From assembly GCA_035288465.1 (NCBI GenBank), contig DATEAH010000007.1, positions 66,090 through 130,089 on the forward strand: a DNA stretch of 64,000 bases. The letters are read 5' to 3'. This document shows positions 1 to 64,000 of this stretch, one piece after another. The first letter of the stretch is position 1, and every line of letters begins with the position of its first letter. Origin of the DNA: Patescibacteria group bacterium (GTDB lineage: Bacteria > Patescibacteriota > UBA1384 > DATEAH01). The position numbers and the translations under genes were made by a program. A model generated the notes under the pieces. The model did no database searches. It saw nothing but the letters and a program-made list of their open reading frames with translations, and was not told the DNA's origin.

Positions 1-104
1 TTGCCATCTCGTTTTAATCTGATTGATAACATGATTTTACTCCTAAATTTAATCCTGATTTCTTGATTATAATCTTAAAATTAGAAAAAGTCAAATGATT
101 ATTT

Positions 105-1064
105 TTAATTATTTTTTAGAATGCTGCCGATAAAATCTGGGTAACCATTCATAAATTCAGTGCCGGTTTGGGGTTTTTTGCCTTCGAGTTGAAGTTCTAA
201 AAGTAATAAACTGCCGGTGCCAGCCAAAACCGCTGGTAATTTGAGGTGTTGATCTAAAAATACCGTACCGGCTGAAGCGGGTGGTTCGGGAATGTTGGGA
301 ATTGCTTTGGCGTTTTTGATAATCAGTCTTTTTTTATCCCAAAAACTATAACTTTTTGGCCAATTCACGTATGAGCGAATTTCTCGTTCGAGAGTAATGG
401 CAGGTTTGGTAAAATCCAACAAGCCGGCTTCTTTTTTGATCATTTGGCAATAAGTGGCTAGTTTGTGATTTTGGGGAGTAGGTTTAATTTTTCCAGAGAG
501 ATACCCGAGCAGAGTTTTGGGCAAAATATTGGCGGAAATAGCAGTTAATTTTTGAGAAAGAGTTAAAAAATTATCATCAGATAGAACTGGGACCTTTTTT
601 TGTGCCAAAATTGGTCCAGTGTCCATTTTTTCGTCAATGAGCATCAGGCTCGTGCCTGTGGTTTTATCGCCTGCCAAAATCGTAGACTGGATAGGCGAAG
701 CGCCACGCCAGCTCGGCAACAAGGAAAAATGAACATTAATAATACCATGCTTAAAAATATCAATAATTTCTTTGGGAATTATTTGGCCATAGGCGGTGAC
801 AACCGCTAAATTTGGTTTAAGTTTAATTAATTTTGATTTGATCTGTACAATTTTTTCAGGTTGCAAAATATCAAGACGATGTTTTTGGGCATAGTCTTTA
901 ATAGCTGAAGGTATAAATTGATTTCCTCGCCCAGATGTTTTATCTGGTTCACAAATGACTAAAATTATTTCAAAATCCGGAGTTTCTAATAAGCTTTGTA
1001 AGATAGGAACGGCAATTTGCGGCGTGCCCATAAAAACAATTTTAGTTTTTGCAGCTCGATTCAT
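105..1064 (-). CDS. fmt: methionyl-tRNA formyltransferase
   Basis: 319 aa. N-terminal formyltransferase fold and the SLLPSWRGASPIQ motif, with a C-terminal Fmt domain. Adjacent to def. Confidence 0.9.
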   Translation of the reverse strand: MNRAAKTKIVFMGTPQIAVPILQSLLETPDFEIILVICEPDKTSGRGNQFIPSAIKDYAQKHRLDILQPEKIVQIKSKLIKLKPNLAVVTAYGQIIPKEIIDIFKHGIINVHFSLLPSWRGASPIQSTILAGDKTTGTSLMLIDEKMDTGPILAQKKVPVLSDDNFLTLSQKLTAISANILPKTLLGYLSGKIKPTPQNHKLATYCQMIKKEAGLLDFTKPAITLEREIRSYVNWPKSYSFWDKKRLIIKNAKAIPNIPEPPASAGTVFLDQHLKLPAVLAGTGSLLLLELQLEGKKPQTGTEFMNGYPDFIGSILKNN

Positions 1065-1065
1065 T

Positions 1066-1551
1066 TTAATCCTTTTTTAAATTTTCAAGATCTTTGGGCT
1101 CGATTTGGCGCAACGTTTCTGGTTTCACTTTATCGATAAATAAGACGCCATCCAAATGGTCGATCTCGTGTTGTAAGGAGACTGATGCCAGGTTTTCGGC
1201 AGTTAATTTCACTTTTCCACCATTTTCATTTTTGCCTTGAACTCGGACTTTTTTAGGCCGTTCAACTTCACCATAAAGTCCGGGGAAGGATAAACAGCCT
1301 TCTTCGATAGTGGCTTTTTCAGAAGAAGATTTGCATATCTTGGGATTAATTAAAATTCTGGAATGATCGCCATCTCGAAAAACTATCAAGCGAATCAATT
1401 TTCCGACTTGATTGGCAGCTAAACCGGCGCCATCATTTTCTTCCATTAACTTGATCATTTTTTTGCCCAATTTAACAATTTCCGGCGTGATGGCGGAAAT
1501 TGTTTTAGCTTTTTCTCTTAAAGTTGGGTTTGGGTATTTAATTATTCTCAT
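1066..1551 (-). CDS. def: peptide deformylase
   Basis: 161 aa. PDF motifs GAGLAANQVG, EGCLSFPG and HEIDHLDG are present. Forms a def-fmt operon. Confidence 0.9.
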   Translation of the reverse strand: MRIIKYPNPTLREKAKTISAITPEIVKLGKKMIKLMEENDGAGLAANQVGKLIRLIVFRDGDHSRILINPKICKSSSEKATIEEGCLSFPGLYGEVERPKKVRVQGKNENGGKVKLTAENLASVSLQHEIDHLDGVLFIDKVKPETLRQIEPKDLENLKKD

Positions 1552-2708
1552 TTACTTTTCGCAGTTATTAATTCTTGGTATAAAGTGGCTAATTTTTGGG
1601 CAGTTTTGGTAGCGCTAAAATCTTGAGCTCTAATGATGGCATTTTTAGACATTTGTTCTCGTAGCTGGTCGTCTTTGAGTAATTTTAAAGTTTTTTGAGC
1701 AAATTTATCAACATCACCAGGGGTAGTGAGATAGCCTGATTTTCCGTCTTGGACAATTTCCGAAGGACCAAATTTATTAACTGCCACGCAGGGGATACCA
1801 CCAGCAAATGCTTCAGCCACCACAATTCCTTGAGTTTCGGTCAGGGACGGCATGACAAAAATATCAGCTTCGGCAAAAATATGGTTAGTTTTTTCGTGTT
1901 CCAAATAGCCGGTCATGGTGACATTTTCTTTAAGCCCTAAATTTTCAACTTCGAGTTGATATCTTTTTTCTTCTTCGCCGCCACCCACTATTAACAAATG
2001 GCATTTTGGAAATTCTGAGTGAATTTTTTTAAAGGCTTGTAGCAAAAAACTTAAATTTTTTTCAGGAGCGAGGCGGCCAACATTTAGCAAAACTTTCTCA
2101 TCGGGATTGATTTTGAACTCTTTTTTAAGCTCGTCAGAAGAAAGTTTTTGATAATTTTCGAGGAAAATGCCAGTTGGGACAGGTTCAATCCTGGATTTAA
2201 CGCCATAAGAGCGGAGCAAGTCTCGAATTTGGGAGGTTGGAGTTATCACCAAATCTGCAGAATTAGCAAAATCGCGTGACAATTTGATTAAAACCTTTTT
2301 GGTAATTCCTTTAAAAAATGGCACATAATGAGCGTATTCGGTAAGCAGGGTGTGGTAAGTGTAGACTAAGGGCAGATTTAAATTTCTGGCAACTTTACGG
2401 CCGGCTCTGCCCATGCCAAAAAGATGTTGAACATGAATAATGTCAAGATTTAAAGGAGCTAGTTTTTTTGAAAGATGCGAAAAATAGGGGATACCGAGCG
2501 GGTAATAATTTTTGCCAGGTAAGGAGATTGAAGGTACGCGAATGATTTTTTCGTCGTCATTGTGGTAATTTTTATCTTTGGTGGCCGGGGCAATTACAAA
2601 AACTTCATGACCCATTTTGGTTAATTCTGACCGAAAAGTCTTAATAGAAATAACCACACCATTAATTGTTGGTTCAAAACATTCGCTAAAAATGCCAATT
2701 TTCATCAT
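1548..2708 (-). CDS. GT4-family (GT-B) glycosyltransferase
   Basis: 386 aa. C-terminal GT4 signature TETQGIVVAEAFAGGIPCV (the E-x7-E region). Overlaps the def start by 4 nt. Confidence 0.8.
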   Translation of the reverse strand: MMKIGIFSECFEPTINGVVISIKTFRSELTKMGHEVFVIAPATKDKNYHNDDEKIIRVPSISLPGKNYYPLGIPYFSHLSKKLAPLNLDIIHVQHLFGMGRAGRKVARNLNLPLVYTYHTLLTEYAHYVPFFKGITKKVLIKLSRDFANSADLVITPTSQIRDLLRSYGVKSRIEPVPTGIFLENYQKLSSDELKKEFKINPDEKVLLNVGRLAPEKNLSFLLQAFKKIHSEFPKCHLLIVGGGEEEKRYQLEVENLGLKENVTMTGYLEHEKTNHIFAEADIFVMPSLTETQGIVVAEAFAGGIPCVAVNKFGPSEIVQDGKSGYLTTPGDVDKFAQKTLKLLKDDQLREQMSKNAIIRAQDFSATKTAQKLATLYQELITAKSK

Positions 2709-2745
2709 TCCTCAAGCCTAATTATAACCCAAAATTAAAAAAAGG

Positions 2746-2813
2746 GCAAAAGGATTTGAGGTTGAAGAAGGGTTTTGTGGAAGAGAGGCGTAAAGCGGAA
2801 AAATCCTTTTGCC
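2746..2813 (-). terminator. 13-bp perfect inverted repeat (ggcaaaaggattt / aaatccttttgcc) with a long loop and a U-run on the minus strand
   Basis: Lies immediately downstream of the carrier-protein gene on the minus strand. The loop is ~42 nt, which is unusually long for an intrinsic terminator. Confidence 0.35.
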
Positions 2814-2843
2814 TAAAATGGTTGAAAATTGTTGAGATTGATT

Positions 2844-3140
2844 TTATTGAGGAGTGTTTTGAAGAATAACCTTATTGGTTATGTCGTGGATAGAGGTCTT
2901 GGAAATTTTTTTATCAACATTGTCAATGTTTAAATTCATGTCAAAAGCTTCCTCGAGGCTTAAGGTAAAAGTGACAATATCGAGACTGTCAAAGCCAAGA
3001 TCTCCATCAAGTGTAGCTGAGGGGGTAATTTTTGTGGCAGGGACATTGAATTCATTAGATAAAATATCTACAATTTGATTTAAAACGTCGCTATATTCCA
3101 TTTGGGGTTTGATGTCGACAATGTCCTGAGTAGGCGGCAT
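2844..3140 (-). CDS. acyl/peptidyl carrier protein-like small protein; the likely start is Met14, about 3101
   Basis: Carries the ACP-type phosphopantetheine-attachment motif LGFDSLDIVTFTLSLEEAF in a ~80-aa acidic helical protein. Confidence 0.55.
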   Translation of the reverse strand: MPPTQDIVDIKPQMEYSDVLNQIVDILSNEFNVPATKITPSATLDGDLGFDSLDIVTFTLSLEEAFDMNLNIDNVDKKISKTSIHDITNKVILQNTPQ

Positions 3141-3212
3141 GCTGATTCCCCCAAGTCCAAGCGTTGCCAGCTAACCTGATTTTATATTAAAAATGATTTT
3201 TTGTAAAGATAA

Positions 3213-5048
3213 TTATAATAGAGAAACCGGATCAACCTCAATTTTGATATCTTTAGGTAAAACCTCTGGGACTGGCATAATTTTAGTACCTTTGAGGATT
3301 ATTTGCCAACAGAATTTTTCAGCTTTTTTGAATTTGAAACAAGGTGATGATCCCAAAATTTTAAGCGAAGAATCAGAATTTTGGATTTTTTCCACCAAAG
3401 ACATGGCCTTTTCTTCTAAGTGTTTTAGATTTGAATCAGTAAGGATTAGTCTGATTAATTTGCCAAATGGCGGGTAGCCGGATTTTTTTCGAGCTAATAA
3501 TTCTTGATGATAAAAAAGCTGATCTGAGTCGCGCAAAATTGCCTGATAAATTAAATGTTGCGGATAATGTGTCTGGACTAAAAATTCGTTTTTGGCATAA
3601 AGTTTCGCAATTTTTAGAAGCTGATAGGTTTTTTCAGCGGATTTAAAATCCGGCAAGTTTAAAGTTAAGTCTGGCTCAACTGCGACCACTAAATTAGCAG
3701 GTTGAAATATTTTAGAAAAGATTTGTTGTGTACCAATAATTAAATCGTATGACAGATTTTGTAAATTTATTTTTTCAAAATGATCGCTTTCTAAACGTAA
3801 AATTTTGGCTTCAGGTATTATTTTTTGAACTTCAGTGGCAACTTTTTCCGTACCGCCACCCAAAAAGCGTAAATTTGATCCTAAACAATTTGGGCATTGA
3901 TTAGTAATTTGTTGAAAATATTGGCAGTGATGGCAAATTAAAGCTTGGCTAACTTGACCATATTGGATTCGAAAAGTGAGGACTTTTTGGCATTTGGGGC
4001 AGCGAAAAATATGCTGGCAGTCGCGGCATAGTACCACTGAGGCTGAGCCCTTTTTATTAATAAATAAGATTGAAGTTTGGTGATTTCGAAAATTTTCAAT
4101 TATTTTTTGTTGAACAAGATCTGAGAGTAAGTTAAGGTTTTTATTTAAATATTCCAGATTCATATCAATTAGTTTGGTTTTAGGGGAAAAGGGGAGTTGG
4201 GGCTTGAGCCAGCTGATTTTTCGTTTTTTAATTTCCAGAAAATAATCTAAATTTAAACTTGGGGAATAAAAAAATAAATTGGCTTTTTGCAGTTGGCATA
4301 ATTGTTCAGCCACTCGCCTGGTGTCATATCTGGGAGAGCGGTCTTGTTTATAGGTTTGATTTTCTGCCCCATCAATAATAATTTGGCCCAAATTAGCCAA
4401 GGGCGTAAAAACCGCAATTTGTGAGCCGACCACGACTTTTGCCTTTTGCGATAAGATTTTTAAATAATTTTGCCATTTTTCGGAATTTGGAAGCTGTGAA
4501 TGATATAAAATTGTTTCGTTTTGAAGACGCTTTGGTAAATATTGATAAAATAATTTCGCGTTTTCAACGTCGCCAAATAACACAATTGATTGTTTATTTT
4601 TGGTTTGTGTTTTTTCAATTAGTTCTATAAATTTAATTAATTTAGTTTTAAAAATTAAGTCTTTATCAGTCAGCTTTTGGGGCTTTCTGAGGGTGGAAAT
4701 TTTGGCGCGAGGCTTTAAAACTGGTTTTGGCAATAGGGCAAAAATGACTTGGGAAAGAGGAACGTGGTAGTAATTTGAAATCCAAAGTGATAATTTTTTT
4801 AATTGAGTTGGAAATTCAAAATCCGAAACCACAATTTTCACAATGCTTTTAAGTTTTAAATTTTGAATTTTGAAAGATCTTTTTCTTTTTATATCAAAAA
4901 CCAAACCTAAAATCTTACGATTGCCAAAAGGAATTTTTACCAACGAACCTATTTTAACTTCTGGCAATAATGAGGCTGGAATTTTATATGTGAACAAGGT
5001 TTGTTTAAAATCAGTTTTAATATTTGGAACGATTTGGGCATACTGCAT
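3213..5048 (-). CDS. priA: primosomal protein N' (PriA)-like, with degenerate ATPase motifs
   Basis: 611 aa. PriA Cys-rich zinc region CRDCQHIFRCPKCQ..CHHCQY..CPNC is intact. The region aligning to Walker A reads GDVENAKL (GVTGSGKT in E. coli PriA) and the region aligning to motif II reads DGAENQTYKQ (DEEHDSSYKQ). About 30 aa after Walker A are missing. Confidence 0.75.
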   Translation of the reverse strand: MQYAQIVPNIKTDFKQTLFTYKIPASLLPEVKIGSLVKIPFGNRKILGLVFDIKRKRSFKIQNLKLKSIVKIVVSDFEFPTQLKKLSLWISNYYHVPLSQVIFALLPKPVLKPRAKISTLRKPQKLTDKDLIFKTKLIKFIELIEKTQTKNKQSIVLFGDVENAKLFYQYLPKRLQNETILYHSQLPNSEKWQNYLKILSQKAKVVVGSQIAVFTPLANLGQIIIDGAENQTYKQDRSPRYDTRRVAEQLCQLQKANLFFYSPSLNLDYFLEIKKRKISWLKPQLPFSPKTKLIDMNLEYLNKNLNLLSDLVQQKIIENFRNHQTSILFINKKGSASVVLCRDCQHIFRCPKCQKVLTFRIQYGQVSQALICHHCQYFQQITNQCPNCLGSNLRFLGGGTEKVATEVQKIIPEAKILRLESDHFEKINLQNLSYDLIIGTQQIFSKIFQPANLVVAVEPDLTLNLPDFKSAEKTYQLLKIAKLYAKNEFLVQTHYPQHLIYQAILRDSDQLFYHQELLARKKSGYPPFGKLIRLILTDSNLKHLEEKAMSLVEKIQNSDSSLKILGSSPCFKFKKAEKFCWQIILKGTKIMPVPEVLPKDIKIEVDPVSLL

Positions 5049-5065
5049 AAAAAATCCTTCGGATT

Positions 5066-5166
5066 TTTTTAAATCCTAAATTCAAATATCGAAATCCTAA
5101 ACAATATCAAAATTCAAATTTTCAAAATTGGAACTTATTTGAGATTTGTAATTTTGAATTTATAAT
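5066..5166. repeat. AT-rich intergenic inverted-repeat element, copy A of a five-copy family
   Basis: Begins aaatcctaaattcaaatatcgaaatcctaaacaa and ends with an inverted tttgaatttataattt-type arm. Shares the aaatcctaaat..cgaaa..ctaaaca motif with copies at 19.2, 20.3, 32.7 and 47.3 kb. Confidence 0.5.
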
Positions 5167-5688
5167 TTATTCCTCATGTCTTTTGACAGTGAATTTATAC
5201 AAAAATACGGGTTCACCTTCAATAATACCGGCTTTTTGGCTGGCAATGGCGATTTGTTGATTGGCGGAATCTACCCCGTCTAAATCTGGTAATAATAAAC
5301 CAGAACGACCATCAGCAGTTTTGACAATCACGCCATATTTTTTAGGATTTAGCTCACGATCGGGATTTTGAACTGGTTTTGGTGAGGATAAGACATCAAC
5401 TGAAATTTCGATACTTTTTAGTTCAGACAAAGTTACCGGTTCAAATCTGGGGTCGCTGGTGGCCGCAGCCACCGCGTTTTTGATAATTTCTTCGGCTAAA
5501 TTTGGTTGGGTGGCTAAGAAAGTGCCGATGCAACCTCGCAAATCATCATTTGATAAATGCAAACTGATAAAAGTCCCGGCGCGTTTGGTTAAGTTTTTTG
5601 GTAATGATTTTGGGGAATTTAAAAATTTGCCAGTTTTCAAATAATTATAAATTGATTTTCGAGCCAAGTTTGTATAAATATTTTTCAT
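5167..5688 (-). CDS. AMMECR1 domain protein (AmmeMemoRadiSam system protein A)
   Basis: 173 aa. Contains the conserved AMMECR1 motif LRGCIGT. Confidence 0.85.
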   Translation of the reverse strand: MKNIYTNLARKSIYNYLKTGKFLNSPKSLPKNLTKRAGTFISLHLSNDDLRGCIGTFLATQPNLAEEIIKNAVAAATSDPRFEPVTLSELKSIEISVDVLSSPKPVQNPDRELNPKKYGVIVKTADGRSGLLLPDLDGVDSANQQIAIASQKAGIIEGEPVFLYKFTVKRHEE

Positions 5689-5693
5689 ATAAT

Positions 5694-6509
5694 TTATTTA
5701 ATTTTAAATTCAACAACGGCATAACCGACGCCAAAGGGACATTCGTAGGAGAGTTTTTTAACTTGATATTTTAAATGGCTAATGGCACCCAATAAGATGA
5801 GGATTGAGCGATATCCACATTCACCAGCTTCATCTATAAATTCTTCGTCAAAATTTAAAATCTTAGTGACTTCATTTTTTTCAAGCGCTTTAATGAGCTG
5901 CTGGTCAAATTTTTTACCGAGGGTTGAATAACCGGCTGGAGATTGGGGTAAAAGCCGGTGGGACAAATCACCAGAGGCGATAATGGCAACCCTTTTGTTT
6001 TTGAGCTTTTCTAAAACATCGGCTAAGGCTTCACCAAAAGCAAAATGTGAATTTACATTTAAGTAAGAATAAGCGATTGGGACAACTTTTACATTTGTGA
6101 GGTGTTTGCAGATAAAATACAAAGGCACTAAACTGCCGTGGTCTAATTCAAAAGTGTTGTCCGGATTATCATTGGTATATAGCAGGGTTTCAATTCCTTC
6201 GGCATCAGCTTTGGCGTTAATTTCTTTGACAAGTTGCAGATCGTTTTCAAATTTGAATTTAATTTCCGGGTGGCCAAATTGAGAAAAATCGCCTTTTAAT
6301 TTTGGCATGCCACAAATATTCATCCGGTCAGGATAAACTAAACCATGTGGGGAAATTAAAATAATCGTTTCCGGATCGGTTTTATCCAAGTCTTGGCTAA
6401 ATTTTTCCATGGCGGCAATGGATTTTTGAACTTTTGTTGAGTCTGTTCCGCCAATTTCAGGAACCATAATCGGTGGATGTGGCGTTATCGCTGCGAAAAT
6501 TATTGACAT
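5694..6509 (-). CDS. MEMO1-family protein (AmmeMemoRadiSam system protein B)
   Basis: 271 aa. Class III extradiol-dioxygenase-like / Memo fold with His-rich sites PHPP..SPHG. Adjacent to the AMMECR1 gene. Confidence 0.8.
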   Translation of the reverse strand: MSIIFAAITPHPPIMVPEIGGTDSTKVQKSIAAMEKFSQDLDKTDPETIILISPHGLVYPDRMNICGMPKLKGDFSQFGHPEIKFKFENDLQLVKEINAKADAEGIETLLYTNDNPDNTFELDHGSLVPLYFICKHLTNVKVVPIAYSYLNVNSHFAFGEALADVLEKLKNKRVAIIASGDLSHRLLPQSPAGYSTLGKKFDQQLIKALEKNEVTKILNFDEEFIDEAGECGYRSILILLGAISHLKYQVKKLSYECPFGVGYAVVEFKIK

Positions 6510-6719
6510 AATTTTCTCCGCTTAAATTTAAAATTAAAAAGTCAAAAATTAAAATTGATTATTCGAACCTATTATAGCACAATTTTGATTTTTAAGCTTG
6601 ACTTCCAGAGAGAGAGTTAAATGGAAAATAGAGAACAATAAACAACTAACAATAATCCGCCGACGAAGCGGAAATGACCCACCTTCGCTAAAGCTATGGT
6701 GGGCGGGGAGGAAAATTAT

Positions 6720-7488
6720 GACATCAGAAACTGAAGGTTATCAACCAGGTGAAGAAGAAGTTCAAGCAGCCGAAGAAATGATGGATGATAAACAAAAGAG
6801 AGAGAGTATGGGAAGAGAACGGGACATGTTAGACGAAAAAAGGCTTGAGGAAGGAGAAAAAATTGGCGATCCAACTGAAATGTTAGTTGACCATTTCCAA
6901 ACCACGGCAGACAAAATGAAAGTAGAAGGGTTAGATAGTGATGCAAGAAGTGTTGAAAAATTAATAAGTATTTTTCAAAATTTTTCCAACAACGCAAAAA
7001 AAGAATACGAAAAGAAAAAATCCTTAGGACTTAATCCTGTTTGGCTGCGGGAGGATAAACGTTTAGCTATATTCTATAGCGGAAGAGGAATAGAGTTAGT
7101 AAATGTGCACAGAGGTGTTGATGTTTATGATGAATTGACAACGAAACGACAAAGCCCCGAACCTAAAACAACCATAGCTGGACCACTTGGTCGCTTATCT
7201 GAAAAGGGTTGGAAAATTTTTTACGAATCAACAGGTATTGATGAGAATTTAATGGAAATAAATAAAGAAGCATTTGATAAAAATTACAAATCAGCTAAAG
7301 ATAAACACAATTTTAGTGTGGAAACAGAAGAATCTACAAATATTCCTGGTGTAAGATTAAGAGCTCGATCTAATGGTGCTAATTTTAACACAGAATACTA
7401 CATTTCTTATAGTGAAGATTCGGTTCGTATATTATTTGATAATACTTTTATGAACCGAATGCGAAATAGAAGCGAAAGAGAAAAATAA
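6720..7488 (+). CDS. hypothetical acidic protein, 256 aa from an RBS-supported ATG (the ORF track extends to 6598)
   Basis: RBS gggaggaaaa precedes the ATG at 6720. No recognisable domain. GC content is visibly higher than the flanks. Inserted inside the AmmeMemoRadiSam gene triad. Confidence 0.5.
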
Positions 7489-7550
7489 TTATTGTACGAG
7501 CTAGTTTATTAACTCTTGATAATTTACTAAATAAAATAATGAAGGTTTAT

Positions 7551-7603
7551 ACATTTCCCAAATGAACATATTTTAAGCCGGATTTTTTACCAATTTGGGC
7601 GGC
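7551..7603. repeat. direct repeat copy 1: a duplicated 3' end of the radical-SAM gene
   Basis: 53 nt, with ~46/53 identity to 8008..8060. On the minus strand it encodes ..AAQIGKKSGLKYVHLGNV plus a stop, so it matches the C-terminus of the radical-SAM protein through synonymous changes. Confidence 0.7.
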
Positions 7604-7671
7604 TTTTTGACAAAGGATTTTTGGATGATATAATGAAAATCAGAACATTGAAAAGTTTTAAAGGGAGTAAA

Positions 7672-8001
7672 ATGGCCTTAGAAAAAAAAGATTTTGAACA
7701 AATTGAAAAAATTGTCAATAAAACCGAATCTCGGTTAGAGAAGAAAATTGGTGCGACGGAAACCCATCTGGAAAAGAAAATTACTTCCACAGAAACTGGT
7801 CTGGAAGAAAAAATTGGTTCTATAAAAACTCATCTGGAAGAAAAAATTGAAGATTCTGAAAATAGAATTATTTCTGTTTTGAGCCGGGAAATCACTGATT
7901 TAGCGGAAATTAACCGAGCCGTAATTGAGAGAGTGGATCAAATTGCTGAATTAGAAAAACGTATTATCCACATTGAACATAAAATCGGAATCACCACTTG
8001 A
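7672..8001 (+). CDS. small coiled-coil protein with ~11-aa (33-nt) tandem repeats
   Basis: RBS aagggag precedes the ATG at 7672. Repeats ETHLEKKI / ETGLEEKI / KTHLEEKI. Bracketed by the 53-nt direct repeats. Confidence 0.45.
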   Translation: MALEKKDFEQIEKIVNKTESRLEKKIGATETHLEKKITSTETGLEEKIGSIKTHLEEKIEDSENRIISVLSREITDLAEINRAVIERVDQIAELEKRIIHIEHKIGITT

Positions 8002-8003
8002 GA

Positions 8004-8891
8004 TTAAACATTTCCCAAATGAACATATTTTAGACCAGATTTTTTGCCGATTTGGCTGGCGAGCTCTAAAGTTTTAATTGGTGTGATGGTGCTATCCATC
8101 ATTTTGAAAGCCGGGAAGAAGCGAGAGATGTGCCAGGGAATATTTTTATCAATTTTTGCTAAGAACTCGGCAATTTGGGTGAGTTCTTTTTTTGAATTAT
8201 TAACACCCGGAATTATTAATGTTGTCACCTCTAAATGAATTTTTTTGGTGTGAACTGTCTTAATATTTTCTAAAACTGGGGCGAGTTTTGCGCCGCAGTA
8301 TTTTTGATAGGTTTCGTCTTTGAAAGCCTTAAGGTCGATATTGATCGCGTCTAAGAATGGCGTGATGAGATTTAAAGTTTCTTTTGAAAAATAACCATTT
8401 GAGACCCAGGTATTTTTTAGACCTTTCTTGTGGGCGATTTTCATCGTATCTAAAGCAAGCTCTAAAAAGATAGTCGGTTCAGTATAAGTATAGGAAATAG
8501 ACGGACAATTATTTTTGATAGCTTCAGCGACAATTTCTGCTGGCGTCATTTTTTGAAAAGGAATTTCGTCGATTGGTAAATTATATCCTGAAGCTTTTGA
8601 AGCTTGGGAAATATCTGCATTTTGGCACCAAGCGCAACGGAAATTACATCCAACCGTAGCGATAGAATAAGTCAAAGTTTTCGGCATAAAATGAAAGAGT
8701 GGTTTTTTCTCAATCGGGTCAATGTGGGCAGCAATTATTTTTCCGTAGGCTAAAAAATATAATTTACCTTGCTGATTTTCGCGCACACCACAAATTCCCC
8801 GATTCCCGGGTAAAATTTGACATTGATGAGAACAAGTTAGGCATTGGACTTTTTGCCCGCCCAATTTTTGATATAAATAAGATTCTTTCAT
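8004..8891 (-). CDS. AmmeMemoRadiSam system radical SAM enzyme
   Basis: 295 aa. CNFRCAWCQN (CxxxCxxC) radical-SAM cluster motif. PFL-activase-like. Partner of the AMMECR1 and Memo genes. Confidence 0.85.
   Translation of the reverse strand: MKESYLYQKLGGQKVQCLTCSHQCQILPGNRGICGVRENQQGKLYFLAYGKIIAAHIDPIEKKPLFHFMPKTLTYSIATVGCNFRCAWCQNADISQASKASGYNLPIDEIPFQKMTPAEIVAEAIKNNCPSISYTYTEPTIFLELALDTMKIAHKKGLKNTWVSNGYFSKETLNLITPFLDAINIDLKAFKDETYQKYCGAKLAPVLENIKTVHTKKIHLEVTTLIIPGVNNSKKELTQIAEFLAKIDKNIPWHISRFFPAFKMMDSTITPIKTLELASQIGKKSGLKYVHLGNV
8008..8060. repeat. direct repeat copy 2: the authentic 3' end of the radical-SAM gene
   Basis: Encodes ASQIGKKSGLKYVHLGNV* on the minus strand. Pairs with copy 1 at 7551..7603. 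Confidence 0.7.
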
Positions 8892-8917
8892 TTTTAATTT
8901 TAATTAGAACCAAGAGA

Positions 8918-9529
8918 TTATTTGGAGGCCAAAAACTTCATTTTCGGCAACAAAACATTATATTTTGGTCGTAAAATTCGGTGAAAGTTACGAAAAGAAA
9001 TCATGGGTTTGCCAATAATTAATTTTTCATCAAGTGCTCCAAACGATCTGGAATCCAGGCTATTGGCACGATTGTCGCCCATCACAAAAACTTGATTTTG
9101 CCCTAAAGTAACTTTGAAATTAGTGGAGGTGGACGCAGAATAAATATCTGACGGTAAATAAGTTTCGCCTAAAATAATACCTTGCGGATGTTCATTATTA
9201 ACAATGGTGATTTTGCCATTTTCAATTTGGAGCGTTTCGCCGGGCATGCCAATAATTCTTTTTATAAAATCGAGTTGCTGATTTTGTGGATATTTAAAAA
9301 TAACTACATCACCGCGATGATATTTTTTTAGTTTAGGGGTAACCTTTTCAACTAATAAATATTCTTTATCATAATAATTTGGTTCCATACTTGGACCATC
9401 CACAATAAAGGGCTGAAAGACGAAAATTCTAAAAAGTAAAGCCAAAAGAAATAACAATATCACACCCTTGAAAAGGTCGAAAATAAAATAAGCGATTTTT
9501 TTCAGATTCGCAATTGAATCATTTGACAT
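8918..9529 (-). CDS. lepB: signal peptidase I
   Basis: S26 motifs GPSMEP (Ser), KRIIGMPGE (Lys) and GDNRANSLDSRSFG. N-terminal TM anchor. Confidence 0.85.
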   Translation of the reverse strand: MSNDSIANLKKIAYFIFDLFKGVILLFLLALLFRIFVFQPFIVDGPSMEPNYYDKEYLLVEKVTPKLKKYHRGDVVIFKYPQNQQLDFIKRIIGMPGETLQIENGKITIVNNEHPQGIILGETYLPSDIYSASTSTNFKVTLGQNQVFVMGDNRANSLDSRSFGALDEKLIIGKPMISFRNFHRILRPKYNVLLPKMKFLASK

Positions 9530-9562
9530 TTTTTCCCTAATTTTATTTTTATTTAAATCTCT

Positions 9563-9636
9563 TGGCCACTGACCGATTCGAACGGTCGACCTTCGCGATG
9601 TGAACGCGACGCTCTAACCAGCTGAGCTAAGTGACC
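9563..9636 (-). tRNA. tRNA-Val (anticodon CAC)
   Basis: Hand-folded cloverleaf. Acceptor GGTCACT/AGTGGCC, anticodon loop TTCACAT, T-loop TTCGAAT. CCA is not encoded. Confidence 0.85.
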
Positions 9637-9700
9637 ATAGATTAATTTTATCTAAAAATCACTAATTTTGCAATTGATTTAAGGCTAAAAAAGTTTTATC

Positions 9701-9730
9701 TTGATAATTTTTGGTTTAATATGGTATAAT
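9701..9730 (+). promoter_or_regulatory. sigma70-like promoter, ttgata-N18-tataat
   Basis: Sits ~85 nt upstream of the TraR/DksA-like gene. Confidence 0.4.
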
Positions 9731-9815
9731 AATAGCAAGGCACTACCCAACATTTTGGAAATTCAGGCTTTCAAAACAAGCTTTGAATTAGTAATTTAAG
9801 TAAGTAGGAGGTGAG

Positions 9816-10160
9816 ATGTTAGACGAGAAATTTATTCGTGACAGGAAAGCTGATCTTGAGAAAGCAAAATTTAGACTTGAAAATGAGCTGGGAAAAGTTT
9901 CCACGGGCAAAGGGAAAGACCGACAAGCTCTTTTTCCTGATATTGGCAGCAAAGAAGATGAATCCGCCCAAGAAGTAGAAATGTACGAAAGCAGTTTATC
10001 ACTTGAAAAGGGCATGGAACAAAAATTAAATGAAATAAATATCGCCTTAGATAAAATCGAAAAAGGTAAATACGGTTATTGTGAAAATTGCCGGAAAGAA
10101 ATTCCCAAAGATCGGTTGAAAGCATATCCTGAGGCGACGACATGTTTAAATTGCCATTAA
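9816..10160 (+). CDS. TraR/DksA-family C4 zinc-finger protein
   Basis: C-terminal CENCRKEIPKDRLKAYPEATTCLNCH four-Cys finger and an N-terminal coiled coil. Confidence 0.8.
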   Translation: MLDEKFIRDRKADLEKAKFRLENELGKVSTGKGKDRQALFPDIGSKEDESAQEVEMYESSLSLEKGMEQKLNEINIALDKIEKGKYGYCENCRKEIPKDRLKAYPEATTCLNCH

Positions 10161-10567
10161 AAAAATTTGCAAATTATAATTTTTGGATATCGTTCACCCT
10201 CATCGTAGTTTTGGATCAATTATTAAAATTGTTTGTTCTCAAAATATATCCCGGAATAGTTTATGTAAGCTCGGGCGTATTCAGCCATTTTAATTTTGCT
10301 TGGGCGGGAATTTTACCGGCCTTTTTGGTGGTAATCTTTATAATTTTTCAAGAAACATTTTTTAAAGAAACCATCACTGCGGTTACATTTGGCGCTTTGT
10401 TGGGTGCGGCAATTAGTAACTTAATTGATCGGATTTTTAGGCATAGCGTTTTAGATTGGATTCCGATTTTTGGTGTAAAATTTAATTTTGCCGATATGAT
10501 ATTAATTATCGGTAGCATGATTTTGATCATTAATTTGTGGCAAAAACCAGAAGACTCGAAAAAATAG
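10142..10567 (+). CDS. lspA: lipoprotein signal peptidase (signal peptidase II)
   Basis: 141 aa, 4 TM. LspA motifs DQLLK, FNFAWAG (N.GAAF-like), LIDRI and FNFADMILIIG. Confidence 0.7.
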   Translation: MFKLPLKKFANYNFWISFTLIVVLDQLLKLFVLKIYPGIVYVSSGVFSHFNFAWAGILPAFLVVIFIIFQETFFKETITAVTFGALLGAAISNLIDRIFRHSVLDWIPIFGVKFNFADMILIIGSMILIINLWQKPEDSKK

Positions 10568-10571
10568 AACT

Positions 10572-10883
10572 TTAACTTATTTCAAATAAATTGAAAAGTT
10601 TGTTTGAAATATTTGCCAATAACGTCGTTTTAGTGTCAAGAAAATATATTGAAGAAATAAATGCGGCAATAATTAAGATGACCCAAGCAACCTTAAACAA
10701 ATCAGATTTAACTTTGTGATCATCTATTGCCACGGTGGGCTTTTCAGTTTTATGGCTTTTTTTATCAAATTTAGAGAGAGCTTGAGTTAGATTTTTGTCT
10801 GGCGCAGATTCGGTTTGCGCCATTTTCAATCTTTGTTCAATGAGTTTTTTGAGTTGAAGTTTCGCTTTCTTATTTTTTGCCAT
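10572..10883 (-). CDS. hypothetical small membrane-anchored basic protein (start taken at MAKNKK; RBS aggagt)
   Basis: C-terminal TM helix VAWVILIIAAFISSIYFL. No recognisable domain. Confidence 0.4.
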   Translation of the reverse strand: MAKNKKAKLQLKKLIEQRLKMAQTESAPDKNLTQALSKFDKKSHKTEKPTVAIDDHKVKSDLFKVAWVILIIAAFISSIYFLDTKTTLLANISNKLFNLFEIS

Positions 10884-10996
10884 GTGACTCCTAAGGCTAA
10901 TTATAAGTGAATCGTTTTGGGATTGCAAGCAAGTGTTGATTCTTGATTTTATTGGTGGGATTTGATATTATTAAACTAAATTTCTGAATTCAAATT

Positions 10997-11068
10997 GCGG
11001 GTGTCGTATAGCGGCTATTATACGTCCTTGCCAAGGACGAGACGGCGGTTCGACTCCGCTCACCCGCT
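10997..11068 (+). tRNA. tRNA-Gly (anticodon GCC)
   Basis: Cloverleaf with acceptor GCGGGTG/CACCCGC, anticodon loop TTGCCAA and T-loop TTCGACT. Confidence 0.85.
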
Positions 11069-11133
11069 CATTTCGTCAATAGCAAAAAGAGCGAGGCTTA
11101 CCATTTAAGGCGACTCGCTCCACAACTCTTCTT

Positions 11134-11207
11134 GGCCTAGTGTCCGAGTAGTTAGGAAGCGGTCTGCAAAACCGCGTACCCCGGTGCAAATCCGGGCTAG
11201 GCCTCCA
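11134..11207 (+). tRNA. tRNA-Cys (anticodon GCA), with CCA encoded
   Basis: Acceptor GGCCTAG/CTAGGCC, anticodon loop CTGCAAA. Ends with the discriminator T plus CCA. Confidence 0.8.
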
Positions 11208-11241
11208 CCAATTTATCACTTCAATTTAAACAAAGGAAAAA

Positions 11242-11457
11242 ATGGACAAAGCGATTAATATCGTCCAGATTACATCAGCATTATTATTAATCCTGACAAT
11301 TTTACTTCAGCAACGCGGAGCAACTTTGGGGGGCGCTTTTGGCGGTGAAAGCGCAGTTTATAATACCAGAAGAGGACCCGAAAAATTGCTTTTTATTATT
11401 TCGATTATTTTTGCGATTATTTTTTTGGTTTCAGCCGTAATTAATGTTCTCAGGTAG
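11242..11457 (+). CDS. secG: preprotein translocase subunit SecG
   Basis: 71 aa, 2 TM. SecG signature LLQQRGATLGGAFGG. Confidence 0.75.
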   Translation: MDKAINIVQITSALLLILTILLQQRGATLGGAFGGESAVYNTRRGPEKLLFIISIIFAIIFLVSAVINVLR

Positions 11458-11466
11458 GGGGACAAT

Positions 11467-13221
11467 TTGAATATTAGGAAGGCAAAGCTATTTTTGTCTT
11501 TTAAATTGCGCCATTTTTTGAGACTAATCATCACTAAAATTAGTGGTTTTATTTCAATTTTTAAACGAATGAGACTCGCATTGGGTTTACTTTCGATTAT
11601 GGAAAAAAGAATCATCATTATCTGTACGATTGTTTTTTTGGTGGCATTAGGTTTTTTGGTGCGAAAAATATACCTAAAAAATTCATATTTAGTCCCAGCA
11701 GTTGGCGGTAAAATCTCCATTGCTGAGGTTGGGGAACCAAAATTATTGAATCCGCTTTTTGCTAAATCCTCTGAAGATAAGGACGTGGTGAATTTGGTTT
11801 ATTCGGGTTTATTTTACTGGGATAATAATTTAGTCTTAAAGCCTGATTTGGCAAAAAAATGGGTGATTTCTGAAGATCGAAAAACCTATACTTTTGCCCT
11901 AAACGAGGTAAATTGGCATGACAATATGCCAGTTACTTCTGAAGATATTGCTTTTACAGCAAGCGTGATTTCTGATCAACAATATGCCGGTCCTTTGAAG
12001 GGTTTGTTTGATAATGTCACAGTTGAACCGGTTGATGATAAAACAATTAAATTTACCTTAGCTGAACCTTACCAGCCATTTTTAAAAAGACTTACCTTTG
12101 GGATTTTGCCAGCACATGTTTTAGGTAATGTGCCAACTGATCAGCTCGAGGAAGATAATTTTAACCTTTCTCCAGTAGGCTCGGGACCTTATATGGTGCA
12201 AAAAACCAAACTTATCGGCAACACAAAACAAGTAATCTTAGAAAGAGTTGCCACGAGTAAAAATCGTGATTCCTTCATTTCTGAAATCACTATTAATTAT
12301 TTTAAAGATTTTGAAGGAGCTGCTAAGGCTTATCAAAAAGGCGAGGTTTCAGTTTTAACCAATATTCCAGTAGAGGAATTTAAAGAAATTAGCAAGAATC
12401 GGGATTTAAATTTGTATCATCTTAAAGCTGCCAGTTATATGGTGTTATTTTTTAACCTGACAAGTGACAATTTAAAGCAAAAAAGCATTCGTGTCGCAAT
12501 TGCGGAAAGCATTAATAAAAATGCGATCATTGACGAGGTTTTATCTGGCAACGCAGAACCGGTTGAGGGTCCGATTTTGCCAGGCTTTTTAGGCTATTCT
12601 GAACAAATGAAAGCGGTCAAATATGATTTTCAAAAAGCCGAAAAAGATTTAGCGCAAATAGGTTTTAAGAAAAACGATTTAGGAATTTTAACCAAAAATG
12701 GCAAAGTGCTGGAGTTTAATTTAGCCCTAACTGATGATGAAGTGAGTATGGCCACAGCGGAAAAAATCAAAGCGCAATTGGCCGAAGTTGGGATTAAGGC
12801 AAATGTGATACAAGCAGATTTGTTAACGCTCCAGACAGATTACATTTTTAACCGTAAATTTGATATGTTGCTTTTTGGTGAAAATTTAGGTCCAGACTCC
12901 GATCCTTACCCATTTTGGCATTCTTCTCAAATTGGCACGACTAAGCTAAACTTTTCTGGATTTTCCAATAAAGAAGTTGATAAGCTTTTGGAGCAAGCTC
13001 GAACCACCAGTGATAAAAAACTACGTCAGAAAAATTATCAACGCTTTCAACAAATTATTATTGATGATGTACCAGTAATCTTTATTTTTCGACCAGATAG
13101 TTTGTTGGCGGTGAACTCAAAAGTGAAAGGGGTTGAAGAAAATAACCTGATTTCAAGTTCTGATAAACTTTTTCAACTTAAAAACTGGTATTTAAAGATG
13201 GGTAGAAAAAAGAATAAATAA
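11467..13221 (+). CDS. ABC transporter substrate-binding protein, family 5 (oligopeptide/dipeptide/nickel type). The true start is probably internal, near the MEKRII TM anchor.
   Basis: SBP_bac_5 architecture about 540 aa long. An N-terminal hydrophobic anchor is followed by LFAKSSEDKDVVNLVYSGLF. Confidence 0.85.
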   Translation: MNIRKAKLFLSFKLRHFLRLIITKISGFISIFKRMRLALGLLSIMEKRIIIICTIVFLVALGFLVRKIYLKNSYLVPAVGGKISIAEVGEPKLLNPLFAKSSEDKDVVNLVYSGLFYWDNNLVLKPDLAKKWVISEDRKTYTFALNEVNWHDNMPVTSEDIAFTASVISDQQYAGPLKGLFDNVTVEPVDDKTIKFTLAEPYQPFLKRLTFGILPAHVLGNVPTDQLEEDNFNLSPVGSGPYMVQKTKLIGNTKQVILERVATSKNRDSFISEITINYFKDFEGAAKAYQKGEVSVLTNIPVEEFKEISKNRDLNLYHLKAASYMVLFFNLTSDNLKQKSIRVAIAESINKNAIIDEVLSGNAEPVEGPILPGFLGYSEQMKAVKYDFQKAEKDLAQIGFKKNDLGILTKNGKVLEFNLALTDDEVSMATAEKIKAQLAEVGIKANVIQADLLTLQTDYIFNRKFDMLLFGENLGPDSDPYPFWHSSQIGTTKLNFSGFSNKEVDKLLEQARTTSDKKLRQKNYQRFQQIIIDDVPVIFIFRPDSLLAVNSKVKGVEENNLISSSDKLFQLKNWYLKMGRKKNK

Positions 13222-13271
13222 AGTTAGAGATTGAAATTTGAACTCAAAAAGGTTAAAATAGAGCTTGAATG

Positions 13272-13355
13272 GGGCGAATGGCGGAATTGGTAGACGCGCA
13301 GCGTTCAGGTCGCTGTGGGAGCAATCCTGTGGAGGTTCGAGTCCTCTTTCGCCCA
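13272..13355 (+). tRNA. tRNA-Leu (anticodon CAG)
   Basis: 84 nt with a long variable arm. Anticodon loop TTCAGGT. Acceptor GGGCGAA/TTCGCCC. Confidence 0.85.
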
Positions 13356-13368
13356 GCGTGAAAATTGT

Positions 13369-13451
13369 GGGGACGTGGTGGAATTGGTATACACGACAGG
13401 TTGAGGGCCTGTGCTCGCAAGAGCGTGAGAGTTCAAGTCTCTCCGTCCCCA
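13369..13451 (+). tRNA. tRNA-Leu (anticodon GAG)
   Basis: 83 nt with a long variable arm. Anticodon loop TTGAGGG. Acceptor GGGGACG/CGTCCCC. Confidence 0.85.
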
Positions 13452-13563
13452 TTTATATAATTTGCAGCCTTTAAACTAAAGTTTGGCTGTTTTTTTATTA
13501 ATTATATGTTATACTTTCATCAAGTTGATACTCGAGTCCAATCCAGAACCGGAGGTCATAGGA

Positions 13564-14226
13564 ATGGAACTGACAGCTAGAAACACGATTGTTTTAGCTA
13601 TCAAGCGAACATATCCTCGAGGTTGTTGGGGTGAGAAAAATTACTGGTTTGATCAATTTCCGAAAGGTTCAGATTTACTCTCTGCTTCTCTTGCGCGTAA
13701 TGAATCCGATAATTGTTGTATTTCAGCTCTGCTTGCTAAAGGGGTCGGGCAAAATGAAGCCCCAACGATTGCCAATTGGATATCTTTTGTGCTGGCTGGT
13801 GCAATTATCGCCACCAAAACCAGGAAATACATTATTCCTCCTGAAAAGAAACCATACGATTGGGAATCTAATATTGAGCAATTTGTTTGGGAACAGCTCT
13901 GGATGAAGATCCAGTGGAAGCGCCATCCCCTTGATTCTGATTTTGTGGTCGTTATGCTGCGTGAATTTGTACCCAGGCATCATATGGGCGGTGAGCTTTA
14001 TCCTAGTTTTTGCCGAAGCACCTTTGCCGGTCTTTGGCCTCATGTGTATCAACCGGTGGGTGGATCTTCTATCCATTCATTACTACCAGAAACATTAGAG
14101 TTGGGTAACCGATCCTTTGATACTTCATCCGAAGAAATTCAAGATTCAATTCTTCAGGTGGCAGAACATGTTCCGACCATGCTTGAGATTGCCAATGCCC
14201 GAATTCGGAAAACTTATTCTTGGTGA
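13564..14226 (+). CDS. hypothetical protein (ORF track 13483..14226)
   Basis: GC is visibly higher than the genome background. Trp/Cys-containing, with no recognisable motif. Lies directly downstream of the tRNA-Leu pair. Confidence 0.4.
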   Translation: MELTARNTIVLAIKRTYPRGCWGEKNYWFDQFPKGSDLLSASLARNESDNCCISALLAKGVGQNEAPTIANWISFVLAGAIIATKTRKYIIPPEKKPYDWESNIEQFVWEQLWMKIQWKRHPLDSDFVVVMLREFVPRHHMGGELYPSFCRSTFAGLWPHVYQPVGGSSIHSLLPETLELGNRSFDTSSEEIQDSILQVAEHVPTMLEIANARIRKTYSW

Positions 14227-14248
14227 CCCCATTGATTCGGGAGGTGAG

Positions 14249-14830
14249 ATGGGTGAGAAAACCGAATATCGGATCGATTTTGACGGATTAATTCTAAATG
14301 TCGCTGAACTGAAAGCTCGGGAATTGGCACATTTTGGTTTAGAGGTGGAAATTGACGGGGTTAAACGTAAATTTATTGTTGAGGAAGGGCTACTCACAGA
14401 TCCAGAATATTCGGCTTTTCTTAAAGAAACTTATCGAAACCGAGACTTGATGAGAACCTATCAACCCGTACCAGATGCGATTGGATCAATTTGGCGTTTA
14501 CAAAATGAAGGTTACCAAATTGTTGTGATTACGGCTCGCGAAGGTGAGGCATTAAATATTGCCAGGGATTGGATGCGAAGAGTAGGATTAGAATTAGAGA
14601 TTTTAGGAGTCGGCTTAAGATAAGATAAGGTTGATGTTGCACGAGCATGCGAGTTGGCTATTTATATTGATGATGATATTGATAAACTCGCACCCTTGGT
14701 TGGTATTGTTCCATATCTTTTCTTGTTTTCCTGGCCATATAATCTTGCCGAAGATGAAAGAAATATTGCTAAGAGAATTTTTTCTTGGCAAGAGTTTTAT
14801 AGGGAAATTCAACAGCTTAGGAAGGTTTAA
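14249..14830 (+). pseudogene. HAD-superfamily 5'(3')-deoxyribonucleotidase-like gene interrupted by an in-frame TAA at 14621..14623
   Basis: RBS ggaggtga precedes the ATG at 14249. HAD motif I DFDGLI, motif II VVITAR; motif III/IV DDD (AIYIDDDIDKL) lies downstream of the stop in the same frame. The downstream part contains no Met or alternative start codon. Confidence 0.6.
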
Positions 14831-14989
14831 TTCCAGAGGGAGCCTTCCTTTTTTAATTTGCGGCAAAGCGAACAAAATGGTAAAATTTATTTAATAAAGA
14901 AATTAAATTCCTCGAGGATAACTGAGCTAAACCCCTAGAGCATACTCGGGGTAAATCCCGCCGAAAGTACAACGGGATAAAGGAGAAAA

Positions 14990-15265
14990 ATGCTTTCAAA
15001 AATACCCACTGATTTATCCAAGATTAAAAAAGAAGACAAAGACCGACAAATTTTAAGGTTGGGAATGATGGCGGAATTAGATGCGATCAGCGTTTATGAA
15101 CAATTAGCTGCAGAAACTAATAGTCGCAAAATCAAAAATGCCTTGTTGGATATTGCTCGAGAAGAAAAAACCCATGTTGGTGAATTTGAAACCCTGCTTT
15201 TACAAATCGACAAAGAACAAGTCGAAGAATCTGCAGCTGGTAAAAAAGAAGTTAATGAATTTTAA
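14990..15265 (+). CDS. ferritin-like / rubrerythrin-family small protein
   Basis: 91 aa. Paired E..(E/H) helices (AELDAISVYEQLA ... DIAREEKTHVGEFE) typical of ferritin-like diiron folds. Confidence 0.5.
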   Translation: MLSKIPTDLSKIKKEDKDRQILRLGMMAELDAISVYEQLAAETNSRKIKNALLDIAREEKTHVGEFETLLLQIDKEQVEESAAGKKEVNEF

Positions 15266-15279
15266 AGATATTATAAATT

Positions 15280-16044
15280 ATGAAAATTTATTCTTGGAAT
15301 GTGAACGGGATAAGATCAGCTTGGAATAAGGGTTTTTTAAGCTGGTTTGAGACGGAAAATCCAGACATTGTCGGTTTGCAGGAAATGAAAGCACAACCCG
15401 AAACGATTGAACATCTTGAAATTCCCAAAAATTACCATTTTTATTTTAATCCGGCTCAGAAAAAAGGCTATGCCGGGGTAGCGGTTTTTTCTAAAATTAA
15501 GCCTCAAAAAGTACTCTATAATATAGGAATAAAAAGATTTGACTCAGAGGGTCGTTTTTTACGTTTAGATTTTGAGGATTATATTTTAATTAGTGTTTAT
15601 ATGCCTCACGGAGGGCGCGCTAAAGAGAATTTGGATTATAAATTACAGGTCTATAAAAAATTATTGATTTTATTAAAAACATTGACTTCGCAAAAGGTAA
15701 TTTTGATTGGTGATTTTAATATCGCCCATGACGAAAGAGATTTGGCAAGACCCAAGGAAAATAAAAATAATATTATGTTTTTGCCCGAAGAAAGAGAAAA
15801 AATAGATCAATTGATAAAAATGGGTTTTATTGATAGTTTTCGAAAATTTCATCAGAATAATGGACATTATTCTTGGTGGCCATATTATCGCCAAGCTCGT
15901 CAAAGAAATTTGGGTTGGCGTTTAGATTATATTTTTGTTTCAGATAAATTAAAATCAAAATTAAAAAACGCCCAGATTCAAGTGCGGGTTTTAGGTTCTG
16001 ACCATTGTCCAGTTCAAGCGGAACTAATTAACTTCGCAAAATAA
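15280..16044 (+). CDS. xth: exodeoxyribonuclease III (AP endonuclease)
   Basis: 254 aa. MKIYSWNVNGIRSA, GLQEMK, GDFNIAHDERD and C-terminal SDHCPV motifs of the EEP/Xth family. Confidence 0.9.
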   Translation: MKIYSWNVNGIRSAWNKGFLSWFETENPDIVGLQEMKAQPETIEHLEIPKNYHFYFNPAQKKGYAGVAVFSKIKPQKVLYNIGIKRFDSEGRFLRLDFEDYILISVYMPHGGRAKENLDYKLQVYKKLLILLKTLTSQKVILIGDFNIAHDERDLARPKENKNNIMFLPEEREKIDQLIKMGFIDSFRKFHQNNGHYSWWPYYRQARQRNLGWRLDYIFVSDKLKSKLKNAQIQVRVLGSDHCPVQAELINFAK

Positions 16045-16624
16045 TTTTTGGTTGTTGTTGAGTAAAATCAACAATTTTTGAGAGAGGTTTTTGAGGTAAA
16101 ATACCAGCATCAATGATTAAATCTGGTTTAACTTTTTGTGATTTAAAAAATTTAATCGCCTTTTGAGCTGACCAAATTTCAGGGGATCCGGACAAATTGG
16201 CACTTGTTGCAGTATATGGGAGTTGAATCTGAGCCGAGAGAGCTTCGGTAAAAGGAAAATCAGGTATTCTTAAGCTAATTGAATTATTGGTGTTGGTATA
16301 AATTTTTTGATTTTTTTTCAAGGGTAAAATAATTGTATATGATCCTGGCAATATTTTTTTTAGCTCGATTTTGGTATATTGGTTAATTTTGGCAAATTTT
16401 TCCGCCATTTCTAAATTCGTCACGATTACTGAGATCGGTTTATCGGCCGGTCTGTTTTTAATCTGAAAAACTTTCCGAACCGCTTTCGGATTGGTGGCAT
16501 CGGCCGCTAAACCATAGCAAGTGTCTGATGGAAAAACTATTACTCCGCCTTTTTTAATGATTTGGCTGATTTTGATTAATTTATTTTTCGAAATATTTTT
16601 AAGATTTATTTTGATAATTTTCAT
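16028..16624 (-). CDS. tsaC: L-threonylcarbamoyladenylate synthase (TsaC/YrdC family)
   Basis: 198 aa. YrdC motifs GGVIVFPSDTCYGLAADA, KNRPADKPISVIV and TATSANLSG. Confidence 0.85.
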   Translation of the reverse strand: MKIIKINLKNISKNKLIKISQIIKKGGVIVFPSDTCYGLAADATNPKAVRKVFQIKNRPADKPISVIVTNLEMAEKFAKINQYTKIELKKILPGSYTIILPLKKNQKIYTNTNNSISLRIPDFPFTEALSAQIQLPYTATSANLSGSPEIWSAQKAIKFFKSQKVKPDLIIDAGILPQKPLSKIVDFTQQQPKIILRS

Positions 16625-16716
16625 AAATCTATTATAAACTTAAACTTGATTTTAGGCGAAGGTTTTGATAAAATTGTTATGAATTGATTGGGATAAAAGG
16701 ACGACCTTTGCGAAAC

Positions 16717-16792
16717 GCACCCGTAGCTCAGCGGTTAGAGCGCTTGGTTTACATCCAAGAAGTCGTCCGTTCGAATCGGACCGGGTGTACCA
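16717..16792 (+). tRNA. tRNA-Val (anticodon TAC), with CCA encoded
   Basis: 76 nt. Anticodon loop TTTACAT. T-loop TTCGAAT. Confidence 0.9.
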
Positions 16793-16814
16793 TTAGTGAA
16801 AGTTGCCGCGACGT

Positions 16815-16886
16815 GCCGAGGTAGCTCAGTGGCAGAGCACATGACTGAAAATCATGGTGTCGGCAGTTCGATCCTGCCCCTCGGCA
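16815..16886 (+). tRNA. tRNA-Phe (anticodon GAA)
   Basis: 72 nt. Acceptor GCCGAGG/CCTCGGC. Anticodon loop CTGAAAA. T-loop TTCGATC. Confidence 0.9.
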
Positions 16887-16919
16887 TAGCTTTTCATCTT
16901 TTTTGGATGTAAATATTTT

Positions 16920-17387
16920 ATGAAGAATTTATTATTCGAGTTTTTTAAAAAATATTTTTCCCGCCAATTTTTATTGACTAATCAAATTGTCCCGCAAATT
17001 CAGGACACAGTTTTAATCATTTTGTTAGCAATTCTAATTTTAGCAACGATTATTAAGGTGGCGGAATATATTTGGTTTAGGACAAAAACTCCCTGGCAGC
17101 ACTTTTTAAATCAAATTTTTAGTTGGTTGCTGACGGTGGCGTTGATTGGATTGGGATTTTGGCTTTTTGCTAAGGCTGATTTGCCTTTTTTCTCAGATTT
17201 TTTTTGGTGGTTATTGCTATCATTGACATTTATAGTTTGGGGGTTTATAATTTTAAATTATGGGATAAGAAAATTCCCGCAAGAATTATTTAGGCATCAA
17301 AATCAAGTTAGAAAAGAAAAATATCTGCCTCATCGGCAGACAAGCCTGCTTCGAAAACGGGTTAAGATGGCTAAATCTAAAAGGTAA
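16920..17387 (+). CDS. hypothetical integral membrane protein
   Basis: 155 aa with 3-4 predicted TM helices and a basic C-terminal tail. Confidence 0.4.
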   Translation: MKNLLFEFFKKYFSRQFLLTNQIVPQIQDTVLIILLAILILATIIKVAEYIWFRTKTPWQHFLNQIFSWLLTVALIGLGFWLFAKADLPFFSDFFWWLLLSLTFIVWGFIILNYGIRKFPQELFRHQNQVRKEKYLPHRQTSLLRKRVKMAKSKR

Positions 17388-17393
17388 AAAAGC

Positions 17394-18491
17394 ATGATTA
17401 AAACTGAAGCGAAAATGGAAAAAATTCTTAAAAACCAGGTTTTGTATTTGCCCTTGAAAGAAGGTGATACTGCCGAAGGGTCAATTTTAAGTAAGACTCG
17501 AAATCGAATTTGGGTTGATGTCGAAGGTCGCGGTATTGGTATGATTCCGCCTCGTGAAATTCCTTTTGAGGCAGAAGATTTAAAAATTGGCGAAAAAATC
17601 ATCGCCTTTGTCTTAAAACCCGAAGACGAAAAAGGCCATATCATCCTTTCTTTGAAAAAAGCGGATCGGGAAAAAATTTGGTTGAACCTAAAGCGCAAAT
17701 TTGAAGATCAAGAAAATATTTTCGTGAAAGTCGTGGAAGCAAATCGGGGCGGTTTGATGGTGGAAACTTCTGGGGCAAAAGGATTTTTGCCTTTATCACA
17801 ATTATCATCTAAGCATTATCCGCATGTTGGTGGGGACAAAGAAAAGATTTTAGAAAAATTAGCCAAGCTCGTTGGCTTGAAATTAGACGTTAAAATTATC
17901 AGTTTTGACCAACAAGCCTTAAAATTAATTTTTTCCGAGAAAAAAGCTTCTTCAAAGGTTGAGAAAGAAAAAATTGCGAGTTTGAAAGTTGGCACTAAAA
18001 TTAGCGGAACAGTTTCAGGAGTAGTTGATTTTGGAATTTTTGTCCGCTTTAATTTGGGCGAAGAAGGCTCAGAAGAATATGAAGGTTTGGTCCACATTTC
18101 TGAAGTTTCCTGGAGTAAAGTCGAAGATATCAAAAAAGAGTTTAAAATTGGCCAAAAAATCGACGCCGAAATTATTTCCACCGAAGAAGGCCGGATTTCG
18201 TTAAGTATTAAAAGACTTTTGCCTGATCCTTGGGTGAAAAAAGTTAAAAAATATAAAACTGACCAAAAAATCTTCGGCAAAATTACTCGTGTGACGCCGT
18301 TTGGAGCTTTTGTACAATTAGAAAAAGATATTGAAGGTTTAGTTCATATTTCTGAAATTGGTGATGAACACATCACTGATCCGAGAAGTTTACTCGAAGA
18401 AGGTCAAGAAAAAGAATTTCGCATCATTTCGATTGAGCCAGGCGCACATAAAATTGGTCTCAGTTTAAATATTCCAAAAAGCAAAAAATAA
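17394..18491 (+). CDS. rpsA: ribosomal protein S1-like (four S1 RNA-binding domains; short form)
   Basis: 365 aa. Repeated S1 domain signatures GxV..I..fGaFV and VHISEVSW. Confidence 0.8.
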   Translation: MIKTEAKMEKILKNQVLYLPLKEGDTAEGSILSKTRNRIWVDVEGRGIGMIPPREIPFEAEDLKIGEKIIAFVLKPEDEKGHIILSLKKADREKIWLNLKRKFEDQENIFVKVVEANRGGLMVETSGAKGFLPLSQLSSKHYPHVGGDKEKILEKLAKLVGLKLDVKIISFDQQALKLIFSEKKASSKVEKEKIASLKVGTKISGTVSGVVDFGIFVRFNLGEEGSEEYEGLVHISEVSWSKVEDIKKEFKIGQKIDAEIISTEEGRISLSIKRLLPDPWVKKVKKYKTDQKIFGKITRVTPFGAFVQLEKDIEGLVHISEIGDEHITDPRSLLEEGQEKEFRIISIEPGAHKIGLSLNIPKSKK

Positions 18492-18521
18492 ATTAGCGAT
18501 CATTAATTTATTGAGGGTAAA

Positions 18522-19181
18522 ATGGAAATTAAATGGTATGGGCAATCATGTTTTGCCCTGCAAACCAAAAAAGTAAAAATTATTATTGATCCATATTCGG
18601 ACAGCATTGGTTTGAAATTACCCTTACAATTAACGGCAAATATTGTTTTAGTCACCCATAATCATCAAGATCATAATAATGTTGAGGCAATTTCAGGAAA
18701 CAATGGCGAAAAACCTTTTAGGATTACCGGTCCGGGCGAGTATGAAGTTTCGGGGATTTATTTTCATGGTATCGGAAGTTTTCATGATAAGTTAGAAGGA
18801 AAAGAGCGTGGTTTAAATACAATTTATACTATCGATGATGGCAATATTCGACTTTGTCATTTAGGAGATTTAGGCACGGGTTTAAGTGACGAGCAATTGG
18901 AACAAATTGGCGAAGTTGATATTTTATTTGTGCCAGTGGGTGGTACGTATACGATTGACGTGGCGAAAGCCGTCGCGGTAATTGGCCAAATTGATCCTAA
19001 AATTGTCATTCCAATGCACTATCAATTGCCGGGCTTGCAAGTTGATTTAGCTGAAGTCGGAGAATTTTTGGAAGCTGAGGGAATTTCTAACAAGGAAGCA
19101 TGTGAAGTGTATCGAGTGGCAAAATCTGATTTACCAGCCGAAGAAAGAGATGTAGTGATTTTTAAGGCACAGAATAAGTAA
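18522..19181 (+). CDS. MBL-fold metallo-hydrolase
   Basis: 219 aa. VTHNHQDH metal-binding motif. Confidence 0.75.
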   Translation: MEIKWYGQSCFALQTKKVKIIIDPYSDSIGLKLPLQLTANIVLVTHNHQDHNNVEAISGNNGEKPFRITGPGEYEVSGIYFHGIGSFHDKLEGKERGLNTIYTIDDGNIRLCHLGDLGTGLSDEQLEQIGEVDILFVPVGGTYTIDVAKAVAVIGQIDPKIVIPMHYQLPGLQVDLAEVGEFLEAEGISNKEACEVYRVAKSDLPAEERDVVIFKAQNK

Positions 19182-19320
19182 ATTTCTAATATCTAAGTCC
19201 TAATTTCTAAATAATTACCAAATCCCAAACATCAATAACCAATCAAATTCTAAACCTCAAATCTCAAAAAATTTGGAAATTGAAAACTAATATTAAGTTA
19301 ATTAGAATAATTAGAAATTT
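19182..19320. repeat. AT-rich intergenic inverted-repeat element, copy E
   Basis: aaatttctaatatctaagtcctaatttctaa ... aattagaataattagaaattt. The ends are inverted copies of each other, with the same ctaa/tcctaa flavour as the other copies. Confidence 0.45.
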
Positions 19321-19329
19321 TAATACTAT

Positions 19330-19417
19330 GCCCGAGTGGTGAAATTGGTATACACGCGACACTTAAAATGTCGTGGCCTAAACAGCCGTGCCGGTTCGAG
19401 TCCGGCCTCGGGCACCA
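19330..19417 (+). tRNA. tRNA-Leu (anticodon TAA), with CCA encoded
   Basis: 88 nt with a long variable arm. Anticodon loop CTTAAAA. Acceptor GCCCGAG/CTCGGGC. Confidence 0.85.
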
Positions 19418-19571
19418 GATCAATCTTGCAGAAACAAAAGGAGTTTCTGTTTTTTATATTGATAATCACTTGCTATTTGGGAATTCTTGTTGTAAAATAG
19501 ACAAAATAAGGGCTGAGCCTTGAGCTTGGTCTTGGTGACTTTAACAATTCAACCTAAGGGGGGTCGAGGAT

Positions 19572-20117
19572 ATGGAAAGTCCAGTCGTTCAGATTAGCGA
19601 TGAGTTGTTTGAAGAATTGCGCCAGCTTTGGCGCGAATCAGGACTTTCCAGATTAGGATATTCATTCCATGCTTTTCCTCGGCATCTTCAACAAAAATTC
19701 GGTATCAAGAAAATGCCATTGCAGGACAAACTCTTGCTTTATGGCAGGGCGCGCAATGATACACATTTGTCAGAGCAGTTGGTTGGAAACCTAATCGCCA
19801 TTTTTCCTGGCGTAGTAATATTTAAAGACACATCATTTGAACATCAACTCGATGGGCTTATGGTTCGCGTTGGTCCGACTCACCCATCAGCATTTATACT
19901 CCGGTCATTTCGAGCTCCGCATAGTAGCGTTTCGCTCGTAATTAATGTTTTTATTAAACCGGAAAACTATTTCGTTGACGGTCAGATTTGTCCAGCCTGT
20001 ATTAGTTGGGGAATTGGTGGCGGCGGAGGATCCGGAAATACTTTGGCCATTGATCAGAACCGATGGGAAGCAATGATTGCCTGGCTTGACAAATGGTTGC
20101 CACCAACAGAAACTTAG
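19572..20117 (+). CDS. hypothetical protein with a Gly-rich loop (GGGGGSGNT)
   Basis: 181 aa. GC-richer than its surroundings. Sits directly after tRNA-Leu(TAA) and is followed by a terminator. Confidence 0.4.
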   Translation: MESPVVQISDELFEELRQLWRESGLSRLGYSFHAFPRHLQQKFGIKKMPLQDKLLLYGRARNDTHLSEQLVGNLIAIFPGVVIFKDTSFEHQLDGLMVRVGPTHPSAFILRSFRAPHSSVSLVINVFIKPENYFVDGQICPACISWGIGGGGGSGNTLAIDQNRWEAMIAWLDKWLPPTET

Positions 20118-20138
20118 ACTTAATAGTATTTTTTCTTG

Positions 20139-20183
20139 ACGGGGATGGCCCGATTCAAGACCCAGACCAACCCCGTTTTTTTA
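20139..20183 (+). terminator. intrinsic terminator (acgggg ... ccccgt stem plus a T7 run)
   Basis: GC stem followed by ttttttt. Confidence 0.5.
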
Positions 20184-20240
20184 TTTGTACTAAAAATTTG
20201 TCAAATTGTGAAAAATTAGTTATATTAATATTAGGATATT

Positions 20241-20381
20241 AAAAACTCTAAGCACGAAATCCTAAATTCGAAACAAATTTTAATAACCAAAATTAAAATA
20301 TTCCAAACAGGTTTTGAACATTTGAACATTTGGATTTTGATATTGTTTGTTTAGAATTTAGATATTAGAGTTTAGAATTTG
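20241..20381. repeat. AT-rich intergenic inverted-repeat element, copy B
   Basis: 5' arm aaaaactctaagcacgaaatcctaaattcgaaacaaat; 3' arm tttgtttagaatttagatattagagtttagaattt, an imperfect reverse complement. Central caaacaggtttt is shared with copy D. Confidence 0.55.
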
Positions 20382-20399
20382 CGACCAGAGGGAGTATTT

Positions 20400-20912
20400 A
20401 TGCCCATAGAGCCTGTAATAAAAAGTTACCTGCCTTTGGATGATGATTCAGAAACGCCAGATTCGAAAGAAGAAAGAATTGTTGAAAAGGAGGGAGATTC
20501 CAAGGAACCATTTTCCCTGGAAGACGAAAGAGCTTTTGCCGTAGGCCTTACCACCATCATTGTGGTAGTGGGTTTATTGGTAATTTTTGGTGTTTGGTAT
20601 TTCGTGACGCATAACCAAGCCGCAGAAGTATCAACAAATGAATCTATGTCTGATCAACCGGGCGAAAAGGTTTTGGGCGAAAGCATCGAACCGGACCAAA
20701 ATACTATTCCCACTGATTCCGAACAAACGGTCGGGACTGAAACTGAAACAACTTCAACATTTCCCGGCGGTGTTTATACAGTTGAATCAGGTGATACTTT
20801 ATATTCAATTGGTTTGAAACTGAAAGTCGATTGGAAAGAAATTGCGCAATTAAACAATTTAGAGAGTCCATATAATTTAAAGAAGGGTCAGGAATTACAA
20901 ATTCCCCAATAA
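20400..20912 (+). CDS. membrane-anchored LysM-domain protein
   Basis: RBS agggag precedes the ATG at 20400. TM helix, acidic/Thr-rich linker and a C-terminal LysM (YTVESGDTLYSIGLKLKVDWKEIAQLNNL). Confidence 0.65.
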   Translation: MPIEPVIKSYLPLDDDSETPDSKEERIVEKEGDSKEPFSLEDERAFAVGLTTIIVVVGLLVIFGVWYFVTHNQAAEVSTNESMSDQPGEKVLGESIEPDQNTIPTDSEQTVGTETETTSTFPGGVYTVESGDTLYSIGLKLKVDWKEIAQLNNLESPYNLKKGQELQIPQ

Positions 20913-20934
20913 TAAATTCCTGATTAAGGATTAA

Positions 20935-21546
20935 ATGAAACGTAAAATTAAAATTCTATCAGTAACGTTCATTGTTATTTTGGTCGGAATTTTCGTTTAT
21001 TTCTATCTTCCAAAAATTTTAAGCGACACGGTTTATCCTTTGGAATATAAAGATTTAATTAAAAAATACGCGACAGAATATCAACTTGATCCAAATTTCG
21101 TTGCCGGGGTAATTTTTTCCGAAAGCCATTTTAACGCTCACGCGACTTCACCGGTGGGAGCACGAGGCTTGATGCAAATTATGCCCCAAACTGGCAGAGG
21201 AATCGCCCGCAGTTTGGGAGAAGAAGCAAGTTATAGCCCCGATAAATTATATAATCCCGAGACAAATATTAAGTATGGTTGCTGGTATTTGCGGAATTTA
21301 ACCAACAAATATCCTTGGGATGTGAGTTATGTTTTAATCGCTTATAATGGCGGGGTAGCTTTGGCTGACAGATTTGCCACCTATGGCGGTTCGCTCAATG
21401 CGGAAACTTCATATTATTATGTGAAAGTGCAAAAGAATAAACAAATTTATGATCAATTATATGGTAAGTGGTGGGAAAGCGAAAAGAAAGTTAAAATGAA
21501 GCCAACCCTTAAAGATATAATTTTGTCTTGGATGTTAGGTCGGTAA
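20935..21546 (+). CDS. lytic transglycosylase (SLT/GH23 domain)
   Basis: Catalytic-region motifs ESHFNAHATSPVGARGLMQIMPQTG and AYNGG. Confidence 0.8.
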   Translation: MKRKIKILSVTFIVILVGIFVYFYLPKILSDTVYPLEYKDLIKKYATEYQLDPNFVAGVIFSESHFNAHATSPVGARGLMQIMPQTGRGIARSLGEEASYSPDKLYNPETNIKYGCWYLRNLTNKYPWDVSYVLIAYNGGVALADRFATYGGSLNAETSYYYVKVQKNKQIYDQLYGKWWESEKKVKMKPTLKDIILSWMLGR

Positions 21547-21575
21547 TAAAATAAGAGAATAAAGATTGTGATAAA

Positions 21576-23312
21576 ATGAATTCGAATACAATCCGTGAAA
21601 AATTTGTCAGTTTTTTTAACAATAATAAGCATCAATTGGCCGCGCCATCTTCTCTAATACCCCACGAAACCGATGCCTCGGTTTTATTTACAACCGCCGG
21701 GATGCAGCAGTTTAAAAATTATTACGCTTATCCGGATCGTGCCTCAACTGCCAGGATGGTGACTATTCAACCGTGTGTGCGGACTTCTGATATTGAAGAA
21801 GTCGGTGATAAAACCCACCTCACTTTTTTCGAAATGCTGGGCAATTTTTCTTTTGGTTATCCTGGTAAAAAGGGATCATATTTTAAAAAAGAGGCGATTG
21901 ATTTCGCGTGGGAATTTTTGACTGATAAAAAATGGTTAGGAATTGATCCTGGGAGAATTTCGGCGACTTATTTTGGCGGTGACGAGGAAAAAAAGTTAAT
22001 GATTGATGAGGGTTCAAGAAGAAACCTTGAATCTGTCAAGGGTTTGGATAAAATTGAACCTCACGGTTTTGAAGATAATTTTTGGACTTTGGGGACAGAG
22101 TTAAGTCCGGCTGGTCCGACTATTGAATTTTATGTGGACCCCTCGACTTCGCTCGGGGCAGGTGGCATTGAAGTTTGGAATTTAGTTTTTAACGAATATG
22201 TTTTTCATGACAATGAATACGGACCTTCAAGATATCAAGGTGTTGATACGGGGATGGGTTTGGAACGGTTAGCAGCAATAATGCAAGAAAAAGATGATGT
22301 TTATGAAACTGATTTGTTTTGGCCAATAATTAAGTATTTAGGTGATGGTGAGGTGTTACCACTTAATTATAATCGCGATAAAGAATCTTTAAAAATTATT
22401 GTAGATCATCTTAAAGCCGCAACTTTTTTGGTAAACGATGGAGTTTTTCCCTCAAATAAAGATCAAGGTTATATAGTTCGAAGATTGATTAGAAGAGCAT
22501 TATTACATAGTCAGTGGAGTGAATATAAAAATGATTGGGTTCCTGAAATTATCGAAGAAATCATTAATATTTATCCTTCACTTCAGAATTCAAAAGATAA
22601 AATTAATAAAGTGATTAGTCTGGAAATTGAAAAATTTCAAACAACAGTTGAGCGAGGGAAGAAAATTATTACAAAACTTGAAATCCTTGATGCCAAAGCA
22701 GTTTTTGATTTATATCAAACTTATGGATTTCCTTTGGAATTATCTCGCGAATATGCCGCGATGAAAAAAATTAAGATTAATAATGAGGATTTAAACGCGG
22801 AAATTAAAAAGCATCAGGAATTATCTAGAACCGCATCTGCTGGGAAGTTTAAAGGTGGTTTGGAAGATACCAGCGAACAGACAATTAAACTTCACACAGC
22901 AGCACATTTATTATTAGCAGCTTTGCGACAAATTTTAGGCGATCGGGTAATTCAAAAAGGTTCGAATATTAACGCTGAACGATTAAGATTTGATTTTTCA
23001 CATCCGGAAAAATTAACACCTGAGCAGGTTAAAAAAGTTGAAAATCTAGTGAATGAAAAAATTAAAAGCAATCTGCTCGTAAAAATGAAACAGATGAGTT
23101 TAGAGGAAGCGAAAAAATCAGGTGCTCACGGCACTTTTGATGCCAGATATGGCGATAAAGTTAAAGTATATTCGATCGGCACATTTTCTAAAGAAATTTG
23201 CGGCGGCCCGCATGTTAAAAAAACCAGTCTACTCGGTAAATTTAAAATTATTAAAGAGGAATCTTCTTCTGCAGGAGTTCGCCGAATCAAAGCGGTTTTA
23301 AATAAAACATAA
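21576..23312 (+). CDS. alaS: alanine--tRNA ligase, short form lacking the C-Ala domain
   Basis: 578 aa. Class II AlaRS N-terminus (FFNNNKHQLAAPSSLIPHETDASVLFTTAGMQQFK) and the editing-domain HxxxH...CGGPH zinc motif. Confidence 0.85.
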   Translation: MNSNTIREKFVSFFNNNKHQLAAPSSLIPHETDASVLFTTAGMQQFKNYYAYPDRASTARMVTIQPCVRTSDIEEVGDKTHLTFFEMLGNFSFGYPGKKGSYFKKEAIDFAWEFLTDKKWLGIDPGRISATYFGGDEEKKLMIDEGSRRNLESVKGLDKIEPHGFEDNFWTLGTELSPAGPTIEFYVDPSTSLGAGGIEVWNLVFNEYVFHDNEYGPSRYQGVDTGMGLERLAAIMQEKDDVYETDLFWPIIKYLGDGEVLPLNYNRDKESLKIIVDHLKAATFLVNDGVFPSNKDQGYIVRRLIRRALLHSQWSEYKNDWVPEIIEEIINIYPSLQNSKDKINKVISLEIEKFQTTVERGKKIITKLEILDAKAVFDLYQTYGFPLELSREYAAMKKIKINNEDLNAEIKKHQELSRTASAGKFKGGLEDTSEQTIKLHTAAHLLLAALRQILGDRVIQKGSNINAERLRFDFSHPEKLTPEQVKKVENLVNEKIKSNLLVKMKQMSLEEAKKSGAHGTFDARYGDKVKVYSIGTFSKEICGGPHVKKTSLLGKFKIIKEESSSAGVRRIKAVLNKT

Positions 23313-23339
23313 AGTATAAAGAGGGGCTGAAGGGAAAAA

Positions 23340-26300
23340 ATGAATAAAGTAATTATTAAGATTTTTCAGATTTTTCTTATTTTTGTATTAATTTTTTCGT
23401 TTTCGTTTAAAGTTGGTTTGGCTAAAAATCAGAACTCGGACTCTAAAAAAGAACCAAGTAAAACCGATCAAAAAAAGCCGACTTTTGTTCCAGGCGAAAT
23501 CATCGTCAAATTTAAAGAAAGCATTAATCCTAATAAAGATAAATCGCTCAAAGATTTGGAACAAAATTTAGGCGGTGAATCATGGCAATCGATTTTTAAG
23601 GGCAAAGCGAGCCAAAAATTAAATGTTTATAAAAAGAAAGTCATGGCTGGGTCAGAAGCCAAGGCAATCGAGAAATTATCTAAACATCCGGGGGTTGAAT
23701 ATGTCGAACTCAACCAAATAATCTACACGGAAATGATACCGAATGATCCTTTTTATTCTTCATCAGGTTCTTGGGGCCAGGGCTTTGACGACCTCTGGGG
23801 AATTAAGAAAATTCAACCAGAGTCAGCTTGGGATTTGGCGTTGGGAGAAGGAATAACTGTGGCAGTAGTTGACACTGGCGCAGATTATAATCATGAAGAT
23901 TTGGCTCAAAATATTTGGAACAATCCCGGCGAAGTAGGCATAGATGCTAATGGTAATAATAAAAACAGCAATGGTCTTGATGACGACGGCAATGGCTATA
24001 TTGACGATTGGCAGGGCTGGGATGCAAGTACTATCGTTACTCAACCTCGAGGATGGTCGTCTATGATCAGTGGCAGTAAAGAGCAGGATAATGATCCAAT
24101 AGATGATAATGGTCACGGAACTCATGTTTCGGGCACGATCGCCGCGGTCGGCAATAATGGCGTGGGTGTAATTGGGGTAGCTCCAAAAGCCAAGATTATG
24201 CCGGTAAAATTTTTAACTAAAGATGGCGTAGGCACACATACGGATGCGGCTAATGCGCTAATTTACGCTGCCGAAAATGGTGCTGAGATTATTAATAATA
24301 GCTGGGGAGGGTCTTACAGCCGACTTGTTCATGACGCGATTAAATATGTTTATAGTGTGGGGCCAGTGATTGTTGCCGCTGCCGGTAACAGTAGCGAAGA
24401 TAATCTTTATGACATTCCTTCTGGATTTCCTGAAGTAATTTCAGTTTCAGCGACTGATAATACTGATTCTTTAGCAGGGTTTTCTAGTTTTGGCAAGGTT
24501 GATGTTTCAGCGCCGGGTGTAGGCATTCTCTCATCTAAATCCTCCCTTGACGACTCAACTTATTTAAATGTGGGCGAAAAATATCGGGTTGCTTCCGGCA
24601 CCTCAATGGCATCACCACATGTCGCGGGTTTAATTGCTTTAATCCTTGCCCAAAACTCAAATTTAACCAGTGAGGAAGTCAGGCAAGTTTTGGTAAAATC
24701 AGCCGACGACTTAGGAGCAACGGGTTTTGATCCTAATTTCGGTTTTGGTCGGATCAATGCTCAAAAAGCCTTAAATGAAACCTTGATGGGGCAGGCGGTA
24801 ATTTTGGCACCAGTCGGTCATTTTGATGGGAATAGTGTCAATGTTTTTGGCACGGTCCAAGCCGCGAATTTTCAAGAATATTTGCTTGAGTATGGGGCAG
24901 GCGATTTGCCTCAAACTTGGATGGAAATTGTAACTTCCACAACTCCAAAAACTAATAATTTATTAGGCGCTTGGAATACCAGCGGTTTGGCTTTTGGCCG
25001 TTATACCATCAGACTAAAGGTAATTGATACCAGTGGCAATATTTATGAAAGTATGAACAGGGTTGATTATGGCGTCCCGCTTGAAATTTTTAACCTGGAG
25101 GCAGCTGTTTTTTCACCTACGGAGACAATAATTAACTGGAATACCAATCGTCAATCTTATAGTTGGGTAGAATATGGCAAAGACACAAACTATGGCAAGA
25201 CGGCTTACCCTGATAGTGAGATTGCGGACTTTGCGGTTCAGCTTCTGGATTTAGAACCCAGCACTACTTATCATTATCGAATTATTGCTGATGAATTTGC
25301 CAAAGAAATATCCTCGCCAGATTATACTTTCACTACTCAAACGCCGTTTTTTTCAATTCAAAATGTTAATATTGCGCTAGAACCGCATCAGACCACAATT
25401 ACTTGGGAGACTGACATCCCAACTACCGGTTTGGTTCAATATAACCGGACCTATTGGACAAAAAACTTGTATTATCAATATCGAAATGAAGCGGCAGACG
25501 CTAATCTATCCACCACTCATAGCGTGGTTTTATCTCAACTAGATGATAATCAGGAATATATTTTTATCATTAAATCTCAAGACCAAAATGGCAATGGCGC
25601 CACAACTTCGCCCACTTATTTTACCACCACCCAAGGTCAATATCCTCAAGTGATAAATTTTGTCAGTCAAAATCTAACCGAAAATAGCCTTGATCTTGTC
25701 TGGAATACTGATATTCCCTCTACGGCTGAAATTAGATTTCATGGCGCCAATGAAGTCGCGTACTACGATACAGTACAGCAAAATGATAATAATTTGGCCC
25801 AACATCATGAGAAAAATTTGACAGGATTAAAACCCTCAACCGTTTATTGGCTGACAATTGTCTCAATTTCTACTGACGGCAGTCGTTCTTATTACAACCC
25901 AGAAAATTTTAGAACTCCTGAGTCATCCCATATTAGCAACTTAGTGGTGCAGCCTCTTGACAGATCCGCGACTGTTAGTTGGACAACCGATATTCCAACT
26001 TACAGTCGAGTGTGGTACCAAGCTGGGGCGTTAGAGCTTTATAATTATCCGACTTCATATACAAGTTGGAGTTTAACGACAAATCATTCAATTACCTTGA
26101 CCGGCTTATTGCCAGAAACTTTATACGGCTTTAAGGTTGAAAGTTTCGATGACAATAACAATGATTTTTTTCTAAATATTGGAGAATTTACTACTCTTCT
26201 ATTAGATGATCAAGTTCCAACCGGTTTAATCAAAATTAACAATGATGCTTTATATGTAAACCAAACGGGAGTGACTCTTAATCTTACTGCCACAGATAAT

Positions 26301-27038
26301 GTTAGTGTGACCGAAATGCAATTTTCCAACAATGGAACGATATTTAATTCTTGGGAGCCTTATTCTGCGAGTAAAAATTGGATTTTAAGTTCCGGAGATG
26401 GCTTAAAAACGGTTTATGTGCGATTTCGTGATGCTTCAGGTAATATCTCAACTACTTATTCTGACAGCATTTGGCTAGATACCACACAGCCCTCTAATGG
26501 TTTGGTTATAATCAACAATAACGCGGTCTATGCTACTTCAAGCGTTGTTGCTTTAACCCTTTCGGCTCAAGATAATGTTGGTGTAACCGAGATGCAGTTT
26601 TGCACTGATGAGGGTTATGTTTGCCGTTCTGACGCATGGGAGCCATATTCAACTACCAAATTTTGGACTTTCTATAATGGCGATGGGATAAAAACAATTT
26701 TTGTTCGTTTTCGCGATGCCGCTGGCAATATCTCACAAACTTACAATGATACGATTTCAATTGACACCACGGCGCCCACAGGTTCGATTTTAATCAATAA
26801 TGGTGCTGTCTCCACCAAAACTCGTTATGTCACTTTAAATCTTTCTGCTTCTGATAACCTAGGCGGAACAGTGCAGATGAGATTTTCAAATGACAACATC
26901 ACCTGGACTTCTTGGGAAAACTTTGCCTCGACAAAGAAATGGACTTTAACTACTGGCAAAGGTAGTAAAACAGTTTACGTTCAGTATCGTGACGCCGCCG
27001 GCAACATTACCATTTTTTCGGATTCAATAAAGTATTAA
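23340..27038 (+). CDS. secreted S8-family subtilisin-like serine peptidase with FN3-like and tandem C-terminal repeat domains
   Basis: 1232 aa. Signal/TM anchor. Catalytic triad motifs VAVVDTGAD, HGTHVSGTIAA and GTSMASPHVAG, plus NNSWGG. Four W-T-D-I-P-T FN3-like modules are followed by three ~90-aa tandem repeats. Confidence 0.9.
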   Translation: MNKVIIKIFQIFLIFVLIFSFSFKVGLAKNQNSDSKKEPSKTDQKKPTFVPGEIIVKFKESINPNKDKSLKDLEQNLGGESWQSIFKGKASQKLNVYKKKVMAGSEAKAIEKLSKHPGVEYVELNQIIYTEMIPNDPFYSSSGSWGQGFDDLWGIKKIQPESAWDLALGEGITVAVVDTGADYNHEDLAQNIWNNPGEVGIDANGNNKNSNGLDDDGNGYIDDWQGWDASTIVTQPRGWSSMISGSKEQDNDPIDDNGHGTHVSGTIAAVGNNGVGVIGVAPKAKIMPVKFLTKDGVGTHTDAANALIYAAENGAEIINNSWGGSYSRLVHDAIKYVYSVGPVIVAAAGNSSEDNLYDIPSGFPEVISVSATDNTDSLAGFSSFGKVDVSAPGVGILSSKSSLDDSTYLNVGEKYRVASGTSMASPHVAGLIALILAQNSNLTSEEVRQVLVKSADDLGATGFDPNFGFGRINAQKALNETLMGQAVILAPVGHFDGNSVNVFGTVQAANFQEYLLEYGAGDLPQTWMEIVTSTTPKTNNLLGAWNTSGLAFGRYTIRLKVIDTSGNIYESMNRVDYGVPLEIFNLEAAVFSPTETIINWNTNRQSYSWVEYGKDTNYGKTAYPDSEIADFAVQLLDLEPSTTYHYRIIADEFAKEISSPDYTFTTQTPFFSIQNVNIALEPHQTTITWETDIPTTGLVQYNRTYWTKNLYYQYRNEAADANLSTTHSVVLSQLDDNQEYIFIIKSQDQNGNGATTSPTYFTTTQGQYPQVINFVSQNLTENSLDLVWNTDIPSTAEIRFHGANEVAYYDTVQQNDNNLAQHHEKNLTGLKPSTVYWLTIVSISTDGSRSYYNPENFRTPESSHISNLVVQPLDRSATVSWTTDIPTYSRVWYQAGALELYNYPTSYTSWSLTTNHSITLTGLLPETLYGFKVESFDDNNNDFFLNIGEFTTLLLDDQVPTGLIKINNDALYVNQTGVTLNLTATDNVSVTEMQFSNNGTIFNSWEPYSASKNWILSSGDGLKTVYVRFRDASGNISTTYSDSIWLDTTQPSNGLVIINNNAVYATSSVVALTLSAQDNVGVTEMQFCTDEGYVCRSDAWEPYSTTKFWTFYNGDGIKTIFVRFRDAAGNISQTYNDTISIDTTAPTGSILINNGAVSTKTRYVTLNLSASDNLGGTVQMRFSNDNITWTSWENFASTKKWTLTTGKGSKTVYVQYRDAAGNITIFSDSIKY
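26208..27035 (+). repeat. three tandem ~270-nt diverged domain repeats inside the S8 peptidase gene
   Basis: Each repeat encodes T.P.G.I.INN.A.Y...V.L.L.A.DN..VTEMQF....WEPYS..K.W...GDG.KT..VRFRDA.GNIS. Confidence 0.7.
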
Positions 27039-27070
27039 GATAAAATTATTGTATTAAAACAGGAGGAAAA

Positions 27071-28033
27071 ATGTTTAAAAAAATAATTATTGGAATTTTG
27101 GTTTTGGGGTTGAGTTTTCCTCAAATTATTTTTGCAACTTCAAGCCAAAAAAATATCTATGATTCGCAGGGAACTTATGTAGGATATAGCAAAATATGGT
27201 CGGATAAAGACTCAGCCTTGGCTAATGGTTCTGAAATTATTAAGATAAACGGTGGTGTTTGGATTGTGAGCACAGAATGTCCAAGTGCGCCTTGCTATTG
27301 GCCTCCGGGCGGAGGTCATAAGTATAGAATTTTAGTTTCTGGTTCAGGAAATTCGATTTCTCCTTCAGAAATAACGAGCGGTGATGTAATTTTTCAACTT
27401 TCATCTACGGTGGCTGACACTAAAACCATAACTCTCCAAAATTGGCAAATGACAGACTGGGCTACAGATGCTTCAATTCAAATAACTTTTACTTCTGCTA
27501 CTCAACCCAAATCCACCACCACGACCACCTCTGCCCCTGCCACTGTTCAAAAACCATCAGCACCTGCCATTTCTGCTATTAATGGCAATGCCCTGTCAGA
27601 AAACAAGACATATAATAAAACTTTAAGGCAAGGCCAAAAAATCACTTTTTCTGGCAAAACATCAGTCAATTCAACTGTTAAATTATATATCTACTCCGAT
27701 CCGATTACCGCAGAGGTCAAATCAGATAAAGACGGTAATTGGTTGTACACTTTAACCCAAGATCTAGCAATTGGCGAGCATCGTGTCGAAGCTGAAGTCA
27801 CTGACGCCAATAGTCAAAAATCTGATAAGGTAGAAATTGCTAAGTTTACCATTAAACCCAAAATTGAAACACCGGCATCAACTTCAACCAATATCCCCAC
27901 TTTTATTTTCAGCACTTTAACCTATGGTTTATTTGGTTTAGTTTTAGTTTTGATGGGAATTTTGATTTATTTAATTATTAAAAGAAAAAAGAAAGTTGGA
28001 AATTCAAATATTCCATCGAATCCTGTAGTTTAA
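27071..28033 (+). CDS. hypothetical cell-surface protein (signal peptide, Thr-rich linker, C-terminal TM anchor)
   Basis: 320 aa. N-terminal signal, a TTTTTSAPATVQKP linker, and a C-terminal hydrophobic helix followed by KRKKK. Confidence 0.45.
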   Translation: MFKKIIIGILVLGLSFPQIIFATSSQKNIYDSQGTYVGYSKIWSDKDSALANGSEIIKINGGVWIVSTECPSAPCYWPPGGGHKYRILVSGSGNSISPSEITSGDVIFQLSSTVADTKTITLQNWQMTDWATDASIQITFTSATQPKSTTTTTSAPATVQKPSAPAISAINGNALSENKTYNKTLRQGQKITFSGKTSVNSTVKLYIYSDPITAEVKSDKDGNWLYTLTQDLAIGEHRVEAEVTDANSQKSDKVEIAKFTIKPKIETPASTSTNIPTFIFSTLTYGLFGLVLVLMGILIYLIIKRKKKVGNSNIPSNPVV

Positions 28034-28075
28034 AATAATTAAAGGAATATTAAAGCTGTTTTAGCATAAATTTTA

Positions 28076-29335
28076 TTGAGGGGCAAATTGGCACTATTCG
28101 ATTTTCTAAAACCTAACAAGGGAAATTTTGGCTTAGTTTTAGATATTGGCACCGAATTTATTAAAGCTCTAATTTTTGAAATTAAAGGCGATGAAGCGGA
28201 AATTTTGGGTGTCGCCCGGGTGAGGCAGAAATTAACGGAAATGCGCGGCGGCGTAGTTTTGGATATTGAGGGAGTGATAAAAAATTCTCAAGAAGCGATT
28301 GCCAGAGCCGAAGAAATGGCAAAAGCAACTGCCACTCAAGTGATTGTCGGCATTGCTGGAGAATTGGTTAAAGGCACGACCACCACGGTTCATTATTCTC
28401 GCGCCAAAGCTAAAGAAAAAATTACCTATGCGGAGTTGAGAAATATCGTTGATAAGGTGCAGCGGCGTGCTTTTGATAAAGTTCGCGAATCGCTTTCTTT
28501 TGAAACTGGGCATGCAGAAATTGATGTCAAATTAGTTAATGCTGCAATCGTGGATGTTAAAATTGATGGGTACCGCGTCACTAACCCTTTGGGTTTCCAA
28601 GGAAAAGATGTCTCGGTCTCGGTTTTTAACGCTTTTGCGCCGATTGTGCATTTAGGGGCATTGCAAACAATCACTGAAGAATTGGGTTTAGATTTAATTG
28701 CGATTGCGGCCGAGCCATATGCAGTCGCCAAAGCAGTCGGTTTGGATGATTCCTTGGATTTTTCCGCGATCTTTATGGATTTAGGCGGGGGAACCACCGA
28801 TATTGCGGTGGTGAGAAATGGCGGCTTGGAAGGGACAAAAATGATTGCCATTGGTGGCCGTTCATTTACTAAACGATTATCACAAAATTTGAGCATTTCT
28901 TTTGAGATGGCTGAAGAGATGAAAATTAGTTATTCAAATGGTTTTTTGGAAGGAAAATCTGCTGGCAGGGTCAAGAAAGCATTTTTGCCTGATTGCAAGG
29001 TTTGGCTTTCTGGAGTAGAATTAACATTAGAGGAGTTTTCTGATGATTTATTACCTTCTCGTATTTTGTTATGCGGTGGTGCTTCGGCTTTGCCAGAAAT
29101 TAAATATATCTTAGAAACTGACGATTGGTATAAAAGGTTGGCTTTTGCGAAAAAACCAACCATAGAATTTATTCATACCGAGGACGTGGCAAGAATTAAG
29201 GATTTGACTCGTCGTTTACAAAATCCACAAGACATTACGCCCATGGCATTAGCCAATACCGCTTTAGATTTTACCGGACCAGAAAATATTGTGGACGGGA
29301 TATTAAACAAGGTGGTGAAATCATTAAGAGAATAA
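28076..29335 (+). CDS. ftsA: actin-fold ATPase of the FtsA/PilM family (FtsA-like)
   Basis: 419 aa. LDIGTEFIKALIFE N-terminal phosphate-1 motif and MDLGGGTTDIAVV phosphate-2 motif. TTG start. Confidence 0.6.
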   Translation: MRGKLALFDFLKPNKGNFGLVLDIGTEFIKALIFEIKGDEAEILGVARVRQKLTEMRGGVVLDIEGVIKNSQEAIARAEEMAKATATQVIVGIAGELVKGTTTTVHYSRAKAKEKITYAELRNIVDKVQRRAFDKVRESLSFETGHAEIDVKLVNAAIVDVKIDGYRVTNPLGFQGKDVSVSVFNAFAPIVHLGALQTITEELGLDLIAIAAEPYAVAKAVGLDDSLDFSAIFMDLGGGTTDIAVVRNGGLEGTKMIAIGGRSFTKRLSQNLSISFEMAEEMKISYSNGFLEGKSAGRVKKAFLPDCKVWLSGVELTLEEFSDDLLPSRILLCGGASALPEIKYILETDDWYKRLAFAKKPTIEFIHTEDVARIKDLTRRLQNPQDITPMALANTALDFTGPENIVDGILNKVVKSLRE

Positions 29336-29345
29336 AGGAGGAGGT

Positions 29346-31043
29346 TTGGAAAAAGTCCTATATTTAGAACCTGACGAAGAGATAACTTCGGTAATTGACC
29401 GGATGGAAAAAATTTCCTCAAACACCGTGGCTTTGGTTCTTCCTCGTAATGCGGTCGTGGCGCAAAGCCTGGTTAATTTGAAATTACTTAAAAAAGAAGC
29501 GGCCAGACTTAATAAAAAAATTGCCCTAATTACGACTGATAGGGTTGGCATAAATTTAGCTGAGCAATTGGGCATAAGGGTTTCCGATAAGTTGGATCGA
29601 GAATTTTTAGAACCAGAAGAAACCGGCTTAGATGATGAGGAAGAGAAAACTGAGAAGGCTGAAGAAAAAACCGAGGAAGCTGAAAAAAATGTTGCTTTTG
29701 AGCCTTCAGAGGAATTATTGGTAGATACCACCAAGTCTAAAGCTTTCCCAGAGCCAGCCAAGTCCGACTTAAAAACTAAACCTCTTGATCATAAACCTGA
29801 GGTTCATCCGCAATTTGCCAAAGCCGGCACGAAAGTGGCTGATTTTTCTGGGAAGCGTAAATTTAAATTTAATAAAAAATTATTGATTTTTGGATTAATT
29901 TTCAGCGTTTTTGTGTTAGCATTTGTCGCCTTTTTATTCTTGCCTCGCGCAAAAGTTAGTTTGATTGTAAAAACTGAAGCTTTTAATCATAGCTTTGATT
30001 TTACTGCTGATAAAGCTTTAGTAGATGTGGATTTGCCAAAAAGCTCTATTCCGGCAAAATTAACCGAAACAAGTCTGGAAAAAGAATCAAAAGCGACTGC
30101 GACTGGTACCAAAGAAATTGGAGCAAAAGCCTCAGGAACAGTGCGTATTTATAATAGTTATGATTCTGATGCCCAAGTTTTAAATGCCGGCGCCAGCTTG
30201 ACAAAAAACGGCAAGGTTTTTAGAACCACCGCACGAGTGACAGTGCCCGGTTTTACACTTGAAGCTGGAGTCCCGGTTCCTGGAGTAGCGAATGCCTCAA
30301 TTCAAGCAGACAAAGAAGGCGATAGCTATAATGTGGCGGCAGGGAAATTTTCTGTGTCAGGTTTCCCCTCTGATAAATTTTATGGACAATCGAGTGCGGC
30401 GATGGCGGGTGGCTATTCAAAAATTGTGACCGTGGTCAGTCAGTCTGACATTGATAAAATAAAAAAATCAGTTGGTGATGCCGCTTTGGTTGATGCTAAA
30501 AATGCTTTAAAAGAAAAAATTGATCCAGAATATGATTTTATTGAATCAGGGATTGAGACTTCAGAAACCCAATTTACAAGCTCGGCTAAAGTTTCAGATC
30601 AGGTTTCAGAATTTACGGTGAAGATAAAATATAAAGCGCAGGCTTTGATTTTTAAGAAAACTGATTTTGAAAAAGTCGCTCAAGATAATTTTAAGACCAA
30701 GGTGACTTCGCAACAAAAAGAATTGGTGGAAATGGATTATACAAAATTGTCGAAAGCAGTAAAAAGCCAAGATTTAAATAAAGGCGAAATGGTGGTTACG
30801 GTTTCAGGTGTCGGATATATCGGACCAAAACTAGACGAAAAAACCTTAAAATTAAATTTAATCGGCAAAGATCGCATTAAATCAGAACAATATTTAACGA
30901 GTTTTGTGGAAGTTGAATCAGCTCAGGTTGAATTATGGCCATTTTGGGTGAAAAAAGTACCATCATTAGATGATAATATAAAGATTAATGTTGAATATCA
31001 GAATCCGGCACCGACCGAATCTACTTCCACTAAAAACAAATAG
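29346..31043 (+). CDS. hypothetical bitopic membrane protein (TTG start)
   Basis: 565 aa. Conserved ~80-aa cytoplasmic N-domain, acidic linker, one TM and a ~350-aa beta-rich extracytoplasmic domain. Confidence 0.45.
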   Translation: MEKVLYLEPDEEITSVIDRMEKISSNTVALVLPRNAVVAQSLVNLKLLKKEAARLNKKIALITTDRVGINLAEQLGIRVSDKLDREFLEPEETGLDDEEEKTEKAEEKTEEAEKNVAFEPSEELLVDTTKSKAFPEPAKSDLKTKPLDHKPEVHPQFAKAGTKVADFSGKRKFKFNKKLLIFGLIFSVFVLAFVAFLFLPRAKVSLIVKTEAFNHSFDFTADKALVDVDLPKSSIPAKLTETSLEKESKATATGTKEIGAKASGTVRIYNSYDSDAQVLNAGASLTKNGKVFRTTARVTVPGFTLEAGVPVPGVANASIQADKEGDSYNVAAGKFSVSGFPSDKFYGQSSAAMAGGYSKIVTVVSQSDIDKIKKSVGDAALVDAKNALKEKIDPEYDFIESGIETSETQFTSSAKVSDQVSEFTVKIKYKAQALIFKKTDFEKVAQDNFKTKVTSQQKELVEMDYTKLSKAVKSQDLNKGEMVVTVSGVGYIGPKLDEKTLKLNLIGKDRIKSEQYLTSFVEVESAQVELWPFWVKKVPSLDDNIKINVEYQNPAPTESTSTKNK

Positions 31044-31070
31044 CGAGATTTGTAGTTTGGACTGGGAATA

Positions 31071-31496
31071 ATGGAAAAACTTGAATCTATATTAGGGATT
31101 GATCTGGGCGAAAAAAGGGTTGGTTTGGCAATGGCAAAATCTGGAATTGCTTTTGAGTATAAAACAATTAATTTTAATAATCTGTCTGAGCTGATAGAAC
31201 AAATTGTGAAAATTTGCCAAGACGAGAAAATTGAAAAAATCATTTTAGGGGTCGCAAAAAATCGAGAAGGAGAGATTGGTTTTCAGGCGAATTTACAACT
31301 TGATTTTAAAAACCAACTCGAGAAAGCCGTAAAGTTGTCGGTTTTGATAATTTCAGAACTTTACACCACCAAAGAGGCCCGTCGGATTTTGACGGAGATG
31401 GGTTTGGGTGAAGACAAAATTAAAGCCAGGCTTGATGCGAAAGCCGCCCAATTGATATTAGAATCATATTTAGAAAAAAATAATGCCACAAATTGA
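31071..31496 (+). CDS. ruvX: Holliday-junction resolvase-like protein YqgF/RuvX
   Basis: 141 aa. ILGIDLGEKRVGLAMA N-terminal RNase H-like motif. Confidence 0.85.
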   Translation: MEKLESILGIDLGEKRVGLAMAKSGIAFEYKTINFNNLSELIEQIVKICQDEKIEKIILGVAKNREGEIGFQANLQLDFKNQLEKAVKLSVLIISELYTTKEARRILTEMGLGEDKIKARLDAKAAQLILESYLEKNNATN

Positions 31497-32595
31497 CACT
31501 TTAAGACCCAAAAAACAAACTTTTCCTCCTCGTCTTCTTCCCCCTCATCCTCCCAAAAAACGCACTGGTTGTTTAAAAGGAGGGATTTTTATTTTATTGG
31601 CCGTATTGTTGATTGGTGGAAGTGCCGGATGGCTGGGACACCAAATTAAAATTCCTAAAACATTAGCCGAGCCAGTTGATTTTACAGTTCAAAAAGGTGA
31701 TTCCGTGGATGTGATTTCTCGTAATTTAGAAAAATCAGGCTTAATCGACTACCCGTTCGTTTTTAAAATATATTTAGTTTTAAGCAACCAGTCTTCGAAT
31801 TTGAAAGCGGGCAGTTTTCATTTTGCCGATTCGGTAGATATTCCGCAAATTGTAAGAATAATTTCAGCTGGTGAAATCGCGAAAAATCAAGTCACTATTG
31901 TTGAGGGCATGAGAAGAGAAGAAATTGCGAAGTTTTTAGAAAGTCGTGGTTTAATTAAAGCTAAAGATTTTATTTTGGCGACAGATAGTCCGGCAGATAA
32001 ATCGAAATATCCCTTTTTGGCCAGCCTAGATTCTAGCGATTCTCTGGAGGGATTTCTTTTTCCAGATACTTATCAATTGGGAGAAAAACCAACAGCTCAG
32101 CTTTTGGTAGAAAAAATGTTGACTAATTTTGAAGATAAATACAATTTGGAATTTGCCAATTTGCTAAAAAATCAAGATTTAAGTTTGCCAGAAGTAGTAA
32201 ATTTGGCCTCAATAATCGAAAGAGAAGTTTCAAAGCCGAGCGAAAGAGCGACCGTGGCGGGAATTTATTTTAATCGATTAAATATCGAGATGAAATTGCA
32301 AGCTGATCCCACAATTCAATATGCTAAAGATACTCAAACACCACCGGCGAAATACTTAGATTATTGGGCAGAAATTACTATGGCTGATTATCGACAGGTT
32401 ATTTCAAAATATAACACGTATTTACATTTAGGTTTGCCGCCAGGACCGATTTGTAATCCAAGTTTATCCTCAATTGAAGCAGTTTTGAAGCCAAAAAAAT
32501 CAGATTATTATTACTTTTTTACGACTAACGGAGATATATATTATAGTAAAACTCTTGAAGAACACGAGCAGAAGCAAACTCAATATTTGAAATAA
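31483..32595 (+). CDS. mltG: endolytic murein transglycosylase MltG (YceG-like)
   Basis: 370 aa. N-terminal TM and YceG-like domain, with the conserved region LQADPTIQYA ... YNTYLHLGLPPGPICNPS. Confidence 0.8.
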   Translation: MPQIDTLRPKKQTFPPRLLPPHPPKKRTGCLKGGIFILLAVLLIGGSAGWLGHQIKIPKTLAEPVDFTVQKGDSVDVISRNLEKSGLIDYPFVFKIYLVLSNQSSNLKAGSFHFADSVDIPQIVRIISAGEIAKNQVTIVEGMRREEIAKFLESRGLIKAKDFILATDSPADKSKYPFLASLDSSDSLEGFLFPDTYQLGEKPTAQLLVEKMLTNFEDKYNLEFANLLKNQDLSLPEVVNLASIIEREVSKPSERATVAGIYFNRLNIEMKLQADPTIQYAKDTQTPPAKYLDYWAEITMADYRQVISKYNTYLHLGLPPGPICNPSLSSIEAVLKPKKSDYYYFFTTNGDIYYSKTLEEHEQKQTQYLK

Positions 32596-32635
32596 ATTTT
32601 AACATACTTTACAATTTAGAAAATAATTAGATATG

Positions 32636-32654
32636 TGGGGGCTAACCCCCTTTT
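32636..32654 (+). terminator. intrinsic terminator ggggg-ctaa-ccccc plus tttt
   Basis: Immediately downstream of mltG. Confidence 0.45.
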
Positions 32655-32689
32655 AATTTAATGAATTTTTTGAGATAATAATAAAGAAT

Positions 32690-32790
32690 AAAATCCTAAA
32701 TCCGAAATTCTAAACAAATCCAAAATTCAATTATTAAATTTCACAACCGTAAAGATTCAAAATTTTGGAAATTAGAATTTATTTGGAGTT
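32690..32790. repeat. AT-rich intergenic inverted-repeat element, copy C
   Basis: Contains aaatcctaaatccgaaattctaaacaaat, a 29-nt exact match to copy D. Confidence 0.55.
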
Positions 32791-32841
32791 TGTCTGCTAA
32801 ACGGCGGATTAGAAATTAAAATTTGACGCTGGAGGCGTTTA

Positions 32842-33897
32842 ATGATATTTGATCGTTTTTTAGGTTCTTTTTCGCACGATATTGGCATTGATTTGGGTAC
32901 CTGCAATACCTTAGTTTATGTTAAAGGAAAAGGAATTGTAGTCAAGGAATCGTCAGTGGTGGCGATCAATACTAAAACCAAACTAATTTTGGCGATTGGT
33001 GATGAGGCCCAAAAGATGGTAGGTCGTACCCCAGCCCACATTGTGGCGATTAAGCCTTTGATTGATGGCGTGGTTTCAGATTTTGAAGTGACTGAAGAAA
33101 TGTTAAAATATTTTATTGAAAAAGTGCACCGGCGTACCTTTGCTTTTTTACCTCGTCCTCGAGTGGTGATAGGAATTCCTTATGGTGTCACCGAAGTTGA
33201 AAGGCGGGCAGTTGAGGAGGCGGCGATGAATGCGGGCGCGAGACAAGTATTTTTGATTGAAGAACCGATGGCAGCCGCAATTGGGGCAAGGTTGCCGGTT
33301 CAGGAAGCGGCCGGGAATATGGTGATTGATATTGGTGGTGGCACCACGGAAGTGGCAGTCATTAGTTTGGGTGGGATTGTGGCTTCGAGATCTTTGCGAA
33401 TTGCCGGCAACGAACTTAATGATGATATTATTCAATATGCCCGTGAACATTTTAACCTTTTATTAGGCGAAAGAACCTCGGAAGCGATTAAAATAAATAT
33501 CGGTTCCGCTTATCCTCAAACTGAAAAAAAGACGGTGAAATTAAAAGGCCGAGATTTAATCACGGGTTTGCCAAAAGAAATTGTCGCCACTGATGAGCAG
33601 ATTAGAACCGCAATTTCAGGATCAGTTCGAAAAATTGTTGACGCGGCAAAAACCACCCTCGAAGAAACCCCTCCAGAATTACTGGCTGATATTATGGATC
33701 GGGGAATTGTTTTAACTGGTGGCGGCGCTTTATTAAAGGGTTTGGATACTTTTATTTCGAAATCAACACAAACTAAAGTCTATATTGCTGATGATCCCTT
33801 AACTTCAGTGGTGCGGGGTGCCGGTTTGGTACTTGAAGATATTGATACTCTAAAAGACGTGCTCTTGCCTTCAGAACATCAAAGAATGCCAATGTAA
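32842..33897 (+). CDS. mreB: rod-shape determining protein MreB
   Basis: 351 aa. IGIDLGTCNTLVYV, DIGGGTTEVAVIS and VLTGGGALL actin-fold motifs. Confidence 0.9.
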   Translation: MIFDRFLGSFSHDIGIDLGTCNTLVYVKGKGIVVKESSVVAINTKTKLILAIGDEAQKMVGRTPAHIVAIKPLIDGVVSDFEVTEEMLKYFIEKVHRRTFAFLPRPRVVIGIPYGVTEVERRAVEEAAMNAGARQVFLIEEPMAAAIGARLPVQEAAGNMVIDIGGGTTEVAVISLGGIVASRSLRIAGNELNDDIIQYAREHFNLLLGERTSEAIKINIGSAYPQTEKKTVKLKGRDLITGLPKEIVATDEQIRTAISGSVRKIVDAAKTTLEETPPELLADIMDRGIVLTGGGALLKGLDTFISKSTQTKVYIADDPLTSVVRGAGLVLEDIDTLKDVLLPSEHQRMPM

Positions 33898-33931
33898 TTA
33901 GCATTTATTATTTTGAAACCTTGGGATAATT

Positions 33932-34735
33932 ATGAAATTAACTTTAGATAAAATTTTAATTTCAATTTTAGCGTTGGTGATAATTGCGTCTTTAATTATT
34001 CCCAAAAAATATTTTCTAACACCTGTCAAAGGTGCGGCAATGACGGTTTTGGCACCGATTCAAAAAATAGTTTCAGGCTCTGGTAAATCGATTTATGATT
34101 TTTTCTCAACAATCTCTAAAATCTCGCGATTAGCGAAAGAAAATGATCAACTTCGATTAGAAAAAGACCGCTTGGTTGAAAAAAACACCGCTTTAGTTGA
34201 AGCTCAAAAAGAAAATGAAATTTTACGTTCAGAGTTGAATTTTCGAAATTCTAATCCATATAAATTATTACCCGTCAATGTGATTGGAAAAGATCCAACA
34301 AATGTCCAGGAATCTTTAACAATTGATGCCGGCACGAAGGATGGCTTGAAAGAAGGCATGCCAGTGGTAAGCGCCGGAATATTAGTGGGAAAAATTTCTG
34401 AGGTTCATTATACTTCTTCGAACGTTCTTTTGGTAACTAATCCAAATAGCGTAGTAAATGCAATGTTGCAAGAAAGTCGGGCATATGGTTTGGTGCGAGG
34501 TGAGTTGGGCTTTGGTTTAGTAATGGAATCAATTCCGCAAGAAACTAAAATTAATGTTGGTGACCGCGTCATTACTTCTGGGCTGGGAGGGATTTTTCCA
34601 AAAGGATTAATTATTGGTCAAGTTTTAGAAATTATTTCTAAACAAGGTGATATTTTTAAATCCGCCAGCCTTAAGCCAGACCTTGATTTGTCCAAACTCG
34701 AAATTGCCTTTGTCATATTAGGAGTTCAAGAATAG
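33932..34735 (+). CDS. mreC: rod-shape determining protein MreC
   Basis: 267 aa. N-terminal TM, coiled coil and C-terminal beta-domain. Lies between mreB and mreD. Confidence 0.7.
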   Translation: MKLTLDKILISILALVIIASLIIPKKYFLTPVKGAAMTVLAPIQKIVSGSGKSIYDFFSTISKISRLAKENDQLRLEKDRLVEKNTALVEAQKENEILRSELNFRNSNPYKLLPVNVIGKDPTNVQESLTIDAGTKDGLKEGMPVVSAGILVGKISEVHYTSSNVLLVTNPNSVVNAMLQESRAYGLVRGELGFGLVMESIPQETKINVGDRVITSGLGGIFPKGLIIGQVLEIISKQGDIFKSASLKPDLDLSKLEIAFVILGVQE

Positions 34736-34742
34736 GAGGCAT

Positions 34743-35267
34743 TTGAAAGATTGGCCATTAAATTTAATCCTGATTATATTTGCGGCTATTTTGCAAACAA
34801 CTATTATGCATTATTTCTCGATTAAATTTGGTATTGCCAATATTATTTTGTGTGTATTCGTAATATTGCTGTTTTTTAAATATCGGAAAATTGCGTTATT
34901 ATGGGTAGTGGTCGGAGGAATAATTTTAGATTTATTGTCTTCGAGTCCGGCCGGTCTTTATTTTTTTGGATTTTTGATAATTTATTTAGCCATTGCCCAG
35001 TTTTTAAAGAATACTGATTTAGAAGAAATTTTAGCCTTGTTGGTTTTGGAAGTTTTAGCCTCTTTAGTATTTGATATATTCTTCTTAATATATTTGAGAA
35101 TTTGGGGTCAAATAATTCCCATAAATATATTTTTGAATCTGGCAATTTTTGATGGCATATTAAATATTATTTTAACCATCTTTATCTATTTACTAGTGAT
35201 ATTTTTCCAAAAACGTTTTTCGCGTCGCCGTAAAAATCAGATTTTTCTTGCCAGCTATATTAAATAA
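34743..35267 (+). CDS. mreD: rod-shape determining protein MreD (polytopic)
   Basis: 174 aa, 4-5 TM. Position follows mreC. Confidence 0.6.
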   Translation: MKDWPLNLILIIFAAILQTTIMHYFSIKFGIANIILCVFVILLFFKYRKIALLWVVVGGIILDLLSSSPAGLYFFGFLIIYLAIAQFLKNTDLEEILALLVLEVLASLVFDIFFLIYLRIWGQIIPINIFLNLAIFDGILNIILTIFIYLLVIFFQKRFSRRRKNQIFLASYIK

Positions 35268-35279
35268 TAAAATAAAATT

Positions 35280-37208
35280 ATGGATATATTTGATTATTTT
35301 GATCGAAAAATTTTAGGTGATCATAAAACTCGAACCATCAAAAGAGATTTTGACGAGATTGGTGATTTAGCAGGTGATGACAGCGCTTTATCAGATGTCA
35401 AAAAGTCTCAACATTTTTATTTATTTTATTTAATCATCATCGCGGTTTTTGTGGTTTTGGTGTATCGGCTTTGGAATTTGCAACTTACACAAGGAGCCCA
35501 TTTTCGGTACTTATCTGAGGGTAACCGTATTCGAACCACGGTCACAACCTCAACTCGAGGAGTAATTTATGATCAGGGTGGCAATATTTTAGTTTCAAAT
35601 GTGCCTTCATTTGTACTTCAGGTGACACCCCAAGATTTGCCTAAAAAACAAGCCGATAAAAATGCTTTAATTCAAAAAGTCGCCAAAGCAACCGGCATTA
35701 CTGCTTTGGAAATCTCAAATAAAATTAAACCAGAATTAGCTGAGCCGCAAGTTTTAGTGGAAAATATTGAACGAGAGAAAGCTTTGGCTTGGAAGGAGCA
35801 ATTAGCAAATTTAGCCGCTTTCAGCGTTGAAGAAAGAGCTACCAGGCAATACAAATCTGAAGCAGCCTTAGCACATATATTGGGATATGTGGGTAAAATT
35901 AATCAAAAAGAATATGATGAACTTGGATCGCAGGGTTACACGATGTTGGATTTAATCGGTAAAACTGGTTTAGAAAATTTTTATGAAAAAGAACTCAAAG
36001 GGAAAAATGGTAAAAAACAGGTTGAAGTTGATGCCATGGGTAAAATTTCAAGAATTTTAGCACAATCAAATCCCGAGGCTGGCAATAGTTTAGTTTTGAA
36101 TTTGGATTTAGGATTACAGAAAAAAATGACAAGCGTTCTCGAAAAAGCCGTCACCAATTCCAAAAGTACCGGTGCGGCCGCGGTCGCGATTAATCCACAA
36201 AATGGGGCAGTTTTAGGAATGGTATCTGTGCCAAGTTTTGATAATAATATTTTTACTACCCAAAGCTCTCAACAATTTGCACCACAATATCAGCAATTAA
36301 TCACTGATCCCAAAAAACCTTTATATAATCGGGCAATTTCAGGAGTTTATCCACCCGGTTCAACCATCAAAATGCTAGTCGGATCCGCCGGTTTGCAAGA
36401 AGGGGTGATTAATGTAAATACGCATTTATTCGCCCAAGAAGCAATTTTGGTGCCGAATAAATATGATCCCTCGATTGTGTATCGATTTCCAGATTGGAAA
36501 CCTGGCGGCCATGGTTATGTCAATGTGATTTCGTCAATTGCCAAAAGTTGTGACGTTTTTTTCTATGCTGTTGGAGGCGGTTATGAACAAATTTCAGGAT
36601 TGGGAATTGATAAACTTTACCAATATTTTAAAAAGTATGGTCTAGGTGATAAGACTGGTATCGATTTGGCAGGTGAGAATTCTGGGTTAGCGCCAAATCC
36701 TGATTGGAAGAAAAAAGCCAAAAAAGAAGATTGGTATTTTGGCGATACCTACCATGTTTCAATTGGACAAGGCGATTTATTGGTAACGCCAATCCAATTG
36801 GCCGATTATGTGGCGGCAGTGGCAAATGGTGGGAGTTTACTTAAACCACATTTAATTTGGAAAATCCAAGATTCTGAAGGCAATGTCATCAAAGAATATA
36901 CGAAAGATGTTAAAACTGCCAACATTGTCTCTCCAGAAAATATGGAAATTATTCGTCGTGGGATGAGAGAAGCCGTCACCTCAGGAACTGCAAAAATATT
37001 AAGTGCTTTGCCGGTTTCATCGGCTGGAAAAACTGGGACAGCTCAATTTGATAATAATGCCAAAACTCACTCGTGGTTTGCTTCTTTCGCCCCATACGAT
37101 AATCCGACAATCGCTTTAGTGGTTTTAGCTGAAGGTGGCGGTGAAGGTCATGAAGTGGCGGCACCAGCTGCCAAAGAAATTTTACAGTATTATTTCAGCA
37201 GAAAATAA
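35280..37208 (+). CDS. mrdA: penicillin-binding protein 2 (class B transpeptidase)
   Basis: 642 aa. N-terminal TM and a PBP dimerisation domain. Transpeptidase motifs STIK (GSTIKML), SxN and KTGTAQ. Confidence 0.85.
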   Translation: MDIFDYFDRKILGDHKTRTIKRDFDEIGDLAGDDSALSDVKKSQHFYLFYLIIIAVFVVLVYRLWNLQLTQGAHFRYLSEGNRIRTTVTTSTRGVIYDQGGNILVSNVPSFVLQVTPQDLPKKQADKNALIQKVAKATGITALEISNKIKPELAEPQVLVENIEREKALAWKEQLANLAAFSVEERATRQYKSEAALAHILGYVGKINQKEYDELGSQGYTMLDLIGKTGLENFYEKELKGKNGKKQVEVDAMGKISRILAQSNPEAGNSLVLNLDLGLQKKMTSVLEKAVTNSKSTGAAAVAINPQNGAVLGMVSVPSFDNNIFTTQSSQQFAPQYQQLITDPKKPLYNRAISGVYPPGSTIKMLVGSAGLQEGVINVNTHLFAQEAILVPNKYDPSIVYRFPDWKPGGHGYVNVISSIAKSCDVFFYAVGGGYEQISGLGIDKLYQYFKKYGLGDKTGIDLAGENSGLAPNPDWKKKAKKEDWYFGDTYHVSIGQGDLLVTPIQLADYVAAVANGGSLLKPHLIWKIQDSEGNVIKEYTKDVKTANIVSPENMEIIRRGMREAVTSGTAKILSALPVSSAGKTGTAQFDNNAKTHSWFASFAPYDNPTIALVVLAEGGGEGHEVAAPAAKEILQYYFSRK

Positions 37209-37359
37209 GTTAAAATTTAGGTTTGGGCTACTTGACAAATATTATTCAGTTTTTTACAATTTGTTCATATAGGAGAAAAAGGGGGGTATTTTTATCCTAA
37301 AATTAATATCAAACCCTTCTAAATCAGCTCGTCTCGGGGCTCTTTTTAAAAGGAAAACA

Positions 37360-37812
37360 ATGAAAAACGTGATTACAAAACAAGGCTTAGATCGGCTTAA
37401 AAAGGAATTAGATTATTTAAAAAAAATTAGAAGAAGGGAAGTTGCCAATCAGATTCGTGAAGCTCAAGAATGGGGCGATTATTCTGAAAATGGCGAACTT
37501 GACGAGGCTCGGCAAGAACAGGCAATTGTGGAAGCTAAAATTCAAGAATTGAGTTTTTTGGTTAAAAATTCCCAAATTATCAATGAATCATCAAAGGAGA
37601 TTGTCGAACCTGGTTGCCAAGTGGTTTTATTGTCTGGTGAAGAAAAATTTGAATACACAATTGTGGGATCGGCTGAGACTGATCCGGCAAATGGTAAAAT
37701 TTCAACCGATTCTCCGTTAGGCATGGCCTTGGCTGGCAGGACACGCGGCGAAAAGATTTCCTTAGACACGATTTCTGGTCCAGCTGAATATATTATTCAA
37801 GAAATTAGATAA
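37360..37812 (+). CDS. greA: transcription elongation factor GreA
   Basis: 150 aa. N-terminal coiled coil with acidic tip (EAQEWGDYSENGELDEA) and a C-terminal FKBP-like domain. Confidence 0.9.
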   Translation: MKNVITKQGLDRLKKELDYLKKIRRREVANQIREAQEWGDYSENGELDEARQEQAIVEAKIQELSFLVKNSQIINESSKEIVEPGCQVVLLSGEEKFEYTIVGSAETDPANGKISTDSPLGMALAGRTRGEKISLDTISGPAEYIIQEIR

Positions 37813-37901
37813 ATATAACATATTTTCAAAATTTGGGCTTAATTCTAGCCCATTTTTTGAATTTTGTGGTATAATAAGATTAATTTTAACACTAAAGGAG
37901 T

Positions 37902-39464
37902 TTGATGTTTTGGGTTGATGAAATTATTGAAGACATTATCAAAAAAATTCCCAAAAATGACTATTTGATTACTGATTGGACAACTCCATCCGGACACGCA
38001 CATATTGGGTCATTGCGAGGGGTGGTAATTCATGATTTGGTGCGCCAAGGATTAACTGAAAGGCAGAAAACAGTGGTTTTCCAATATGGTTTTGATGATT
38101 TTGACCCGATGGACGGCCTGCCAATATACATTGATTCATCTTGGAAAAAATATATGGGTATGCCGTTATCGAAGGTGCCGGCACCTGATGGAAAATCGGA
38201 AAGTTTTGCCGAGCAATATTTGCAGGAATTTTATTCAGCGATAAAGACCTTGGGAATTAATCCTAAAATTGTTAAAACCTCAAAGTTATATGCTGAGGGT
38301 AAATTTGATCCGGCAATAAAATTGGTTTTAGATAATGCGGACAAAATTCGCCAAATGTACAAAAAAATTTCAGGTTCTGACAAGGGTGAAAATTGGCAGC
38401 CTTTGCAAGTGGTTTGCCCAAAATGCGGCAAAATTGGAACTACCAAAGTGACGGGTTGGGATGGAAAATTAGTTAAATTTGAATGTGTTGAAAATTTAGT
38501 GGATTGGGCTGAAGGCTGTGGTTTTGAGGGTGAAATTTCACCATTTGGTGGCAAGGCGAAAATGCCTTGGAAAGTGGAATGGCCGGCGAAGTGGGCTTTA
38601 TTTGGTTCAGATATTGAAGGTGAAGGGAAAGATCATTTTGCGGCAGGCGGTTCGAGAGATATTGCCGATGAAATTTATCGAGAAGTTTTTAAAAAAACTT
38701 CGCCCTATGATATTAGGTATGAACATTTTTTGATTGGTGGGGCAAAAATGTCTTCTTCAAAAGGATTAGGAACGACCGCTAAGGAAATGGCTGATTTTTT
38801 GCCAGCGAATATTCTAAAATTTTTATTAGTTCGAACAAAATATAAAAGAACTATTGATTTTCATCCGGCGGGAGTGACAATTCCGGTTTTATTTGACGAA
38901 TATGATCGATTGGCAGCTTTACATTATCAAGATTCAAAAGCGCCCCTGGCTCGAGCTTTTTATTTTGCGCAACTTGATCCGGCGGCTCCACATGCGCAAT
39001 ATTTATTGCGTTTTTCCAAAATTGCTTATATGCTCCAAATTCCGCATTTGAATATTTTTGAATATGCGGAAAATGAAAAAGGCGCAAAATTGACTGAAAT
39101 TGAAAAGCTCGAGATTGAAAATCGGGTTCAGGTGGCGAAAAATTGGTTAGAAAAATTTGCACCCGAAGAATTTAAATTTACGATTTTAGAAAAATTACCG
39201 GAGCAGGCTCGAAATTTGAGCCAGAAACAGAGAGAATTTTTAGCCGGGGTCTTAAAATTATTAAAAGAGAAAAAAATATCAGCTGAAAAATTACATGAGC
39301 AGATTCACGAGCTTAAAAAAACTATGTCTATTGACCCCAGAGAAGCCTTCTCCGCGATTTATTTGATCTTTATCGGTAAAGATTCCGGTCCCCAAGCAGG
39401 TTGGTTTTTAACCAGCCTGGATCACGATTTCGTTATAAAAAGATTCGAAGAAGCGATAAAATAA
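37902..39464 (+). CDS. lysK: lysine--tRNA ligase, class I type
   Basis: 520 aa. HAHIGS (HIGH-like) and the KMSSSKG motif characteristic of class I LysRS. Confidence 0.85.
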   Translation: MMFWVDEIIEDIIKKIPKNDYLITDWTTPSGHAHIGSLRGVVIHDLVRQGLTERQKTVVFQYGFDDFDPMDGLPIYIDSSWKKYMGMPLSKVPAPDGKSESFAEQYLQEFYSAIKTLGINPKIVKTSKLYAEGKFDPAIKLVLDNADKIRQMYKKISGSDKGENWQPLQVVCPKCGKIGTTKVTGWDGKLVKFECVENLVDWAEGCGFEGEISPFGGKAKMPWKVEWPAKWALFGSDIEGEGKDHFAAGGSRDIADEIYREVFKKTSPYDIRYEHFLIGGAKMSSSKGLGTTAKEMADFLPANILKFLLVRTKYKRTIDFHPAGVTIPVLFDEYDRLAALHYQDSKAPLARAFYFAQLDPAAPHAQYLLRFSKIAYMLQIPHLNIFEYAENEKGAKLTEIEKLEIENRVQVAKNWLEKFAPEEFKFTILEKLPEQARNLSQKQREFLAGVLKLLKEKKISAEKLHEQIHELKKTMSIDPREAFSAIYLIFIGKDSGPQAGWFLTSLDHDFVIKRFEEAIK

Positions 39465-39474
39465 AGGGAGTAAA

Positions 39475-40704
39475 ATGTTGGACATAAAATTTATTAGAGA
39501 CAATTTAGAAACAGTCAAAAAAGCTACCACGGATAAAGGTTATGAGGTGGATTTTGAGAAATTATTAAAAATTGATGATGAGCGGAAAAGATTATTGGTG
39601 GAAACCGAAGAATCGCGAGCGCAGAAAAATCAGCTCAAAAAAGAAGATGCTGAGAAGGGTCGGGAAATTAAGGAAACTCTAAAAAAATTAGATCCAAAAC
39701 TGGCGGAAATTGAAAAAGAATTTATGGAATTAATGTATAAAGTTCCAAATCCGGCCTTAAAAGACGTCAAAGTTGGCAAAGATGAAAAAGATAATGAAAT
39801 TATTAAAAAAGAAGGTAAAATTGAATTGAAAAAAGGCCGAGACCATTTAGAAATTGGCAAAGCTTTAGATTTAATTGATGTTGAAGCTGGCGCAAAAGCT
39901 TCGGGTTCGCGATTTGCATATTTAAAAAATCAAGCCGCGCAATTAGAATTAGCCTTAATTAATTTTGCGATGGAGATTTTGGTCAAAGAAGGATTTGCGC
40001 CAATAATCCCGCCGCAGATGTTAAAAACTCCAGTGGCAAGAGCGACTGGTTATTATGAAAGTGGCGAAGATGATTCTTTCCATTTGAAAGATGAAGATTT
40101 GGTGATGATTGGCACGTCAGAGCATTCAATTTTGGCATATCATAAAGAGACGATTTTTCGCGAAAAAGATTTGCCAAAACGATATGCCGGTTTTTCGACT
40201 TGTTTTCGTCGGGAAGCTGGTTCTTACGGTAAAGATGTCAAAGGGATTTTACGCGTACATCAATTTGATAAAGTGGAGATGGTCTCATTTGTAAAACCGG
40301 AAGAGTCGGAAAAAGAACTTCAATATTTATTATCTTTGGAAAAAGAAATTGTTCAGGCTCTAAAATTACCATATCAGGTGGTCAAAATGTGCACGGGTGA
40401 TTTAGGACGACCCGCCGCTACCAAATATGATTTGGAAACTTGGATGCCTGGTCAGGAAAAATATCGGGAAACTCATTCAGTTTCAAACTGCACTGATTTT
40501 CAGGCTCGCCGTTTAAATATCAAATATGCCACTGCCGAAGGTGTGAAAAAATATCCACATATTTTGAATGGGACCGCGGTGGCAATTGGCAGAATGATTA
40601 TTGCGATTTTGGAAAATTACCAACAAAAAGACGGCACTGTTTTGGTGCCGGCAGTGCTCCAAAAATATTGCGGTTTTAAAAAAATTGAAAAGCCCAAATC
40701 TTAA
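39475..40704 (+). CDS. serS: serine--tRNA ligase
   Basis: 409 aa. N-terminal coiled-coil arm. Class II motifs FRREAGSYGKDVKGILRVHQFDKVE and GTAVAIGRMIIAILE. Confidence 0.9.
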   Translation: MLDIKFIRDNLETVKKATTDKGYEVDFEKLLKIDDERKRLLVETEESRAQKNQLKKEDAEKGREIKETLKKLDPKLAEIEKEFMELMYKVPNPALKDVKVGKDEKDNEIIKKEGKIELKKGRDHLEIGKALDLIDVEAGAKASGSRFAYLKNQAAQLELALINFAMEILVKEGFAPIIPPQMLKTPVARATGYYESGEDDSFHLKDEDLVMIGTSEHSILAYHKETIFREKDLPKRYAGFSTCFRREAGSYGKDVKGILRVHQFDKVEMVSFVKPEESEKELQYLLSLEKEIVQALKLPYQVVKMCTGDLGRPAATKYDLETWMPGQEKYRETHSVSNCTDFQARRLNIKYATAEGVKKYPHILNGTAVAIGRMIIAILENYQQKDGTVLVPAVLQKYCGFKKIEKPKS

Positions 40705-40989
40705 TTAGGCAGCTCTTTTTTCCTCTTCTTCAACATCTTTTGCGGTTTTAGTAAAGTCTTCATTGGCGGTTCTCAGGAAAGGGCGATCATTTTTCAAATC
40801 AGATTCAGTGTCGGGTTTTGGTTGTTGAATTCTGGCATCTTTAGCTTTTCTGGCTTTTTCAAAAGCTGCTTTAGCTGATTGTCTAATTTCTTCTGGGCTT
40901 TTTGCCTCAGGATCTAATCCAGTTTTAGCTTCATCGATTGATTCTTGTCTAGATCCTACTTCTTCAGGTCCAGCTTCAATATTTTGCAT
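40705..40989 (-). CDS. hypothetical small acidic protein
   Basis: 94 aa, low complexity, K/E-rich. Convergent with serS. Confidence 0.35.
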   Translation of the reverse strand: MQNIEAGPEEVGSRQESIDEAKTGLDPEAKSPEEIRQSAKAAFEKARKAKDARIQQPKPDTESDLKNDRPFLRTANEDFTKTAKDVEEEEKRAA

Positions 40990-41097
40990 TTTTTCCTCCT
41001 TATTTAAATATACTTTTTGAAGATAGGTTTGTCAAAACAATCTTGAATGGTGGTGGTATTTTTGGTATAATAAAAAACACTAGCAAAAGGAGCAAAA

Positions 41098-41411
41098 TGA
41101 GATTAATAATTAGAGGCAAGGGACAATTTAAAGTTCCGGCAGATTTGGCAGAATATGCCAAAGAGAAAATTTTAAAATACGAAAAAAGACTGCCTAAAAG
41201 TTCGATATTGGAATTAGAATTAGAAGACAATAATGGCCAAAAAGGGGGTTTAGACAAAATTTGCCAATTAATAATGGTGATTCCTCATGAAAAAAATCCC
41301 ATTCATTATTGTGAACGGTCAGAAAGCTTCCGAAAATCCATAGATTTAGTCTTGGAAAAATTAGAACGAGAAGTCGAAGAATACAAAGAAAAAAGAAAGC
41401 CATACTTCTAG
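41098..41411 (+). CDS. hpf: ribosome hibernation promoting factor (HPF/RaiA family); the start is taken at the RBS-supported MRLIIRG
   Basis: RBS aaaggagc precedes the ATG at 41098. Beta-alpha-beta-beta-beta-alpha pattern with the C-terminal KSIDLVLEKLEREVEEYKEK typical of HPF. Confidence 0.75.
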
Positions 41412-41414
41412 ATT

Positions 41415-41482
41415 CTTTGTGGGGGTGATGGTGGCACGATAGAGCCTAAGTCTATCGAGCTGACTAATTCCCACAAGGAGTG
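41415..41482 (+). promoter_or_regulatory. structured 5' leader: nested hairpins (ttgtggg/cccacaa outer, cgataga-gcctaag-tctatcg inner) that abut the RBS
   Basis: The 3' arm of the outer stem overlaps the first 2 nt of the SD aaggagtg of the downstream small gene. Confidence 0.35.
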
Positions 41483-41490
41483 AATCGTGG

Positions 41491-41844
41491 ATGAGGCGAA
41501 CTGCTAGGACAAAGAGAAAGTTTGGTGATCCGAATTACCGTTTTTTATACTTTGACAAAAGTCGGGAATGTCGAGAAGCGAAAAGATTTATCGAAGCATT
41601 GGGCGTCGCTTATCATCTGCTTAATATCGCTGGCTATAAATCAGATCAGAAAGTACCATTTGTAATGGATTCGCGAGGCAACTCATGGCAAGGCTTAGAA
41701 GCGATAAAGACATATTGGGTTGCTTGGGCGTTGTCCGGCGATATTTCTACTGATGAAGAACAAATTATTCGGCAAAGAGCTAATGAACTTTTGCGGATTG
41801 ATCGAATCGCTGAAAACTATTTTAGCACCATCCTGGAAATTTAA
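41491..41844 (+). CDS. small hypothetical protein, paralog 1 of a tandem pair
   Basis: 117 aa. Shares GDPNYRFLYFD / GNPNYRTLHRD and (A/M)LGVAY / LGIAYE blocks with the next gene. Possible thioredoxin-like fold without CxxC (KVPFV cis-Pro-like segment). Confidence 0.45.
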   Translation: MRRTARTKRKFGDPNYRFLYFDKSRECREAKRFIEALGVAYHLLNIAGYKSDQKVPFVMDSRGNSWQGLEAIKTYWVAWALSGDISTDEEQIIRQRANELLRIDRIAENYFSTILEI

Positions 41845-41873
41845 GTTAAAACCCAAAAGGGGTTGCATCGAGA

Positions 41874-42215
41874 ATGACAACAGCGGCAAAAAGGGCAGTA
41901 AGGATTGGAAACCCTAATTATCGTACTTTGCATAGAGACGGCAGTGAGGAAAGCCGCAAAACAGAAGAATTTATGGACGATTTGGGAATAGCCTATGAAA
42001 TTTGCGAATGCACTGGCAATTGTCCTTATGAAACACTGCCGTGTATTAGTTCAAAATTTGCATCCGGCGTCTATTGCGGTTTTCATACTATTATCACCAA
42101 TTGGCAGTCTTGGACTGAAGGCGATGATATTTCTGACGAAGATAAACAAATCTTGGCAGAAAATGCCCGTTTCTTAATGGCTACCTGCCAGTTCTTAGCA
42201 ACCATAACATCTTGA
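41874..42215 (+). CDS. small hypothetical protein, paralog 2 of a tandem pair
   Basis: 113 aa. Homologous to the upstream ORF. Both have a C-terminal acidic block (GDISTDEEQI / DDISDEDKQI). Confidence 0.45.
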   Translation: MTTAAKRAVRIGNPNYRTLHRDGSEESRKTEEFMDDLGIAYEICECTGNCPYETLPCISSKFASGVYCGFHTIITNWQSWTEGDDISDEDKQILAENARFLMATCQFLATITS

Positions 42216-42270
42216 ACCTACTTTTAAAAAACATCATTCGGCACTTGTGAAAACAAAGGAGTGAAGCCAT

Positions 42271-42510
42271 ATGGATGCAAGCCTGATTCCAATCATGCGG
42301 ACCGCAATTATTCACCGAAGAGGACGATTAATTCAAAAGCTAAGGGAGCTTCGTCAGCGATTAGACCAATTAAATTTGAAGTTTCCTTCTACTCGAGATT
42401 ATCGACACGATAATAATGAGGAGCCAGATTTATATCAGGGTTTTCTTCTGAGGGCATTTAATAAGGGTTGTCGAGATCGCCAACAATTTCTTTTTCGATT
42501 CTATTATTAG
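42271..42510 (+). CDS. small basic hypothetical protein
   Basis: 79 aa. RBS aaggagtg. Arg-rich helix. Ends just before a strong terminator. Confidence 0.3.
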   Translation: MDASLIPIMRTAIIHRRGRLIQKLRELRQRLDQLNLKFPSTRDYRHDNNEEPDLYQGFLLRAFNKGCRDRQQFLFRFYY

Positions 42511-42511
42511 T

Positions 42512-42567
42512 CCGAAGGGACAAACCTATTCTATTTTCCTACCAACCTTTTCCCTTCGGCTTTTTTT
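42512..42567 (+). terminator. intrinsic terminator: 9-bp stem ccgaaggga/tcccttcgg plus a T7 run
   Basis: Perfect 9-bp stem with a 30-nt loop, followed by ctttttttat. Confidence 0.6.
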
Positions 42568-42773
42568 ATGGCATCGCTTGCAAGGCGAAGCCGCAGCCCC
42601 GAAGGGGTAGTACAAGCACGCAACAAGTTTAGGTATTAATATGAAAAATCTGTGAGATAAAATTAACAGAAAGTGAACAAATTATATTATAGCGAAAACT
42701 TATGGTAAAATAGAAGTATCAAGTCAAGATATATTTGACTAAATTTAATAATATATATAATAGGAAATATAAA

Positions 42774-45512
42774 ATGGCATTTCTACAGTTTTTAGTCGGA
42801 GACCAAAACAAAAAAGAAATTAATCGCTTAGAAAAAATCGTGGTTGAAATTAATGCTTTGGAATCTGAAACTGAAAAATGCTCCAACCCTGAGCTTAAAA
42901 AAGAAACTCAAAAATTAAAAGATGAAATTGCCGAATTTCAAAAAACTCACCAATTACCCTTGGGAAGTTTGGCTGAACTAGATAAAACCGAAGTTAAAAG
43001 AATTCAAAAAAAAGAACAAGAAATATTAAACCAAATTTTACCAAAAGCGGCCGCCTTGGTTCGAGAAGCGGCCAAAAGAACTATCAAACAACGGCATTTT
43101 GATGTTCAGTTAATAGGTGGGATAGTTTTGCATACTGGGAAAGTCGCAGAAATGAAAACTGGTGAAGGAAAAACTTTGGCGGCGACTATGCCTCTCTTTT
43201 TGAATGCCTTAGCGGGACATGGGGCGCATTTGGTGACCGTGAATGATTTTTTGGCCAAAAGAGACGCCCAATGGATGGGCCCAATTTATCATTTATTGGG
43301 ATTATCAGTGGCCTGTATCCAACACGAAAAATCATATTTATTCGAACTGACTTCTGACAAAGTGGAATTTGGGGAAGAATTTAACCTTAAAGCCTGCACC
43401 CGTCGGGAAGCCTACGCGGCAGATATTACCTATGGCACTAATAATGAATTTGGCTTTGATTATTTAAGAGATAATATGGTTTCTAATATGTCTCAATGCG
43501 TGCAACGGGAACTTTATTTTGGAATTGTGGATGAGGTAGACTCAATTTTAATCGATGAAGCCCGCACACCTTTAATTATTTCTGCACCAGCAGAAGAATC
43601 AACGGAATTATATCAGCGTTTTGCTCGTTTTGTGCCAAGCCTTAATAAAGAAACGGATTATAGCGTTGATGAAAAAATGCAATCAGTGATGTTAACTGAT
43701 GAAGGCATGAAAAAAACCGAGCGTTTTTTGGGCGTGAAAAACCTTTACCAAGAAGGTGGAGTAATGTTGGTTCACCATCTGGAAGAAGCCTTAAAAGCTC
43801 ACGTTTTATTTAAAAAAGACAAAGATTATGTGGTTAAAGAAGGCGAAATTGTGATTGTTGATCAATTTACGGGCCGTTTGATGCCGGGTCGTCGCTATTC
43901 TGAAGGTTTACACCAGGCGATTGAGGCTAAAGAAAATGTGGAAATTAAGAGAGAGTCTGTGACCTTGGCGACAATTTCGTTTCAAAATTATTTTAGAATG
44001 TATGGCAAGTTGGCAGGAATGACTGGTACCGCCAAAACCGAAGAAGAGGAATTTTTCAAAATTTATGGTTTAGAGGTGATCGTGGTGCCAGCGAATAAAC
44101 CGATGGTTCGTGCTGACTTAGCAGATCGAATATATCGGACCGAAGAAGGTAAATTTCAAGCGGTGGTTGAGGAAATTCGTCAACGCCATGAAAAAGGTCA
44201 GCCAGTTTTGGTGGGAACAATTGCGATTGAAAAATCAGAAGTCTTATCGCAAATGTTACGGCGCGAAGGAGTTAAGCATAATGTTTTAAATGCCAAATTT
44301 CACGAAAAAGAAGCTAAAATTATTGCCCAGGCGGGTCGGGTTGGAGCGGTGACAGTGGCAACTAATATGGCGGGTCGTGGTGTGGATATTATTTTAGGCG
44401 GAAGTCCTGCCGAACCTGCAGAACAAAAGAAAGTGTGCAAGGCAGGCGGTTTGCATGTTTTGGGAACTGAACGTCACGAGGCGCGCCGAATCGATAATCA
44501 GTTGAGAGGTCGATCTGGTCGGCAGGGCGATCCGGGATCATCGCAATTTTATGTTTCTATGGAAGATGATTTGATGAGAATTTTTGGCGGGGATCGCATT
44601 AAAAGAATTATGGAAGTCTTAAAAGTACCCGAAGACCAACCCGTGGAAAATAAATTAATTTCCAGATCATTAGAATCATCTCAAAAACGAGTCGAAGGCT
44701 ATAACTTTGATTTGCGCAAACATTTGGTTGAATATGATGATGTGATGAATAAGCATCGGGAAACGATATATCGCCTTCGCAAAAAAATCTTAACTCATCA
44801 GGATTTGCGATCGGAAATTTTAGAAATCGTGGTCGAATATTTTCGACGCTTAGCCCAAATGCATGGGGCTGGCAATAAGGAAGTTTGGAATTTAGAGGAA
44901 ATTGTTAAAAACTTAAAAGCGGTATTAGGTGTAAATTATTCAGATGATGTTGAAAAGCATCTTTTAAAACTTGAGACCGAAGCACAAATTGAAGATTATT
45001 TGGTTAAATTAGCGGGAATTATTTTTGAGGAAAAAGAAAAATCTCTAACTCCAGAAGTGATGCGTCAAGTCGAAAAAGCAATCTATTTGCGAACTATTGA
45101 TGCCCTGTGGATAGAACATTTAACCAATATGGAGGAGTTGCGTGAAGGAATTGGCTTGCGCGGAATTGGACAACGCGATCCTCTTGTCGAATACAAGCGA
45201 GAAGCTTATAATATGTTTGAGGGTTTATTAGCAGATATTGAAACAAATGCGATAAATATGATTTTTAGGACCGAGGTGGAAGCAGCTCCGCAAAATTTAA
45301 GCGAAAGACCGGCTCGTCAAATGACAATGAGCGGCGCGAGCGAAACGGCGGCAGCGGGAACTTTTTCAGGATATAACCAAGAAAGCATGATGGAAAAAGA
45401 AGCGGCAACTCGATCTGAAACTGTTGTCAAATCTGAAAAAGTTGGTCGCAATGATCCTTGTCCGTGTAATTCTGGCAAAAAATACAAAAAATGTCATGGC
45501 CGCTTTGCTTAA
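42774..45512 (+). CDS. secA: preprotein translocase ATPase SecA
   Basis: About 912 aa from MAFLQF. DEAD-like motor (GEGKTL, VDEVDSILIDEARTPLIIS, ATNMAGRGVDI). C-terminal zinc motif CPCNSGKKYKKCHG. Confidence 0.95.
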   Translation: MAFLQFLVGDQNKKEINRLEKIVVEINALESETEKCSNPELKKETQKLKDEIAEFQKTHQLPLGSLAELDKTEVKRIQKKEQEILNQILPKAAALVREAAKRTIKQRHFDVQLIGGIVLHTGKVAEMKTGEGKTLAATMPLFLNALAGHGAHLVTVNDFLAKRDAQWMGPIYHLLGLSVACIQHEKSYLFELTSDKVEFGEEFNLKACTRREAYAADITYGTNNEFGFDYLRDNMVSNMSQCVQRELYFGIVDEVDSILIDEARTPLIISAPAEESTELYQRFARFVPSLNKETDYSVDEKMQSVMLTDEGMKKTERFLGVKNLYQEGGVMLVHHLEEALKAHVLFKKDKDYVVKEGEIVIVDQFTGRLMPGRRYSEGLHQAIEAKENVEIKRESVTLATISFQNYFRMYGKLAGMTGTAKTEEEEFFKIYGLEVIVVPANKPMVRADLADRIYRTEEGKFQAVVEEIRQRHEKGQPVLVGTIAIEKSEVLSQMLRREGVKHNVLNAKFHEKEAKIIAQAGRVGAVTVATNMAGRGVDIILGGSPAEPAEQKKVCKAGGLHVLGTERHEARRIDNQLRGRSGRQGDPGSSQFYVSMEDDLMRIFGGDRIKRIMEVLKVPEDQPVENKLISRSLESSQKRVEGYNFDLRKHLVEYDDVMNKHRETIYRLRKKILTHQDLRSEILEIVVEYFRRLAQMHGAGNKEVWNLEEIVKNLKAVLGVNYSDDVEKHLLKLETEAQIEDYLVKLAGIIFEEKEKSLTPEVMRQVEKAIYLRTIDALWIEHLTNMEELREGIGLRGIGQRDPLVEYKREAYNMFEGLLADIETNAINMIFRTEVEAAPQNLSERPARQMTMSGASETAAAGTFSGYNQESMMEKEAATRSETVVKSEKVGRNDPCPCNSGKKYKKCHGRFA

Positions 45513-45540
45513 TTTGCATAAAATGAAATTATAAGGAGGT

Positions 45541-46227
45541 TTGTTGATCGAATTTAGACACGTCTCAAAAATATACAAAAGTGATAAAAAGGCTTTGGAT
45601 GACGTGTCTTTTAAGATTCCCAAAAAAGAATTTGTATGTTTGGTGGGACCGTCTGGAGCAGGCAAGTCAACCTTAATCAAAATGCTAATTTGTGACGAGA
45701 AACCAAGTTCGGGAAAAATTTTAATCGGCGGATTTAATATCACGAATTTGAAACCGGCGGAAATCCCCTATTTTCGTCGTAAAATTGGCGTTGTTTTTCA
45801 AGACTATAAATTACTTTCCGATAAAAATGTTTTTGAAAATATCGCTTTTGCGCTTGAAGTTTGCGGCGCATCCGACGCGGAAATTCGTAAAAAAGTTCCC
45901 CGAGCCTTAAAATTGGTAGGGTTAGAAAAATGTCTTCAAAATTTTCCTGATGAATTATCTGGTGGCGAAAAGCAACGCGTTTCAATCGCAAGAGCTTTAA
46001 TCCACAGCCCAAAATTACTCATTGCTGATGAGCCGACCGGAAATTTAGACCCCAAAACTGCCTGGGAAATTATTAAATTGCTTTTAAGAATTAATGAATT
46101 TCAAGGGACAATAATTCTATTAGCTACCCATCATAAAGAAATCGTGGATCGTTTAAAAAAACGGGTGATCACTGTCAAAAATGGTAAATTAGTTTCTGAT
46201 CAACAAGAAGGTAAATACATAATATAG
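45541..46227 (+). CDS. ftsE: cell division ATP-binding protein FtsE
   Basis: 228 aa. Walker A GPSGAGKST, ABC signature LSGGEKQRVSIARAL, Walker B LLIADEPTGNLD. TTG start. Confidence 0.9.
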   Translation: MLIEFRHVSKIYKSDKKALDDVSFKIPKKEFVCLVGPSGAGKSTLIKMLICDEKPSSGKILIGGFNITNLKPAEIPYFRRKIGVVFQDYKLLSDKNVFENIAFALEVCGASDAEIRKKVPRALKLVGLEKCLQNFPDELSGGEKQRVSIARALIHSPKLLIADEPTGNLDPKTAWEIIKLLLRINEFQGTIILLATHHKEIVDRLKKRVITVKNGKLVSDQQEGKYII

Positions 46228-46273
46228 CGACTAAATTTTTTAATTTTAATAAATTTGAATTAGAGGATAAAAA

Positions 46274-47209
46274 ATGCAACAAGTGACTGGAACTACGGCT
46301 CTTTCGAGAGTTTTCAAGTGGAGTATTTTGAGTTTTTGGCGAAACCGCTTATTGTCAATTGCGGCCACCCTAGTAATGACTCTAACGCTTTTGACGATTT
46401 CATTATTTGTAATTTTGAATTTAATTATTGGTACGACTGTTGACGTGGTACAACATAAAATTGACCTGGTGGTGTATTTAACTGAATCTGCGACCGAGGC
46501 AGATATTACAAATCTTAAAACTCAAGTAGAACAAATGCCTGAAGTTGCCTCAGTAAATTATATTGATAAAGCTCAAGCTTTGGCAAAGTGGCAATCAAAA
46601 GAAATAAAAGATGAGCTAAAAAATATTGCTACCACCGCTGACAACCCTTTGCCTCGCAGTTTGGAAATTAAAGTCAAAGATTTAACCAAACTTGAACAAA
46701 CCGCCACCTTTTTTGAATCCGCAGAAGTTAAACCTTTGGTGGATAAAACCACCATGCACGAGAATCGGGCGACGATTAATCGATTATTAAAAACTACCCG
46801 TTTCTTTCGCATTAGCGGGATAATTTTTTCAGCATTTTTCGTTTTAATTTCTTTATTGGTTATTTTTAACACGATTCGTTTAGCAATATATAGCCGTCGC
46901 GACGAGATTGACATTATGAAATTAGTGGGCGCCACCAGCTCGGCGATTCGTTGGCCTTTTATAGTTGAAGGGATGTTTTATGGATTATTGGCAACAGTAA
47001 TATCGGTGATTTTGCTCTTTGTGGGTTTTAGATTTTTATCACCAGTAGTAAATAAATATTTAGGCGAGTTAATGACTGAATGGGGTGGCAGTTTGATGAA
47101 TTATTTTATTGCTAATTTGTGGCAAATTATTTTATGGCAATTATTGGTGGGATTCGCGATTGGCGCCGCTTGCAGTTTCTTGGCAATCAGAAAACACCTT
47201 AAAGTGTAG
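46274..47209 (+). CDS. ftsX: cell division permease FtsX
   Basis: 311 aa. N-terminal TM, periplasmic domain and a C-terminal 3-TM FtsX domain. Follows ftsE. Confidence 0.8.
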   Translation: MQQVTGTTALSRVFKWSILSFWRNRLLSIAATLVMTLTLLTISLFVILNLIIGTTVDVVQHKIDLVVYLTESATEADITNLKTQVEQMPEVASVNYIDKAQALAKWQSKEIKDELKNIATTADNPLPRSLEIKVKDLTKLEQTATFFESAEVKPLVDKTTMHENRATINRLLKTTRFFRISGIIFSAFFVLISLLVIFNTIRLAIYSRRDEIDIMKLVGATSSAIRWPFIVEGMFYGLLATVISVILLFVGFRFLSPVVNKYLGELMTEWGGSLMNYFIANLWQIILWQLLVGFAIGAACSFLAIRKHLKV

Positions 47210-47295
47210 AGAGGTGAGACAGAGATTTGAGACAAAGACTTGGGGAAGGAGGGCTTGAAATATTTTTATAAATTTGGTATAATAGATATTAAAGA

Positions 47296-47405
47296 AAATC
47301 ATAAATCCTAAATCCGAAATTCTAAACAAATTACAATTCCAAAATTATAAATCACAAACAGGTATTGTTTAGAGTTTAGTGCTTAGAAATTAGAATTTAT
47401 AAATA
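47296..47405. repeat. AT-rich intergenic inverted-repeat element, copy D
   Basis: aaatcataaatcctaaatccgaaattctaaacaaat ... caaacaggtattgtttagagtttagtgcttagaaattagaattt. The 29-mer is identical to copy C. The arms are imperfect reverse complements. Confidence 0.55.
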
Positions 47406-47416
47406 TTGAGGGGCAA

Positions 47417-48628
47417 ATGCTCTTGAAGAATTTTTTGACAAAAACTATGCAAACTATGAGCAAAATTGTGCTTTATGTTTTTCTCATAGTTTTTTTATTT
47501 CCGCAATATACTGCTGCAGATTCAATTCAGGATAAACAAAGAGAACTGCAGAATATTCAATCTCAAATTGATCAGCAGCAAAAGCTCTTAAATCAAAAAT
47601 CCGGCGAAAGAAGAACCTTGGCAGGTCAAGTTTCATCAATGGATGCGCAAATCAGACAGACTCAACTCTCAATTAATAAAACGCAGACTGAAATTGATTT
47701 AGCGCAGGTTGAAATTACTAAACTTAATACACAAATTGCTCAAAAGGAAAAAGAATTAAAACGTCAAAAACAAATTCTCAACGAAGCCTTGAGAGTAATT
47801 TATCAAGAAACTGACACCAGTTTTATTGAAATGCTATTTTCTTCTAATAATATTTCGCAGGTTTTGGACCAAACTGAATATTTGGGGGCAGTTGAAGGCA
47901 AAATCGAAAATACAATGGCAGAAATCAAACAAGTAAAGTCTGCCCTTGCAACTGATAAAAAAGAGCAGGAAACTAAAAAAACCCAATTGGCTGAGAAAAA
48001 AGATGAATTAAAAATAAAAGAGTCAGGTCTAAGCGGGCAAAGAAATACGCGGAATGGTTTACTGGTTGAGACAAGAGGTCAAGAGTTTGCATACCAACAA
48101 TTATTGTCACAGAGACAAATAGAATGGGAGAGATCCAACGCCGAACTGAAACGTATGGAAGCTGCTTTGTATTCGGGTGGTCCTGATAGTGGACCTGGTT
48201 ATAGTGTCCCAAATTGGCCGATGTATGGAAGAATAAGTGTCCCATATGGGGCTTGTGGGTGTGATGCATATTTTTGTGGTAAATGCCATACGGGCATAGA
48301 TATTGTTGCCAGCCCCTATACTTCAGTTAGAGCAGCAAAAGACGGGGTTGTTAAAGATACAGTTAACTCTTGCCGTGATTCTGTTGGAGATTATGGTTGT
48401 GGTGGAGGATATGGTAATCGGGTTATAATTGAACATAATGATGGTCATGTTTCAATATATGGACATTTAAGTCAGGGTTCTGTGAGGGTAAGAGTGGGGA
48501 CTAGAGTTTCTGGAGGAAAAACGGTGATTGGCTCAGAGGGTAATAGTGGTTTCTCAACCGATTTTCATCTCCATTTTGAAATTAGGAATAGGATGTGGGG
48601 ATCATCTGTAAGACCATTACTACCATAA
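47417..48628 (+). CDS. M23-family peptidase with an N-terminal coiled coil (EnvC-like, FtsEX partner)
   Basis: 403 aa. Signal/TM, a long Q-rich coiled coil and a LytM domain with HTGIDI and HLHFEI motifs plus a Cys-rich insert. Confidence 0.8.
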   Translation: MLLKNFLTKTMQTMSKIVLYVFLIVFLFPQYTAADSIQDKQRELQNIQSQIDQQQKLLNQKSGERRTLAGQVSSMDAQIRQTQLSINKTQTEIDLAQVEITKLNTQIAQKEKELKRQKQILNEALRVIYQETDTSFIEMLFSSNNISQVLDQTEYLGAVEGKIENTMAEIKQVKSALATDKKEQETKKTQLAEKKDELKIKESGLSGQRNTRNGLLVETRGQEFAYQQLLSQRQIEWERSNAELKRMEAALYSGGPDSGPGYSVPNWPMYGRISVPYGACGCDAYFCGKCHTGIDIVASPYTSVRAAKDGVVKDTVNSCRDSVGDYGCGGGYGNRVIIEHNDGHVSIYGHLSQGSVRVRVGTRVSGGKTVIGSEGNSGFSTDFHLHFEIRNRMWGSSVRPLLP

Positions 48629-48696
48629 ATTTAAATATTAATTAAAAATGAATTTAAAAAAGAGGGGCAAAAACCTTTGGTTTGTGTTTTAAGTTA

Positions 48697-48725
48697 TTGA
48701 CAAAATTTGATTTTTATCATAAAAT
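48697..48725 (+). promoter_or_regulatory. near-consensus sigma70 promoter TTGACA-N17-TAAAAT
   Basis: ttgaca (48697-48702), an exactly 17-nt spacer, then taaaat (48720-48725). Predicted TSS ~48732, at the start of the hairpin-rich leader of the RT cassette. Confidence 0.55.
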
Positions 48726-48730
48726 AAAAT

Positions 48731-48975
48731 TACTCGAATTATATTTGAGTAGTGCGCAACGCACTAAAGTTGGTGTTTTTTCGCCTCCAAAATTTCTTGC
48801 CGTTTGTTACTACTACTCAACTGCGAAAATGGAGTTATGGATTATGTGATTTAAGATAATAATATTCAAAATTATTTTAATGATCAACTCACGAATTTGA
48901 AGTATGCATGGAACTGCTTTTGCCATAATCAGCCTTTAACTGCACCTCCTTTTATTAAGGCAAGAAAGGAGGTTT
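48731..48975 (+). ncRNA. candidate structured non-coding RNA / leader upstream of the reverse transcriptase (possible retron msr-msd-like region)
   Basis: No ORF. Perfect hairpins tactcga..ttgagta, gtgcg-caa-cgcac and aactc..gagtt. A long-range complement cctcc..ttcttgcc (48784-48801) pairs with ggcaagaa.ggagg (48958-48974). A 9-bp hairpin acctccttt/aaaggaggt lies at 48944-48972. Confidence 0.4.
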
Positions 48976-49098
48976 ATGAAAATTAAACTAAAAGGCTGGT
49001 TGAAAAGGTCTGGAATGATTCTCGATTTAGTTGCTAAATTATTAGCAGTGATCAAAGTCATAAAGGACCTTTTAGGGTACCGATTAATGCCCTCATGA
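48976..49098 (+). CDS. 40-aa small ORF (amphipathic helix peptide) between the leader and the RT
   Basis: RBS aaaggagg precedes the ATG. Encodes MKIKLKGWLKRSGMILDLVAKLLAVIKVIKDLLGYRLMPS. Its stop codon sits in the hairpin ccctc-atgaa-gaggg that also carries the RT RBS. Confidence 0.3.
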   Translation: MKIKLKGWLKRSGMILDLVAKLLAVIKVIKDLLGYRLMPS

Positions 49099-49111
49099 AG
49101 AGGGATTAAAT

Positions 49112-50014
49112 ATGAAATTGCAACCCATACGTTCTCAAAAAGATTTAAATGATATTTTTGATATTAACGATCAAAAAATTATTAGTCTTATTAAGCTAAA
49201 AAATAAATATAAAAAGCGATCTATCCCGAAAAAATCTGGTGGAATAAGGGTAATAACGGAGCCCGCACCCGAATTGAAATCTTTCCAAAAAAAGCTGGGT
49301 AGCTATATTTTTCGTATGAAAAAATTAAAATTCGCTTATGGTGGCGTGAAGAATAAATGCCGAGAAGATGTCGCTAAACTTCACAGATGTAATTATTTTA
49401 TTCTTAAATGTGATATTAAAAATTGTTTCCCTTCGATTAGAAAAAAAGTAGTGGTTAAAGAATTGTTGAACTTTGGTTTTACATATAAATACGCTAAATT
49501 GTTCACAGAAATAATAACTTTTGAAGGATCTCTTCCTCAGGGTGCACCTTCAAGTCCGGGCATGGCGAATTTAATATTAGATAAGATTGATAATCAAATT
49601 ATAACTGTACTACCGTTTGGCTGTAAATATTCCCGATGGATTGATGACATTATGATTTCATTTCCGAAAAAAAATCAACTAAAAATAATTAAAGACATAT
49701 CGAAAAAAATTGAGAATATAATTCATTCTAATGGTTTAAATCTGAAAGATGGGGTTTCTATTATCCTCAAGGAGCATTGCAGCGATTTACTTGGGCAATC
49801 AATATCTAAGAAGATTAATATTCCTAAAAAATGGTATAAAATTTTACGGAGTCAAGTTTATAGACTTAAAAGGGGATTTTATAAAGGTAAAGAACAAGAA
49901 AAAATAATAGCTTTAATCAAAGGTAAAATGGTATTATTAAAAAGTGTTACCGTCCATCACAAAAAACAAACTAGATATTATACGCTTAAGAAAATACTTG
50001 ATAAAATTATGTGA
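49112..50014 (+). CDS. reverse transcriptase, compact retron-type (no maturase or endonuclease domains)
   Basis: 300 aa. RT motif 1-2 KKSGGIRVITEP, motif A LKCDIKNCFPSI (D101), motif B' LPQGAPSSPGMANLIL, motif C RWIDDIMIS (W-x-DD variant). Retron-like thumb segment LLGQSISKKINIPKKWYKILRSQVY. Ends with TGA. Confidence 0.8.
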   Translation: MKLQPIRSQKDLNDIFDINDQKIISLIKLKNKYKKRSIPKKSGGIRVITEPAPELKSFQKKLGSYIFRMKKLKFAYGGVKNKCREDVAKLHRCNYFILKCDIKNCFPSIRKKVVVKELLNFGFTYKYAKLFTEIITFEGSLPQGAPSSPGMANLILDKIDNQIITVLPFGCKYSRWIDDIMISFPKKNQLKIIKDISKKIENIIHSNGLNLKDGVSIILKEHCSDLLGQSISKKINIPKKWYKILRSQVYRLKRGFYKGKEQEKIIALIKGKMVLLKSVTVHHKKQTRYYTLKKILDKIM

Positions 50015-50069
50015 CAAGCATTTTTTTAAAATTTGCCTAAAAATTAGTTTTGAGTTATAATAATAGGCA

Positions 50070-51272
50070 TTGGAGGAGAAATTGAAGTTTAGAAAAATAC
50101 TCTTGCCTATTATTTTTGTTTTGAGCCTAGGAATTTTTTATTTTCTGGGCTATTTACATGGTCACGCGAATTTAGTTTTTTCGAAAAAATTTGTCCCGCA
50201 AATTACTAATACGGAATTGGGCAAACCCAAAGATATCGATTTTTCGCTTTTTTGGGAGGTTTGGAATAAGGTTGAAGATCAATATCCGGGCAAGGTGGAT
50301 CGCAAGAAAATATTTTATGGCGCAATTTCTGGAATTTTGACAGGTTTAGATGACCCATACTCAGTTTTTATGGAGCCTGGCCAATCAAAAACATTTTTAA
50401 ATGATTTAGAGGGTATTTTTGATGGCATTGGTGTCGAAATTACGATGAAAAATAACCAAATTACGATAGTTTCCGCCCTAAAAGATACTCCCGCTTCAAA
50501 AGCTGGTTTGATGGCAAATGATATAATTTTAAAAATAGATGGCAAAGAAACGACAAACATGACGTTGGATGAAGTGGTAAATAAAATTAGAGGTGTGAAA
50601 GGAACCAAGGTAACCTTAACAATTTATCGGAATGGCAAACAAAAAGATTATACTGTGACTAGAGATAAAATTAAGGTTGAAAGTGTTAAATATGAATTTA
50701 AGGATAGTAATATCGCCTATATCAAAATTGACCAATTTGGTGATGACACCGAAGATTTATTCAACAAAGCCATCTCTGAAATCCAGCTGAAAAAACCCAA
50801 AGGAATAATTTTAGATTTAAGGGATAATCCGGGTGGATATTTAGAAACTTCAGTTAATATCGCCAGCGCCTTTATTAAAAACGGCGTGATTGTTTCTGAA
50901 CAATACAAAGGTGACAAAAAAGATGAATATAAATCAACCGGCGACGGCAGATTAGAAGGTTATAAATTAGTAGTTTTGGTTAACGGCGGTTCGGCCTCAG
51001 CTTCGGAAATTGTCGCTGGCGCGATACAAGATTTAGGCAAAGGCAAATTAATTGGCGAAAAAACCTTTGGCAAGGGTTCTGTTCAAGAACTGGAAGCTTT
51101 AAAAGATGAGGCATATTTGAGATTAACGGTGGCGAAGTGGTTGACGCCAAAAGGTAGATACATTAATTCATCGGGTATTGAACCCGATATTGTGGTTGAA
51201 ATGACCCAAAAAGATATTGACGCTGATCGAGATCCGCAATTAGATCGCGCATTATCAGAAATTAAAAAATAG
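50070..51272 (+). CDS. ctpA: carboxyl-terminal processing protease (S41, CtpA)
   Basis: 400 aa. PDZ domain and the S41 catalytic region GGSASASEIVAGAIQD ... K. TTG start. Confidence 0.9.
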   Translation: MEEKLKFRKILLPIIFVLSLGIFYFLGYLHGHANLVFSKKFVPQITNTELGKPKDIDFSLFWEVWNKVEDQYPGKVDRKKIFYGAISGILTGLDDPYSVFMEPGQSKTFLNDLEGIFDGIGVEITMKNNQITIVSALKDTPASKAGLMANDIILKIDGKETTNMTLDEVVNKIRGVKGTKVTLTIYRNGKQKDYTVTRDKIKVESVKYEFKDSNIAYIKIDQFGDDTEDLFNKAISEIQLKKPKGIILDLRDNPGGYLETSVNIASAFIKNGVIVSEQYKGDKKDEYKSTGDGRLEGYKLVVLVNGGSASASEIVAGAIQDLGKGKLIGEKTFGKGSVQELEALKDEAYLRLTVAKWLTPKGRYINSSGIEPDIVVEMTQKDIDADRDPQLDRALSEIKK

Positions 51273-51322
51273 ATTTTATAAAATCAGAAAGGATATAGTT
51301 ATTTTTAGCTATTTTTAAAAAC

Positions 51323-51880
51323 ATGAAAAAAGCACATAAAAAAATTGAAGTGGTTTTAATTTCAGAAGTGGAAAAACTTGGCCAAAAAGGTGAGAAAATT
51401 TTAGCTGCCAAAGGGTATGTTCAAAATTATTTGATTCCTCAGCAAAAAGCAATTTTAAGCACTGATCCCAGAGCGGTTAAATTGCTAGAAGAGGCGGCGA
51501 AAAAACAAAAATTGCGGGAAGCTGAAATTGCCAAAGCCCGCGAAATTGTTGAAAAAATTTCCAATTTTCGCCTTAAAATGATGGCAAAAGCAACAAAAGA
51601 CAGCAAAAAAATATTTGGATCAATCACCGCAGACCAAATCTTGAAAGAGATTTCAAAAAACGTTAAAATTGAATTGAAAAAAGCGAAATTAATTGGCAAG
51701 CTACCGATTAGAAATATTGGAAATTTTGCACTAACTCTTCAACTCACACCTGACGTTGAAACAAAAGTGAACATTAGCGTGGAAGCGGAAAAAGCGGCAA
51801 AATCAGCCAAAACCAAAACTGCCGGGAGTTTAAAAAAGGTCAAAAAAGCCACAAAAAAATCAAAAAGTAAGAAAAAATAA
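51323..51880 (+). CDS. rplI: 50S ribosomal protein L9 with a Lys-rich C-terminal extension
   Basis: 185 aa. N-domain VVLISEVEKLGQKGEKILAAKGYVQNYLIPQQKAI matches the L9 consensus. Confidence 0.8.
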   Translation: MKKAHKKIEVVLISEVEKLGQKGEKILAAKGYVQNYLIPQQKAILSTDPRAVKLLEEAAKKQKLREAEIAKAREIVEKISNFRLKMMAKATKDSKKIFGSITADQILKEISKNVKIELKKAKLIGKLPIRNIGNFALTLQLTPDVETKVNISVEAEKAAKSAKTKTAGSLKKVKKATKKSKSKKK

Positions 51881-51907
51881 AATATTTTATAAAATTTAAG
51901 GAGGGGC

Positions 51908-53404
51908 ATGGAAAACTCTCAGGACAATAATCCGAACAATATTATTATTAATCCTGGTAATAATCCTCCCAACCAAGCGCCAGCTCCGACGCCCATGTCG
52001 GTTCCAGCGGCCCCAAATCAGCCTCCAACCTATATTAATCAAGGTCCGGAAAATGCACCTGAAACAATGACGCTGGCTCCAGAAAAAAAGAAAAAAAGTT
52101 GCTTAGGTCGGATTTTATTAATTATTTTATTATTAATTATTTTAGTTCCGACAGGTTTAGTATATGCGACTGAAATTGGGAAACTTAATATTGGTTTAGA
52201 TAAATATTACAATCGATATGGTTTGGAAAAATTATGGAAAGGGATGCCGATTTATCCGCCCCTTGCCTTAGCCGAAGTCATCAAAAAAGAACAAATAGTC
52301 AGCGGTGTTCATTTTTCAGGTCAACTAAAGATTTCCGGAAGTATCCTGAACCAAATTTCAACAGCGAAGAAAAAGACTCAGCCTAAAAACACCAAAGGCC
52401 AAGTTTTGGGAGAATTAACTTCTCAATCAATTATTGAAATGTCTTTGTCTGGAGATATAATACCACCGGATAAAAGCAAAGCCGAATTATCGACAAATTT
52501 TGGACAAAAATTATCCAAAATATATTTTAATGATAAGACCAAAATTACTGCACAAACAATTACGAGCAATAATAAATTATATATCAAATTTTCTGATAGT
52601 TTTTTAACCCCAGGATTGGCGCAAAATAAATGGCAGGAAATTGATTATAATCAATATATGATTTATCTAAAATCAGTTTCATCAGATGACGCCAATAAAG
52701 AATTTTTACAAGATGTTAAAAAATCAATAAAATCATACCAACGAACAATCACAGTTGTGAATCAAGTGCCAGTCTACCAATATCGGGTAGTCCTTGATAA
52801 AAATATTCTAAAAAGTCAACTTGGAATAGATTTTACTTCCGATCCAATTATTGAAATAAGTATCGGCAAAAATGATCATTTAATCTATCAACTGAAATTT
52901 TCTGGCGAGGGGGGGAATGCCCAAGCGATGACCAAAGAAGAACTGATGATTAATTTTTCCGATTATAATAAACCGGTTGTAATTTCAACCCCTAATGAAA
53001 AAGATGTTGAAAAACATAGTTTTGAGAGTTTAGTAATTAATTTTATCACGAACGGAGCTATTAATACTCAAACCAAAAACCAAAATTCGTCGGCATCGAG
53101 GGATGCTACTAGAAAAACTGACTTAGCCTCAATTTCCGCAGCTTTAAAATTATATCATCAGGATAATGGTCAGTATCCGATTGCTGCGACCAATGAGCGA
53201 ACAGATAGCGCCAACAGTGTTTTGGCTTCGGCTTTGGTTGATAAATACTTAAGCTCGATACCGAAAGATCCACAAACGCCCGACCATTATTATGGATATA
53301 AATCTGATGGGGAGAGTTTCCAATTAAGCTGTATTTTGGAAAATACTTCAGATTCTGCCGGTAAAAAAGTTGGGAATTTATTCTTATATATAATGACCAA
53401 ATAA
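51908..53404 (+). CDS. hypothetical membrane protein with a C-terminal pilin-like globular domain
   Basis: 498 aa. Pro/Asn-rich N-terminus, one TM. The C-terminal SRDATRKTDLASISAALKLYHQDNGQYP ... IPKDPQ matches the conserved post-helix region of the type IV pilin at 54925 (RDAVRLTDMRTIQTALELYFETFGQYP). Confidence 0.5.
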   Translation: MENSQDNNPNNIIINPGNNPPNQAPAPTPMSVPAAPNQPPTYINQGPENAPETMTLAPEKKKKSCLGRILLIILLLIILVPTGLVYATEIGKLNIGLDKYYNRYGLEKLWKGMPIYPPLALAEVIKKEQIVSGVHFSGQLKISGSILNQISTAKKKTQPKNTKGQVLGELTSQSIIEMSLSGDIIPPDKSKAELSTNFGQKLSKIYFNDKTKITAQTITSNNKLYIKFSDSFLTPGLAQNKWQEIDYNQYMIYLKSVSSDDANKEFLQDVKKSIKSYQRTITVVNQVPVYQYRVVLDKNILKSQLGIDFTSDPIIEISIGKNDHLIYQLKFSGEGGNAQAMTKEELMINFSDYNKPVVISTPNEKDVEKHSFESLVINFITNGAINTQTKNQNSSASRDATRKTDLASISAALKLYHQDNGQYPIAATNERTDSANSVLASALVDKYLSSIPKDPQTPDHYYGYKSDGESFQLSCILENTSDSAGKKVGNLFLYIMTK

Positions 53405-53439
53405 TATTGAAATAATTTTATGAATTAGCAGGAGGAAAA

Positions 53440-53994
53440 ATGATTGCTTTATGGGTGATTTTGGGGGTAGTTTTAGTTTTGGTCGTTTGGGTAATTGCAA
53501 TTTTTAATGGTTTAGTAGTTTTGAAAAACAGGACAAAAGAAGCTTGGTCTGATATTGATGTGCAGCTCAAAAGACGCTATGACCTAATTCCAAATTTGGT
53601 TGAATCAGTCAAAGGCTATGCAAAACATGAAAAAGAGCTATTTGAAAAAGTTACCAAAGCTCGCGCTGAGGCAATGTCAGCTGAGGGACCAGCCGAACAA
53701 GCGCAAGCTGAAAACGCTCTTTCAAAAACCTTAAAGAGTATTTTTGCCGTAGCTGAAAATTATCCGCAACTTCGAGCCTCAGAAAATTTCCAAAAATTGC
53801 AAGATGAGCTAACTGATACTGAGAATAAGATAGAAGCGGCTCGCAGATTTTACAACGCGAATGTTAGAGATCTGAACATCAAAATCGAAAAATTTCCAGA
53901 CAATGCGGTGGCTGGTATGTTTGGCTACAAGCAAATGGAGCTTTTTGAATTAGAAGAACCAGCCGCGCGAGAATCAGTTAAAGTCAAATTTTAA
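53440..53994 (+). CDS. lemA: LemA family protein
   Basis: 184 aa. N-terminal TM and the LemA consensus ([31 protein letters not shown]). Confidence 0.85.
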
Positions 53995-53999
53995 TTACT

Positions 54000-54884
54000 A
54001 TGTATCAACAAATCGATTCTAATAAACGAAGAACTGTCTTATTGATGGGACTATTCCTAATTTTTATAATTGGGATTGGTTTTGTATTTGCTCAGATATA
54101 TAATAATTATTTTATTTTAGTGGCAGCAGTTTTATTCTCGTTATTTCAGACTTTAATTTCTTATTATTATTCCGACCGAATCACTTTAGCCATTTCTCGA
54201 GCAAAACCAGTTTCCAGAACAGAGCCATTTTTAGAATTGCATCGTTTAGTAGAAAATTTAGCGATTACTGCCGGTTTGCCAAAGCCCAAAATTTATCTAA
54301 TTTCCGATTCGGCGCCAAATGCCTTTGCCACCGGTCGCGATCCCAAACGCGCGGCGATAGCAGTCACGACTGGGTTATTAGGCAAGTTAAATAAAAATGA
54401 ACTTGAAGGTGTGATTGCACATGAATTATCGCATGTGGGAAATTATGATATTCGGCTGATGACAATCGTGGTGGTTTTGGTGGGCGTGGTGGCTTTATTG
54501 TCGGATTGGTTTTTGAGGTGGAGTTGGTGGGGAGGTGGACGCCGCAATAATAATGAGGGAGGGCAAATTGGGGCAATTTTACTTTTAATTGGAATTATTT
54601 TAGCCATTGTGGCGCCAATTGCCGCCACTTTGATTCAATTGGCAATTTCCAGGAAAAGGGAATTTTTAGCTGATGCCTCGGGCGTATTATTAACGCGATA
54701 TCCGGAAGGATTAGCCGAGGCTTTGGAAAAAATATCAAAAGATCCCGAGCCATTAGAAGTGGCAAACCGCGCCACAGCGCATTTATATTTTGCCAATCCC
54801 CTTAAAAATAAAAAGGTATCGAGCCTATTTTCGACGCATCCACCCGTGGAGGAACGGATTAGGGCTTTGCGAAAAATGCTTTAA
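54000..54884 (+). CDS. htpX: zinc metalloprotease HtpX (M48)
   Basis: 294 aa. HELSHV zinc motif, 4 TM and a C-terminal THPPVEERI. Confidence 0.85.
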   Translation: MYQQIDSNKRRTVLLMGLFLIFIIGIGFVFAQIYNNYFILVAAVLFSLFQTLISYYYSDRITLAISRAKPVSRTEPFLELHRLVENLAITAGLPKPKIYLISDSAPNAFATGRDPKRAAIAVTTGLLGKLNKNELEGVIAHELSHVGNYDIRLMTIVVVLVGVVALLSDWFLRWSWWGGGRRNNNEGGQIGAILLLIGIILAIVAPIAATLIQLAISRKREFLADASGVLLTRYPEGLAEALEKISKDPEPLEVANRATAHLYFANPLKNKKVSSLFSTHPPVEERIRALRKML

Positions 54885-54924
54885 TCTTTTATAATATAAT
54901 TAGATTAATCTTTATCGAGGAAGA

Positions 54925-55446
54925 ATGAAAAAGAGGGGTTTTACTTTAATTGAACTTTTGGTGGTAATCGCCGTAATTGGGATCATTGCAATAATAGTTT
55001 TGGCGAGTCTGGGGAGTGCGCGAAAAAAAGCTCGTGATGCCGTTAGATTAACTGATATGCGCACAATTCAGACCGCATTAGAATTATATTTTGAAACATT
55101 TGGGCAATATCCGATCTATGACAATACGGGATGTGCTGGTTGGGATACTGGAAACCAGCTTTACCCCTTATTGCAAGATAAATTAACCCAAATCGATTCT
55201 CACCCTCTGCCAGTAGATCCGACGGGAAAAGTGGCTTGTTCTGGTTATTATTATTACCGATATCCAGCTGGTCAGATGAGCTGTCCGGCTAACAAAGGTG
55301 CTTTTTATGTTTTAGGCATTAAAGACATGGAATCATCTGGCAATCCGCACCCCTCGAATCCTGGTTTTAAATGCGGAATCCGTAATTGGCAAAATGAAAT
55401 GGAGTATTTTGAATGGGTGACTGGTAAATTTTCCGCAGATCATTAA
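54925..55446 (+). CDS. type IV pilin (prepilin-type N-terminal cleavage/methylation domain)
   Basis: MKKRGFTLIELLVVIAVIGIIA: a class III signal with the G/FTLIE cleavage site. The globular domain has two Cys pairs. Confidence 0.8.
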   Translation: MKKRGFTLIELLVVIAVIGIIAIIVLASLGSARKKARDAVRLTDMRTIQTALELYFETFGQYPIYDNTGCAGWDTGNQLYPLLQDKLTQIDSHPLPVDPTGKVACSGYYYYRYPAGQMSCPANKGAFYVLGIKDMESSGNPHPSNPGFKCGIRNWQNEMEYFEWVTGKFSADH

Positions 55447-55453
55447 TTTATTT

Positions 55454-55703
55454 CGTAGAGGCTATTAAATCTGTTTAGTTTTAGGCAGATTTTTTTATTT
55501 GAAAGACTTGATTTTTATTATCAAATGCACTATTATTATATTAATTCAAGTTGAGATCCAAATCGTGTCCAGGTAATCTTGTTTCGGAAAGAAAACGCTA
55601 AATATTACATCTCTGATTTAAATGAGTTATTCTTGCGTGCGGCTTATGTTTCAGTTTTATGCTAAATCTTGTTGTTTTTTCACGTTTGTTAATAGCCTCG
55701 ACG
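55454..55703. repeat. 15-nt inverted repeat (cgtagaggctattaa / ttaatagcctcgacg, 14/15) enclosing a ~220-nt AT-rich spacer
   Basis: Arms at 55454-55468 and 55689-55703. A pilin terminator (atctg..cagat plus T7) lies just inside the left arm. Confidence 0.4.
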
Positions 55704-55745
55704 GATAAAATCAATCAAGCATCGTACTGAAGGAGGCACGAGGAG

Positions 55746-56048
55746 ATGTATCCAATCCCCAACGAAGACCAGAAATGGTTGATGAAACACGGTAGGCAAG
55801 ACGAGCAAGGCAATTGGTGGTGCAAGCAAACAGGCGCCCTCATACAAATGGTTATAATTAATCGCTCAATTTGGATTCAGCCCTTTATGGGCGGAGGCGG
55901 TGACGTTAGACGCGTTGGGCATCTTTGTTGCGAGAGATGCAATCCCAATCGTATTTTTCCACAAAATGGAACCCCGATTTATGAAGACGATCTTTATGAC
56001 CCCGAACAACAGATTCTTGAGACGCCACCCACTGTAGTAGTATCCTAA
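55746..56048 (+). CDS. hypothetical small Cys/Trp-containing protein
   Basis: 100 aa. Strong RBS gaaggagg. Markedly GC-richer than the neighbouring DNA. WWCKQTG ... HLCCERCNP putative metal-binding cysteines. Confidence 0.4.
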   Translation: MYPIPNEDQKWLMKHGRQDEQGNWWCKQTGALIQMVIINRSIWIQPFMGGGGDVRRVGHLCCERCNPNRIFPQNGTPIYEDDLYDPEQQILETPPTVVVS

Positions 56049-56177
56049 TTCATAGATTTTAAACTTTCCAAATTTGGGCAACTTTTCAATAAATTAAGAA
56101 AGGTTGCCTTTTTTTCTTGTTTTTTGAGTCAAAAATCAATATAATGAAAGAAATAAATAGTAAACAGTTAGCAGTAA

Positions 56178-58220
<2,043 letters not shown>

Positions 58221-58260
58221 AAAAAGAGAGGCGGTCCTCGGAAAATTAATTTGATAACTT

Positions 58261-58281
58261 GGTGAGGATTCACCTCTTTTT
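58261..58281 (+). terminator. intrinsic terminator ggtga-ggat-tcacc plus tcttttt
   Basis: Downstream of ligA. Confidence 0.4.
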
Positions 58282-58290
58282 GAATTTTTA

Positions 58291-59418
58291 TTAAGAAATA
58301 GAATATCGTTTCAACCAATTTCTGGCTCGAATGGCAGCTTCGGGAATTGCGCCCTCGCTTATTACTAAAACTTCAATTTTGGCATGGACTCTGGCGAGCA
58401 TATTATACATTTTTTTAGGTTGATTAGCCTTAGCGAATTTTAGGGCTTGAGTTAGTCTTTTAACTTGAGGAGATCGGGCGCGAGCGTAATAAGGTTCAAC
58501 AGTAAAGACCTTTTGAATTCTTGGGTACAAGTTTTCAATATCACGGGCAATAGCGAGTAGAACTTTGGGTTCTACAGGTTTTCCTTGAATGGCATATGGT
58601 TCTAATCTTGTAAGCAAATTTGGAATACTATTAAAGTAAATAAGATTTGCACCCTGATTAATTTTGCGTGCCATATGATAAATTGCCAAGCCGATATTGG
58701 TAATACCCCTCATTTGCTGTAACTTTTCCTGCCGAAACATCCCTAAAACACCAATCGCTTGCCCAATAGCAATAATTCTATCTTTGCCGTTAGCGGCACG
58801 CTCAACTTTTCTTAAAGCATCTATTAAAGTTGGTTGGCGGGTTTGACTTAAGGCGGTTAGAGTTTGAAACAAAAGCTGATTTGCCGCAATGGTTTTTGGT
58901 GAATCTGGTTTTAAGGTTTGCGAGAGATTTGAAAGTGCTCTGATTAAATCTTCGATCCAAACTTTCGCTCGAGTATATTCTCCTAGACCTGCCGGATAAT
59001 TTTCGCGACCGACTTTTCCTACCAACGAGTGGCTAATATGATATAGGTATTGACGAGCCGCCGAGACAATATCTGAATTTCGCCGAATAGTTATAACATA
59101 CAATCCGCCGCTTCTGGAAGGGATTGAAATTTCTCGTTCTTCTGGCGGTTTGGCAATTTCTTTTAATTCCCAAGCAGATAAGCGTCGCGATTGGGCGATT
59201 AGCAACATACCAGGTTTGGCAATCCAAATTCCAGACTTAATTAAACCATTTCGGCCTCGCCATCTGACTTTAATCCGACATGGGTGTCTGACTTCGAGAA
59301 GATGGTTAAAGCTGGTTTGTCTAAATAAAAATGGTAGTTCAATCGGATAATCGCCATGCCAAATAAAAGGTTCAATTTCTTCAAGGTATGGAGCTCTCAC
59401 ATATGGCAACTTAGCCAC
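58291..59418 (-). CDS. hypothetical protein (~372 aa), first gene of the minus-strand island; the likely start is TTG at 59409
   Basis: No recognisable catalytic motif, Arg/Ala-rich, GC-richer than the genome background. Has its own promoter (59440..59468) and a terminator-like neighbour. Confidence 0.5.
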   Translation of the reverse strand: MAKLPYVRAPYLEEIEPFIWHGDYPIELPFLFRQTSFNHLLEVRHPCRIKVRWRGRNGLIKSGIWIAKPGMLLIAQSRRLSAWELKEIAKPPEEREISIPSRSGGLYVITIRRNSDIVSAARQYLYHISHSLVGKVGRENYPAGLGEYTRAKVWIEDLIRALSNLSQTLKPDSPKTIAANQLLFQTLTALSQTRQPTLIDALRKVERAANGKDRIIAIGQAIGVLGMFRQEKLQQMRGITNIGLAIYHMARKINQGANLIYFNSIPNLLTRLEPYAIQGKPVEPKVLLAIARDIENLYPRIQKVFTVEPYYARARSPQVKRLTQALKFAKANQPKKMYNMLARVHAKIEVLVISEGAIPEAAIRARNWLKRYSIS

Positions 59419-59439
59419 CTCCGTTTCGGAATCTTTAAT

Positions 59440-59468
59440 ATTTTATCATTTCGTATGTTTTTGTCAAT
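59440..59468 (-). promoter_or_regulatory. promoter TTGACA-N17-TAAAAT (minus strand) for the 58291..59418 gene
   Basis: Reverse complement reads ttgacaaaaacatacgaaatgataaaat, followed by the SD ggaggtgg. Confidence 0.5.
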
Positions 59469-59475
59469 CTTTATA

Positions 59476-59522
59476 ATAAAAAAACGCCTAAACGTTATAA
59501 ATTTTGAAAAACGCTGAGGCGT
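59476..59522 (-). terminator. intrinsic terminator (acgcct..aggcgt stem plus U-run on the minus strand) after paralog 1
   Basis: Paralogous to the terminator at 60383..60427. Shared core aaaaaacgcct ... aacgctgaggcgtaaaa. Confidence 0.55.
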
Positions 59523-59541
59523 AAAAATTGTGGAAATAAAT

Positions 59542-60279
59542 TTAACTATAATCTTTGGTATATAAAAGTGGTTGTGGCTTGCACATCGGACATTCGGATT
59601 TATGAAATGTGATGTTAGGAAGCGAAAGAAGAGCCCGGAAACAAAAATCTTTATTAATTTTTTGCGGGGATAACCCACTATCAGCAGTTTGGTTTTCGAC
59701 ATATTCTGGCGTGGTAACAAATGTGGCAATTCCGACTAAATTCTCGTGACGGAGACCATTATTAAGTATTCCCTTGATGGTACCATGTGCATAGGCAGAG
59801 TCTAAAATAACATTAGTGGCTACCAATGCTTTTTCATTGCCCGAAATAAGGTCTCCAGCTCTCATTTCCTTAAAAAATCCGTTATTGTCTATATCGGTTA
59901 ACACTAAACGTGCGCCAAGTTCCATTGCCAGAGAAGTCCCAAAGAAGACATCAAACGCATAATTAGCAGCTACTACTACATTGACTTTTTGATTAGCAAA
60001 AGCATCAGCTAAAACCTTGACAATTCTATTACCTGGTTTGGGATCCAAAAGTACGCGACTCATTTGAGGCCAAACCAATGAATGGGCAAAAGTGTGGAGA
60101 ACTTCCCAGTGCCCGGCCAACAGAACTCGATATCTAGCAAGGATATCAATGAGCGAATCGGGAGTTAATTCCGGAGAGGAAAAATGAAAATTCGCCTCAC
60201 CCAAAAGCTGTTCGATTTCTTCTTTTGTCAGTGGTCGAGGTTCAATGACTTTGCCGTCCGTGCTTGCCATCAGTTGCAT
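59542..60279 (-). CDS. hypothetical protein, paralog 1 (alpha/beta Rossmann-like; start at the RBS-supported MQLMASTDG)
   Basis: About 245 aa. Shares GHWE(V/I), LDP(K/E)P(G/T)N, NG(F/L)FK(E/A)MR, NEK(A/I)L(V/I)..NV(I/L)(L/F)D and N(L/I)(V/K)GIA(T/L)F(V/I)TT blocks with paralog 2. C-terminal Cys pair CPMC. Confidence 0.5.
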   Translation of the reverse strand: MQLMASTDGKVIEPRPLTKEEIEQLLGEANFHFSSPELTPDSLIDILARYRVLLAGHWEVLHTFAHSLVWPQMSRVLLDPKPGNRIVKVLADAFANQKVNVVVAANYAFDVFFGTSLAMELGARLVLTDIDNNGFFKEMRAGDLISGNEKALVATNVILDSAYAHGTIKGILNNGLRHENLVGIATFVTTPEYVENQTADSGLSPQKINKDFCFRALLSLPNITFHKSECPMCKPQPLLYTKDYS

Positions 60280-60313
60280 CTGGTCATTCCTCCTCGTTGG
60301 TGGACTTAAAATT

Positions 60314-60341
60314 ATTATATCAAAAAATTTATTTTTGTCAA
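60314..60341 (-). promoter_or_regulatory. promoter TTGACA-N16-TATAAT (minus strand) for paralog 1
   Basis: Reverse complement reads ttgacaaaaataaattttttgatataat, followed by the conserved leader aagtccaccaacgaggagg. Confidence 0.55.
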
Positions 60342-60382
60342 TCAAATTTGAACTTAAAGGAGTTTTTTGCTATTTCGGCAAT

Positions 60383-60427
60383 AAAAAAACGCCTGAGCGT
60401 GATAAGTTTGTTAAAACGCTGAGGCGT
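60383..60427 (-). terminator. intrinsic terminator (11/12-bp stem acgcctgagcgt / acgctgaggcgt plus U-run) after paralog 2
   Basis: Strong GC stem with an A-run on the plus strand (a U-run on the minus strand). Confidence 0.6.
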
Positions 60428-60452
60428 AAAATAATATTAAGCAAGATGAAAA

Positions 60453-61208
60453 TTAATGATAGTCTGATGCATTCAATAATGATTTGGGGCGGCGGCGTAT
60501 CAATTTGTCGAAAAATGATCGAGATTGGCATCGTTGGCAATATCTAACTGGACGAACATGGCTATTTTTAATAATCACCAGAGAGTAAGGGAATAAATCA
60601 TCAAGGGTTGCAGCTTCAATCGCTTCGATTGTCTCACGGGTTGTTATAAATAATGCAATACCCTTAATATTTTTTCTGTTGGCGCCGTTTTCGACAATTC
60701 CTTGAATGATACTTATCATTGTCGTAGGGTCAAAAAGGACATTTTGGAAAATTAGAATTTTTTCATTTTCTTCAAAAGTATTAGGCCCTCTCATGGCTTT
60801 AAATAATCCATTTTCTTGATTCATTTCCACAATCACCAGCCGGGAATTGGAATTGGTAAAATTCATTACTAGCGGTACTCCAAATAAGACACTGGTGTTA
60901 TTTGGAACTACAATCGTATTAATGTCAAGAGGTTCCAGGGCTTTTGAATAATTTCGAGCCGTAATATTAGTTGGTTCGGGATCGCAAAGCATATTTGCCA
61001 TGGCAAACCAAACATCGGAATGTATCCTGCCTCCGGGAATCTCCCAGTGTCCGCCTAACGCAACTTGATATTCTGAAAAAACATTGTCCAAATAGTACGG
61101 CATTTCGAAATTTTTAGAAAAAGGATTAGGAAAGTTATTGTCAACCAATAACTTAATTTCGGGGACGCTTAATGTCTTAGGTTCGGGACGCACCGTGGTA
61201 TTGCCCAT
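60453..61208 (-). CDS. hypothetical protein, paralog 2
   Basis: 251 aa. Homologous to 59542..60279 over ~190 aa. C-terminal Cys pair CQRC. Confidence 0.5.
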   Translation of the reverse strand: MGNTTVRPEPKTLSVPEIKLLVDNNFPNPFSKNFEMPYYLDNVFSEYQVALGGHWEIPGGRIHSDVWFAMANMLCDPEPTNITARNYSKALEPLDINTIVVPNNTSVLFGVPLVMNFTNSNSRLVIVEMNQENGLFKAMRGPNTFEENEKILIFQNVLFDPTTMISIIQGIVENGANRKNIKGIALFITTRETIEAIEAATLDDLFPYSLVIIKNSHVRPVRYCQRCQSRSFFDKLIRRRPKSLLNASDYH

Positions 61209-61240
61209 TCATCATTCCTCCTTGTGGTGGACTTGAAATC

Positions 61241-61268
61241 ATTATAACTTATAATTATTTTTTGTCAA
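61241..61268 (-). promoter_or_regulatory. promoter TTGACA-N16-TATAAT (minus strand) for paralog 2
   Basis: Reverse complement reads ttgacaaaaaataattataagttataat, followed by the leader aagtccaccacaaggagg. Confidence 0.55.
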
Positions 61269-61328
61269 TCAGATTTGAACTTAGAGGAAATTTTTGCTAA
61301 ACTTTAAAATAGAAGTAAATAAAGGAGT

Positions 61329-61640
61329 TTGATGGTAAGAATTTCAAAAAAGGAAATTGAACATATTGCCGAATTAGCACGGTTGGGGATCACAGAGAAA
61401 GAAAAATCTGAATTTTCAGAACAATTGTCTGAAGTTTTGTCGTATGTAGAATTGTTAAATCAAATTGACACTAAGGATGTTGAACCAACTGCGCAGGTGA
61501 CAGGGTTGAAAAATGTTTTTCGAGACGACAATCCAGAAGCTCAAACACAACATCGGGCGAGCAAAAAAGAATTATTACAAAATGCACCACAAATTAAAGA
61601 CGATTATTTTAAGGTGCCAATAGTTTTAGATCAGCAATAA
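61329..61640 (+). CDS. gatC: Asp/Glu-tRNA amidotransferase subunit C
   Basis: 103 aa. ISKKEIEHIAELARLGITEKE ... VEPT pattern of GatC. Upstream of gatA. Confidence 0.85.
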   Translation: MMVRISKKEIEHIAELARLGITEKEKSEFSEQLSEVLSYVELLNQIDTKDVEPTAQVTGLKNVFRDDNPEAQTQHRASKKELLQNAPQIKDDYFKVPIVLDQQ

Positions 61641-61703
61641 ATTTCAGCTAATATTCAGGATTAAAAAATAAAATAGTTTTGGATTTACTTTTTTTGAGGA
61701 AAA

Positions 61704-63143
61704 ATGGATTTAAATAAATTAACAGTTGTTGAAGCTGCCGAAAAATTAAAGAAAAAAGAAATCACTTCTTTGGAATTAACTCATGATTGTTTTTCAGAAA
61801 TCAAAAAACAAAATCCAAAAATTAACGCCTTTATTACTTTGAATGAGCAGACTGCAATTAAGCTTGCTGAAAAATCAGACGTCAGGCGAGCTAAAAATAA
61901 AACCTTAAGCCAAATTGACGGGATTCCAATTGCGATTAAAGATAATTTTTCAACCAAGGGTTTAAAAACGACCGCCGGTTCAAAGATTTTAGAAAATTAT
62001 ATACCAGCTTTTGAATCAATGGTGACTCAAAAATTGCTAAATGCCGGGGCGGTAATTTTGGGCAAAACTAATTTGGATGAATTTGGAATGGGTTCTTCGA
62101 CGGAAAATTCAGCCTTTGGAGTAACCAAAAATCCCCATAACCCAGAAAGAGTTGCAGGTGGTTCTTCGGGCGGATCAGCAGCGGCTGTAGCTGCAAATAT
62201 GTCGATCGCGGCCATTGGTACCGATACTGGTGGATCAATTAGGCAGCCAGCTTCGTTTTGTGGGGTATTTGGGATTAAACCGACTTATGGTCGAGTTTCT
62301 CGATATGGCATTTTAGCTTATGCTTCAAGTTTGGATCAAGCTGGTCCAATTACCAAAACCCCTCAAGATGCTAAAATTATTTTAGAGATTATTGCCGGTC
62401 TCGATCCGCATGATTCGACAACCATAAAAACCAATACGAATTCGTCAGCTGACGGACAATCTCAAATCTCAAGTCTCAAATCTCATGACTTAACAATTGG
62501 TGTTCCGGATGAATTTTTCAGTGAAGGTTTGGACGTCAAAGTCAAAGAAATAATTGAAAAGGCAATTAATCATTTATTAAAACAGGGTGCGAAAATTTCG
62601 AAAATTAGTTTGCCAACATTAAAATACGCACTACCTTCATATTATATTATTGCTTTAGCTGAGGCTTCTTCGGATTTGGCCAGATATGATGGCATAAAAT
62701 ATGGAAGCTCAAAATCCTCTGCCAAAGATTTGATTAGCGGATATTTAGAAACGAGACAGGAGGGATTTGGTACAGAAGTAAAAAGGCGAATAATGCTAGG
62801 TACTTATACTTTATCGGCGGGTTATTATGATGCATATTATAAAAAGGCTCAGCAGGTAAGAACCTTAATTTCAAAAGATTTTGCAAAAGTATTTCAAAAA
62901 GTTGATTTAATAGTTGGGCCAGTTTCCCCTACCCCAGCCTTTAAAATTGGTGAAAAAATTTCAGATCCTTTGAAAATGTATTTATCGGATATTTATACGA
63001 TTTCGGCAAATTTAGCCGGCTTGCCAGCCGCTTCAATCCCAGCCGGTTTTATTGGTAAATTACCGGTCGGTTTGCAAGTGATTGCGCCACGACTTGAAGA
63101 AGAGAGGATTTTCCAAATAGCTAAGGAGCAAAATGGAATTTAA
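61704..63143 (+). CDS. gatA: Asp/Glu-tRNA amidotransferase subunit A (amidase signature)
   Basis: 479 aa. Amidase signature [12 protein letters not shown] with the Ser-cisSer-Lys triad context. IAIKDNF. Confidence 0.95.
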
Positions 63144-64000
63144 ACCGACAATTGGTTTAGAAATTCATGTTGAACTAAAAACTCGATCTAAGATGTTTTG
63201 TGATTGTAAAAATGAACCAGAAATTATCGAGCCGAATATTAATATTTGTCCGGTTTGTTTGGGTATGCCAGGTACCTTGCCCACGGCAAATAAAACCGCC
63301 ATTGATTGGACTTTAAAAACTGGTTTAGCTTTAAATTGCGAAATTCAAAAAAACAGCAAATTTGATCGTAAGAATTATTTTTATCCAGATTTACCAAAAG
63401 GATACCAGATTTCTCAATATGATATGCCTTTTTGTAAAAATGGATATTTAAAAATTTCAGGACGCAAAATTAGAACCAGGCGGGTCCACTTGGAAGAAGA
63501 TACCGCGAAGTTATTTCATATTGATACAGGTCCACTCGGTGTAAGTTCGCTTGGAAGTACGCCATTGGGAGTTGGAGAAGTTTATTCCTTAATTGACTAT
63601 AATCGCGCGGGCGTGCCTTTAATGGAAATTGTGACTGAACCCGATCTTCTATCGGCCAAAGAAGCTCGCGAGTTTGCACAAAAACTGCGTTTAGTTTTAA
63701 GATATCTTTCAGTTTCAAATGCGAATATGGAAAAAGGCCAAATGCGAGTAGAAGCTAATATTTCCCTTTCAAATCAAAATAAATTGGGTACCAAAGTTGA
63801 AATTAAGAATTTGAATTCATTTAAATCTGTCGAAAAAGCGGTCAATTTTGAAATTCAAAGGCAGACAGAATTATTAGAAAGTGGTGAAAAAATTATTCAC
63901 GAAACGCGCGGTTGGCATGATCAAAAACAAATAACATTTTCTCAGCGAAGCAAAGAAACCGCGCCAGATTATCGATATTTTCCCGAACCGGATTTGCCAA
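63133..64000 (+). CDS. gatB: Asp/Glu-tRNA amidotransferase subunit B, 5' partial (runs off the window)
   Basis: Own translation: [25 protein letters not shown]...[13 protein letters not shown]...[18 protein letters not shown]. Overlaps the gatA stop by 11 nt. No stop before the window end. Confidence 0.9.

What the first reader, a model, noticed from the sequence alone, without database searches (positions are those of the whole stretch)
58291..61310. Minus-strand three-gene island in which every gene has its own consensus promoter and intrinsic terminator
Three consecutive minus-strand genes are each preceded by a near-consensus sigma70 promoter and followed by a hairpin-plus-U-run terminator. 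They are a ~372-aa protein without recognisable motifs and two mutually homologous ~245-250-aa proteins. The promoters are TTGACA-17-TAAAAT, TTGACA-16-TATAAT and TTGACA-16-TATAAT.

All three genes look GC-richer than the surrounding genome. They sit between ligA and gatCAB, a common housekeeping neighbourhood. I could not assign any of the three proteins to a known family with confidence. The paralogs show an alternating beta/alpha (Rossmann- or macro-like) pattern and a C-terminal Cys pair.

This modular, highly expressed-looking architecture with unknown proteins is a good candidate for an undescribed accessory system.
Basis: partly seen in the sequence, partly recalled or inferred. Interest (0 to 1): 0.65.

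Follow-up and report, generated by a model that had tools for sequence, protein, structure and literature searches.

The report
Degenerate pyrE duplicates plus orphan gene
A 3.1-kb block found in only one groundwater Patescibacteria species sits between ligA and gatCAB and holds two old, catalytically stripped copies of the pyrimidine enzyme PyrE plus a basic protein with no relatives, each with its own promoter and terminator; it is real and tidy, but its function cannot be established from sequence.

Summary
The observation largely holds. Three minus-strand genes are present: g3 60453-61208, g2 59542-60279 and g1 58291-59409. Each has a near-consensus sigma70-type promoter, a GGAGG ribosome-binding site and a hairpin followed by seven U. 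The "GC-richer" claim does not hold.

The two paralogs are not family-less. They are very divergent descendants of the Thermus-type orotate phosphoribosyltransferase (TIGR01367; hhalign 99.4%, E 5.5e-22), and the C-terminal Cys pair is an ancestral mark of that subfamily. All five substrate-binding motifs are replaced, so they are unlikely to make OMP. They remain under purifying selection (dN/dS about 0.4).

g1 (372 aa, pI 10.3, mostly helical) has no detectable relative. It was searched less exhaustively than the paralogs.

The paralogs' promoter and terminator modules are 79-84% identical, although synonymous sites are near saturation.

The block occurs in one species only. Two relatives have ligA-gatCAB contiguous, so it is an insertion.

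My best reading is an accessory, independently transcribed pair of pseudo-PRTases, probably a ligand-binding heterodimer, plus a putative nucleic-acid-binding partner. The mechanism is inferred, not shown. Interest is modest.

The parts
60453..61208 (-). g3: 251-aa PyrE-derived pseudo-PRTase paralog (NCBI HLC39058, 'hypothetical protein')
   Evidence: ORF. 37% identical to g2. The profile of g2+g3 matches Thermus-type PyrE. The PRPP motif is replaced by ILIFQNVLFDPTT.
59542..60279 (-). g2: 245-aa PyrE-derived pseudo-PRTase paralog (HLC39057)
   Evidence: TIGR01367 E 1.5e-7, but 31 bits against a cutoff of 150. PDB 4paw OPRTase E 2.5e-8. Foldseek hits are all type I PRTases. The PRPP motif is replaced by ALVATNVILDSAY; CPMC is retained.
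58291..59409 (-). g1: 372-aa orphan protein, pI 10.3, with a short beta-rich N-terminus and about 12 predicted helices (HLC39056)
   Evidence: ORF with GGAGG 8 nt before TTG. No relative at E<=10 among 5.8 billion clusters. Nothing in Pfam, PADLOC, PHROGs, NCBIfam or PDB. AF2 pLDDT 40 and no fold match. Charge figures.
61241..61268 (-). Promoter P3 of g3: TTGACA-16-TATAAT, 32 nt before the ATG
60314..60341 (-). Promoter P2 of g2: TTGACA-16-TATAAT with TG extension, 34 nt before the ATG
59440..59467 (-). Promoter P1 of g1: TTGACA-16-TAAAAT with TG extension, 30 nt before the TTG start
61225..61299 (-). Conserved promoter/leader module of g3. It is paralogous to 60298-60372 and extends about 30 nt upstream of the -35 (TAGCAAAAA..TCCT.TAAGTTCAAAT.TGA) and through the leader to the SD
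   Evidence: 84% identity over 75 nt, while the CDS is 49% identical at the nucleotide level and 40% at third positions.
60298..60372 (-). Conserved promoter/leader module of g2. It includes the 10-bp palindrome TCAAATTTGA abutting the -35
60381..60428 (-). Terminator after g3: arms ACGCCTCAGCGT / ACGCTCAGGCGT, 16-nt loop, then U7
   Evidence: -17 kcal/mol, z -4.7
59476..59523 (-). Terminator after g2, paralogous to the one after g3. The two 3'-arm differences keep the stem: G-C becomes G-U, and the other change falls at the already mismatched position
   Evidence: 79% identity over 70 nt; z -5.4
58219..58288 (.). Convergent terminator region shared with ligA. On the minus strand there is a long hairpin followed by U7 after g1; on the plus strand, GGTGAGGATTCACC plus a T-run after ligA
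   Evidence: z -5.3

Best explanation
The block is a lineage-specific 3.1-kb insertion between ligA and gatCAB in one groundwater Patescibacteria species. It consists of three monocistronic units, each with a consensus sigma70-type promoter, a short leader with GGAGG, a CDS and an intrinsic terminator.

**g3 and g2.** These are ancient tandem duplicates of a Thermus-type pyrE gene. They keep the type I PRTase fold and the subfamily's GH..HS and CPxC marks. Every substrate-binding element has been replaced:
- the acidic pair ED became TN (g2) or QN (g3);
- the phosphate loop TTGGS became LDSAY or FDPTT;
- GPAxGG became AANYAFD or VPNNTS;
- the RR of the flexible loop became MR;
- DRS became TTP or TTR.

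**Inferred consequences.** They no longer bind PRPP or make OMP. Like their dimeric ancestor, they probably pair as a g2-g3 heterodimer. The remodelled pocket is still conserved between the paralogs, so it probably binds another small ligand or partner. g1 is a strongly basic helical orphan and is inferred to bind nucleic acid. The likeliest role is an accessory ligand-sensing or regulatory module in the style of PurR, PyrR or GfcR, not metabolism.

**Shown:** the anatomy, the ancestry, the loss of motifs, purifying selection, and the insertion and restriction to one species.
**Inferred:** loss of activity (about 0.7), heterodimer (about 0.4), regulatory or sensing role together with g1 (about 0.25).

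The confidence given (0.45) is for the statement as a whole. The anatomy and ancestry alone would rate about 0.9.
For: **Anatomy.**

**Ancestry.**
- NCBIfam TIGR01367, E 1.5e-7, covering profile positions 5-177 of 187.
- PDB OPRTase 4paw, E 2.5e-8.
- In the exhaustive HMMER search, the only hits beyond self were 20 weak ones. The 10 scanned with Pfam all carry Pribosyltran, and the 4 scanned with NCBIfam are bona fide TIGR01367 members at 180-232 bits.
- hhalign 99.4%, E 5.5e-22, over 181 columns including the CPxC.
- Foldseek on the low-confidence model returns only PRTases.

**Motif loss.** Read from the alignment.

**Selection.** dN 0.71, dS 1.74, ratio 0.41. Both ORFs are intact in a 37% GC genome.

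**Regulatory modules.** Their conservation (84% and 79% identity) is far above that of synonymous sites. The substitutions in the terminator preserve the stem.

**Insertion and restriction.**

**g1.** Basic and soluble.

**Precedent.** PRTase-fold regulators exist: purR_Bsub and GfcR models match true PyrE relatives. PRTase-like proteins paired with a DNA-binding partner are described in type III retrons (PMC7736814).
Against: - No direct evidence for any ligand, for dimerisation, for nucleic-acid binding by g1, or that the three genes act together. Separate promoters and terminators argue, if anything, against obligatory co-expression.
- No HTH or other DNA-binding domain was detected in any of the three proteins.
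- Known PRTase-fold regulators generally keep the PRPP motif.
- Conservation of the remodelled loops between g2 and g3 is only modestly above the 37% average: 40-56% by my count.
- Both structure models are low-confidence (pLDDT 48 and 40).
- High pI is common in AT-rich reduced genomes.
Confidence: 0.45

Rival explanations
1. The block is an anti-phage or abortive-infection module with a PRTase-like effector, comparable to ShosT or to type III retron effectors (a PRTase-like protein plus a downstream DNA-binding auxiliary). It might act in trans with the retron-type RT and candidate ncRNA 8.3 kb upstream.
For: - It is a species-restricted insertion among housekeeping genes.
- The order 'PRTase-like, PRTase-like, then a basic auxiliary protein' resembles type III-A1/A2 retron effector pairs (PMC7736814).
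- A retron-type RT lies at 49112-50014: PADLOC RT_II-A 1.7e-46, RT_III-A 3.9e-45. It has a structured 480-nt leader and its own promoter.
Against: - No PADLOC hit for g1-g3 at E<=1, although PADLOC is a library of defence-system protein models; that it holds retron PRTase and ShosT models is my recollection.
- The PRPP motif, which is essential in Retron-Eco11 (PMC12746101), is absent.
- The retron signature Gx14PNNxP is not met: g3 has only PNNTS, without the G or the final P.
- Seven called genes separate the RT from the island, six of them with housekeeping-type Pfam domains, and the island is on the opposite strand.
- The RT has a different composition: GC 0.29 against about 0.40.
- g2 and g3 are closest to genuine PyrE, not to retron PRTase clusters.
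Confidence: 0.12
2. g2 and g3 are still enzymes: highly divergent nucleobase or nucleoside salvage catalysts using a different substrate or chemistry. They would serve a symbiont that scavenges nucleotides. On this reading g1 is unrelated.
For: - The PRTase fold is kept, there is purifying selection, and promoters are strong.
- Asn replaces the second acidic residue in both paralogs and could still hydrogen-bond a ribose (inference).
- CPR bacteria depend on salvage (general knowledge).
Against: - All five substrate-binding motifs are changed together, including the 5-phosphate loop, which now carries an Asp.
- The TIGR01367 score is 31 bits against a cutoff of 150.
- There is no Pfam Pribosyltran hit at E<=1.
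- A useful salvage enzyme would be expected in more than one species, yet none is found among 1.84 billion cluster representatives.
Confidence: 0.15
3. The genes are evolutionary leftovers: old pyrE duplicates and a young orphan gene, drifting with little or no function in a genome that lost de novo pyrimidine synthesis.
For: - Extreme divergence, with all catalytic motifs lost.
- dN/dS of 0.41 is relaxed compared with typical housekeeping genes.
- g1 has no relatives.
- Found in a single species.
Against: - Three long intact ORFs of 245-372 codons in AT-rich DNA.
- dS is near saturation while 34-37% amino-acid identity persists.
- Consensus promoters, SD sequences and terminators are maintained, and are 79-84% identical between the two modules.
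- The sequence is essentially invariant across more than 20 assemblies.
Confidence: 0.15
4. The block is an assembly or binning artefact, for example a chimeric contig.
For: None beyond the odd orientation of the block.
Against: The same junctions with ligA and gatC appear at 99.9-100% identity in contigs from many independent samples and assemblers: ENA, JGI, Logan and NCBI.
Confidence: 0.01

Closest known systems
Thermus-type orotate phosphoribosyltransferase (PyrE; NCBIfam TIGR01367; e.g. PDB 4paw, H. pylori HP1257)
   Same: - Full-length collinear homology: hhalign 99.4%, E 5.5e-22.
- Type I PRTase fold.
- Shared GH(F/W), HS, a Pro after the hood region, one Arg of the flexible loop, and the C-terminal CPxC.
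   Different: - All PRPP- and orotate-binding motifs are replaced.
- There is an extra N-terminal segment of about 45 aa and extra C-terminal insertions.
- The score is 31 bits against the family cutoff of 150.
- Two diverged copies sit in tandem, with no pyrimidine-pathway neighbours.
PRTase-fold regulators (B. subtilis PurR, PyrR, haloarchaeal GfcR)
   Same: The PRTase fold is reused for something other than bulk nucleotide synthesis. This is a possible functional analogy, with sensing by the former active site.
   Different: - Those proteins carry an HTH domain or bind RNA directly, and as far as I recall they keep a PRPP-type motif.
- No HTH was detected here.
- Similarity to them is no better than to any other PRTase.
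Type III retron effectors (PRTase-like protein plus winged-helix auxiliary; Retron-Eco11) and ShosT
   Same: - A PRTase-fold protein is followed by a separate, possibly nucleic-acid-binding protein.
- A retron-type RT exists in the same genome region (PMC7736814).
   Different: - Not adjacent to the RT.
- No PADLOC match.
- The PRPP motif required for Eco11 defence is absent.
- The Gx14PNNxP motif is absent.
- Each gene is monocistronic (PMC12746101).

Membership tests
Thermus-type OPRTase (TIGR01367 PyrE) | Score above the curated equivalog cutoff (150.25 bits) | tested here: not met
   g2 scores 31.2 bits. g3 has no hit to this model at E<=1. True members found in the search score 180-232 bits.
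Thermus-type OPRTase (TIGR01367 PyrE) | Common ancestry / collinear full-length homology | tested here: met
   hhalign 99.4%, E 5.5e-22, 181 columns. hmmsearch against PDB 4paw gives E 2.5e-8.
Thermus-type OPRTase (TIGR01367 PyrE) | PRPP-binding motif: four hydrophobic residues, two acidic residues, then hh-TTG-x-S/T | tested here: not met
   The family has VLIVEDVITTGGS. g2 has ALVATNVILDSAY and g3 has ILIFQNVLFDPTT.
Thermus-type OPRTase (TIGR01367 PyrE) | Hood motif GHFxLxSGxHS, the GPAxGG loop, the LRRGF flexible loop and the DRS orotate-site motif | tested here: not met
   - The hood is GHWEVLHTFAHS in g2 and GHWEIPGGRIHS in g3.
- The GPAxGG loop is AANYAFD or VPNNTS.
- The flexible loop is EMRAGD or AMRGPN.
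- DRS is TTP or TTR.
- Only GH, HS and one Arg survive.
Thermus-type OPRTase (TIGR01367 PyrE) | C-terminal CPxC | tested here: met
   g2 has CPMC and g3 has CQRC, aligned with the CPLC/CPMC of family members.
Thermus-type OPRTase (TIGR01367 PyrE) | Catalyses orotate + PRPP -> OMP | not testable with these tools
   Needs an enzyme assay or complementation of a pyrE mutant.
Type I PRTase superfamily (Pfam PF00156 fold) | Five-stranded parallel beta core with flanking helices | tested here: inconclusive
   The AF2 model is low-confidence (pLDDT 48; the core at residues 90-190 is about 70). All 50 Foldseek matches listed, which include the 42 with E<=0.001, are PRTases or the PRTase-fold regulator PurR. 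The Pfam HMM itself gives no hit at E<=1.
Retron type III effector module | Encoded next to the retron RT and ncRNA | tested here: not met
   The RT is at 49112-50014 and the island at 58291-61208, on the opposite strand, with seven called genes between them, six carrying housekeeping-type Pfam domains.
Retron type III effector module | Match to retron PRTase-like or auxiliary protein models; PRPP motif; Gx14PNNxP motif | tested here: not met
   No PADLOC hit at E<=1. The PRPP motif is absent. g3 has PNNTS, without the G 15 residues upstream or the final P, and g2 lacks the motif. The motif definition is from PMC12746101.
ShosTA and other known defence systems | Match to any PADLOC model | tested here: not met
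   Zero families for g1, g2 and g3 at E<=1.
Phage or mobile-element cargo | Relatives in phage or viral collections; integrase, flanking repeats, or atypical composition | tested here: not met
   - No hits in PHROGs, IMG/VR or INPHARED.
- No flanking direct repeats.
- GC and GC3 are within 1.2 SD of the genome's genes.

The most novel reading that the evidence does not exclude
The island is the unlinked effector module of a split retron-like system. It would comprise two PRPP-motif-less PRTase-fold proteins plus a basic auxiliary protein. The reverse transcriptase and ncRNA lie 8.3 kb upstream at 48629-50014. This would be a retron in a CPR bacterium whose effectors are separately transcribed and do not act by PRPP consumption.
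Probability: 0.05. Interest if true: 0.7.

Novelty: new variant of a known kind. Interest (0 to 1): 0.3.

Why it matters
If g2 and g3 prove functional, they would show a core pyrimidine enzyme turned into a non-catalytic (or differently catalytic) protein pair in a reduced symbiont genome. g1 would be a new fold or family.

The duplicated promoter-leader and terminator modules are far better conserved than synonymous sites. That gives a natural footprint of what a Patescibacteria promoter and terminator need, which is useful because these organisms lack genetics.

The family is confined to a single species and no function can be assigned, so the wider significance is limited for now.

Tried and rejected
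**Searches for relatives of g1.** None gave a credible match.
- Word-indexed search of 5.8 billion clusters, at E<=1e-3 and again at E<=10: self only.
- Pfam, PADLOC, PHROGs and NCBIfam: no hit.
- PDB by sequence: nothing below E 0.15.
- Single-sequence AF2: pLDDT 40.
- Foldseek on that model: only non-significant generic helical proteins.
- Self-comparison for internal repeats: none.
- hhalign against g2/g3: no relation.

**Searches for relatives of g2 and g3.**
- Word-indexed search: self only.
- Exhaustive profile search of 1.84 billion representatives: self plus 20 weak hits. Every one of the 10 scanned is a PRTase, and 4 of them are bona fide PyrE.

**Strain variation.** It was useless for selection tests: all contigs are 99.9-100% identical.

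**Mobile-element origin.**
- No viral or phage hits.
- No flanking repeats.

**RNA elements.** No known RNA family in the island or at gathering score in the window apart from tRNAs.

**RT relatives.** A metagenome scan, meant to show what their neighbours are, returned only the same species.

**Retron supplement.** The supplementary sequences of the retron classification paper are not held, so a direct profile comparison with retron PRTase clusters was not possible.

**Rejected ideas.**
- The Cys pair as a novel zinc site: it is ancestral.
- Foreign GC composition: not significant.
- Assembly artefact: the same junctions appear in many assemblies.


Full report
**What is in the sequence**

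Between ligA (56181-58220, +) and gatC (61329-61640, +) lie three minus-strand ORFs, in a region where every other called gene from about 17 kb onward is on the plus strand.

With starts chosen by ribosome-binding sites, the genes are:
- g3: 60453-61208, 251 aa.
- g2: 59542-60279, 245 aa.
- g1: 58291-59409, 372 aa, with a TTG start 8 nt after GGAGG.

Public gene calls give the same three lengths. NCBI labels all three 'hypothetical protein' in a 'Patescibacteria group bacterium' MAG.

**Promoters**

The scan finds three promoter-like sites:
- TTGACA-16-TATAAT at 61268-61241.
- TTGACA-16-TATAAT at 60341-60314.
- TTGACA-16-TAAAAT at 59467-59440.

The last two carry a TG extension. Each -10 hexamer ends 30-34 nt before its start codon.

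Perfect 12/12 sites number 4 in the window, against 0.07 expected. Sites at 11/12 or better number 16, against 4.1 +/- 2.1 in shuffles. Consensus promoters are thus a general habit of this genome, at roughly one per operon. The island is unusual in having one per gene.

**Terminators**

The simple scan found none on the minus strand, because their loops are 13-16 nt.

Folding the three 3' regions gives strong hairpins, each followed by seven U. The energies are -17, -14.2 and -20.5 kcal/mol, with z-scores of -4.7, -5.4 and -5.3.

The terminator after g1 shares the convergent gap with a plus-strand terminator for ligA.

**Composition**

The three genes have GC 0.404, 0.412 and 0.385, against 0.372 +/- 0.034 for 47 other ORFs. 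GC3 is 0.30-0.35 against 0.315 +/- 0.038. The 'GC-richer' impression is not significant, so composition gives no sign of recent foreign origin.

**The paralogs are diverged PyrE**

g2 and g3 are 37% identical (E 2e-33). Pfam, PADLOC and PHROGs give nothing credible. The evidence for PyrE ancestry is:
- NCBIfam matches g2 to TIGR01367, the Thermus-type orotate phosphoribosyltransferase, at E 1.5e-7 across almost the whole profile.
- A profile of the pair hits PDB 4paw, an OPRTase, at E 2.5e-8.
- An exhaustive HMMER search of 1.84 billion representatives finds only the two proteins themselves at strong E-values, plus 20 weak hits (1e-7 to 1e-3).
- All 10 of those weak hits scanned with Pfam carry Pribosyltran.
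- The 4 scanned with NCBIfam are genuine TIGR01367 members at 180-232 bits.
- Profile-profile comparison with ten of the weak hits gives 99.4% probability and E 5.5e-22 over 181 columns.
- The AF2 model is low-confidence (pLDDT 48). Even so, all 50 Foldseek matches listed, including the 42 with E<=0.001, are type I PRTases or the PRTase-fold regulator PurR.
- The 'C-terminal Cys pair' is the CPxC that this PyrE subfamily carries at the same position.

**But they are not OPRTases by any defining feature**

In the alignment, each substrate-binding element differs from the family consensus:

| Family element | g2 | g3 |
|---|---|---|
| VLIVEDVITTGGS (PRPP motif) | ALVATNVILDSAY | ILIFQNVLFDPTT |
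| GPAxGG | AANYAFD | VPNNTS |
| LRRGF | EMRAGD | AMRGPN |
| DRS | TTP | TTR |
| SG of the hood | lost | GG at the aligned position |

g2 scores 31 bits against the family cutoff of 150.

The genes are nevertheless maintained. dN is 0.71 and dS 1.74, which is near saturation, giving a ratio of 0.41. New motifs are shared by both copies: GHWE, HSxVW, NGxFKxMR, NEKxL...NVxxD and GIxxNG.

I conclude that they are pseudo-PRTases: repurposed, and very probably unable to bind PRPP in the canonical way. That conclusion is inferred from the motifs, not assayed.

**g1**

No relative was found anywhere, even at E<=10 in 5.8 billion clusters. No family, PDB or fold match was found either.

It is soluble and strongly basic (pI 10.3; 57 K+R against 29 D+E). 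It has no internal repeats. It is predicted to have a short beta-rich N-terminus and about a dozen helices, from a low-confidence model. It is unrelated to g2 and g3. Nucleic-acid binding is a guess from its charge.

**Duplicated regulatory modules**

The 75 nt covering the upstream box, -35, -10 and leader of g2 and g3 are 84% identical. The 70 nt covering their terminators are 79% identical. The coding sequences are only 49% identical, and 40% at third positions.

The two differences in the terminator's 3' arm preserve the stem. So the flanks are either under strong selection or have been homogenised by gene conversion.

Conservation extends about 30 nt upstream of the -35. It includes a palindrome, TCAAATTTGA, abutting the -35 of P2. 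This is a possible shared operator or UP element, and it is untested.

**Distribution**

Every contig carrying any of the three proteins has the same neighbourhood and is 99.9-100% identical to the window. It is one population sampled many times.

Of 15 related genomes found through LigA (43-56% identity), none has a tblastn match to any of the three island proteins. Two have ligA followed after 18-37 nt by gatC-gatA on the same strand. Three closer ones have rodA/ftsW after ligA instead.

The block is therefore a lineage-specific insertion into a variable but housekeeping neighbourhood. It has no integrase, no flanking repeats and no viral relatives.

**Mechanism**

*Shown:* three separately signalled units, PyrE ancestry, motif loss, purifying selection, insertion and restriction to one species.

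*Inferred:*
- g2 and g3 no longer make OMP (about 0.7).
- They pair as a heterodimer, as dimeric OPRTases would after duplication (about 0.4).
- Together with basic g1 they act as an accessory ligand-sensing or regulatory module, analogous to PRTase-fold regulators (about 0.25).

*Rivals:* a defence module, a divergent salvage enzyme, or near-functionless relics.

**The retron lead**

A retron-type RT with a structured leader lies 8.3 kb upstream. Type III retrons use a PRTase-like protein plus a downstream DNA-binding auxiliary (PMC7736814).

However, the island is unlinked to the RT and on the opposite strand. It has no PADLOC match. It lacks the PRPP motif that Retron-Eco11 needs, and it lacks the Gx14PNNxP signature (PMC12746101). 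I keep this only as the low-probability novel case.

**Verdict**

This is a real, neatly modular, species-specific island. Two of its three 'unknown' proteins are explained as degenerate PyrE duplicates; the third is a true orphan.

It is a new variant of a known fold family rather than a demonstrably new system. With a single occurrence and no functional handle, the interest is modest.

Noticed in passing
window 48629-50014 (+): There is a retron-type reverse transcriptase (300 aa, motif RWIDD, at 49112-50014). Its top PADLOC hits are RT_II-A 1.7e-46, RT_VI 2.9e-46 and RT_III-A 3.9e-45. It has the lowest GC of the window's genes (0.29). A 480-nt non-coding stretch precedes it, with its own TTGACA-17-TAAAAT promoter (48697-48725) and several hairpins (MFE z -3.9); this is a candidate msr-msd RNA. 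No known effector gene is adjacent: an M23 peptidase lies upstream and an S41 peptidase downstream. A metagenome scan found relatives only in the same species.
   Followed up: partly
window 61228-61268: The g3 promoter overlaps a plus-strand promoter-like site, TGGACT-16-TATAAT (61228-61255), that would serve gatC. The insertion cut gatCAB off from ligA, so gatCAB now seems to depend on a divergent promoter overlapping P3.
   Followed up: no
window 60342-60351 and 61269-61278 (-): A 10-bp palindrome, TCAAATTTGA, directly abuts the -35 of P2. At P3 it has one mismatch (TCAAATCTGA). It lies inside the roughly 30-nt conserved box upstream of both promoters and may be an operator or UP element. 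It is absent at P1.
   Followed up: no
window 55746-56048 (+): A 100-aa ORF just upstream of ligA has the highest GC of the window's genes (0.46) and several Cys (CCERC). It has no Pfam or PADLOC hit. It is called as a gene in all public contigs.
   Followed up: partly
L011 5345-6430, L012 3435-4526, L013 2129-3223: In the three closest LigA relatives (54-56% identity), ligA is followed by a 361-364-aa multi-pass membrane protein that looks like RodA/FtsW by sequence, not by gatCAB. Synteny downstream of ligA therefore varies within this lineage.
   Followed up: partly
window 45541-48628 (+): An FtsE-like ABC ATPase, FtsX and an M23 peptidase lie in a row immediately before the RT locus. The ATPase's PADLOC hits (mad3, AriA and others) look like generic ABC/AAA similarity, not evidence of defence.
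   Followed up: no
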